Made by a program: the position numbers and the translations under genes. The notes under the pieces are model-generated. The model was not told where the DNA came from. It searched no databases and was given only the letters and a program-made list of their open reading frames with translations. This document shows positions 1 through 64,000 of a DNA stretch of 64,000 bases, piece by piece. This DNA comes from Prionailurus viverrinus. Taxonomy: Eukaryota. Positions within the stretch are counted from its first letter, which is position 1. The number at the start of each line of letters is the position of its first letter. The stretch spans positions 66,926,464-66,990,463 of the forward strand of contig NC_062566.1 of the NCBI RefSeq assembly GCF_022837055.1, given 5' to 3'.

Positions 1-1244
1 ATCTGGGATGGAGCCATTCCTTTGGACAATATTATTTGGTTTTTTTGATACCTGTTTGGATTGGTGAAATAAGAGAAGGCCCAGGAGAGTGTGCTCTCTG
101 GAGCCAGGGGAGGAGAAATTTTTTAGGGTAAGAGTCAGTTTTCAAGCCAGTTGATACCTGCAGAAAGATGAAGGAGAATGAGGATGGCCTTAGATTATTT
201 GGTGAGAAGTAGGTCATGGTGACGACGAGGCAGGGTAGTTTCAGTACTGTGGTGGAGATAGGAACCAAATTACAGGGGATTTTTAAGAACTTTTTATATT
301 AGAGAAACTCAGACGAGAATCATTCATCAATGATGAAACCTTTATTTAAGGCTGTTTTTGCCTCCAAACCACAAAGAACATATTCATAGAAGTTAATCTT
401 AAAGACTGCATATTCATAGTGTCTCAGTACCTTCAATTTCCTTCTTTCCTGGTTCTTCGATTTTTCTTCCCTTTTCTCAAATACATCCTATATATCCCTC
501 CTCATTTTCATCTATGCTCCGAAACAGAGATATAGGGGAAAAAAGAACTCAATAATGAAATCTCAAAAAAATAAACAAAGCATGTAAACACCTCTAGGCC
601 AGGATGAAGAAATGTAGAAAGGAGTCTCCTTTATCTCACCCTTAGGAATATGAGAATCTTAACAAACAATGGTAATAGAAAACTGACCTATACAAAGAAC
701 TGGCCCTTCTTTGCCCTGAGCTGCTCAGGGGTCAGAAATGGAAATACCAGGCAGGAAAGACTTAGAGGAGTTGTGGAGGGAGGGAATATACAATTAAGCG
801 AAAGCTATTGTCTTCAGAAAAGCTCCAGAGTAAAAGATGGGCTGGTAACAGCAGCAGAATTCTCTAAAGAATCCTCTGGAATACTGACTTCCCCTTTGCT
901 ATAGAGACACAGGGCACGACATGACTTCTTTTCTCTGACTGGAGTGCCTTCCTCCTGCTCTGACTAGTGAGTTTCCAAGTAGTCTTCAAAATCCAACCCC
1001 AACTATACCCATTTGATGATGCCTTCCTTAACAGGAGCCTTCCCTGGGCAGAGTTCACTCCTCTAGTGTCTGGGCTGTCATACCTCTAAGTGCCTGGTGT
1101 GAGAGCGACGAGGTAAGTGTCCATACCCCTAAGTCCACTACAAAACCTGCATTAGTTTACAAGTCTACCTGCTGGTCAGGACCTCTCTGATCTTTGTATC
1201 CTTAGAGCCTCATTTAGTGCTGGCACCTAGTAGGTGATTGATCA

Positions 1245-1440
1245 CTGTGTGGGAGAAGGGAGAAAAGAAAGAAGGGGGGAAAGAAAAGGAAGGAAGAGCA
1301 GGGTGGAAGAAGGAAGAGAGGAAGCGTCTGATTTAACTTTGCCTGGCCAAAAAAAAAAAAAAAAAAAAAGAAAGAAAAGGGGGAAATGGATTTTTAAAAC
1401 TCTAGAGAAAAGGGAAAGAAAGGGGGAAAACCACTTTTCT
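1245..1440 (+). repeat. Homopurine (GA-rich) tract with an embedded poly(A) run (1347-1367)
   Basis: Plus strand is almost purely G/A for about 200 nt (gggagaagggagaaaagaaagaagggggg...aaaaaaaaaaaaaaaaaaaaag...). Confidence 0.7.
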
Positions 1441-2226
1441 GAGTCTTCTCTGCCTCTCACTTTTCTCTCTGCCACTTCCTCTCACAACTTAGCAGCTCAC
1501 ACCATAGCTGTCCTATTGTCATTCCTGATCCTTGACTACACCCCAAAGGGAAGGAAAGAAGCCAGTCAGGCTTCTGGCTTCTTCCACCCCACCCCTCAAA
1601 CCTCACGCCATCCCTTCCCCACTCCAGGTGCCTGGCTCCTTCACCTCCGCCCTCCTCATCTTCCCCACACACAGCACTCGCGCCTCATCAGCTGGCACCC
1701 TGTGCAGCGCCAGGTCCAGGCAAGGACTTCCGCTTCAGAATGAAAACCCAGAGGCTCTTAGGGGCTGCAGGCTGAGGCAATGCTGGACTGAGCCTGCAAG
1801 TTACCTGAGAAAGAATATAGTTCATGGTTGGCCTTTCCACATTTTTCATCTTGATCCATGGGTCAGAATCATCATTTTTCTGACTCTCCTCTCTTGGCCC
1901 CTACACATTGGCTACTGGAGCGTCTTGACTGTCTTTCCAGCCAAATGCACTTTCCCCACCAAGAATGGTGTCAGGGTCCCTAAACCTTGTGGAGTTGTTC
2001 TGGGCCTCCTCTCCTTCCCTTCTCCAACAGCGTTTTCCAGGAATTCTGGAGCCACCTTTTCCTCAATGAAGACCATATATACAAAAGCGGTTTGTGAGTT
2101 GTAAAACACTGTGCTGGAATAAGATGCTATCATGAATCAAGCCTTCTCTTTCTCCCCCCATAATCTCTGTCCTTCTCTCATGACGTTTCTCATCCCTTCC
2201 TCCCTCCATGCACTGCCGCTCCCCAC

Positions 2227-2779
2227 TCACCCAGCAGGTTTGGTTTGGTGCCGTGAGGGAACCAAAGCTATGTGCTGCACAGTGGGCAGGGTCAGGATGC
2301 AGGCAGGCATCTCAGCCCGAGGCCTTGGCAGAGTTCCCAGGCAGAGCCATCGGCCCAGGCCAGGAGAATAAGCATGGATAAGGTGGGAGAGGGCGTAAGT
2401 ACGGTGGCTGTAGCCCCCCAGCACCAGAAGCTCTCCCTGCAGTGCAGCCCCTGCGGCCCCCACATGGGGGGAGGGCAAGGGTGCCAGGTGAGTCCAGCTA
2501 TCAGTCCTTGGTTCATAGGCCTCGAAGCTCAGCAGGTCCCCAGTCTCACCTAGCCCACCCGCGACATACAACCGTCCACCCAGAGCGGCCATGACGTGGC
2601 CAGCCCGAGGTACCCCCATAGCGCTCAGAAGCACCCCTGGCTTCTCAAGTTTGGGGTCATAGTGCAGCAATGAGGCCAGGTATTGGCCAGCCCCGCTGCA
2701 GCCACCGCTCACGTACAATCGGCCCTCCAGAACCGCAGCTGCGTGGGCAAAGCGTGGTGCTGGAAGAGCAGGTGCCGGC
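2227..2779 (-). CDS. KLHL33: KLHL33-like terminal coding exon (kelch repeats; stop at 2227-2229)
   Basis: ORF 2227..2718(-) extends in frame up to acceptor cccttAG (AG at 2780-2781). Kelch motifs PRFAH...GRLYVSGG, GGRLYVAGG, GELLVLGG. Phase 1+552 nt fits the upstream exon ending ...ACTCTCAG. Confidence 0.65.
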
Positions 2780-3165
2780 CTAAGGGAGAACAGGGCACAC
2801 GATCAGGCAAAAATCCTCTTCAACTCTCCTCCTCCGAGTCCTCTAGGCTTTCCCTGATGTCTAGAAACAGCCCCTTCCCTGCTCACCTCCAGACATTCAG
2901 CTCGGGGTGATAGGTCTCCACAGAGTTGAGGGCGACGCCACCGTTTCGGCCGCCCAGGGCATAAAGTAGTCCGTCCAGCGCCACCAGGGGAAAAAAGCTC
3001 CGAGCCTGGCACAAAGGCGCCATCTCCTCCCAGTCCTCTTGACTGGGGCCCCACCTGGACACAGCGGGACCAAAGAAGAGTGACCCCGGGCCCCCGTGGC
3101 TGGCTGGGCCAACAATTCCCCCTCAGCTGCCCACCTCGGGGCCTGCTATTCCGTGGGGCCCCTAC

Positions 3166-4090
3166 CTGAGAGTCGAAGCCAGGGTGTTGGAGTGGCTGTA
3201 GAAATCCTGTCCCCCACACACGTAGAGCTCACTTCCTGCGAGGCTCGCAGCCCCGTGCCGGAAGCGCCCCGGGGCAGGCAGGGCAGGCAGCCGCCCCCAC
3301 TCCACGGTTCGCACCAGTCCCGTGCCGCAGCAGAAGGCGCGCGCCCACCACACTCCTCGCGACGGCTGTCTTATGGCCATGTCTGCTCTGAGCCCGTCCC
3401 CGCCAATCACTACCAGTGCCTGGTCAGGCTCCCTGCGCCGCTCTTGACCTGGAACGGCAGCCTCTACCAGGAGCTGATGCAGCAAGTCCGCGGTCAGGGG
3501 TGGAGGCAGCCCCGCGGCCCGCACCCTCCGCAGCTCTCTGGTGGACATGCGGCCGAAGCGAACACATCGAAGCAGGGCCTTGGCCTCTGACTCCTGGGTC
3601 TCAGGGTTGGCAGCTAACCAACGCCACGCAGCCATGAAGGCCTCGAACTCCTCTTGCACGTGTAGTTCGTCGCTATCCAGGAGCTCAGCCAGGCAGGCAG
3701 CCGGTAGAGAAGGGAAAGTGGGGCACAAAGCCACAGCAGGCAGGTGGGTGAGGAGGTAGTGACGGGCTTTGCTCCAGAGCCTCTCTAAGCCCGGGGCTTC
3801 CGCTATGGGGAACAGGGCCAGGCAACGTGCGGGGCTGAGGCCCCGAGCCAAGGCTCTCTGGCACAGAGCAAGGCAGGAAGAGCTCTGGTACTGGAGAGCA
3901 GCCTGGGCAGCTCTCAGCAGTCCTGGCCACCTTGCCCGCACAACCCCGGAGTAGGCGAAGGAGACGAGGAGTCGCAGGTCCTGGGCAGAGATAGTGTGCA
4001 GAGACACCTCTGTGCCCTGGGATTCCCTCATCCCGCTCAGGAGCATGGCACCAAAGAACTCGCTGCCACAGGCCAGGGCTGCTCGGTGCA
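3166..4090 (-). CDS. KLHL33: KLHL33-like large internal exon: bulk of a second BTB domain, BACK domain, first kelch repeats
   Basis: ORF 3162..4187(-). Strong acceptor tcccctctgcttctccttgcAG at 4091-4092, donor CTCAG|GTAGGG at 3164-3165. 925 nt = 2+921+2, phase consistent with both neighbouring exons. Motifs VHRAALACGSEFFGAM, LLVSFAYSG, ELYVCGG. Confidence 0.65.
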
Positions 4091-4598
4091 CTGCAAGGAG
4101 AAGCAGAGGGGAATCCAGAGTGTTGCTGATTGCCAGGCACCCTGCTGACTTCACGTCCCCGACTTTGGGCCAACCACCCAAGGCCACAGGCTAAACCATG
4201 GTGTGCATCAGAATACTGTGCGGTGCTTGTTAAACTGTGGGTTTCAGGGACCCACCCCCAGAGATTCTGATTCAGTAGGTCTGGATGGAGACCCTAGGAA
4301 TTTGTATTTCAACATTTTCAAGCACCCTGCATGATTCTCATGTTAGTGGCCTGAAGACACTGTGATAAACATTGCTTTAGTTTTTTGATCCAGGTCAATT
4401 AGAAAAAGAGTCTTGATTGATCAAGTTGAGTAGATGCTATAGACAGCTTTTGCTAAAAGGGGGCACAAAATAAACTGCAAAGACCAATGGTGCAAATTAC
4501 ATAGGTCTCTATCATGCACACACAAAAAAGTTCTTTCCTTTACAATTGTAAGAGCCACTGACATCAGCCAGGATTTTACTTAGAAAGTGGTACCACAC

Positions 4599-4820
4599 GG
4601 GGTGTTTGGGTGGCTCAGTCAGTTAAGCGCCCCACTTTGGCTCAGGTCATGATCTCACAGTTCATGGGTTCGAGCCCTGCATCAGGCTCTGTGCTGACAG
4701 CTCAGAGCTTGAAGTCTGCTTCAGATTCTGGGTCTCCCTCTCTCTCTGGCTCTCCCCTACTCATGCTCTGTCTCTGTCTCTCAAAAATAAATAAATGTTA
4801 AAAATTTTGCCTAAAAAAAA
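4599..4820 (+). mobile_element. Carnivore tRNA-derived SINE (CAN-SINE)
   Basis: Head GGGGTGTTTGGGTGGCTCAGTCAGTTAAGCG, tail ...CAAAAATAAATAAATG + A-run. TSD tggtaccacac. Confidence 0.85.
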
Positions 4821-5799
4821 ATGGTACCACACTTACGAATCTCTGTGACCTAACCTAATCTAACTGCCGTCTCCCACTTAAGATTTCCCATGTGCAGCTT
4901 TTCGCTGCACACCCCATCTTCATCTCAGTACATTTCAGGTAATCGTGACATTTTAAGCTGGAAACCTTCAAAATCATCCAGTTCGATTGCTCCTTTTAAC
5001 AGAAGGAAACTGAAAGAGAGGAAGTGATTTATTTTCTATTCCATGTAATGGCTGCCCGAGCAGATCTTCACCCCCCAACGCCACTGATGTCAGGCTGCAG
5101 TGAGCATACTTGTGTATCGGTACCCTTCTTACCTGCATGGCCCTCACGCCACTGAAACTATTCTGTTACCGGATGCTATTAAATATAAATGTAAATAAAT
5201 TCTTTCTAATGTAATGCAATTTGAGATACTTGGCATCAGGTATGGAGTATTCTGACTAAACTGTTGAACCTAAATCTAATTGAACCCTTAGATCTAAATT
5301 CAAATTTATAGGAAATTGAGAAGCTAAAGGAACAAGCTAAACAAAACCATAATGGAAAACACACACACATCTAGAAAATGGAGCATTCTATAAGATAACT
5401 AATCTTATTTCTTCAGTAAGTCAAGTCATAAAAAAGGAGAGGACTGTACAAGAGTAAAGGAAGCTTAAAAGACATGTATCTGAGTACAGCATAGTCCTTG
5501 ATTGACTCCTGGGTTGGATAAGCCAGCTCTACAAGACATTTTTTGGACAAGTGGGAAAATTTCAACTTGGACGAGGTGATACTAAGGAATTATTGTTAAT
5601 TTTGTTAGAAATGAGTACGGTATTGTGGTTATATGTCCTCTTTTAAAGAGACATGTACCCAAGTATTTGTAAGGGAAATGTCACAGATTTACTTTAAACT
5701 TCGGTGATAAGCAAAATAAAGAGATGAGACAAATATCATAAAATGTTAATTGTTAAGTCTGAGATATGGGTGTTTGAGTGTTCATGTTAATACTTTCTT

Positions 5800-6012
5800 G
5801 GGGTGCCTGGGTGGCTCAGTCAGTGAAGCATCCGACTCTTGATTTCAGCTCAGGTCATGATCTCACAGTTTGTGGGTTTGAGCCTTGCGTTGCAGAGTCT
5901 GCTTGGGATTTTCTCTCTCTCACCCTCTCTCTCTCTCTCTCTCTCTCTCTGCTACTCCTCTGCTTGTGTTCTCTCTCGCTCTCTCAAAATAAATAAACTT
6001 AAAAAATATTTT
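5800..6012 (+). mobile_element. CAN-SINE with internal (TC)n expansion
   Basis: Head GGGGTGCCTGGGTGGCTCAGTCAGTGAAGC, tail CTCAAAATAAATAAAC. (TC)n at 5923-5950. Confidence 0.85.
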
Positions 6013-6199
6013 CTTAATTTGCTATGTGTTTGAAATGCTTCATAATAAAATAGGGAGAAAATGCTGCCAGAAGTCCTCTTAGGCAGGTACCAGGGCCAAA
6101 CACCCAGTGAAGCTATGAACATGAGGCTGCTTTGACCGACCGTGGCACGTTTGCCTGTCTCAAAGGACATGTGATGTTAATGTGGCTTTCCAGTGTCTT

Positions 6200-6414
6200 T
6201 TTAAAAAAAATCTTAAATGTTTATTTATTTTTGAGAGAGAGAGAGAGAGAGAGAGAGCGAGCAGGGGAGGGGCAGAGAAAGAGGGAGACAGAGTATCTGA
6301 AGCAGGTTTTGTGTTGAGAGCAGAAAGCCCAATGTAGGGCTTGAACTGACAAACCATGAGATCATGACCTGAGCTGAAGTCAGATGCTTAACCCCCTGAG
6401 TCATCCAGGTGCTC
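6200..6414 (-). mobile_element. CAN-SINE (reverse orientation) with (GA)n in tail region
   Basis: Reverse-complement SINE body ending ...gagtcatccaggtgctcc; T-rich start; (GA)n at 6233-6260. Confidence 0.8.
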
Positions 6415-6745
6415 CTCCATTTTAAGCAGCAGGTAGTGCCTACATGCTTCCCAAATAGTAACTATCAGTGACAGTTTTCAGATACATATTGCCTGAGAAA
6501 ACCTGCATTCCTTGAAGCAGGTAAGCCATTTCATTTTCCATGTAATCAACCAACCTATAGCTCAGAGTCACTGTGAAAGGGTCACAACTATTTACATTCT
6601 CCCTCCTCCTCATCATTATTCCCTAGAATTTTAAGTGACAGGTTTCTACCATTACGTTGGAATGTTTCTTAGGAAAATGAAAGCAAGGATAGAAGTATGT
6701 TTAAATTTGAAACCCTAGTGAGAATTTTATAACTATGAAATTTTA

Positions 6746-6965
6746 TTTTATCTATTTTTAAAATAATTTATTATTGTTTATTTACTTTTGAGACAGACAG
6801 AGTGTGAGCAGGGGAGGGGCAGAGAGAGAGGGAGACATAGAATCCGAAGCAGGCTCCAGGCTTGGAGCTGTCAGCACAGAGCTTGATGTGGGGCTCGAAC
6901 TCACCACGAGATCATGACTTGAGCCAAAGTCGGATGCTTAACTGACTGAGCCACCCAAGTGCCCC
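6746..6965 (-). mobile_element. CAN-SINE (reverse orientation), 17-bp TSD
   Basis: ...gactgagccacccaagtgcccc at 6965. Perfect TSD ataactatgaaatttta at 6729-6745 and 6966-6982. Confidence 0.85.
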
Positions 6966-8506
6966 ATAACTATGAAATTTTAAATCCCCCCTCCATCTAC
7001 TACTATCAGAAACAATAACAAACACTTTAGAGACCTGCTATGGATTGAATGTTTATGTCTTCTTCCCTCCTTCCTGTGTTGAAGCCCTACTCCCCAGTGT
7101 GGTGATATTTGCAGGTGGAGCCTTTGGGAGGTAATTAGGTATGAGAGTAGAACCCTCCTGAATGGAATTACTGCCCTATATAAGAGATATGACTGAGATA
7201 ATCTCTCCCTCCACCAAGTGAAGAGGATACAGTGAGAAGGTGGCCCTCTGCAAGCCAGGAAGAGAGTCCTAATCATAACCTGACCATACCAGAACCCTGA
7301 TCTTGGACTTCCAGGCTTCAGAACTATAAGAAATAAATTTCATCACTGGGTTCTACTCCTGAAACCAATACTACACTGTATGTTAACTAACTTGAATTTA
7401 AATAAATACATTTTTCTAAAAAAGAAATAAATTTCTGTTGTCAAGCCATCCAGTCTATGGTATTTTTGTTAATGCAGTTCAAGTTATGACAGGATGCTTT
7501 TTCATCTGGGGGTCCCAGAAACACTGTGGGTTCCAGTCATCCTAATGAGCAGTAGCTATGTGACTTTGGACATGTCTTGAAGTCTGATTTCTTTGTCAAT
7601 AAAGTATAAAAGCTGAACTAGATACTCTCTAAAGCAATACCTTTTAATTTAACATTTTTATGTGCCTGCATTCCAACTCCATTTGTCAGATCCTGTGTCT
7701 TTGGTTTGGTTGCACAGGAGGCAATGCATGGCCTAGTGAAAACAGACTGGGCTAGTGAATACTAGGCTTATATCCTGGTTCTCACCAGTTAACATTTCTG
7801 AGTTTAATGTTCTTTCCTTACACCTAGGGATAGTGGCATCCACCTCACTAGTTTTCAGCGAGAATGCAAAGACATGGCATGTGTAAAAATTCCTGGACCC
7901 CAGTACCTCACTCAGTACTGACAGAATCTGAATAACATTCAACTTATTCAACCCTCCTTAGCTTTCCTAGTGATGAGCCTAGTTAACTTCAAAGTGCCAG
8001 GTCCTGGTAGCTTTAAGATTATGGCAAAACAAAACCAGACCTTGCTCGTTAGCTGTAGAACCCGTATCTACCATGGAGTCAAGGACACTTAGGTGAGAGG
8101 ACACACTGTGAGTTATTCCACCATATTCATCTGGCTTTCCTGTGTCCTAAATAGAAGATGCCAAGAAGGGCTTTTGGTTAATTCCTGTTTAAGTCAATCA
8201 CTTTCTACTTGTTCCCCTGGCTCAGACTGTACTCATGACACCAGCCAACTGGCTGGAAATTCTTTGGTACTGGCCACGGGGAAAGCCACAGGTTGAAGGG
8301 TCAGCTTAAGTCTGCCTGGTGCTCCTGGGTAAACAACTCAGCTGCTCATGCCTTGCTCTCAGTGGGTCAGGAAAGGCACCAAAGGCCAACCCCAAGGAAA
8401 TTCTGCCTGCAGCTGTGATCAAAACCACAATGGAAGGGATCAAACCACCTGCAGCTTGCACACACATAAATGAACCTGCAATAATGTAATGCCAAAAGGC
8501 CCTCAC

Positions 8507-9260
8507 CCCGCAGCCTGCAGCCGCCTGCCTCCAGCTCCAGGTCACACCCGATGCCCTCTTGGTATAGGAGCTCGATGCTCCGCAGGTTCTCCCTCAGCTC
8601 CTCTGCCTGGCTGGGCTGCTTTTCATCTTCCCTGGCGCTTCCAGCCCCTTTGCATCTCCACTGGGCCACGGCCTTCACCCGGGGCGCTCCCAGGGCCTCT
8701 GCCACGACCAGCACATCTCCCAGCCGTGCAGGGCCCAGCAACCCCTCATAGGCAAATGTCAGTACGGCCTCCCAGGCCCCGGCGGCCACGTCCAGGCTGA
8801 GGGGGGGTTGTGGACCTCTGCCACCCAGCAGCCTGTCACGGAAGAGGCTGCTAATTGCAGCCAAGATTACCCGATGCACCCCGTATACTCGCCCCTCAAC
8901 TGACACCTCTTCGTCCAACAACAACCTCTGCTCCCGCAGCCGCTGTGCCTCCGCGAAAAACTGGCTGGGATGCTCCTCGCTGCGCAGCTCCTCGGGCTCT
9001 GCCGCGTCTTGTTCGTCTTGGTCGTCTTCCTCCTCTTCTTCCTCAAGGGACAAGACTGGAGAGGGAAGGCTCCCTGGGGCCATGGGCCTGGGGACAGGCT
9101 CTTCCAAAGGAAAGGGGGGCAAACTGGGATCCTCATCTGGGGAAGGTGGCCAGGAGGGGGTTCTCGGGTCGGGCAAAGGTAGGTCAAGGCGATCCTTCTG
9201 GGCGGGAGCAGAGACGCTCCCAGGGTCCGAAGGACGATGTGAGGAGTCCGAGACGCTCAT
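8507..9260 (-). CDS. KLHL33: KLHL33-like upstream coding exon: acidic/Pro-rich N-terminus, a complete first BTB domain, and the N-terminal strands of a second BTB
   Basis: ORF 8367..9260(-) starts at a true ATG (9258-9260). Donor CTGCGGG|GTGAGG at 8505-8506 leaves phase 1, matching the 4090 acceptor phase. Splicing rebuilds the canonical BTB start CDLELEAGGCRLR|VHRAALACGSEFF. The start codon and possible further upstream exons are unverified. Confidence 0.5.
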
Positions 9261-9269
9261 CGTCCAGGT

Positions 9270-10420
9270 TCGCTGTTTTGCTACAGGTGAACAGAGGGAA
9301 GGGGTGGGGGGTTCAGAGCTGGACCCACAGAGGCCGGAGGAACCCCTATCTCCAGCCCGGCGACATGGCAGTCCCTCTCCCTACTTCACAGCCCACTCCC
9401 CACCCCCTTCCCAAGGCTCGAGCAGCTAGGCTATACTGCCCAACACTGGGGTTCACGAAGAGCACCGAAGCGTGCCAGAAACATGTGTACCGATCCAGTA
9501 CCCGGGACCGTATGCCACCCGGCCTGCCCCCGTCCCACCCGGATAGTCACCCTCCCTAGACACCAGCGTTCCTCCTGGCTCTCCCTTGAACCTTCTCCGC
9601 TTCGCTTTGGACCCTGTGACAGAGGAAACTGGCCCCTCAATCGGGTCAGCGGCCCCACCCGACTAATTATAGCCGGCGCTGACCGGCTAGGGGGCTGGGC
9701 TCCGGGAGCCCAGACTCTGACACCCAATCCCCCGGGCTCCGTCCCGAGATGACCTCCTCCCCCCTTCCACCTGTAGGTCACGTCCTTGTGCTGAGCGAGG
9801 CAAATTCAGAAGCCAGGGAAGATGTGGGGATCGGGTGGAGTGAGCCAGGCCGGAAAGGCTGCGTTCACAAGACGGGTCTGGGGGAGCGGGGGAGGGGGGG
9901 GGAGGGAGAAGAGAGTCTGGACTGCGCAGACCCTCCGGAACGTAGGGCCAGAAGAGGGAAGGGTGTGTTTGGAGTCAGTTCTAGGCTTTGACTGTTGGTT
10001 TTTCTGTGCACGATAAAGTTGCCGACCCTGGAGCGAACAAAATACCTACATGAAATGCGTACGTAACGCAGTTGAGTCCACCGAGGGCGAGCGGGAAGGG
10101 GAAGGGATCAGGGCTACGTGTAGGTAAACCACCCCCGGCTCGGAATTTCCTCCCTGTCCCCAGGTGGGGTCGGTGGTGAGCTAGAAAGGCCCAACCCTGT
10201 GTGTTCAGGAATTCTGGAGGAGTCTAACCCTCACCTAGATCTCTGGGATGAGGACGGATCAGTGGAAAGTGGGGTGACCGAGGCTGCGGGGACCAAAATC
10301 CTGGACTGGATGGGCCGGGGCGGGGGTGGGGGGGGGGGCGAGTAAGCACTCTCACTTAGGTAGGACACCAACAGCCACTCCCTCTGCCCAGGATAACACC
10401 TCTTTCCTATCCTGACACAC
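9270..10420. promoter_or_regulatory. CpG island / putative KLHL33 promoter region with long G-runs
   Basis: High GC and CpG density immediately upstream of the KLHL33-like first coding exon; G-runs at 9885-9905 and 10315-10345. Confidence 0.4.
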
Positions 10421-11093
10421 CCCGCCCCAAATCCGGGCATTTTTGGCTGCATTTCTAGGTATCCTCATGGGGGAAGAAAGGGAATGGGACAGCGATGCCA
10501 CTTCCCTCCCCTCTCCTGGTAAGGTGGGACAGGCCCAGGGGGCTGCTGGGGGTGGATTCTCTGGCCTATAAAAAGATTGGTCCAGTCTGGATGGATTGGC
10601 CCGACAAGCTGACTTAACCGGGGAGCAAACGATTATTCCTTAGGACTCTGTGAGAGGGTGGTGTTCACGTGAGGGAGGGGTGAGACTTGACCGGCTCCTC
10701 TTTCCTCTCCCCTCAGGTGGCACGCACTTCCTTATTTCGCGCAGCCTGAGTCCAAAGCTTGGCGTTTGCATCAGGATCATCTTCACTTTCGCCAATGCCT
10801 TAGTCATGGCTGTGCACACGGTGGGCTTCACAGAAGTCCTTTCAAACCTGCTCAGGACAATGCCCATCCCCTCCCTTGATATGCCCTTTTCCCAAGTTGG
10901 CTCACCACCAGCCTGCACTTTTTGTGACTCCAGCCTGGGCAAGTCATTTTACTGAGGGCTGATGCGGGGGTGGGAGGGAGGGGAGTGTGGGTGATGGGTA
11001 TTGAAGAGGGCATCTTTTGGGATGAGCACTGGGTGTTGTATAGAAACCAATTTGACAATAAATTTCATATATTAAAAAAAAAATGAATCAGAT

Positions 11094-11305
11094 GGGGGAG
11101 CCTGGGTGGTTCAGTCGGTTGAGTGTCCCACTTCGGCTTAGGTCATGAGCTCACACTCCTGAGTTTCCACCCAGTATTGGCTCTGTGCTGATAGCTCAGA
11201 GCCTGGAGCCTGCTTCAGATTCTGTGTCTCCCTCTCTCTCTGCCCTCCCCTTGCTCAAGCTCTCTGTAAAATGAATAAATGTTAATAGTTTTTTTTTTTT
11301 TTTTA
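11094..11305 (+). mobile_element. CAN-SINE
   Basis: Head GGGGGAGCCTGGGTGGTTCAGTCGGTTGAG, tail + poly(T/A). TSD aaatcagatgg. Confidence 0.85.
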
Positions 11306-11583
11306 AATCAGATGGAAGCATCAAATCAGTCAATAAAGTCTCTCTGACCCACTACCTCTATGTTCTGCCCTTCCAGGAGCATGGGTGCAGCTGCCTAAGG
11401 TGGATCCAGAAAATGAGTTGTTTGGTGGGCATGGTGACCATGATCGTCCCTCTGTGCCTGGCAATGGCTAGTGTGGAATGGAGGTCTAAGGCAGGGGGCA
11501 GGGAGTCAAGGTAGGGGTAAGAACTTTGGGGATGGGGGAGAGAGCTGGACATATCTGGAAGAGGCCAGCGTGGGGAGATGTGG

Positions 11584-11585
<2 letters not shown>

Positions 11586-11616
<31 letters not shown>
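11586..11616. repeat. (TG)n microsatellite (about 16 units) followed by an imperfect (CGCA/CACG) tract
   Basis: gtgtgtgtgtgtgtgtgtgtgtgtgtgtgt then acgcacacgcgcatgtgcgtgcacacacg. Confidence 0.9.
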
Positions 11617-11618
<2 letters not shown>

Positions 11619-13350
11619 CACACGCGCATGTGCGTGCACACACGCTCCTGCTGACAGAGCAGATTCTCAGGGACCCAACCTGAAACTGGACAAATTTGCT
11701 GGAACAGACTCCATATACCAACTCTTTAAGGGAAAAACAAGGACGTATTCTAGGGATCTGTTGGGACAAGCACTAGACAAGACTACCAGATGAGAAATGC
11801 CATTTCCTGCTCCCAGATAGTTACAATCTTGAGAGCCATCCCTCTGGCAAGGGAAGGGACACTTTGTAGTTTGTGGCAAGAAGGAAAAGGACACCCATTT
11901 ACCCTTTTAGCTAGACTCTGTTATGGGAAGAGTCTCATGGGAAAGGGAACTGGAGGATGGGAAAGGAGAGTGAGGAGGAGGAGGAGTTATTCCTCCCCTT
12001 ACATTTATACTTCTCCTCCCCCTCTCCCCCATAGTATTCCCAGCCCAAATGATCTTAATGGTCTTCCTGATCCTCTCTTTTATCAACTATCTGCCACAAA
12101 CCCCCCATTCCTCCCCAGAAACCCCAGCCTACAAGCCACTTGTTTCTTTAGGTGAACTCAATGGGAAGCTGGCTGAGAACTGTATTAAGGGGAAGGCATG
12201 CCTCTGAATGTCACCTCCCCTTGGAGCAGGGTACGTCATTAGCCCAAGCCTGCTCAGAAAAGACATACATTCTGTATGACATTTGCAAGTTGACCATCAC
12301 ACTCAGAAACCTATAAGTCCCTGGGCTGGCCAGTTTACAATCTTGCCTTATTTGTCCCAGCCTAACCTAAGTCATTGACACTAAACTGGGTAAAGGGGTA
12401 ATGATCTTGGCTGAATGAAGGCAAGCTAGGAGGTGCCCCTCAAAAACTTAATTTTTCTCTGTTCTTTTACATAAATAGTATTTTCTTTGAAAATATGGTC
12501 CCATGGCGGTGAGGTCCAGAGGGTAGTTGCTTTGGCATGTTTTCCATCTTCTCCTCAGCCACTGGGGTACTCACAGAGACCATGATCTCTGGAGACCTCA
12601 AGGTGAGAACCATGTTCAGGCACGGAGCACACTTGTTATCTCCCCGCCTTGTCTTGCCACTAATGGTTCAACTTCTGTTTCCGGGACCCTGCTACAGCTA
12701 TCCTTGCCTTCCTGTGGACATACTTTCCTACCTGTGCATTTCTGCCACAATTGGCAAGGCCCTCTACTCCAGCCTTCTGTGCAGAATGACCTAGAGCCCT
12801 GGTTTCTGCCTGAGGGCCTAGGGCATAGGTAATGAAATGGCAAGAGGCTTCACCAATCACATCAAGAGTAGATTACACATAGGTAATCTCACATCTCACC
12901 TTCCTTCACCATTTCTCCCCATCCCTCATTTCACTGACAAATTGTATGATGTTCTTTGGTTATCAAATTTGGTATTTCCACCCCCCTCCCCCAACTTACA
13001 CACAAACTTCCATTCCCCTCTTTGGCACTGGTGGTACCTAGATAGTCCTACTGCTTTGGGATGGGGTTCTCTCCCCACGAAGAATGTGTGTTCCCAATCT
13101 CATTTCCAGGCTCCTGTATGACTGGAGAGGCTCCAGGAAATAGGACTGGCATGGGTGTGCGGAATGGGAGCTGCCTGGGGCCAGAGTGTCAATATGGCTA
13201 GGATTTCTGCAGTTGTCAAGGGCAAGGGTCTTGCCTGTATGGGCTCCCTAATCACTACTAGGTGAGTGAACAGAGGGGCAAGATCAGTGAGATAAACTTT
13301 ACCTAGCCCATTGTCTGGCATAGAGGAGATGCTAAAAAACCAATAATGAC

Positions 13351-13554
13351 GGGGCGCCTGGGTGGCGCAGTCGGTTAAGCGTCCGACTTCAGCCAGGTCA
13401 CGATCTCGCGGTCCGTGAGTTCGAGCCCCGCGTCAGGCTCTGGGCTGATGGCCCAGAGCCTGGAGCCTGTTTCCGATTCTGTGTCTCCTTCTCTCTCTGC
13501 CCCTCCCCCGTTCATGCTCTGTCTCTCTCTGTCCCAAAAATAAATAAACGTTGA
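13351..13554 (+). mobile_element. Young CAN-SINE with perfect 16-bp TSD
   Basis: Head GGGGCGCCTGGGTGGCGCAGTCGGTTAAGCGTCCGACTTCAG, CpG-rich. TSD aaaaaccaataatgac at 13336-13350 and 13555-13570. Confidence 0.9.
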
Positions 13555-16500
13555 AAAACCAATAATGACTTAAGGGGATTCATGTGGGTGGGGTAAAACC
13601 TTCAAAGAATAGGATAAAACTTAATATGCCCAGCAACCTCTAGGAAAGGTAGGTGAAAATGAGTGGAATGCATTGCTTCTGAAATGCATTGATTTCTGCC
13701 TCTGCCTGCTCTTCTCCTCAAGCCATGAGCATGGTGTCTGCCTTTATCCCCCTGAAGTCTATTGGAATCTTCGGTGCCATTCTGTCCTCTGCCCTTTCCT
13801 GTTTTGTTTCAACCCCCAAAGTCTTCTAGGTTAGTTGGTATCTTACCAAGAGGCTTGGGGGAGAAGGAGAAAATGCAATAGAGTCTAGGGCCATCCTAAG
13901 AGTATATTTTTGAGGAGGAGTACAAGAGGGCTCCGTCTCAGCAACCAGGAGTTAGATGATGATTTAGGGAGGTGGAGAGGACTGTGGTTGGTTGGTGTTT
14001 AGGAGACAATCCAAGCTCACATAGCAAAATTCAAAGTCTGCCTGTATATCAAGGCAAAGTTTAGGGAGGGTATCAATCTTCCATCTGCCTCCCGTTTTCC
14101 CTCCCCACATTACCAGGAATCTCACCACACTCTACTCTCATCCTTTCTTCATGTTAAGACCTGTAAGCTCCCTCAACTCTTTCCTCTGTGCTCCTCACTT
14201 GCTCCTGCCTCTCTATAGGAGTAGGGGCTATTCCCCCTCTTCCTGGAACCATCCCCCAATGACCACCATGCCTTCTTTTAGTGGTTGTGCCAGAATAAAC
14301 TACCCAGTAGTTGGCTTTTTTAGGAAAAGCTATGGCAGGAGCCATGAACCTATGTGAGGCTATCTGCTCACGTTCTGTATTGCTATAGCTTTCATCCTTA
14401 CTGGTGAGTACTTCTTCTCCACCCTCACACAGGGCTTCATTAATCACCTTTCCCCTCATGGCCCTCACTGCCCTACCTCTGACTTTTAGGGCTTGACCCT
14501 AAAGCCTCTTTTCTAGATCTCTAGTCCTGAAAGTGGAAGTCTGTTAACTTGGTGATGGTATGCATGGAAGTTGGAGGGGGGAGTAGGGAATAGGGAGCAT
14601 GGGGGAAGGAAGCCAGAATATGATGATGTCCTTGTATCTCTAGACCTCAATCCCATGACTCATTTGGAGACCAACCTCCTGACCCTGCATCTCTTCCAAA
14701 GCTGATGTGGACACCACCCTATCATCTCCAACTTTTTCCTTTGCTCCTATCCCCTTGTCAACTTTGGTAGTTTTCATGCCTCCCTTAACTGGGTGCCTGG
14801 TTAGTATGGGCACGTATTAGTATGTGGTTATACTAACAGGGTTGGGAGGACCTGAGAGAGAGGAGCATCCTTGGGGTGCAAGAGTGGGTGGTACTGAGGC
14901 TAGGACAAAGGATTGGCTGAATTTACTCTCCCCTGCAGTCTAGTGCCCTTCTTTTCACAAGTACAGCCCCTGGCTCACCCTCCTGGGCTTTCTGCTCTGC
15001 CTATCACATTCCTTCTCACCTGGTGGGCAGCAGTCACTGCTATGTTGCTTATCCTTTGGCTACTGCTCTTTATATTCTACAAGAAACCTGGTGAATAAGT
15101 GGGCAGGTGGGTAAGGGAGTGAGGGAGTGTGATATGGCACGAGGTTGACGCCCATAAGAAGCCCAGAACTACCAACAGTAACTCATTTCCTTTCCTACCT
15201 GAGAAATGAGGCCCCACCTCTAATCATTCTGCACCACCCCTTCTGCAGCAGATGTGAACTGGAGCTTTTCAGTCCAGGTGAGCATCTATCACATGGCACT
15301 ATCCTATTCAGTGAACTTGACCAACGTGCAGGACCATGTCAAGAACTTCTGGTGAGATTGAACACTGGTGTCCTCCGGAATGGATCTTACCTGCGTGAGT
15401 TCAGATGGTACAGCATTTATAATTTTTAAAATTAATTGCCAATATTTAACATGCATCTGGGAATTTGGGGCCTCCATCCCACATGACACATTCTGCTGGA
15501 GCTGAGTAGCTGCTCTCCCATGGGATAGGGCACTGATTCTTCAGTTTGCCACAGTTCCCACCTGGTCCACTTTATTCTTTGATACTATATAATGACTGGT
15601 TCTTAAAGGCTTCTGAGATTTCAATCCCTGCTCTAGCCATAAAAGGAAACCAGCTTCCCCAAATCTAGGAGGGGCCGTGAGGAAAAGGAAGGAAACAGAA
15701 TGCTAGCAGGGTAGATGGAGTAAGCCTCCCTGAGGAAGGATGCTCCATGGCAGAGCAGATGCCACAGGAATCAGTTACCAGCTTCCCTTGTGCTCTGAGA
15801 TGGAAAAGTCTAATACTCTTGGTTTCTCTCTAAAATCCCCCAGCAGGTGGGGAAGAGCTGATCTCTATTCCTTGCTGAAACTAGAATTCTTTTTTCTACA
15901 GCTAAAAGGCTTTTGAAGACTTAGTAGCCTTATACCAGCTACAACAGCTACCACCAAAGGGGGAACCTGAAATGTACTTTTCTCAACACTCCTGTTCCTT
16001 CAGGCTACACCTCTGAGCAGGACTTACAGGCAAATAAAAAGCAGGTATATAGGAACAGGGCCAGCAAATGGGGAAATAGTCTCAGAGTAGGAACTGACCA
16101 TGGTGCTCTCCTGTCCTCTGCTCATTCTTCCTAATCATGTAGTCAGAATGGCACATATCTTCGTGAAGTCCTGTGGCAATATTCCCAGGATGCTGCCCTC
16201 ATAGACATGGGAGTCTGCAGAAATTCCAAACCACAGAGCAAAGGCCCCAAGGGTAGGGCTGATCTGATGATTAGGTAAACTGAGGAACAGGTTCCCTTCC
16301 TCACACTGCCTTTTGTTAACAGGAGCCTACCTTTGATCCCTCAGTCACCCTGCCTTGGGGCCCTATACATGACTTGATTGGATGCTATCCAGTGGCCTGA
16401 CAACCCCCCACTGCCTTCATCTGTGGAAATCAGCAGGACATAATGATCTTGTATACTGTCAATAAGAGACTCAGGAGAGACTGAGCTAGGAAGAGGACTT

Positions 16501-17227
16501 CAAAAGTTAGGACCCAAGCAGCCATGATTTTAGTCTCTTGGTTCTATAAACTGTGAGGCTATCTTGGGAAGCCTCAGCCAAGATCCCAAAGCTCCCTAAG
16601 GAAAGAAGTCTCCTAATAAGCAGTACCAGCTGGGTCTACAGTGCTAAATGTCTTCCCTGTAGGATCCATTCCATCCTATAATAGTAATAAAAACTTATAA
16701 ATAAATACCCAAGGCTACTGTATAACATACTTGATGCCTATTTATAAAATTAACTCCCCAAGCCTAGAGGGCACAGATCATTCCTGTACTCAAATATATT
16801 TAAGGAGAGGAATTTATCTTTCTACTTGTGTCCCACTCTATTTTCCACTCTCGAATTTCTGATTTTAAATGTCCATGTTTTAGTGTATTTTCAACCCTCT
16901 ATGGGTCTTTGTCCATGAAAATGTCTTTATCAGCACTTTCTACTTAGTAAGTAACTGAAAACGTATTCTTTTCCTAAGCGCATATAATCCCAATTCTTTT
17001 TATCTTTTGGCCCAAGTCTTACATTTATAGTCTTTGATTATCTCTTTGGTTTACCTCTGCATCAATTTATTCATTCCTTCAGCAAATGCTGAGTGTCCAC
17101 CCTATTCTAAGTACTGGGAGATGACATGGCAATGAATCAAACAAGATAAAAATCCCTTCCGCTCAGGGAATTTGTATTCTAACAGGAGGAGTCAAACAAC
17201 AAACATAAATAAAACTATTAGATTAGA

Positions 17228-19560
17228 AGGCGGTAAGTGCTAATAATAAAGCAGAAAAAAGGAGGGAAACAAAGGCAAAACATCATAATGCAAGACTTAG
17301 AGAACTCAGTGACTTATAAAAAGGAATAAAATTGGAATCATAGGAGTCCCAGAAGATGAAGAGAGAGAAAAAGGGGCAGAAGGTTTATGTGAGCAAATTA
17401 CAGCAGAAAACTTTCCTCTTCTGGGGAAGGACACAGACATCAAAATCTAAGAAGCACAGAGAACTCTCAGTAGATTCAATGAAAACCAACCATCACCAAG
17501 GCATACTGTAGTCAAATTCACAAAATACACAGATGATGAAAGAATTATGAAAGCAACAAGGGTAAAAAGTCCTTAACCTATAAGGGAAGACAGATCAGGT
17601 TTGCAGCAGACCTATCCACAGAAACTTGGCAGGCCAGAAAGGAGTGGCAGGATATTTTCAATGTGCTGAATCAGAAAAATATGCAGCCAAGAATTCTTTA
17701 TCCAGCAAGGGTGCCATTCAAAATAGAAGGAGAGATAAAGCATTTTCCAGACAAATGAAAATTAACCATCCCTGCAAGAAATTTTAAGGGGGACCCTTTG
17801 AGTGGAGAAGACAAAACAAAACAAAAAAGACCAAAACCAACAAAGACTAAGGATGAGTACTCACTCTAAATGTCAATAGACTAAACACTTCAATCAAAAG
17901 ATACAGGATATCAGAATGGATAAGAAAACAAGACCCATCTATATGCTGCTTACAAGAGATCCATTTTAGACACAAAGACACCAGCAGATTGAAAGTAAGG
18001 GGATGGAGAACCATCTATCATGCTATTGGTGGTCAAAAGAAAGCTGAAGTAGCCATACTTAGACAAACTAGATTTTAAAATAAAGACCATGACAAGAGAT
18101 GAATAAGGACATTATATTGTAATTAAGGGGTCTATCCCCCAAGAAGATCTAACAATTATAAATATATATGCTCCCAACGTGGAAGAACCCAAATATATAA
18201 ATCAATTAACCACAAACATAAAGAAACTCATTGATAATAATACCATAACAGTAGGGGACAGATGGACAGATCATCCAAGCAGGTATCTACAAGGAAACAA
18301 TAGTTCTGAATGACACACTGGACCAGATGGACTTAACAGATACATTCAGAACATTTCATCCTAAAGCAGCAGAATACACATTCTTCTTGAGTGTAGATGG
18401 AACATTCTTCAGAACAGATCAGATACTGGGTCACAAATCAGTCTTCGACAGGTACAAAAAGATCAAGATCATACCTTGCATATTTTCAGACCACAACGCT
18501 ATGACTCGAGAAACCAACCACAAGAAAAGTTTGGAAAGACCATGAATACTTGGAGATTAAAGAACATCCTACTAAAGAATGAATGGGTGAACCAAGAAAT
18601 TAAAGAGGAAATTAAAAAGTACATGGAAACCAATGAAAATAAAAACACGATCAAAACTAAGAGGCAACTGACAGAATGGGAGAAGATATTTGCAAACAAC
18701 ATACCAGATGAAGGGTTAGTATCCAAAATCTATAAAGAACTTATCAAACTCAACACCCAAAAAATAATCCAGTGAAGAAGTGGGCAAAAGACATGAATAT
18801 ACACTTCTCCAAGGAAGACATCCAGATGGCCAACTGACACGTGAAAAAATGCTCAACATCACTCATCATCAGGGAAATACAAATCAAAACCACAATGAGA
18901 TACCATTTCACACCTGTCAGAATGGCTAACATTAACAACTCAGGCAACAACAGATGTTGGCAAGGATGTGGAGAAAGAGGAACCCTTTTGCACTGAATGC
19001 AGACTGGTGCAGCCACTCTAGAAAACAGTATGGAGGTTCTTCAAAAAATTAAAAATACAACTACCCTACGACCCAGCAATTGCACTACTAAATATATATC
19101 TAAGGATACAGGTATGCTGTTTCAGAGGCACACATGCACCCCAGTGTTTATAGCAGCACTATCAACAATAGCCAAAGTATGGAAAGAGCCCAAATATCCA
19201 TCAATGGATGAATGGGTAAAGAAGACGTGGTATACATATACAATGGAGCATTACTCGGCAATCAAAAGAATGAAATCTTGCAACTACGTGGATGGAACCA
19301 GAGGGTGTTATGCTAAGCAAAATTATTCAGAGAAAGACAAATATCATGACTTCACTCATATGAGGACTTTAAAATATAAAACAGATGAACATAAGGAAAG
19401 GGAAGCAAAAATAATATAGAAACTGGGAGGGGGACAAAACATAAGAGACTTTTAAATATGCAGAACAGAGAGTTACTGGAGAGGTTGTGGGAGGGGGGAT
19501 AGGCGAAATGGGTAAGGGGCATTAAGGAATCTACTCCTGAAATCATTGTTGCAATATATG
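17228..19560 (+). mobile_element. LINE-1 fragment A: end of ORF1/inter-ORF, ORF2 endonuclease domain, then a deletion junction (about 18650) directly to the ORF2 C-terminus and 3'UTR; many stops
   Basis: Translations match L1 ORF2 EN (LNDTLDQMDLTDTFRTFHPKAAEYTFFLSVDGTFFRTDQILGHK) and the C-terminus ([29 protein letters not shown]...[34 protein letters not shown]). A-rich end near 19575-19625. Confidence 0.8.
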
Positions 19561-19629
19561 CTAACTAACTTGGATGTAAATTAAAAAATAAATTTAAAAA
19601 ACTTAGGGAAAAAAAAAAAGAAAAACACA

Positions 19630-22600
19630 ACAACCAAAAACCTCTGGGATGCAGCAAAGCAGTCATAAGAGAGGAGTATGTAGCAATCCAGACCTTCCTA
19701 AAGAAAGAAGAAAGGTCACAAATATACAACCTAACCTTACACCTAGAAGAGCTGGAAAAAGAACAGCAAATAAGGCCCAAAACTAGCAAATAAGGGAAAC
19801 AATAAAGATTAGAACAGAAACCAATGCTATTGAAATTAAAAAAAAAACAAAAAACAAATAAGCAAAAACAAACAAACAAACAGTAGAGCAGATCAATGAA
19901 ACCAGGAGCTGATTCTTTGAAAGAACTAACAAAATTGATAAACCCCTAGCCAGATTGATCAAAAAGAAAATGGAAAGGACCCAAATAAATAAAATGATGA
20001 ATGAAAGAGGAGAGATCACAACCAACACCACAGAAATACAAATAATGAGAGAATATTATGAACAATTATATGCCAACAAATTGGGCAGTCTGGTAGAAAT
20101 GGACAAATTCCTAGAAACATATAAACTACCAAAACTAAAACAGGAAGAAAGAGAATTTGGAACAAACCCATAACTAGTAAAGAAATTGAATCACCAATCA
20201 AAAATCTCCTAACAAACAAGAGTCCAGGGCCAGATGGCTTTCCAGGGGAATTGTACCAAACACTTAAAGAAGGATTAACTCCTATTCTTTTGAAGCTATT
20301 CCAAAAAATAGAAATGGGAGGAAAACTTCCAAAGTCATTCTACAAGGCTAGCATTACCTTGAGTCCAAATCAGACAAAGACTCCACTAAAAAGGAGAATT
20401 ACAGACCAATTTCCCTGATGAACATGGATGCAAAAATCTCAATAAGGCACTAGCAAACCAGATCCAACAATACATTAAAAGAATTATTCACCACGATCAA
20501 GTGGGATTTATTCCTGGGATACAGGGCTGATTCAATATCTGCAAATCAATCAATGTGATACATCACATTAATAAAAGAAAGGACAAGAATCACAGGATCC
20601 TCTCAATAGATGCAGAGAAAGCATTTGACAAAATACAGCATCCTTTCTTGATAAAAACCCTCAAGAAAGTAGGGATAGAAGGATCATACCTCAAGATCAT
20701 ACAGGCCATATATTAAAGACCCACTGCTAATATCATCCTCAATGGGGAAAAACTGAGAGCTTTGCCCCAAGGTCAGTAACACGACAAGGATGTCCACTCT
20801 CACCACTGTTATTCAACATAGAATTGGAAGTCCTAGCCTCAGCAATCAGACAACGCAAAGAAATAAAAGCCATCCAAATCAGCCAGGAGGAGGTCAAATT
20901 TTCACTCTTTGCAGACAACGCGATACTCTGTGGAAAACCAAAAAGACTCCCCTAAAAAGCTGCTAGAACTGATACATTCAGCAAAGTTTCAGGATATAAA
21001 ATCAATGTACAGAAATTGGTTGCATTTCTATATACCAATAATAAAGCAGCAGGAAGAGAAATCAAGGAATCGATCCCGTTTACAATTTCATTGAAAACCA
21101 TAAAATACCTAGGAATAAACCAAACCAGAAAGGTGAGAAGTCTATACACTGAAAACTATTGAAAGTTTATGAAAGAAATTGAAGACACACTAAAAAAATG
21201 GAAATAAACATTCCATCCTCATGGATTAGAGGAACAACTATTGTTAAAATGCCGATACCACCCAAAGCAATCTACATATTCAATACAATTCCTATCAAAA
21301 CAACACCAGCATTTTTCACAGAGCTAGAAAAAACAATCCTAAAATTTGTGAAACCAGAAAAGACCCCGAATAGCCAAAGCAATCCTGAAAAAGAAAACCA
21401 AAGCTGGAGGCATCACAATTCCAGACTGCAAGCTGTATTATAAAGTTGTCATCATCAAGACAGTATGGTACTAGCACAAGAACAGACACATAGATCAATG
21501 GAACAGAAAAGAGAACTCAGAAATGGACCCACAAACGTATGGCCAACTAATATTTGACAAAGCAGGAAAGAATATCCAATGGAAAAAAGACAGTCTCTTC
21601 AGCAAATGGTGTTGGGAAAACTGGACAGAGACATGAAGAAGAATGAACCTGAACCACTCTCTTAAACCATACACAAAAATAAACTCAAAATGGATGAAAG
21701 ACCTAAATGTAACACAGGATGAAAGACATCATAATCCTGGAGGAGAAAACAGGCAACAACCTCTTTGATCTTTGGTGCAGCAATTTTTTACTTGACACAA
21801 GGGAAACAAAAGCAAAAGTGAACTATTGGGACATCATCAAAATAAAAAGCTTCTGCACAGTGAAGGAAACAATGAGTAAAACTAAAAGGCAACCAACAGC
21901 ATGGGAGAAGATATTTGTAAATGACATAGCAGATAAAGAGTTAGTATCCAAAATCTATAAAGAACTTATCAAACTCAACACCCAAAAAAATAATCCAGTG
22001 AAGAAATGGGCAAAAGACATGAATAGACACCTCCAAAGACATCCAGATGGCTAACAGACACATGAAAAAATGCTCAACATCACTCCTCATTCGGGAAATA
22101 CAAATCAAAACCACAATGAGATACCACTTCACACCTGTTAGAATGGGTAAAATTAACTCAGGCAACAAGGATGTTGGCAAGGATGTGGAGAAAGAGGAAC
22201 CGTTTTGCACTGTTGGTGGGAATGCAAACTGGTGGAGCCACTCTGGAAAACAGTATGGAGGTCCCTCAAAAAATTAAAAATACAACTACCCTATGACCCA
22301 GCAATTGTACTACTAGGTAATTATCCAAAGGATACAGGAAAGCTGATTCAAAGGGGCACATGCACCCCAATGTTTATAGCAGCACTATCAACAATAGCCT
22401 AAGTATGGAAAGAGCCCAAATGCCCATCAATAGATGAATGGATAAAGAAGATATTACTCGGATAATATATATGGAATGGAATATTACTTGGCAATCAAAA
22501 AGAATGAAACCTTGCCATTTGCAACAACGTGGACAGAACTAGAGTGCAGTACGTTAAAGGAAACAAGTCAGAGAAAGTCAAATACGAGATGATTTCACTC

Positions 22601-22870
22601 AAATATGGAATTTAAGATACAAAACAGATGAACATAGGGAAGGGAAGCAAAAATAAAACAAGGAGGGAGACAAACCATAAGAGACTCTTAAATACATATA
22701 ACAAACTGAGGGCTGCTGGTGGGGTTTTGAGTGGGCGGATGGGCTAAAGGGCAAGGGGCATTAAGGAGGAGACTTGGGATAAGCACTAGGTGTTATATGT
22801 AAGTGATGAATCACTAAATTCTATTCCTGAAATTAAAATAAAGAAATAAAAATAAAAAATAAAAAATAAA
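19630..22870 (+). mobile_element. LINE-1 fragment B: 5'-truncated L1 (ORF2 from about aa 150 through RT to C-terminus + 3'UTR), degenerate
   Basis: ORF2 RT motifs ([39 protein letters not shown]), C-terminus ([15 protein letters not shown]...[14 protein letters not shown]), A-rich tail 22840-22880. Overlaps fragment A in ORF2 coordinates, so these are two elements. Confidence 0.8.
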
Positions 22871-24245
22871 GAAGGTAGTTAAGTACTATAAAGATAAATA
22901 ACAGGGAAGGGGGATAGAAAGTGCTGGAGGGGTGCAATTTTAAGTAGGGTTGTCAGACCTCACTAAAAGAAGAAAAGTTGACCAAAGACGTAAGATTATG
23001 GGACTGATGGAGCAAGCTATAGCTGAGGGAAGAGCTTTCTAGGCAGAGAAAGCAACAAGTATGAAGACCTTGAGGGACTGGTACACCTTCAGTGTTGAAG
23101 GAAAAACAAAAAGGCCAATGTTGCTGGAGGAGGGTGAACAAGGTGAGTAGCAGGAAATGAGGTCAAAGCAGTAAGCGGGGAGAGGAGGGCAGATCCTGGA
23201 GGGTCTCACTTACCCTTAAAGGACTCTAGTTTTTACTCTAATATAGGAAGACACAGAGGGTTTTGAGCAAAAGAGTCACATAACCTGGCTTCTATGTTAA
23301 CACTATTCAGTCTGGCTGCTGTGTTAAAAATGGACTGTAAGTGGGCAGTTGTGGAAGCAGATACACCAGCTACTGCAGAAGTCTTGGAGATAGAGAATTC
23401 TGGCTTGCTCTAGGGTGGAAGCAGTGGAAGTAAGAAGAAACAGGATTCTGGATATATTCTGAAGTTAAAGTCTATGTGATTTGATGAACCAGAGATGAAA
23501 AAGAGGTGTCAGGTAACATCAGGGTGCTTTGACATGGAGAATTATTAGGACGGGGTTGTCATTCACTGAAATAGGGAAGACGGCAGCAGTTAAAGGGGAG
23601 CAAAAAAGTCCAGCGTTTTGTATGTTAAATTTGAGATATCTATTAGGTATCCAAGTTGAAATGCCAATTGGCAGCTAGATATTCAGAACAGACTTCCAGT
23701 TTGGAACTAAAAATTGGGAGTCATCCACACTGAAATGGTTTTAATGTGTAAGACTGGATGAGCTCACTGCAAGTGTGTGTGTAAATAAATACAGAAGCAG
23801 TCCAAGGACTGGATTCTAGAGTTACTAGGTTGTAGAAATGAGGAGAAACCAGCAAAGGAAACAAAGGGCAGTCAGTAAACTAGAAGGCAAACCAGAGAAC
23901 ATGTCCTAAAGCTAAGTAAAGAAGGGCTTTCAAAGAGGGAGTGTCAAATGTTGCTATGCGGGATGAAGGTGAATACGCCATCAGATATGTGAAGTCATTG
24001 GTGACCTTGATAATAACAGTCTTGCTGGAGCGAACTTAACAAGGAATTGATTGTGAGGGAGTAGAAACAACTCTTTTAAGATGTTTTGCTATAAAACGGA
24101 ACAGAAAAATGGGAAGCAACTAAAAGGTGAAATGGGGTCAAGAGGCGTTCATGTATTTGTAAGATGAGGAAAATGACAGCATATTTGTGTGCTGAGAGGA
24201 AGATCTAGGAAAGAAAGGCAAATATTGACTCTAAAAAAATGAGAG

Positions 24246-24463
24246 AGGCGACTGGGTGGCTCAGTCAGTTAGGCCTCCAACTGTGGCCCTGGTCACGATC
24301 TCATAGTCAGTGGGTTTGAGCCCCACATAGGGCTCTGTGCTGACAGTTCAGAGCCTGGAGCCTGCTTTGGATTCTGTGTCTCCCTCTCTCTCTGCCCCTC
24401 CTTGCTCGCGCTCTCTCTCTCAAAAATAAACAAATATTTTAAAAATTTAAATAAATAAATAAA
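24246..24463 (+). mobile_element. CAN-SINE
   Basis: Head GAGGCGACTGGGTGGCTCAGTCAGTTAGGC, tail CAAAAATAAACAAATA...; TSD aaaaatgagag. Confidence 0.85.
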
Positions 24464-24856
24464 AATGAGAGGGAACTGCTGAGAGATGTCCTGAAAGGTT
24501 AGAGGATGGAATCTACCATTTAAGTAGTTGGACAGGAGCATGGATAGTTTGTTCATAGCAGTTTCTCAACCTTGAAACCAATGACATTTTAGCCTAGATA
24601 ATTCTTTGTGTGGGGAGCTGTTCTGTGCACTGCAGGATATTTTGCAGCATCCCTGGTTTCTACCCAGTAGTCCTGCGTTCCAGTTGTGACAACCAAACCT
24701 CTGGGGAGCAAATTCAATCCCAGCTGAGTATACAGTAACAGTTATTAACAGTATACTGGTATATACTAGCAGGAGAGAAAGCGGAGTACATGGGTATAAA
24801 TACTGGAAGGTGATTAGATGTAGTGGTGGGAGCTTGTGAACATTTTCTAATTGCTT

Positions 24857-25080
24857 TTTTTTTTCTAATTTTTTTAATGTTTATTTATTTTTGAGAGAGA
24901 GAGCAAGACAGCATGAGCAGGGAAGGCACAGAGAGAGACAGAGACATAGAATCCAAAGCAGATTCCAGGCTCTGAGCTGTCAGCACAGACAGAGCCCGAT
25001 GTGGGCTTGAACTCACAAACCGTGAGATCATGACCTGAGTCAAAGTCAGATGCTCAACTGACTGAGCTACCCAGGCACCC
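24857..25080 (-). mobile_element. CAN-SINE (reverse orientation)
   Basis: Ends ...ctgactgagctacccaggcaccc; T-rich start; TSD acattttct(a/g)attgctt. Confidence 0.85.
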
Positions 25081-26606
25081 GTACATTTTCTGATTGCTTC
25101 TATTTTCTCACTAACATAGCAGCCAACATAAGAGTGAGAATGGGGGGGGGGGGGTAAGATATGGGAGACTTGAGGTGTCAGCAGGCATAATAAAACAGTT
25201 ACCAGAAACAAGGCAAGCGAAAGGACTAGGGAACATAAAGGACCCGCTTGAGTGTCAGGGTTGAATTTAAAGTAAGACAGGTCAACCTGGCTGTTTTTTG
25301 CTGGCCCGTTTAGCTGCATGGGTCTAGAAATCAAGTAGGTGAAGAGTTGAGGCTGATGAAAGCCAGAGAGGTGAGGGAGGCGAGGTGTTTGCAGTGAAGT
25401 GCTCATGACCGGAGTTTAGCTGGAGGGAAATGAATACTTGTAGGGGATGAGGTCAGTGGAAAGGAAGAGCAACAGATTGTAGGGCCTGATGAAGAGATGA
25501 ATTGTTGGATTCAGTGCACTAAAGGGAATGAGCTACAAAAATAGGAGGGATGTCTCAGAATGAAATATGGAGGAGCTGTAGGCCTCCACTAGGACCAAGG
25601 GAATGAGTGGCTGAAGTGGGGGTGGAGGACACGATCACGGGAAGAGCACAGAGCTGAGGCCAGAGCATTAGAATGATCACCTACACGGGTACTAAAATCA
25701 TCAGGATTTGACAGGAGTGGTTGCGGCACGGGATAGTTAACGGATGACATGTGTTTCAAAGCTCAGATGTGTTAGGGATGAGAGGGAATAGATTGAACAT
25801 AGTATGAGGAGAAAAGAGGTCACCCACACCACCCTCTCCAGGGCCAATGGATGTGGGTGAGAAAATACCATCATTAGACACAGTAGGAGAAGCAGAGTTC
25901 TCAGGGGGAAACCAGGGTCCTGAACAGGAACGTAAAGAGAACACTCAGAAAACAGGATGAAGATATAGGTAATTTTACTACCAATCAGTTTAGTTCCAGA
26001 GAGCACAAAAGAATTTCAGGAGGAACAAATAAGGGGTGGAGAGTAACAGTTATTAGAGTGCAAAGCTGAGAGGAGACTTGCTGGTTTGGGTCTCCTCGTG
26101 GTGCTGGACAAACAAGATAAAGGGCAGGATGTTAGTTCCAGAGGGCTGTGGTAGGGAGGGAGGTGGATCTGGGGCAACCCTTCAAATCCACCAGGGGAAG
26201 TATATGTAGGAGCATGTGGGAGTAAGTGCAAGGAGGAGGGACAGCTTTGCTCTTGAGTTACAAATTCGTACAAAATTAGACCTGGCCCCAGGCTATTCTG
26301 AGACAAGTCCTGAGTACCTACTCCAAAGAATTTAAATGGGGTGACGAACACAAAGCACTCAGCATAGAGCCTGACACTGAAATAGTATTAGTTATGACAA
26401 TGCTGTTATTAAGGAGATGTCAGAAGAGGAGCTGAGATATCCCCTCAAACTCAGCTCCACAGCAGCAGCCCTGCACTCAGCCAAGGCACTGCTCTGACCC
26501 CTGCCTCCTTATCCATTCACCCCATCAACAAGAATTTATCCAGTGCCAACTCTGTATTGTTCCTGATTAACACAAGCCAATTACCAACATACAAAACCAA
26601 CAATAT

Positions 26607-26612
26607 TTTATT
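26607..26612 (-). other. OSGEP: Candidate OSGEP polyadenylation signal (AATAAA on minus strand)
   Basis: tttatt on plus strand about 130 nt downstream of the OSGEP stop codon. Confidence 0.35.
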
Positions 26613-26741
26613 GCTGAATCAACTTGAGGTTCAAATTATGGGAGACAGGAGTCCATAGCCTCACCAGGGTGCCCAGATCAGACAGAGATTAAGGTCCAAG
26701 TTCCTGTAGGCTCTACTTAGGGCACTATCTACTCTGATCAT

Positions 26742-26781
26742 GTTAAAGTTGTTAGTCCCTCCAGGTCACTTCTACTTCATC
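26742..26781 (-). CDS. OSGEP: OSGEP exon 11 (last; YRTDEVEVTWRD*, stop 26742-26744)
   Basis: Acceptor ttttttcacAG|GTATCGG; phase matches exon 10. Confidence 0.8.
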
Positions 26782-26833
26782 TGTCCGATACCTGTGAAAA
26801 AACAGGAAAAACTTGATGGATAGCTATCCCTTA

Positions 26834-27067
<234 letters not shown>

Positions 27068-27130
27068 CTAAAGGTGAAAAATCACAGTAATTAAAGAAAA
27101 AAAGAAATCAAGAAAGAGAAAGGGCCTTTA

Positions 27131-27235
<105 letters not shown>

Positions 27236-27422
27236 TTAGTTTCAGCCATTTCTGCATGGTCCAGCTGTACACCTCATGTGTATTTACTTACAAAAATGAA
27301 GTAGGGGTTTAGGGGGCAGGCATTGGGAAGCGGAAACTAGCAATTTCCCCAAACTCTTAGGGATTAAGACTATCAGGAGGAAGATGCAAATGCCCAAGAA
27401 CAGCAAAGAGGGGCACAGTTCA

Positions 27423-27545
<123 letters not shown>

Positions 27546-27637
27546 TCAACACCAGAGGGGATCCCAGCTTAGTTCTGCTGTACTATATAAAAGGTCTTCC
27601 AGTCCCAACGTTCAGTCCCAGCTTTTTATCCCATTAC

Positions 27638-27703
27638 CTGCAGAGAGAAGCATAAATCCTCAGGAGTACACTCGCCTGTAGCCAGCATCCGTTGGGCTAC
27701 ATC
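27638..27703 (-). CDS. OSGEP: OSGEP exon 7 (DVAQRMLATGECTPEDLCFSLQ)
   Basis: Acceptor atgatAG|GATGTA, donor CTGCAG|GTAATG. Confidence 0.8.
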
Positions 27704-28269
27704 CTATCATTAAAAAAATACATAAAACAATGAATTGTGGTTTGGGGATGACAGGAGAGCAAAAATTAGTGCACTTGGAGGATCATCATGTTTCACGACA
27801 ATTCATCTCGCCAGCGTATCTACAGCATGCTTTTGCCTTTCACTGGCATTAAGCTACAGAACAGGCAACACTGATTCAGGATTCAATAATTACAAATGCC
27901 TGCCCTGGCACCCCCAACCTCCCCCCCGACCCCTTACTCTGCTTAACTTTTCTCCATAAGGCTTATCATCATCTGGCTCTTTTTATTATCTGCCCCTTCT
28001 TTGTTTCTTCATCTTGTTGCCCCCCTCCCCCATTACAATGTAAGCTCCAAGTAGGCAGGGACTTTGATTTTGTTCCATCCTGTGTTGCTATTGCCTAGAA
28101 GAGTGCCTGGCACACAGAAGATACTTAATACATATCTGCTAAATGAATTTATTCAGCATCTAACATGGCCCAGAACTATGCTACAGGCACGAAATACAAT
28201 GGTGAGCAAAACAGATATGCCTCATATAAAAGCATGAAAGTGATCTCTCCTCACCTGTCCCACACTCAC

Positions 28270-28348
28270 CTCAATGAAAGACAGGATCCCCGAGAATGAG
28301 ACGTCCATCCCCTTTACAGTATATGGCAGCTCAACTAGTTTCTTGCCT
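28270..28348 (-). CDS. OSGEP: OSGEP exon 6 ([26 protein letters not shown])
   Basis: Acceptor cacacAG|AGGCAAG, donor ATTGAG|GTGAGT. Confidence 0.8.
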
Positions 28349-28495
28349 CTGTGTGGGAGGGAGTATACGATGTCCTCAACCTGTAGTTAGTTGGCTGCTT
28401 ACCCTCCAAAGCCCCTCCAAAGCCTTCTTAATGCACATACAGGGAAATCACTGAAGCCCCGCCAGGCAGCCTCCTCCCATCTCATGTCCCCTTAC

Positions 28496-28545
28496 CGCTT
28501 TGCCATCTGTTCGATGTTGTAGCCCGGACTTGGGTCATTGGAAAT
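28496..28545 (-). CDS. OSGEP: OSGEP exon 5 (ISNDPSPGYNIEQMAK-R)
   Basis: Acceptor ctgctAG|ATTTCC, donor AAGCG|GTAAGG. Confidence 0.8.
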
Positions 28546-28626
28546 CTAGCAGAAGGAAAAAGAGGATAGAGACAGATATTTAGGAGGCATAAGAAACTAA
28601 TTTATGACCTTCTCCCTCCATTTCTA

Positions 28627-28764
<138 letters not shown>

Positions 28765-30275
28765 CTAAGGGTGATGAGGATGTCCATGAAACCTCAAGTC
28801 TGTAAAGAGGAGTATTTGGCTTTGGGGAAGAGCATAAGAGAGGATCAACATGGCCACTGCAGCTTCCAATGACAAACAGAACAAAAGAACTTACCCAAAC
28901 CTTGAATAGGTACTTTCTCATAGCTCTTATCTCAGAAGCCTATATGTACCCTGAGGATTCCTAGAGCAGATTTCTCATCTACAGAAGGTAGCCTAGGTCA
29001 GGCAGAAGCAATTCTCATTTTGAATACATTTTTCTAGATTGGAGGTTCCTAATATATCCTTTAAATGCAGTCTTGACAATATGGATTAGGAACAGGCTTT
29101 CCTGCTTGGAAGCAGGGAACCAGAGTCCTTCTAGATTATCCCACCAGCACAGCGTTATTTGGAAACAAAACAAGAGGTAGAGTTGAAAAACTCAAAAATC
29201 CCATATTGGGTCACACTAATGACCCACCCAACTCAACACTGGCAATCAACTTATGTCCATTCTTCACATATGACTAGCTTCTAGCACAGAGAATATTTAT
29301 CACCCACTCACACATATACTCCTGACAATGAGTGCTTCATTAAGACTAAGAGAAGTCCTTTTCCCTTTTCGATGCTACTAAAGATTTCTTTCCATTCTGA
29401 TGTAGATCATACTCTGCTGTTAAAAGGCTGGCCACAAAAGGGGAAGGAAAAAAAATCCTGCCTTTCTACTTCTGTTATCTACTCCTCTCTACCAATCATC
29501 TTCCCTGTTTTTCCCACCTAACCAAGTTTCAAGAGGGAGGAGAAAAACGATCACTGCTCCTCTTCGTTAACTCTTGCAAGCCTCCATTGCTACTTTCCAC
29601 ACCCTGAGTCCCTAATTTTGTATGTCATCCTCAGGCCCCAACCTGCTACTTGCCCTCTACCTGTAAAAGTTCCCATGTCATTTTCATGGGAATGTGTACT
29701 TCATTTTAAACGACTATTTCACAAAATGAAGTTTTAAGCCGTTCATAAGCTGGGGACAATGACTTTTTCTGACAATAACCCCATCAGGTGCTCTGTGGGA
29801 AAGGAAGGCTAGAGTTCTCCAATCCCAACCTAAAAAGGTCTCGTAAGGTACCCCAAACAACTCTGGTTTAGCTTATAAACTTAAAATACCTTCTACCTTA
29901 TAAAATGTTTTAAAAATTACTTATATTTTCACTCTTAGAATAACAACTTCTATTTACTGCCAGTAACATAAAACAAAATAGGAAATTACTGTAAAGAAAC
30001 AAATTACATGGTATCCCTCGGTTTTAGTTGCTAAGGTACAGGGGAAAAAAAGCTTCAAAATAATAAAAGTAAAAACACTTTCATTATTTTGAAGACCTCA
30101 ATCCTTACCCTTCTTTCCTTTTCTAAACGGAAAGTTTTTATCTTTATAACCACGTATATGAAAGCCATCTAATGTTCTGATCATGCTGTCTAAACCTACA
30201 ATGTTGTAAACTTTCTTGTGGGTTTTCTAGCGTGTCTTAGACAGTCCAGCTTTGTTCTTGAGTTGCTGCCATTCA

Positions 30276-30848
<573 letters not shown>

Positions 30849-31311
30849 TCATATGGTTTTTCTATACCAAAGGTAGGTAGAAGTCATAAACGGGTGTTTT
30901 AGTTGTTGTGAAACAGAATGAAAGAAATCTCACTTAAAACAGAGTCAGGAGGCTGTAAGGGGAAGCCTTCACACCCCACCACTCCTTCTCAATTGCAGAC
31001 CCCAATGAGAAAAGAACATACCTTGCATTCCCAGCAGGAAGAAGCCTATCATTTACCACCCCATCAAGAGGAAGAGATTTTCCAGCCAATGAAAAGCCAC
31101 TACACTTGGATCTCTCAGTTTACTTCAATGGACTAATTTAAAATTAAGAGTCCCTCCCAACTACCCCCACTTCCCTATAAAAGATTAATCCTTTCATTTG
31201 GTCTCTAGATTTGCCTATGGTTTTGCCAAAGCTTCCCTGATCTGAATCACAATTCTCTACTATTCCTAAATGAGCCCATTTTACTGGTAAAACAACTGGT
31301 TGTTTTATTTT

Positions 31312-31534
31312 TTTTTTTTTAATTTTTTTTTCAACGTTTATTTATTTTTGGGACAGAGAGAGACAGAGCATGAACGGGGGAGGGGCAGAGAGAGAGGGAG
31401 ACACAGAATCGGAAACAGGCTCCAGGCTCTGAGCCATCAGCCCAGAGCCCGACGCAGGGCTCGAACTCCCGGACCGCGAGATCGTGACCTGGCTGAAGTC
31501 GGACGCTTAACCGACTGCGCCACCCAGGTGCCCC
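31312..31534 (-). mobile_element. Young CAN-SINE in OSGEP intron 1 (same orientation as the gene)
   Basis: ...gactgcgccacccaggtgcccc with CpGs intact. TSD ggttgttttatttt on both sides. Confidence 0.9.
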
Positions 31535-32588
31535 GGTTGTTTTATTTTTAAGGTTTACACAGTGTAGGAAGAGTCTCTTTCACTCTCCTCAAGTATCTTA
31601 TCTTCCAGGTTTTCAGATATACTCTTTCTGGCCTGTTCAGCTAGGCTGACCAGCTCTCAGAAATGCCTTTCTTCATACTCAACTCCTACTCAGCCTCAGG
31701 ACTTAATTCAAGGGATAACTAACTCAAACCATTTAGTGATCTTCTCTGTGACCCTACCAGCCCTGTGCACGATCATATCATTGTACTTTACACACTGTGT
31801 CGTATATCAATTATAGCATTATAATCACCTGTAGTTTTCCCCAATTTAACCATAAGCATCTCAAAGCATTGGCTATTTTATTTATCCTTGCATTCCTGGT
31901 GCCAAAATGCCTAGAAGAGTGAGTGCTAAACACAGATATGTATTTTCTAACGAAAGAGCTGTCACAACATCACCTGTTCAGGGAGGCTTTTCAGGTATAT
32001 ACAAGTCAGTGGTCCTCTCCTACATATGCAGAAGTTTTAGGGGTGGGCAGACAAAATACAACACAGTAACAAATAACATACAAATCACATTCATTAAAAG
32101 TAATACGTCTAACAATTTCTTTCTCAAGACTCAATAATGCAGGTATGACTATTCCCATTTTAAGAGTAAGGAACATAAATCCAAAAACAAATACTGAAAA
32201 TGAATATTGCTGTTCCTAACACCCAAGCTGCAACTCTACACTCCTTCTCATTCTAGGAAGTTCTGACTGCATCTGCGTTACACTGTTCATCTTATCATAA
32301 ACTTTTGTTTATATGTCCGACTCCACAGAAGCTCAAAACATCTATTTTTTGCTTCCGGCTGACGATAAGCACATCAAAAACGCTCAACAAAAGCTAAACG
32401 AAACCAGAAGATCCAGGTCCAAGTGTCTGTCACTCTTCTATCAGCCTAGTGAGGTTAATCCTGCCCCGCGAATCTCAGAGACTCGGATCAACAGCTCGGT
32501 GAGGGGACAACGCGCTCCACGCCCTACTTTGCTAGCGTTTGGGCGGATGGAAGGCGCTGCCGCGCGAGAAGGGCGCTGTGAACTGTCA

Positions 32589-32750
<162 letters not shown>

Positions 32751-33599
32751 CTAGCTACCACCGCAACCGTGTAGCCCTCAGCAGGCCGTGCTGGGCCGCG
32801 GATACCGCAGCGCACGGGAAGACTACGTACCCAGGGGCAGGGTACCAGCGTGCACCAAGAGATGCCAAAGGACTCCCGTGGAGGGCGCCCCCGCGACAGC
32901 CCCGCCCCCGTCATCACAGCGGCCCATCAAGGCCCCTTCAAGGACCTGTCCTCCTAACTGCCAGGGACGCTGAGCCGGCATCTGCTCCTTACATTCCTAT
33001 CCATCTCTTTACTTCTCTCCCGTTGTCCAGCCAGCCTTCTCCACTGACTTTTTTCCCTCTCTTGCACAGCATTGGGATCTTCGGTCAGGGTGATAGAATG
33101 AATCCTGCATCTGGCACGCCGATAAACAGCCCAAGAATGGAAGGCCGGGGCCTTCAGTCCCCTGGAGAGTTGCAGAAGAGGGTGGGGGGGTGGGGAGAGT
33201 AGGGCGAGCCTTCCCGTCACGTGGTTCCAGACAGACCAATCACGCGCATGCCCCCGCCTCAGGCTGCACATCTCAGATCACCTGACCACTCCAGATACCC
33301 ACGTGGGGGCACGGCGTGCACGAATTCTTTGTGCTCGGGTAAGGAGGAGCCAGGCTGGGAGCCGAGCAGGTCAGATGCAGGGTTGCTCTTATTTTGCCCA
33401 GCAGTGGGGTTTCTTGATCGTCTGATCTGCAAGCTAAGTCGGGACCCTTAATTAAGGCCCTCGATCGGCTGGAGGGCAGATCTCGCGAGCACGGCACAAA
33501 GCATAATGAAATGATCTAGTTTGGTGGGTGAGGGGCTGAAGGGCCTAGGTTGCATGGAGGCGGGGAAAGGATTCAGAGATAGTTTGATTTGAAAGGCGG

Positions 33600-33673
33600 T
33601 ACCTAGTGCGGGGGCGCCCGAGGAAGTCGTTTTTTCCCCAGCTTTAGCTGGTTTCACGACATCTCGTCTGCAG
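33600..33673 (+). other. APEX1: Putative APEX1 non-coding exon 1 (5'UTR); 5' boundary not determined
   Basis: Donor gtctgcAG|GTAACG at 33674-33675. The short intron ends ctacAG at 33728-33729, just before the ATG-containing exon. Confidence 0.3.
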
Positions 33674-33731
33674 GTAACGCGGTAAAAATACTGCTTCGGT
33701 GGGCGACGTGGTACAGGTTCAGAAGGGCGTT

Positions 33732-33789
33732 CGCTACAGTGATGCCGAAGCGTGGGAAAAAGGGAGCTGTGGCAGAAGACGGGGAAGAG
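33732..33789 (+). CDS. APEX1: APEX1 coding exon (MPKRGKKGAVAEDGEEPKI-)
   Basis: ATG 33732-33734; donor ATTG|GTAAGA. N-terminal basic NLS-like region of APE1. Confidence 0.85.
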
Positions 33790-33998
33790 CCCAAGATTGG
33801 TAAGAGAATGAAATGAGGCCCTCTCCCTAGGGGCTGCCGTGAGGGGGTTTCTAACCCCGGTGAACAGGAAGTGCGGACCTGCTGACTGCGTTTTTGCAGG
33901 CTGAAGAAGTCGCAGCAACTGCAAGCTCACAATGGGGGGTCCAATCCGGATCAGAGTTGGACTGCCAACTTTATCATTGTATATTGCTTATTTTATAG

Positions 33999-34186
33999 AG
34001 CCAGAAGCCAAGAAGAGTAAGGTTGGAGCAAAGAAAAACGAAAAAGAGGCAGCAGGAGAGGGGCCGGTCCTGTATGAGGACCCCCCAGATCAGAAAACCT
34101 CGCCCAGTGGTAAATCGGCCACACTCAAGATCTGCTCCTGGAATGTGGATGGGCTTCGAGCCTGGATTAAAAAGAAAGGTTTAGAT
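33999..34186 (+). CDS. APEX1: APEX1 coding exon (EPEAKKSK...[21 protein letters not shown])
   Basis: Acceptor ttttatAG|AGCCAG, donor GAT|GTGAGT; ORF 33932..34252(+). Confidence 0.85.
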
Positions 34187-34818
34187 GTGAGTGGAATTCA
34201 AGGAGGGTTCCAGAAGAGACATTCTTCAGTATTGAATGATTTGGGGATTTAATCACCTTTCCCTAATCTGTAGGTTTTTTCCCCTTGTCTAGTTTTTTTG
34301 TGCAAGAGTTAAAAGGAGGGGCTTCACCAACTCTTAACCTTTTTATTTCCAAATGTCTTTTTCAACTTATTTCCATTGTTTTAATGGCTTCATCCCTTCC
34401 CCTGCATGTTGCAAAAACCTTGTTACTGGACTTGGCTCCATTTCATTTCCAGTTTATCCTCCATTTAAATACTACTGCTTAGGGGTGCTTGGCTGGCTCA
34501 GTCCACCAGTTGGTGAACTTAAGCTGCTCCATGTGTGGCAGAGCGTAGAGTTTACTTAAAATTAAATATTCACTGCTTAAAAATCTTAGATGCCTATCCT
34601 CTGCCTGTGGAAGAAATATAATCTCTTCAGTGTTGAATGTAACACTCTTTTTACCTCTCAGTTGCCAGTTCTGTAATTTAGAAGTGTTAAAATCTCGTGC
34701 GACTCTCTAAGCAGTGTATCTCTAGTACTTGGCACAGTCTTTAGTAAATGTTTGATTGATAATCAAACGTTGCTGTCTGAATTGATAATATTTTTCTTAC
34801 CTTTCATCTCGCTCACAG

Positions 34819-35011
34819 TGGGTAAAGGAAGAAGCCCCAGATATCCTCTGCCTCCAAGAGACCAAATGTTCAGAGAACAAACTACCAGCTGAACTTCAAG
34901 AGTTGCCTGGACTATCCCATCAATACTGGTCAGCTCCTTCAGACAAGGAAGGGTACAGTGGTGTGGGCCTGCTCTCCCGCCAGTGCCCACTCAAAGTCTC
35001 CTATGGCATTG
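34819..35011 (+). CDS. APEX1: APEX1 coding exon ([65 protein letters not shown])
   Basis: Acceptor ctcacAG|TGGGTA, donor ATTG|GTGAGA; 193 nt. Confidence 0.85.
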
Positions 35012-35152
35012 GTGAGACCCTGTTAATTCCTAATCCCTGAGGTCTTTCAAACCAATTGCTAATTCCCGTTCCAGCTCCTAATGGGAGTTACTTTCTTTGC
35101 TTTCCCAATCTGTACACTTTTTTATGCTGATCTTGTTTCATTGTTTCTGTAG

Positions 35153-35670
35153 GTGAGGAGGAACACGATCAGGAAGGCCGGGTGATTGTGGCTGAATTTG
35201 ACTCATTTGTGCTGGTAACAGCCTATGTACCTAACGCAGGCCGAGGTCTGGTCCGCTTGGAGTACCGGCAGCGCTGGGATGAGGCCTTCCGCAAGTTCCT
35301 AAAGGGCTTGGCTTCCCGCAAGCCCCTTGTGCTCTGTGGGGACCTCAATGTGGCCCATGAAGAAATTGACCTTCGCAACCCCAAGGGAAACAAAAAGAAT
35401 GCTGGCTTCACTCCACAAGAGCGTCAAGGCTTTGGGGAATTACTAGAGGCTGTGCCTCTGGCTGACAGCTTCCGGCACCTCTACCCCAACACGGCCTATG
35501 CATATACCTTTTGGACCTACATGATGAATGCTCGATCCAAAAATGTTGGTTGGCGCCTTGATTACTTTTTGTTGTCACACTCTCTGTTACCCGCGTTGTG
35601 TGACAGCAAGATCCGTTCCAAGGCCCTGGGCAGTGATCACTGTCCCATCACCCTGTACCTAGCACTGTGA
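35153..35670 (+). CDS. APEX1: APEX1 last coding exon ([16 protein letters not shown]...[12 protein letters not shown], stop 35668-35670)
   Basis: ORF 35182..35670(+); acceptor tttctgtAG|GTGAGG. Total CDS 957 nt = 318 aa; ExoIII-family endonuclease motifs ([23 protein letters not shown]). Confidence 0.9.
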
Positions 35671-35925
35671 CACCTCGCTTAAATTACTTTAAGCTGGGGA
35701 AATAAGCCCCCCAAGCTAGCTTTAAAACTTAACCTCCCCAAACTTCTTTAAAAACTGCTCTCTAAAGAAATCTGCACTGTTACTTCCCTTCTAAAAATAC
35801 GAGTCCTTCAACCAGGCTTCTAGTGACACTTAGGTTTCCTTTAAACCCCAATTTTTTTGTGCTTTTTTTTTTTTTTTACATTAAACAAAAGCTACTGATG
35901 ACTTTCTCTGAACTGTCCACATGAA

Positions 35926-35931
35926 AATAAA
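35926..35931 (+). other. APEX1: APEX1 polyadenylation signal AATAAA
   Basis: gaaaataaagagcc about 260 nt after the stop codon. Confidence 0.5.
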
Positions 35932-36732
35932 GAGCCATAGTTTCAGCCTTGCTGTCTTTGTATTCTACCCCTTTGTGGGGCTACAAATTCTCCTTATCTT
36001 TTCATATATAAAGATAAACAACTTGGAAAAGGATAGTCATGACCTTATTTATTTACAAGCACAGGATGAATCCCTAGCTTCCCCCAAGACAGAGCAACCT
36101 TATCCAGCTCAGTTAAATACTGCAACTGGGGGGTAAGGTTGGAAGGAGGAGTTAAGGGAAATTCAGGACTAGGGGAACATACCCCACATTAAATAGTTAT
36201 ATACACATCAGTTCCTGTGGTCTGTACAGAGCAGCGGCTGACCCCATCCCCACCCCCCGGGACACAGAATGGGGGGACAGGAGACTGAGGGGACTGAGGC
36301 CAGTGCCAGCCCCTGGTGAAGTGCAATAGCAGCAGCAAGGTCCTAATGGTGCACAAAAGGGAGGGAACCCCCAGGGCTACCCACCCCCACCCTGCCCTGG
36401 AATGTTTAGGGACAGGAATGGCTCTCAGGGAGTATACAGGAAGGACAAGGCTAGAACCCTCTTTTAGGACCCAGGTTTAGGGGCAACATTTTGCCTATTT
36501 CACCCTAAACACAGCAGCCCTTGGAGGAAAGCAGATGGCCAGCAGTGGTCTTATCTACCCCTCCAAACCTAAGTGAGGGTCTGGTTCCTTCCTACCTCTC
36601 CCCAGGGAAAAGGAAGGCAGCTGCTTGGCTCCCCTTACAGAAGCCAAGGGAGCCTTTTACCACGGTTCCCTTTGTAGTGTCACTGTCCCCACCAGGAAGG
36701 GGCCAGGCACAGTCTGTGGGTCGTTGTGGAGC

Positions 36733-36876
36733 TCAGGAGAAGTTCTGGACAGGGTGGCTGACCTTCATACAAGCCCAGTAGAGGGCCCGGCCCAAACACA
36801 GCACAGCCAACAGGATGACAAATGCCCAGGCCGCGTAGATGCCTCCATATCGCCGAGCATGCTTCCATGTCCCAAA
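36733..36876 (-). CDS. PIP4P1: PIP4P1/TMEM55B exon 7 (last; [47 protein letters not shown], stop 36733-36735)
   Basis: Acceptor tcatcAG|TTTGGG; C-terminal TM helix; 48 codons. Confidence 0.8.
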
Positions 36877-37367
36877 CTGATGAGGAAGAAGGAAGATGGG
36901 GTTACTGTTGATCTCTCACCACTTCCTAAAAGCCCTAGTAACAGCAACACAGAATGGAAGCTTCAGTGCCTGGTTGCCTAACCACGTGTATCCACCTTCA
37001 GAGACCTTCTTAAAGGCCCAATTGTGCTCTCTTCCCCTAGGGAGGTACATAACTTGTACAATCCCAGACATCTGTCAGTGTTTCTTAGTGTTGGACAAGG
37101 GAGCCAATTCTAACAGCAACTCTTAATTTAAGCCACTTCTTCATTGCCCTGTCTTTTGCATAAAGAAGATGGCTGTTTTTCACTCCCATAATAACAATGG
37201 AGATTGTTTATCAGTTACCTTCAACTTCAGCTCATGTGTACATTAAAACAAGGCAAAACAAACAAAAACCCCTCGGTTTCTTTCACTTTTTTTAGGTTAG
37301 CCATTTCCCAAATTGTAGGCTATGGAGATGAGGCTGAAGAACGAAGGGCCGGATCAAGGTTACTCAC

Positions 37368-37458
37368 AGCAAGGCCAGTGGCAGTGACTGCCAAGAGTAA
37401 GCCAAGCAAGAAACAGCAGATACATCTCTTTCGTGGATATCTGCGCCCAATAGATGAC
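37368..37458 (-). CDS. PIP4P1: PIP4P1 exon 6 (SSIGRRYPRKRCICCFLLGLLLAVTATGLA)
   Basis: Acceptor ccccacAG|GTCATC, donor GCT|GTGAGT. Confidence 0.8.
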
Positions 37459-37560
37459 CTGTGGGGAGGCAAACAAATTGATGCTTGCAATGGCCCTGCA
37501 GGTTTTACAGTACATGTTACAAAATTACCAGTTCAACAATGCCACTCTCCAGTCACTTAC

Positions 37561-37613
37561 ACTTTCCTGCAGTGAGGGCAACGGGCCAAGGTTCGGTCTG
37601 TGAACTCTGTCCA
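37561..37613 (-). CDS. PIP4P1: PIP4P1 exon 5 (WTEFTDRTLARCPHCRK-V)
   Basis: Acceptor ttctccatAG|TGGACA, donor AAAGT|GTAAGT. Confidence 0.8.
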
Positions 37614-37815
37614 CTATGGAGAACAAAAAAGGGAGAACCCAATTAATAGAAGCAGGGTCATGTCCAGTGAAGGCTCTGGGCAGGGGAGGGTGGGAAAAGG
37701 AACAGAAGGGAAATTAAAACAGACCTCAGTATTCATTATCATAACTCAGAAATATATTCATGATTACTTCTGTTTCTCCCGCTTCCTCCCAAGGCTTCCC
37801 AATGCTCCTCCTCAC

Positions 37816-37921
37816 CAGGAAAGTATTCTTGCAATGTCCACAGATGACCCTGACACCTACAGGCTGTGGTTCTGGACTCAGAGGTCCTGGATGCACAGGC
37901 CCCAGGTTGATGATTCTTTTG
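37816..37921 (-). CDS. PIP4P1: PIP4P1 exon 4 ([35 protein letters not shown])
   Basis: Acceptor ccattacAG|CAAAAG at 37922-37923, donor TTCCTG|GTGAGG. Confidence 0.8.
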
Positions 37922-37948
37922 CTGTAATGGAGAAAAAGACTACATTTA

Positions 37949-38195
37949 GGGGCGCCTGGGTGGCGCAGTCGGTTGGGCGTCCGACTTCAGCCAGGTCACG
38001 ATCTCGCGGTCCGGGAGTTCGAGCCCCGCGTCAGGCTCTGGGCTGATGGCTCGGAGCCTGGAGCCTGTTTCCGATTCTGTGTCTCCCTCTCTCTCTGCCC
38101 CTCCCCCGTTCATGCTCTGTCTCTCTCTGTCCCCAAAATAAATAAACGTTGAAAAAAAAAATTAAAAAAAAGTTTAAAAAAAAAAAAAAAAAGAA
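37949..38195 (+). mobile_element. Young CAN-SINE (antisense to PIP4P1) in PIP4P1 intron 3, 26 bp from the exon 4 acceptor; perfect 17-bp TSD
   Basis: Head GGGGCGCCTGGGTGGCGCAGTCGGTTGGGCGTCCGACTTCAG, about 97% identical to the SINE at 13351-13554. TSD gaaaaagactacattta at 37932-37948 and 38193-38209. Confidence 0.9.
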
Positions 38196-38620
38196 AAAGA
38201 CTACATTTAAATCATTTTTAATCCTAAAATGCCCACACTAGCCTTCCTTCATAGCTCCCAATCCCTGCCTTTCTAAATTCCTCTACTTCTCTGTACACGG
38301 CATATACTCTGCCCCACCCAACCCTAGCCCGAGGGAAGGTTGAGAAACAGCACTACTTAAACTTCAGGTCTCTAACTTCCATTATACCTGAGGATAATTC
38401 ACCCAGTCCCCTAGACTCTCTATTTCCCTAACGGACATAAATTTCATCCCAGTCTTTTTACTGAGATTTGAACAAGATGGCTGTAAAATTCTAACGGTAC
38501 AACAGTCCTTAACTTTTTCTCCTTCTAAATAAACACCTTTACATGCTCTGCAAACATTCATCCTTTTTAGGGCTTTCCAATTATTCCCACTGATGCCCTT
38601 CCCCACCTTATGCCTCTTAC

Positions 38621-38727
38621 CAGTAGGGCCGAGGGCAGGCAATCCTCTGGGAAGTCACTTTGCAGATAAGGAGACAGTTACAGGGGCACCGAACGTATTT
38701 TTTCCCTGGAGGTGCATTCTTGATTGG
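38621..38727 (-). CDS. PIP4P1: PIP4P1 exon 3 ([36 protein letters not shown])
   Basis: Acceptor ctctAG|CCAATC, donor TACTG|GTAAGA. Confidence 0.8.
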
Positions 38728-51299: not shown

Positions 51300-52100
51300 T
51301 GTGTTCATGACTCACAAATTGTTTCCTTCCAGGATACTAATTCTAAACTAAGGCAAATTCTGAATTGTCTCAGAGACTTACTAAACTTGAAGAGTCTTCT
51401 GCTGCTCCATCACTCCCTCCATTTGCTCCCCACTGCCTATCTGTCCACCATCCCTCTCTCATTTTCTTGCTGAACTTCCTTTCTATGATTATCTAGAGAC
51501 TTCTCAGGACCCACCCCTACCTGTAGCATCTTTTATAGTTAAGCCAGGAGATGACATTTTAGGATCCCAGTTCTCTCGTTCTCCTTGGAGTAAAGCTGAA
51601 CTATGAGCTATTACCAAGGAGTTTCCTAACCCTAGAGAAAACCCTATTGGGTTTGCTAGACAATTCTTGATTGTAGTCCAAATTTATAAGCCAGGATTCT
51701 CTGATCTTTATCAGCTCATTCTCATGTTAGTAGATGAAAGACTTGCTAGAGAATGGATGCAAAAAGGAGTATGGACAGATCTTTTATTGGATTTCCCCAC
51801 AAAAAGGCTGTAGACATGAAAGAAGCCTCAAAATTAGCTAAAAGACTCCACAAAGAGATTCTTGATGGTTTTCCCCATACTATTGACCTGGAAAAAAATC
51901 CAAAAAAATATGTCCAAAGATCGACCTGGAAAAAAATCCAAAAAATGTGTCCAAAGATCTGATGAATGGGTTTTGTATGATTTTGAAAGATGTGAGAAAA
52001 TTTTTAAGCAATTATCTGGCATTGAAAAAGTTGACCATCACACCTCCACCTTGTTAAATTGTGCTTTTATTGAAGGTTTGCAAGAGGAACCTGCAATTCA
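51300..52100 (+). mobile_element. ERV internal region: gag (capsid-like) remnant, frameshifted
   Basis: Translation WSKAELAITKEFPNPRENPIGFARQFLIVVQIYKPGFSDLYQLILMLVDERLAREW resembles the gammaretroviral CA N-terminus. Contains a 38-bp tandem duplication at 51886-51960. Confidence 0.4.
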
Positions 52101-52430
52101 GATTTAAAAATTTTTAATTAATTAATTAATTTTTCAAAACCTGCAACTTAAACAAACAAAAACAAAAACCACCCCTGCAACTTAACTGGGCTACTATGAA
52201 ACTCCATGACCTAGTTAATTACTGCTGGGCAGCTCTCCAAAGCTATTCAAAAAGACACAAAAAAGAAACCCACAGAAGCCCTAAATACTCAAGTATAAGC
52301 AACCCAAATTAGGAACATGCAATTACAACAATTGACACACATCTTTTTTTCCAAAAAAAGGAAATATTTTTAAATTTTAACCTGATGAAAAATTTCAAGA
52401 CGATTTCTTGGTTACTGTCCTTGTGTTATC

Positions 52431-52564
52431 TTTTTTTTTTTTTTAAGATTTTTTTTTTTTTTTTTAATGTTTAGGTAATCTCTACACTCAACGTGGGGCT
52501 CAAACTCACAACCCTGAGATCAAGAGTTGCATGCTCCATGGACTGAGTCAGCCAGGCATCCCCT
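52431..52564 (-). mobile_element. CAN-SINE fragment (reverse, partial)
   Basis: ...ggactgagtcagccaggcatcccc with T-rich start. Confidence 0.7.
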
Positions 52565-52577
52565 GTCCCTGTGTTCT

Positions 52578-52806
52578 TTTTTTTTTTTAATTTTTTTTTT
52601 TTCCAACGTTTATTTATTTTTGGGACAGAGAGAGACAGAGCATGAACGGGGGAGGGGCAGAGAGAGAGGGAGACACAGAATCGGAAACAGGCTCCAGGCT
52701 CCAAGCCATCAGCCCAGAGCCTGACGCGGGGCTCGAACTCCCGGACCGCGAGATCGTGACCTGGCTGAAGTCGGACACTCAACCGACTGCGCCACCCAGG
52801 CGCCCC
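52578..52806 (-). mobile_element. Young CAN-SINE (reverse); TSD tgtgttcttt
   Basis: ...caaccgactgcgccacccaggcgcccc; CpG-rich. Confidence 0.9.
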
Positions 52807-52972
52807 ATGTGTTCTTTAATAACATAGCTCATACACCCAACTGTCTCCAAGATTCTATCCATGAGAAACTTTGGGCAAAAAAAATGCCACTGATAGAGGC
52901 CACATCCACTCTGCACCACCTATAAAAATTCTAGTGGATGAAAGAAATCCTCTGACAAATATTTACCAACAT

Positions 52973-52980
<8 letters not shown>

Positions 52981-53016
<36 letters not shown>

Positions 53017-53201
53017 GGGACAGAGAGAGACAGAGCATGAATGGGGGAGGGGCAGAGAGAGAGGGAGACACAGAATCGGAAACAGGCTCCAGGCTCTGAG
53101 CCATCAGCCCAGAGCCTGACGTGGGGCTCGAACTCACGGACCGCGAGATCGTGACCTGGCTGAAGTCGGACGCCTAACCGACTGCGCCACCCAGGCGCCC
53201 C
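52981..53201 (-). mobile_element. Young CAN-SINE (reverse); TSD accaacatccattttt
   Basis: ...ctaaccgactgcgccacccaggcgcccc; long poly(T) 52975-53013. Confidence 0.9.
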
Positions 53202-53215
53202 AACCAACATCCATT

Positions 53216-53428
53216 TTTAAAAATGTTTTTATTTATTTATTTTTGAAGGAGAGACAGACAGAGCATGAGCGGGGGAGGAGCAGAGAGAGAGGGAGACACA
53301 GAATCCAAAGGAGGCTCCAGGCTCTAAGCTGTCAGCACAGAACCTGACGTGGGGCTCAAACTCACAAACTGAGATCATGACCCGAGCTGAAGTCAGACAC
53401 TTAACCGACTGAGCCACCCAGGTGCCCC
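53216..53428 (-). mobile_element. CAN-SINE (reverse, different subfamily) inserted at the same target motif as the preceding SINE
   Basis: ...cttaaccgactgagccacccaggtgcccc; flanked by ccaacatccatt on both sides. Confidence 0.85.
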
Positions 53429-53978
53429 TGCCAACATCCATTATATACAGAGGCTGTTCAAGGAATCAAGCCCATAATTGAGGAATATATTAAATAAGGC
53501 CAAAAAAATTTTTTTAAAAACACACACAAAGCCTAACTGTTCAATATACAAGCCCTTGTAATATCCCCTTCCTTCCTGTACAAAAATCCCATGGAAGAGA
53601 ATGGAGGTTTGTTCAGAAGTTAAGAGTTATCAACAATATCGTTATTCTTCAGCACCCAGTTGTGCCAAATCTTCATACTCTACTTTCAGTCTTATCTCCA
53701 GAAAGCACAACCTTCACTGTCATAGATCTTTGTACCGACCCTGAAAGCCAATACCTGTTTGCCTTTACATGGGAAAATCAACAATTTACCTGGACTGTTA
53801 TGCCTCAGGGCTATACCAAAAGCCCTACCTATTTTTCTCAAATTCTGAAGGCTGATTTGCTGATGTCATTTTTTTTTTCAGAATTCTTCCTTTTTGCAAT
53901 ATGTGTATGATCTCCTCCTCTGTTCACCCTCAGAAGAGACATCCTTGGAAGACACTGTCCATCTCCTCTGAGAATTAG

Positions 53979-54006
53979 CAAAAAAAAAAAAAAAAAAAAA
54001 AAAAAA
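53979..54006. repeat. poly(A) tract
   Basis: About 28 consecutive A. Confidence 0.9.
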
Positions 54007-55123
54007 GGACATAAAATGTCAAAAGAGAAACTCCAGAGTTGCAAATTCAAGTTAAATACTGGGGCATCTAATTATTGATCATGGCCTCCATCTAGATCCA
54101 GACAGGAGTCAGGGCATTTTACCCTTCCCTTGCCATAGCACAAAAAGCTCAGAGGATCGGGGGGACTAGCAGTGTAGTGTAGGAACTGGATTTCACTGTT
54201 TTTGTTTTTTTTTTTTGCCATAGCCCAGTGTTTATACTCTTCCTAAAGCTGATCAGACTAAACTTCTCATCTGGTCAAAAAGGCTCAAGATTCCTCATTA
54301 AAGACAGCCTTCATGACTTACGTGCACTGGGTCATCTTAATTACAAGTTGCTTTTTTCCTTTTTTTCCACAAAATTATGGGAAATGCCATATGTGTACTT
54401 ACTCAATGCCATGGGGATCAACATAGGCCCATAGGTTATTAGAGCCAACAATTAGATCTAGTAGCTAAGGGCCTCCCTCCTCATATGAGGCCAACAGCAG
54501 CTACTGCCAACTTGCCACAACGCATAAAAGAAAGAGTGATGGGTTCTCTACTTACCATCCACTCAGTAGAAGCTTTGCTTCACTCTCCCCACACTCAGCT
54601 CTTATCTACCAGCAGGCTAACCTCCACTGAAGGACTTTTGCTCCCCGCCCCCTCACCATGACCATTGCTTCCTGTAACACCTTAAACCTGGCCACACTTC
54701 TTCCTCTGCCAACTGATGAAACCTCTCATGACTGTTTAAGGCTGACTGATCAACTTTTAACCCCTTGGATTGATTTACAGGAAATTTATCTCAAGAATGC
54801 TGAATTAATCTGGCTTACTGACAGATCCTATTTAAAGGATAAAACCGGTCTCTATCTAGACGGTTATGCTATAATATCTAACTGAAACCACTGAAGCTAA
54901 ACCCATACCAACGGCCACTTCTGTTCAGCAGGCAGAACTCTTTGCCTTAACTAGAGTCTATTTTCTAGGTAAAGATAAAGCTGCTAACATCTATTCCAAT
55001 AGTACATACGCCTTTGGTGTTGCTCATGATTTTGATATGCTCTGGAAACAAAGAGGTTTCTTGACTTCTTCTGAACAGAAAATAAAAAACAGTTCTTATG
55101 TATTAGATCTATTAAATGGTATC

Positions 55124-55316
55124 TGGGGTGCCTGGTGGCTCAGCTGGCTGAGTGTCCAACTTCAGCTCAGGTTATAATCTCACAGCTCATGAGTTTGAGC
55201 CCCATGTTGGGCTCTGTGCTGACAGTTCAGAGCCTGGAGCCTACTTCGGATTTGGTGTCTCCCTCTCTTTCTGCCTCCCCCCCCCCCAAAATAAATAAAC
55301 ATTACAAATTTTTTAA
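55124..55316 (+). mobile_element. CAN-SINE inside ERV pol
   Basis: Head GGGGTGCCTGGTGGCTCAGCTGGCTGAGTG; tail CCAAAATAAATAAAC. Confidence 0.85.
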
Positions 55317-56381
55317 ATGTTATTCAACTACCCAAATTTGGTGATAATTAAAATTCTAGGACACTCTATGGCAAACAGAGAAAAGCAGAGGAAGTCGTTT
55401 GCCTGATGCAGTTACTAACTCAGCAGCTTTAAGTCAGCCGTCACCTTTAATAAAGGCACCTGCAACTTCCATGTCTCCTGAATTCGCTGACAATCAAAAA
55501 CATAAAATAACAGAAGCCCAACAGTTAACTGTTTGGCAAAATAGAAAGAAATGGACAGAACAAGGTTATAAATCTGACCTCAGATAAAATCAATGGATAG
55601 ATCCTATCAACCCATCCTCCGATTGCCTACAGAGACATGTCCCGCAATATATACATGATTTGACACATTAGAATACTGATAAGATGGTCTCACTGGGAAG
55701 ACAATACTACTAGAAGCCATCACCAAAAATCATCTCACAGGTATACCCTAGTTGTCAGATTTACCCAAAACAGAATTCTGGAAAGCCTATTCATACTTGT
55801 ATGGGACATTCCCCTTTGCCTTCTGGAATTTTCACGCTATGGCAAATGGATTTCATCCTGTTGCCTCCCTCCCAAGGATATAAATATATACTAGCAATGA
55901 TTTATATGTTTTCTCAGTAGGTAGGTTGAGTTCATTTCCATGTTGGAAACCCACCACCAGAGCAGCAGGCAAGACATTGTTAGAAAAGATTATTCCTACC
56001 TGGGGAGTTGCCTCTGAACTTCATAGCAATTTGGGATCTCATTTTACTAGCTGAGTAATCCAATCTATCTGCAAAATGTGGCCCATTCTGCAGCATTTCC
56101 ATTGTGCTTATCAATCCCAATTTTTAGGATTGATAGAATGTATTAGTGGAACCATTAAATTAGCTAAACTAATAGAGTCTTTTAAACTGCCTTGGCCTAA
56201 AGTTCTGCAACTGGTCTTGCTTAACTTGTCCTGGAAAGAACAGATAATCTCTTATTGAACTTACTACTGGCAGGCTTATGAGGCTAGATAAAAGCATGTA
56301 TCAACTAGTTTTGCTTAAAGGAAATTCCTAATGTATTGCAAGGAACTTGTTAAAGCTTTAAAGGCTAACACCCAGCTTCTT

Positions 56382-56602
56382 GGGGTGCCTGGGTGGCTCA
56401 GTCAGTTAAGCCTCTGACTTCCGGCTCAGGTCATGATCTCACAGTTCATAGGTTGGAGCCACACGTCGGGCTCTGTGCTGACAGCTTGGAGCCTGGAACC
56501 TGCTTGGGATTCTGTGTCTCCCTCTCTCTCTGCCCCTCCCCTGCTAGCACTCTGTCTCTCTCTCTCAAAAATAAATACACATTAAAATTTTTTTTTAGAA
56601 AA
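56382..56602 (+). mobile_element. CAN-SINE inside ERV integrase; about 20-bp TSD
   Basis: Head GGGGTGCCTGGGTGGCTCAGTCAGTTAAGCC; TSD aaaggctaac(a/t)cccagcttct. Confidence 0.9.
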
Positions 56603-57753
56603 TAAAGGCTAACTCCCAGCTTCTAGAACAACCTTTACATAGCTTGCCCTGGGAAAACAAAGACATACACCATCATGACCTCCAACCTGGAGATTATGTT
56701 TGCTGAAAAAGACACCTTCATAAGGATGCTCTAAGCACTGATGGAAGGGGACATACCAGGTATTAATTAACCAGTCCTTATGCTGCCAAGTTGAGGAAGC
56801 ACTGACTCATGGATTCATATTTCTCATTTAGAAAAGGCTCCTCCTCCTAAATGGTCTTCTCTACCTACCAGAGGCAGCCAACTAAGAATTTCCAGAAAAC
56901 TTAAACTTATTCCAGGTGACTCTTTGAGTCCTGGACTGGAAGCCACCAGCATCTGATGTAAACTGCTTTTGCAAGAGTCAGGACCACACCAGTGTATCAA
57001 TCCTTTGTCATAGTTATTACCCACTGTTTAGCTCTTTGATTTCCCTTTACTGCTGAAAGCTCTTTGATTAAGTTATTCTAATTACATTATTGTTTGCCAC
57101 TTCCCAAAACAAAACAAAACAAAATCCAGAGATGCCAGTTATTGCAATGATATATGAAGACAATTAAGCTGGTTGAAATTCTTAGATTATTGTTCCTTCT
57201 AAGTAAGAATCCTTGTGATCTTTGCTCTTTCACACAAAGTTGGGATTCTCCACTGGTGGTAAAATCCCTCCTTTGGTTAAAAACCCATTCTACTACTATA
57301 GTATCTTCTTACTCTTAAATTGGTGCTGCTATTATCCTCCTTTAGTTTCTTTTCCTTTATTTCATTTAAATAAATTATTTTCCTGACTTGATGCCTCCTC
57401 CCTGTTTTGTCACAGAGGAAAAACAGTCACACAAATATCCCAGAGTTTAGCACAGGCAGGAAATCTTTCTGACTGTTGGATCTGCCACCATCAGGCCACT
57501 ATAGGCTATGGAGGATACAGTGCCCCTTTGGTCATCCCTGTTTACAACCTCTCTTTTCTCTCCAATGTCACCATAAATCAGACAGCCCCTTTTGACCTTA
57601 CTTACCATGTTAAAATAGCCTTACCTCCTTCGAAAGGGAAGCTCTCCTTGCTTTACCTACCCTAATCCCTGCCCAAGAACTGACCTGGGCAACATCTCCC
57701 ATGGATAGTCACCCTCCAATCTCGTTCTAAACTTCATCAAGAATTACCTGCCA

Positions 57754-57978
57754 GGGGTGCCTGGGTGGAACGGTCAGTTAAGCAACTGACTCTTGACCAA
57801 GTCATGATCTCACGGTTTGGTTTGTGAGTTGGAGCTCCAGTCCAGCTTCGTGCTGATGGCAAGGAGCCGGCTTGGGATTCTGTCTCTCCTTATCTCTGCC
57901 CTCCCCCGCTTGTGCTCTCTTTCTCTTTCTCAAAATAAATAAATAAACTTTAAAAAAAAGATTAAAAAAAGAAAATAA
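57754..57978 (+). mobile_element. CAN-SINE
   Basis: Head GGGGTGCCTGGGTGGAACGGTCAGTTAAGC; tail CAAAATAAATAAATAAAC; TSD aattacctgcca / aattatctgcca. Confidence 0.85.
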
Positions 57979-58633
57979 TTATCTGCCACTAGCCCTTGCC
58001 TCATAAAAACACATTGGAGCCTGACTAGTTTTCCAACAGACTCTTCTGGCTGTAAGACCCTCTTTTGTACAAGGTTCTTTCAACTACGCTATGATATCAA
58101 AAGAAGCATTTATCTGGCTGCTTGAATAAAACAGACCCCTGGTCTTCTCCTGTCTTACCCTCCATACCTACAAATGAGTCTGTTGATAATCAGACTTAAA
58201 AAGGAATATTTTGCACTCCCACAGAATATATTTTTGCCCGTGCCTATAAGTGACAACCTTGGACATTTACCTGCCTAGACAGTCAGAAAAGAACGGGACA
58301 ATATCTCCTAGGTTATTCAATTTCTCCCTTCACTATACTTCAATTGGTCACAGGGATCTTTCCTGCCCTAAACACTTACCATAGAAACAAGAGAGTTCTA
58401 TCCATTATAAATGACTACCCAGATGACAACTCCTCCAAATAGGAAGACAATGGCTACACACATTCTCAGGACTGTGACCTCCCACAGGGTACAACCCTAA
58501 TGAAAGAATGGATTTGGGGATCCATTTTGGGATCCTTTTTTGGAATCCTTTTTCCTGGTGGGATCTGCTGCAAATGAGGCCATGGTTAAGAATCTGCCCT
58601 AGGCTGTTAATAGAATAACCAGATCTGGCAGGG

Positions 58634-58758
58634 TGGGGGGTGCTGGGTGGCTCAGTTGGTTAAGCATCCGACACTTGATCTCAGCTCAGGTCTTGATCTA
58701 GGGTTGTGACCCCGCTGGGCTTGGAGCCTACTTTAAAAAGAAAAAAAAAAAAAAAAAG
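58634..58758 (+). mobile_element. CAN-SINE, 3'-truncated, with poly(A)
   Basis: GGGGTGCTGGGTGGCTCAGTTGGTTAAGCATCCGAC... then A-run. Confidence 0.7.
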
Positions 58759-59095
58759 AATAGCCTGATCCACTGCTAGGGCCATTAGAGCTCAGTGGTC
58801 TCTAGATTCCCTTGCCTGAGTTGTACAAGACAACAGAAGAGATTTGGATTACTTCCTGGCTGTTGACTGAGTCTGTGTCATCGCTAATACTTCCTGCTGC
58901 GCAACTAGATTAACACCTCATAGCAGGCTGAATTGGAAACTTAAACTGGCCATCATTAAAAGGAGTTTCTTTCAGCCCTCTAACTCAGTTTAATTTTAAG
59001 TTTTCAGACCTTTTCAGTTGACTCCCCACAGGACTCCCCTTCTAAGATCTGGATTACAAATAATCATACTTATTATTGTTCTTATGTGTTCCTTT

Positions 59096-59320
59096 TTTTT
59101 TTTTTTAATTTTTTTTTTAACGTTTTATTTATTTTTGGGACAGAGAGAGACAGAGCATGAACGGGGGAGGGGTAGAGAGAGAGGGAGACACAGAATCGGA
59201 AGCAGGCTCCAGGCTCCCAGCCATCAGCCCAGAGCCTGACGCGGGGCTCGAACCCACGGACCGCAAGATCGTGACCTAGCTGAAGTCGGACGCTCAACCG
59301 ACTGTGCCACCCAGGCGCCC
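59096..59320 (-). mobile_element. Young CAN-SINE (reverse); TSD tgtgttccttttt
   Basis: ...caaccgactgtgccacccaggcgcccc; CpG-rich. Confidence 0.9.
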
Positions 59321-59699
59321 CTGTGTTCCTTTTTAATTATAATTACATTACTGATGCTTTGTATGTCTCACTGTTGTTTGACCATCTAAAATGTCAAAAT
59401 TATGGACACATTAAGGCTTAAAATAAAATGATCAACCATGGCTATCCATTGGCAACCCCTGAAGACAAGTCAACTATCAACTTCATGGACTTTTAAGATG
59501 AGGACAATGCCTAAGACTTGCTTCCTGAAAACCTCTTTGTTGCTGTGACTGTATGGTCTTAGTGACATTCTTTATAACATTTCATTTTCCCTCCTCTGTG
59601 GGACATGACCTTCTAGGAATGAACCTTCCTAGATAAGTAGACAACAGATGATCCAATGGTTGATCATTAATGCTTTCCAAGGAAAGATCTTGGTCAAAA

Positions 59700-60150
59700 G
59701 GGGAAAACATGAAAAGAAAAAATTGAAATGGAATCACTGCTGTCAGGAAAAATGGAGCCAGAAGGCCATTAGGGAAGTGGGGCTTATGCAAGTCCACCTC
59801 TGCAGGGAACATGAACTTTAAGTATAGTTCACTGCCAAACTGCAACATCTTGGCTTCCTGCAGTCCCAGAAAGCAAGCTGGAAATTTAACAGAAATTAGA
59901 CTGTTTTAGCTAATCATTGTAAGTTACATCATATGTAAGTCTTCTTGGAATCCCCCCTCTGCACCCCCCCTTTTTTTTTTTTTTTTTTTTTGCCTTTAAA
60001 GACCCTCTGCTTCCCCGCCCCCCCCCCCCTCCCGTCAGTGGAGCACTATTTGGTTTTCCTCCCAAATCTAAGTCTTCCAAATTGCAGTTCCTCGGACTGC
60101 AAAAAAAATTTGCCGCCTCGATGTAAATTTTGTTTGACACATCTCAGACA
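59700..60150 (+). mobile_element. 3' LTR of the ERV (boundaries approximate), with poly(T)/poly(C) expansions at 59950-60030
   Basis: Aligns with the 5' LTR (see 49905-50575). Confidence 0.6.
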
Positions 60151-60239
60151 CAGGCTCATTTAATTTTATTCTGGAGTTGCAGGATACAAGGTTTAAATTT
60201 TTCTCTTTTCAAATCCCTCATGGTTTGCTCTAGACACAA

Positions 60240-61110
60240 TCGGGAATGAGGTTCCAGATAAAAGGTTTTCGGGGCCCTCTTCCGGCTTCCAGCCCTCATC
60301 TCGAATAGGCTTCCTTGAGGGAAACTTCGGCCCTGAGGACGAAAGTGGGTGCAGGGATGCTTTGGTAGACGTCCCCAGGGAGTAGGGTGCGGCGCGAGTC
60401 AGGTTCCAGCTCTGCAAAGAATGCAGATTAAGTTGTTAGCCTAGCCTCGGGCGATTGAATCTGGGTGTGTCGCCATGGAGATGGGGGCCGGCCTGCGTGT
60501 TCGGCTGCTATTGGCTGGGGACTCCAGGCTGGGATATAAGCCAGCTGCGAGTAACAGTACACTCACTGTATACACCGCACCCGGCGAGGACAGCTCAGCG
60601 CAGGGCGGCGCAGCTCAGCAGACCGGATCCGAGCGGAGAAGGGCGGGCTCCTCGAGAGGGCGGCGGTGGCACCATGGAGAACGGGTGAGACGAGCACCAG
60701 GCCCGGGGAACCCGGGAAGGGGAATGGCTGTCACTGAGACCTGGAAGCCCGGCACCTGGGCCCCGAGAGGGCCAGGAGAGAGAGCGAATGCTCTGGAGAT
60801 GTAGAGACCCCTGGCGGGGGAGCCCGTGTCGCGGCAGGGCGGCAGAGCAGTGAGGCGGCCAGCGACAGCCGGGGCACACGCGGGAATCGGGTAGTGATGG
60901 CCCCACCGGAGCAGGAAGGGGACACGGTGTGGTACCGTGCACTCTACTTGGGAAAGGGGGCGGGTGTGTTTATGTGCGTGTGCGCCGGCACTGAGGTGCA
61001 AGTTGTAGGGGAAGCGTACTCTCTCCCCCAGCCACCCCGACCGGCATACCGGGAAGAGGTCAACCCACCCCTTGTGCTTTTCACTCCCTTTGCAGAGTCT
61101 AGGTAAAGCT
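60240..61110. promoter_or_regulatory. PNP CpG-island promoter; inverted CCAAT (ATTGG 60510-60514) and TATA box (TATAAG 60535-60540) about 135 bp upstream of the ATG
   Basis: gctATTGGctggggactccaggctgggaTATAAGccagc; dense CpG through exon 1 and the start of intron 1. Confidence 0.6.
60674..60684 (+). CDS. PNP: PNP exon 1 coding part (ATG GAG AAC GG = M-E-N-G, phase-2 donor GG|GTGAGA)
   Basis: caccATGGAGAACGG|gtgagacg matches the conserved PNP N-terminus MENG(YTYEDY...). Position downstream of PIP4P1 matches human synteny. The rest of PNP lies outside the window. Confidence 0.55.
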
Positions 61111-61223
61111 GCGAGGTTCTTTTGGTGTCCGTATCTGGAGTTCCTCCTTCAGAGGAGAGATGTCTGAAGTTCTCTCAACACCTTTCTTCCCACCAAATTG
61201 GAGATCCAATTAAAATAAGTTGG

Positions 61224-61335
61224 GGACTGGGCAGCTGGCTGTGATTCTTGATAGAGTATGTGACTCTTGATCTCAGAGTCGTGAGTTCAAGCCTCACGTT
61301 GGGCGTGGAGCCTACTTACAATTTAAAAGAAAAAT
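61224..61335 (+). mobile_element. CAN-SINE fragment (head half)
   Basis: ...gactcttgatctcagagtcgtgagttcaagcctcacgttgggcgtggagcctac... Confidence 0.6.
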
Positions 61336-61351
61336 TTATTTTTTTTATTTA

Positions 61352-61640
61352 GGAAAAATTTTTTAATGTTTATTTTGGAGAGAAACGTAACGTGAGCGGG
61401 GGAGGGGCAGAAAGAGGGAGACACAGAATCCGAAGCAGGCTCCAGGATCGGAGCTCAGAGCTATCAGCACAGAGCCCCACGCAGAGGAGGGGCAGAGAGA
61501 GGGAGACACAAACTCTCAAGCAGCCTCCAGGCTCTGAGCTGTCAGCACAGAGACCAGCACGGGGCTCGAACTCATGAACCGCGAGATCATGACCTGTGCG
61601 GAAGTCCCACGCTTAACCGACTGAGCCACCCAGGCGCCCC
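61352..61640 (-). mobile_element. CAN-SINE (reverse) carrying an approximately 85-bp internal tandem duplication
   Basis: ggggcagaaagagggagacac...gctccagg...gctcagagctatcagcacagag repeated as ggggcagagagagggagacac...ctccaggctctgagctgtcagcacagag; ends ...gactgagccacccaggcgcccc. Confidence 0.8.
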
Positions 61641-61656
61641 TAAAAGAAAAGTTTTA

Positions 61657-61893
61657 GGGGCACCTGGATGGTTCAGTTGGTTGGGTGTCCGACTTCGGCT
61701 GAGGTCATGATCTCACAGTTCGTAGGTTGGAGCCACACGTCGGGATCTGTGCTGACAGCTCAGAGCCTGGAGCCTGCTTTGGATTCTGTGTCTCCTCTTT
61801 CTCTGCCCCTCCCCTGCTCACGCTCTGTCTGTCTCTCTGTCTCTTTCAAAAATAAATATGCATTAAAAAAAATTAAAAAAAAAAAAAGAAAAA
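61657..61893 (+). mobile_element. CAN-SINE, head-to-head with the preceding SINE (16-bp spacer)
   Basis: Head GGGGCACCTGGATGGTTCAGTTGGTTGGGTG; tail CAAAAATAAATATG + A-rich. Confidence 0.85.
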
Positions 61894-62979
61894 GAAACAT
61901 TTTAAATAAGTTGGGGATGAAGTCTCCAAGGAGAGAAGGAAATCCTTATTAATTGGACCGAACAATAGACTCTGCCCTTTCCTCCTACCTCCCACCTCTG
62001 AAAATTCTTCTGTCTGCTTTGGCCCCAGAAATCCGAGTCCAAGTCACCAGAATCAGGGACCACAGTGGCTTTTGGATGCACAGGGATCCAGGGTGTTCTT
62101 GGGGAACTGATGGCCCATTGAAGAAGTCCTATAAGTCGTTGCTAGATATGCTAGGGGGCCAGGGCTTCATACTTCTCTCATTTTTTTTTTTTTTTTGCAC
62201 CTCTTGGGGATGCTATTTGATTAACTTTTAATCATTTCATTGCTTCTCTCTCCATCATCCTGTGGCTCCATCTCCCCTGTCCCTTACCCAGCTACTTCCC
62301 TGAGGGTAGCCTGTTGTAGAGTCATCTGGTTTCAAAGGCTCTGCTTTTGAAAAGGATTTCCTTTGGAGGCTTGGTTAGCTGTGTTCAGCTCTGTCATACC
62401 TCAGTTCCACTTGTCCCCCACTTCAACATTTCATTTTTCCAGATAGGGGTTTGAGAATTGGCCTGGAATTGTGAGAAAAATTCTGGGTTGGTTCTTGGGG
62501 ATGTATGGGCACGGTAAGTGTATGTGGTTAAGATGTATGGGTATGGCAAGTGTATGTGGTTAGGTCTCTGAAGGGCAAAGAACCTTGGTGAAGAGAAGGG
62601 AGATGGGAGAGGTCAGGGAGGAGAACAAAGGCAGGGAGGAAGATTCAAGTGCTTTGGACTCAAACCCTGACACAATGGAGTCTTAACTGGTAAGGTTTTG
62701 GAACTTACTGATAAGTTTTTAATTAATTTTAAAACTGTACCTATAAGACAGGTGGGGTTAGGGTTGCCAATTACTTCCTTTTTACCCGAGGAAAGAATTT
62801 GAAACACATTTATTTGCTTAAAAAGACAGAATTGAGACTAGAACCCAGGTTGAGTTCTGCCTTCCTCTTGACCAGAAATAAGTAAGCCTGGTTTTTGAAT
62901 GAGAATTACCTAGGACACTATTGTGGATCCCCAGAATTATGGATCTCTAGGATTAGGCTCCAGAATTTGTATTTTCTTT

Positions 62980-63201
62980 CTTTAAAAAAAATTTTTTTAA
63001 TGTTTATTTTTGACAGAGAGAGACAGACAGAACATGAGCAGGGGAGGGGCAGAGAGAGAGGGAGACACAGAATCTGAAACAGGCTCCAGGCTCTGAGCTG
63101 TCAGCATAGAGCCCAACGGGGGCTGGAACTCACAGACCATGAGATCATGACATGAGCCGACCGACGTCGGACGCTCAACCGACTGAGCCACCGGGCGCCC
63201 C
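62980..63201 (-). mobile_element. CAN-SINE (reverse); TSD agaatttgtattttc
   Basis: ...caaccgactgagccaccgggcgcccc. Confidence 0.85.
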
Positions 63202-63426
63202 TAGAATTTGTATTTTCAAGCATATGCTGAAATAGTTCTGTTTCAGCCACTGACCACCAAAATTGTGGACTACTCCATCTGCTTTTTTGTGCTTGTCTAG
63301 TCACTGGTCTTGAATTACTGCTTGCAATTTCATTTGACAGGATCTGTATTTTATTGGTCTGGGTATCCCAGAATAGGGATCTGGGGGAACTAACTGGCAC
63401 ATAGATTTCTACTTTGGAGTGTTCCC

Positions 63427-63428
63427 AT

Positions 63429-63460
<32 letters not shown>
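63427..63460. repeat. poly(T) tract
   Basis: About 33 consecutive T. Confidence 0.9.
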
Positions 63461-63461
<1 letters not shown>

Positions 63462-64000
63462 GTCAACCAATAAAAGTGTCTGAGGGAGGAATTGGAGGGC
63501 AAGGGTCCAAAAGGAAATTGGGTTTATCCCTGCCCTCAGGGTAGTGTTAATCACATTTTGAGTGTCCTTACTGATAAGTAGGGTAGGAGGATTATATTGG
63601 GTTTGTCACTGCCCTAAGGAAGGTCTTAATACCATTTTGAATATACTCTTTAGCCTTCATCCTCAAATCCAGCCCTTTTACTTCTTTGATTCGATTATTT
63701 CCCTGTACTTCTATGTAGATTTATCATCCCTTCCTCTCTAAATCTTTGTCATAAAGAGAGATAATTAAACCTGCTAGTGGTAGCAAAACTGAAGTTAGGG
63801 TTGGGGGTGGAAACATAGGCACCATTAACTTTTGCCAGGCTATAGAATGAGGAGGGACTTTCCCATCAGACTTTCAGTGGGTCTGATTCAGAAAGTGGGT
63901 CTGATTCAGAAAGAGGAGTGGGTGGGTGGATGAGCTTAGTGTGGACCCTGCTGAGAGAGGATCCTCCCTTCTGGGGCAGCTCTTTGGCCCCTTCTGTGTC

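Follow-up and report, generated by a model that had tools for sequence, protein, structure and literature searches.

Adaptors of the canonical BTB-BACK-Kelch type (KLHL3, KEAP1, KLHL22, KBTBD2) carry a phi-x-E motif, defined in KLHL3 as M83-S84-E85, where the E85A substitution abolishes CUL3 binding (PMC3616122). KLHL33 is like them in this motif and in its BTB2, BACK and kelch regions, but has an extra conserved upstream BTB (BTB1) that lacks both the motif and a 3-box of its own; a published KLHL phylogeny placed KLHL33 in no clade (PMC10146909). Other natural chains with more than one BTB and a CUL3-linked function are RhoBTB1-3, LZTR1, IBTK and some BTB-ankyrin proteins (titles and abstracts of papers, and Stogios et al. 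2005, PMC1257465). The domain orders of these tandem-BTB families (GTPase-BTB-BTB, kelch-BTB-BACK-BTB-BACK, ankyrin/RCC1-BTB-BTB) are unlike that of KLHL33. Two BTBs are also joined in the Miz1-BCL6 and Miz1-NAC1 tethered POZ/BTB heterodimers (4U2M, 4U2N), which are engineered fusions of transcription-factor BTBs with ~20% identity to KLHL33; a passage of PMC7271949, citing the structures as Stead & Wright 2014, describes 4U2M as a tethered 'forced' heterodimer formed via the homodimer interface. In contrast, the arrangement in KLHL33 is a natural one, known only as a prediction, and is joined to BACK-kelch. Among the searched papers that name KLHL33, no experimental paper was found on CUL3 binding, stoichiometry or substrates.

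The window analysed here is a stretch of 64,000 nucleotides from Prionailurus viverrinus, and the region under study (3166 to 9260) is the 5' two-thirds of KLHL33, the gene to which the first-pass annotation had likened it; the coordinates and translations given there are correct. The joined CDS of exons A-D on the minus strand is 2400 nt and encodes 799 aa, not the 743 aa given in that annotation, and this product matches RefSeq XP_047716925.1 ('kelch-like protein 33 [Prionailurus viverrinus]') at every residue. The double-BTB long form is therefore already annotated and is the ordinary long form of cat-family KLHL33; human NM_001365790, pig F1S8H2 and Tasmanian devil XP_003755846.3 are the same gene, with no difference. 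The suggested comparison with annotated long KLHL33 proteins of other mammals returned the same architecture: eutherian proteins are 81-92% identical over 100% of the length with exons and domains alike, ~795-800 aa is the usual model in >40 eutherians, and protein comparison also found long forms in marsupials, reptiles and fishes. The features are as follows.

9551..9866 (boundaries approximate), minus strand: probable non-coding first exon (5' UTR), inferred from the transcript of another species
8507..9282, minus strand: exon A (5' UTR 9282..9261, CDS from ATG 9260)
8976..9260, minus strand: N-terminal acidic/Pro-rich extension, aa 1-95, probably disordered
8661..8972, minus strand: BTB1, aa 97-200 (alpha1 plus core BTB fold), PF00651
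8601..8660, minus strand: inter-BTB linker, aa 201-220, variable in sequence
8507..8600, minus strand: N-terminal part of BTB2, aa 221-251 (alpha1, strand B1, start of B2), at the exon A 3' end
4091..8506, minus strand: intron A-B, 4416 nt (GT 8506-8505, AG 4092-4091)
4044..4046, minus strand: ATG for Met267 in mid-BTB2, corresponding to the first residue of the human 533-aa 'isoform 2'
3166..4090, minus strand: exon B, 925 nt (rest of BTB2, BACK, start of the kelch propeller)
2887..3054, minus strand: exon C, kelch repeats, placed by splice sites and frame
2227..2779, minus strand: coding part of exon D, kelch repeats, stop TGA at 2229..2227

Evidence for splicing of exon A to exon B comes from orthologous transcripts and the RefSeq model. 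The exon A CDS (9260..8507, 754 nt) encodes aa 1-251 plus 1 nt and ends at the donor G|GTGAGG at 8506, and the acceptor ctccttgcag lies directly before 4090; the G|GTGAG donor is conserved in 5/5 mammals compared. The exon A reading frame has orthologous counterparts in >40 mammals. The 8507-to-4090 join proposed in the first pass is the one used in annotated proteins, and it is also seen in two contigs derived from RNA of other mammals (L005 and L006), which omit the 4091..8506 stretch, match as ..8507|4091.. and have the predicted junction sequence. At its 5' side contig L006 matches 9866..9553 and then jumps to 9282, with a GT at 9550-9549 following the putative first exon and an acceptor ctgtag before 9282. 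Orthologous transcripts match the exon C region at 3057..2880, and the 3' UTR extends below 2227, the L006 match continuing down to 1821.

The domain order of the protein is N-terminal tail, BTB1, 20-residue linker, BTB2, BACK and kelch propeller. Pfam scored both BTB segments above the PF00651 cutoff (20.5), in line with the original claim of two complete BTBs followed by BACK and kelch: the exon A segment alone gave 35.4 bits (E=1.3e-8, aa 106-198) and the second segment 56.1 bits (E=4.9e-15; aa 232-332 in the whole-protein scan). The refuting outcome named in the first pass, a single segment scoring as BTB, thus did not occur. PF21536 (BTB_KLHL33) matched aa 267-329 with 83.2 bits against a gathering cutoff of 27. 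BTB2 continues to about aa 335 in exon B (4090..3840), and its alignment to the KBTBD2 BTB is gapless across the junction, so the splice does complete the second BTB as claimed. BACK (PF07707) follows at aa 341-441 (3824..3522), with five kelch stretches (PF01344) downstream of it. This order of BTB, BACK and kelch matches BTB-BACK-Kelch adaptors with an additional BTB upstream, which is indeed unusual among KLHL proteins. The best PDB sequence relatives of BTB1 are ZBTB/NAC1/BACH-type BTBs (NAC1, ZBTB7A, BACH1), and those of BTB2 are KBTBD2, KBTBD4, KLHL26 and KEAP1. The long acidic/Pro-rich N-terminal extension pointed out earlier is real. Eutherian and marsupial proteins have it, those of gharial, newt, amphioxus and hemichordates lack it or have a short one, and Pfam gave no match in aa 1-95. 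Membership of the RhoBTB, LZTR1 or IBTK families was rejected because their partner domains (Rho GTPase, N-terminal kelch with two BTB-BACK units, ankyrin plus RCC1) were not found in the Pfam scan of the 799-aa product, which shows only BTB, BACK and C-terminal kelch families; sequence searches returned no RhoBTB/LZTR1/IBTK-type protein as a close relative.

Selective constraint was estimated from ten pairwise dN/dS comparisons among five mammals. BTB1 is under purifying selection (dN/dS 0.17–0.33; whole exon A, 0.27–0.44). The N-terminal extension is weakly constrained (0.30–0.86), and just past the donor the ratio is ~1 or saturated.

The phi-x-E motif of BTB2 is M272-R273-E274, encoded in exon B and aligned with L-S-E of KBTBD2; in ten taxa E274 is invariant and M272 at least 90% conserved. 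An equivalent in BTB1 was not found in any family member aligned, and no 3-box follows BTB1. Because only BTB2 keeps the motif, the CUL3 contact is assigned to BTB2, which would make it together with the 3-box at the BACK start, and we infer from these sequence features that KLHL33 is a CUL3 substrate adaptor.

An AF2 monomer run on an alignment of 56 sequences gave a confident model (pLDDT 90.7, pTM 0.89), with BTB1 mostly at pLDDT 93–98 (77 in the aa 142-151 loop) and the inter-BTB linker at ~64; an earlier model on a shallow alignment had both BTBs at low confidence. In the model, a strand at 248-252 spans the exon A/B junction. The top six Foldseek matches were chains of 4U2M and 4U2N, with 240–244 aligned columns and TM scores of 0.66–0.76 (query-normalised) or 0.74–0.85 (target-normalised), whereas single-BTB matches had query-normalised TM scores of at most 0.48 in every case. 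Among the PDB matches, no solved natural tandem BTB matched both model domains. The model suggests intrachain BTB1-BTB2 pairing, in which the two BTBs of one chain would pack through the canonical BTB dimer interface, replacing the usual homodimer of canonical adaptors; like the tethered Miz1-BCL6 pair, each chain of KLHL33 would in that case be a dimer in itself, presenting a single CUL3 site and a single kelch propeller instead of a symmetric two-site homodimer. Since AF2 can impose on tandem repeats a homodimer interface that it has learned, this pairing may be an artefact of the modelling.

Pairing might instead run between two chains, each BTB binding either its like or the other BTB. The outcome would be an ordinary dimer that has one more dimerisation module, or head-to-tail oligomers of the kind formed by SPOP, which has two self-association domains. 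Such interchain pairing, which we consider rather unlikely, draws on the behaviour of isolated 'long form' BTBs, which are normally homodimers, and of some ZBTB BTBs, which form filaments (PDB entry descriptions), on the general description of CRL3 activity as dimer-dependent (PMC11074293), and on the fact that an AF2 monomer run cannot sample intermolecular contacts. Against it, the single-chain model has high confidence as a whole and superposes on the tethered BTB dimer over 219–244 positions, the linker is short in all ten distant taxa aligned (14–27 residues by our count), and the asymmetric divergence, with phi-x-E in BTB2 only, is more in keeping with a fixed heterotypic pair than with two independent homodimerisers. 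The full-length 799-aa double-BTB isoform, the BTB2 contact to CUL3 and intrachain BTB pairing, taken jointly, are on balance the best explanation and a fairly probable one. More tentatively, KLHL33 and its deuterostome relatives could be natural 'single-chain dimer' CUL3 adaptors, in which a degenerate BTB1 would permanently fill the dimer interface of BTB2. If this is true, each BTB pair would come with a single CUL3 site and a single kelch propeller, breaking the symmetric-homodimer rule for BTB-kelch adaptors, and the built-in BTB heterodimer would need either to evade FBXL17 dimerisation quality control or to be subject to its regulation.

Short or aberrant isoforms do exist: the mouse MGC cDNA B7ZMY3 reads exon A into the intron (218 aa, without 31 aa of BTB1), and Ensembl models of pig, rabbit and squirrel skip exon B, so that exon A runs into exon C in the wrong frame. 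Together with a differing, alternative first exon in seal isoform X3 and the human 533-aa form in UniProt (A6NCF5; named 'isoform 2'), they lend something to the improbable alternative that exon A mainly yields a BTB1-only protein through intron retention or exon-B skipping, that the kelch protein is mainly one of 533–583 aa from an internal start or alternative first exon, and that the 799-aa form is minor or predicted. The human 533-aa form (NP_001103467.2) starts MLLSGMRESQ, and position 1 of PF21536 aligns to aa 267. However, this form lacks aa 1-266, that is BTB1 and the first third of BTB2, and cannot make a complete BTB; without exon A, BTB2 loses alpha1, B1 and most of strand B2. On the side of the long form, human NM_001365790 is 264 residues longer at the N-terminus than the 533-aa form, and one variant is numbered p.G542R on NM_001365790 (exon 3) but p.G278R on NM_001109997, 264 residues apart (PMC12119447). 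The last 31 codons of exon A, nearly invariant in mammals, are sensible only as part of BTB2, the R|VHR exon boundary is kept in a distant orthologue (P0082, 53% identical), full-length ORFs are present on RNA-derived contigs from two species, and the A-to-B frame, like both BTBs, is kept all the way from hemichordates to mammals. Even less credible, to the point of being negligible, is that the second BTB arose recently, in mammals or carnivores, by duplication within the gene, or that the long form is an annotation fusion of two neighbouring genes. Both segments are homologous, adjoining domains, and an intragenic exon-segment duplication had been suggested in the first pass; yet comparison of exon A with exon B, along the lines of a check proposed there, found no DNA similarity, BTB1 and BTB2 share only ~30% protein identity (E=2e-4) and differ in their nearest solved relatives, and orthologues in marsupials, crocodilians, newt, fishes, amphioxus and hemichordates have the BTB-BTB-BACK-kelch domains in colinear order. 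A neighbour-joining tree clusters vertebrate BTB1s together, not with their own BTB2. Recent duplication was rejected on the DNA comparison, the colinear deuterostome orthologues and the tree, and a two-gene fusion is excluded because BTB2 itself is split over exons A and B.

By these comparisons the double-BTB order is ancient and conserved across deuterostomes, and a duplication may have preceded their radiation. Two BTB stretches were found in 10/10 taxa tested, with colinear full-query matches in devil, gharial, newt, paddlefish, amphioxus, Ptychodera and Saccoglossus; BTB1-BTB2 identity is 33–35% in amphioxus and 20–24% in vertebrates. Elsewhere in the window, the plus strand carries the last exon of APEX1 at 35182..35670 (E=1.8e-108 against human APE1), a neighbourhood consistent with the human arrangement, in which APEX1 is close to KLHL33. 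Intron A-B contains carnivore SINE copies and GA/CT microsatellites.

The four coding exons of KLHL33 were assembled from a minus-strand reading of 2150..9600 and gave a clean model with compatible phases, in which the joined coding sequence of 2400 nt encodes 799 aa.

Coding exons of KLHL33 (window positions)
9260..8507, minus strand: exon A coding sequence, 754 nt; 3' end GGC TGC AGG CTG CGG G, donor G|GTGAGG
4090..3166, minus strand: exon B, 925 nt; preceded by acceptor ...ctctgcttctccttgcag
3054..2887, minus strand: exon C, 168 nt
2779..2227, minus strand: exon D; stop TGA at 2229-2227

Re-reading and exon assembly bore out the translations of the first-pass annotation; its product length of 743 aa was wrong. 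Forms of 744 aa, near that figure and labelled 'isoform X2', were found for several cetaceans and a deer in a KLHL33 profile search; they align at lower identity with full coverage, and therefore a further alternative splice form exists. The 799-aa conceptual product matches RefSeq XP_047716925.1, 'kelch-like protein 33 [Prionailurus viverrinus]', exactly, and the NCBI pipeline model has exactly these junctions. The feature is KLHL33 itself, and both gene and gene model were already known, correctly predicted and catalogued.

A Pfam scan of the whole product returned two PF00651 domains followed by a BACK domain (PF07707, aa 341-441) and at least five kelch repeats. When the segments were scanned separately, the upstream BTB (BTB1, aa 97-200) scored 35.4 bits (E = 1.3e-8, aa 106-198) and the second BTB (BTB2), which is split between exons A and B, scored 56.1 bits (E = 4.9e-15), against a PF00651 gathering cutoff of 20.5. 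Both segments, not one only, thus score as BTB, as the proposal of two complete domains had it. The best solved relatives of BTB1 were NAC1, ZBTB7A, ZBTB9 and BACH1, with KLHL proteins weaker and the lowest E among solved structures (1.9e-12) falling to a Miz1-NAC1 fusion chain; those of BTB2 were KBTBD2, KBTBD4, KLHL26 and KEAP1. The alignment of KBTBD2 to BTB2 is gapless across the exon A/B junction (..GGCRLR|VHRAAL..). The double BTB is visible to anyone scanning the long RefSeq KLHL33 proteins with Pfam. The human 533-aa KLHL33 in wide use (UniProt A6NCF5, labelled 'isoform 2') and the Pfam family based on it start in the middle of a BTB; family surveys that use the 533-aa form misdescribe KLHL33. 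That family, PF21536 'BTB_KLHL33', covers only aa 267-329, which are the final 63 residues of BTB2, and begins exactly at Met267 (ATG 4044..4046), the equivalent of the human 533-aa start; an N-terminally truncated protein apparently served as its basis.

The splice from 8507 to 4090, on which BTB2 depends, is supported by the RefSeq identity and by annotated long forms elsewhere: in a profile search, models of about 795-800 aa were the usual KLHL33 form in more than 40 eutherians (badger, 799 aa, 92% identity; sheep X1, 800; pig F1S8H2, 796; elephant, 795). Non-eutherian lengths were 774-778 aa in marsupials, about 742-825 in gecko and turtle, 756/793 in gharial and about 743-908 in teleosts. 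For human, a passage of one report gives a single variant both as NM_001109997:exon2:p.G278R and as NM_001365790:exon3:p.G542R (PMC12119447), and by the numbering in that passage the product of NM_001365790 is therefore longer by 264 residues at the N-terminus. The splice is also carried by two RNA-derived contigs from other mammals, at 81-89% identity: L005 (public run SRR33486306, 2611 nt, uninterrupted ORF of 811 aa) and L006 (SRR1584453, 3499 nt, uninterrupted ORF of 795 aa). Aligned to the window they run ...8507 | 4091...3156 | 3057...2880 | 2781..., and their junction sequence agrees with the predicted A|B join. These orthologous contigs, which provide the junction-spanning cDNA, represent spliced mRNA because a 4.4-kb intron interrupts the gene at that point. 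L006 has in addition a non-coding first exon, about 9866..9551, joined to 9282.

Coding constraint on exon A was estimated from codon-aligned genomic ORFs of the window and four other mammals, mouse included (Nei-Gojobori dN/dS). Among these five mammals, dN/dS was 0.17-0.33 across BTB1 in all ten pairs and 0.30-0.86 over the N-terminal 95 codons; in the frame extended beyond the donor it was about 1 or saturated, with indels. ORF similarity drops off directly past ...CRLRGEGL, and the donor G|GTGAG is kept in 5/5. Exon A might nevertheless serve chiefly a short product with BTB1 alone. In favour of such a product, the mouse cDNA protein B7ZMY3 (P0048) retains the intron and is without 31 BTB1 residues, and in Ensembl models of pig, rabbit and squirrel exon C follows exon A in a shifted frame. 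Yet BTB2 is incomplete without exon A, the boundary R|VHR is preserved in a 53%-identical orthologue (P0082), and full-length mRNAs exist in L005 and L006, so that we consider a chiefly short product very improbable.

The B7ZMY3 gap is in frame and spans aa 135-165 of BTB1 (window about 8746..8838); the mouse genomic ORF (P0039) has these residues. The same 31 residues are missing from predicted proteins that UniProt lists for donkey, polar bear, wombat, ground squirrel, guinea pig, mole rat and hamster. The shared gap could stem from copying of the mouse protein, or else from a genuine exitron. In the short Ensembl models (pig, rabbit, red squirrel), 8507 is joined to 3054 with 4090..3166 skipped, giving an out-of-frame tail GGTPVKRTGRRW...; an isoform skipping exon B would encode just BTB1 and a fragment of BTB2.

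The age of the architecture was examined with a BTB1-linker-BTB2 query against 1.84 billion representative proteins. Single colinear matches over the whole query were obtained in Tasmanian devil (775 aa, 68% identity), gharial (756), newt (743), paddlefish (784) and several teleosts, and also in three amphioxus proteins (713-739 aa) and the hemichordates Ptychodera (718 aa) and Saccoglossus (741 aa). All ten matches scanned contained two PF00651 stretches and passed the PF21536 cutoff; nine had BACK and kelch as well, and the tenth (P0147) had BACK without a kelch match reaching the cutoff. Their alignment places BTB1, linker, BTB2, BACK and kelch in colinear order. The extra BTB is thus conserved in the full-length family from hemichordates to mammals: KLHL33 is an annotated gene whose architecture is ancient and under-described. 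Birds were absent from the best 120 KLHL33-family matches, among which crocodilians, turtles, geckos, snakes, amphibians and fishes were present; this absence may reflect gene loss or mere sampling.

The part of the first-pass interpretation that did not stand, unlike the two BTBs and the splice, was an intragenic duplication, if a recent event is meant. Compared at the DNA level, exons A and B gave chance-level matches only, of 20 nt or less (blastn, word size 7); BTB1 and BTB2 of the window share 30% identity (E = 2e-4), and in a rough neighbour-joining distance tree vertebrate BTB1s cluster together, away from the BTB2s. A recent intragenic duplication is rejected on these grounds, and we give hardly any credence either to that event or to a two-gene fusion. 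BTB1-BTB2 identity is 33-35% in amphioxus versus 20-24% in vertebrates. In the same rough tree, a BTB1 from amphioxus clusters with its own BTB2. A duplication predating the deuterostome radiation is possible. Three or more kelch paralogues with a double BTB occur in amphioxus (P0122, P0125 and P0202); their NCBI best-hit names (KLHL9, 13, 26 or 36) mask the BTB-BTB-BACK-kelch order they have in common with KLHL33.

Judged from its sequence, KLHL33 would act as a CUL3 adaptor. The phi-x-E motif of KLHL3 (M83-S84-E85) has the largest area buried against CUL3, and binding is lost in the E85A mutant; the first BACK hairpin (3-box) contributes to the interface (PMC3616122). BTB2 has M272-R273-E274 and is directly followed by BACK; across ten taxa E274 never varies and conservation of M272 is 90% or more. 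The corresponding position of BTB1 reads GGRGPQ, and a conserved hydrophobic-x-Glu was found in none of the ten taxa. We infer that the CUL3 site would lie in BTB2 and the 3-box, not in BTB1, because the former combines phi-x-E with BACK and the latter is without the motif.

How the two BTBs might pair was addressed with AlphaFold2. A shallow, exon-fragmented alignment gave low confidence in both BTBs; 56 full-length orthologues gave pLDDT 90.7 and pTM 0.89 for aa 92-353, with lower pLDDT only at the linker (about 64) and at the BTB1 loop aa 142-151 (77), although a homodimer interface learned by AlphaFold2 may be carried over into a tandem repeat. In the model, BTB2 strand aa 248-252 spans the exon junction. 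The top Foldseek matches in the PDB were 4U2M and 4U2N chains (240-244 aligned columns; TM 0.66-0.76 query-normalised, 0.74-0.85 target-normalised), and no single-BTB match exceeded 0.48 in query-normalised TM. 4U2M is a tethered 'forced' Miz1-BCL6 heterodimer with the same interface as in homodimers (PMC7271949). The model is read as an intramolecular BTB dimer because Foldseek places this tethered heterodimer above every single-BTB match. The inter-BTB linker is short in all ten taxa (14-27 residues, manual count) and the alpha1 helices of BTB1 and BTB2 are nearly invariant in mammals, both compatible with pairing within the chain. BTB1 would then pair with the CUL3-binding BTB2 of the same chain, and each chain would present one CUL3 site and one propeller. 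We propose this predicted intrachain pseudo-dimer tentatively; if the BTBs instead paired across two chains, a conventional dimer or an oligomer would result, which is plausible though less likely.

CRL3 ligases are usually described as dimeric assemblies (PMC11074293), in contrast to the single CUL3 site per chain that KLHL33 would have if the intrachain pairing is right. KLHL33 would then stand apart from other CRL3 adaptors in being asymmetric, with a single CUL3 site and a single propeller per chain, and would offer a natural system in which to examine how BTBs pair and how dimer quality control operates. Of this description, only the intrachain pseudo-dimer might be new. In the literature searched, KLHL33 is named in 81 papers, of which 16 mention BTB as well and only two use the plural 'BTB domains'. 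A second BTB was not described in the titles, abstracts and some passages of the KLHL33 literature searched, nor was a KLHL33 substrate or function described in the literature searched. KLHL33 is absent from the main text of the 2013 KLHL family review (PMC3658946) and could not be assigned to a clade in a published KLHL phylogeny (PMC10146909); its expression is given as skeletal-muscle-preferential in a passage of another report (PMC7672584). Tandem BTBs occur also, according to literature excerpts, in RhoBTB, LZTR1, IBTK and some BTB-ankyrin proteins, with partner domains that differ from those of KLHL33.

The genome feature itself is ordinary. In human, APEX1 lies close to KLHL33, and the APEX1 exon in the window fits that expected neighbourhood. 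Felid and other eutherian long KLHL33 proteins fall into one 90%-identity cluster, for which a TEP1 protein (P0246) serves as representative. A TEP1-KLHL33 read-through protein was considered and rejected, P0246 being without similarity to KLHL33; Lynx pardinus VFV32178.1 (3258-aa 'telomerase protein component 1') probably fuses the neighbouring TEP1 and KLHL33 and bridges the cluster. Four carnivore tRNA-derived SINE copies with ggggcacctgggtggctcagtc...-like heads, in both orientations, were identified by eye in the 4.4-kb A-B intron.

APEX1 exon and intronic SINE copies (window positions; SINE copies by eye)
35182..35670, plus strand: APEX1 last exon, residues 158-318 of human APE1, E = 1.8e-108
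about 4600..4800, listed on the minus strand: SINE copy
about 5800..6000, listed on the minus strand: SINE copy
about 6240..6420, listed on the minus strand: SINE copy
about 6790..6965, listed on the minus strand: SINE copy

Two of the four SINE copies adjoin, again by eye, GA/CT dinucleotide microsatellites.
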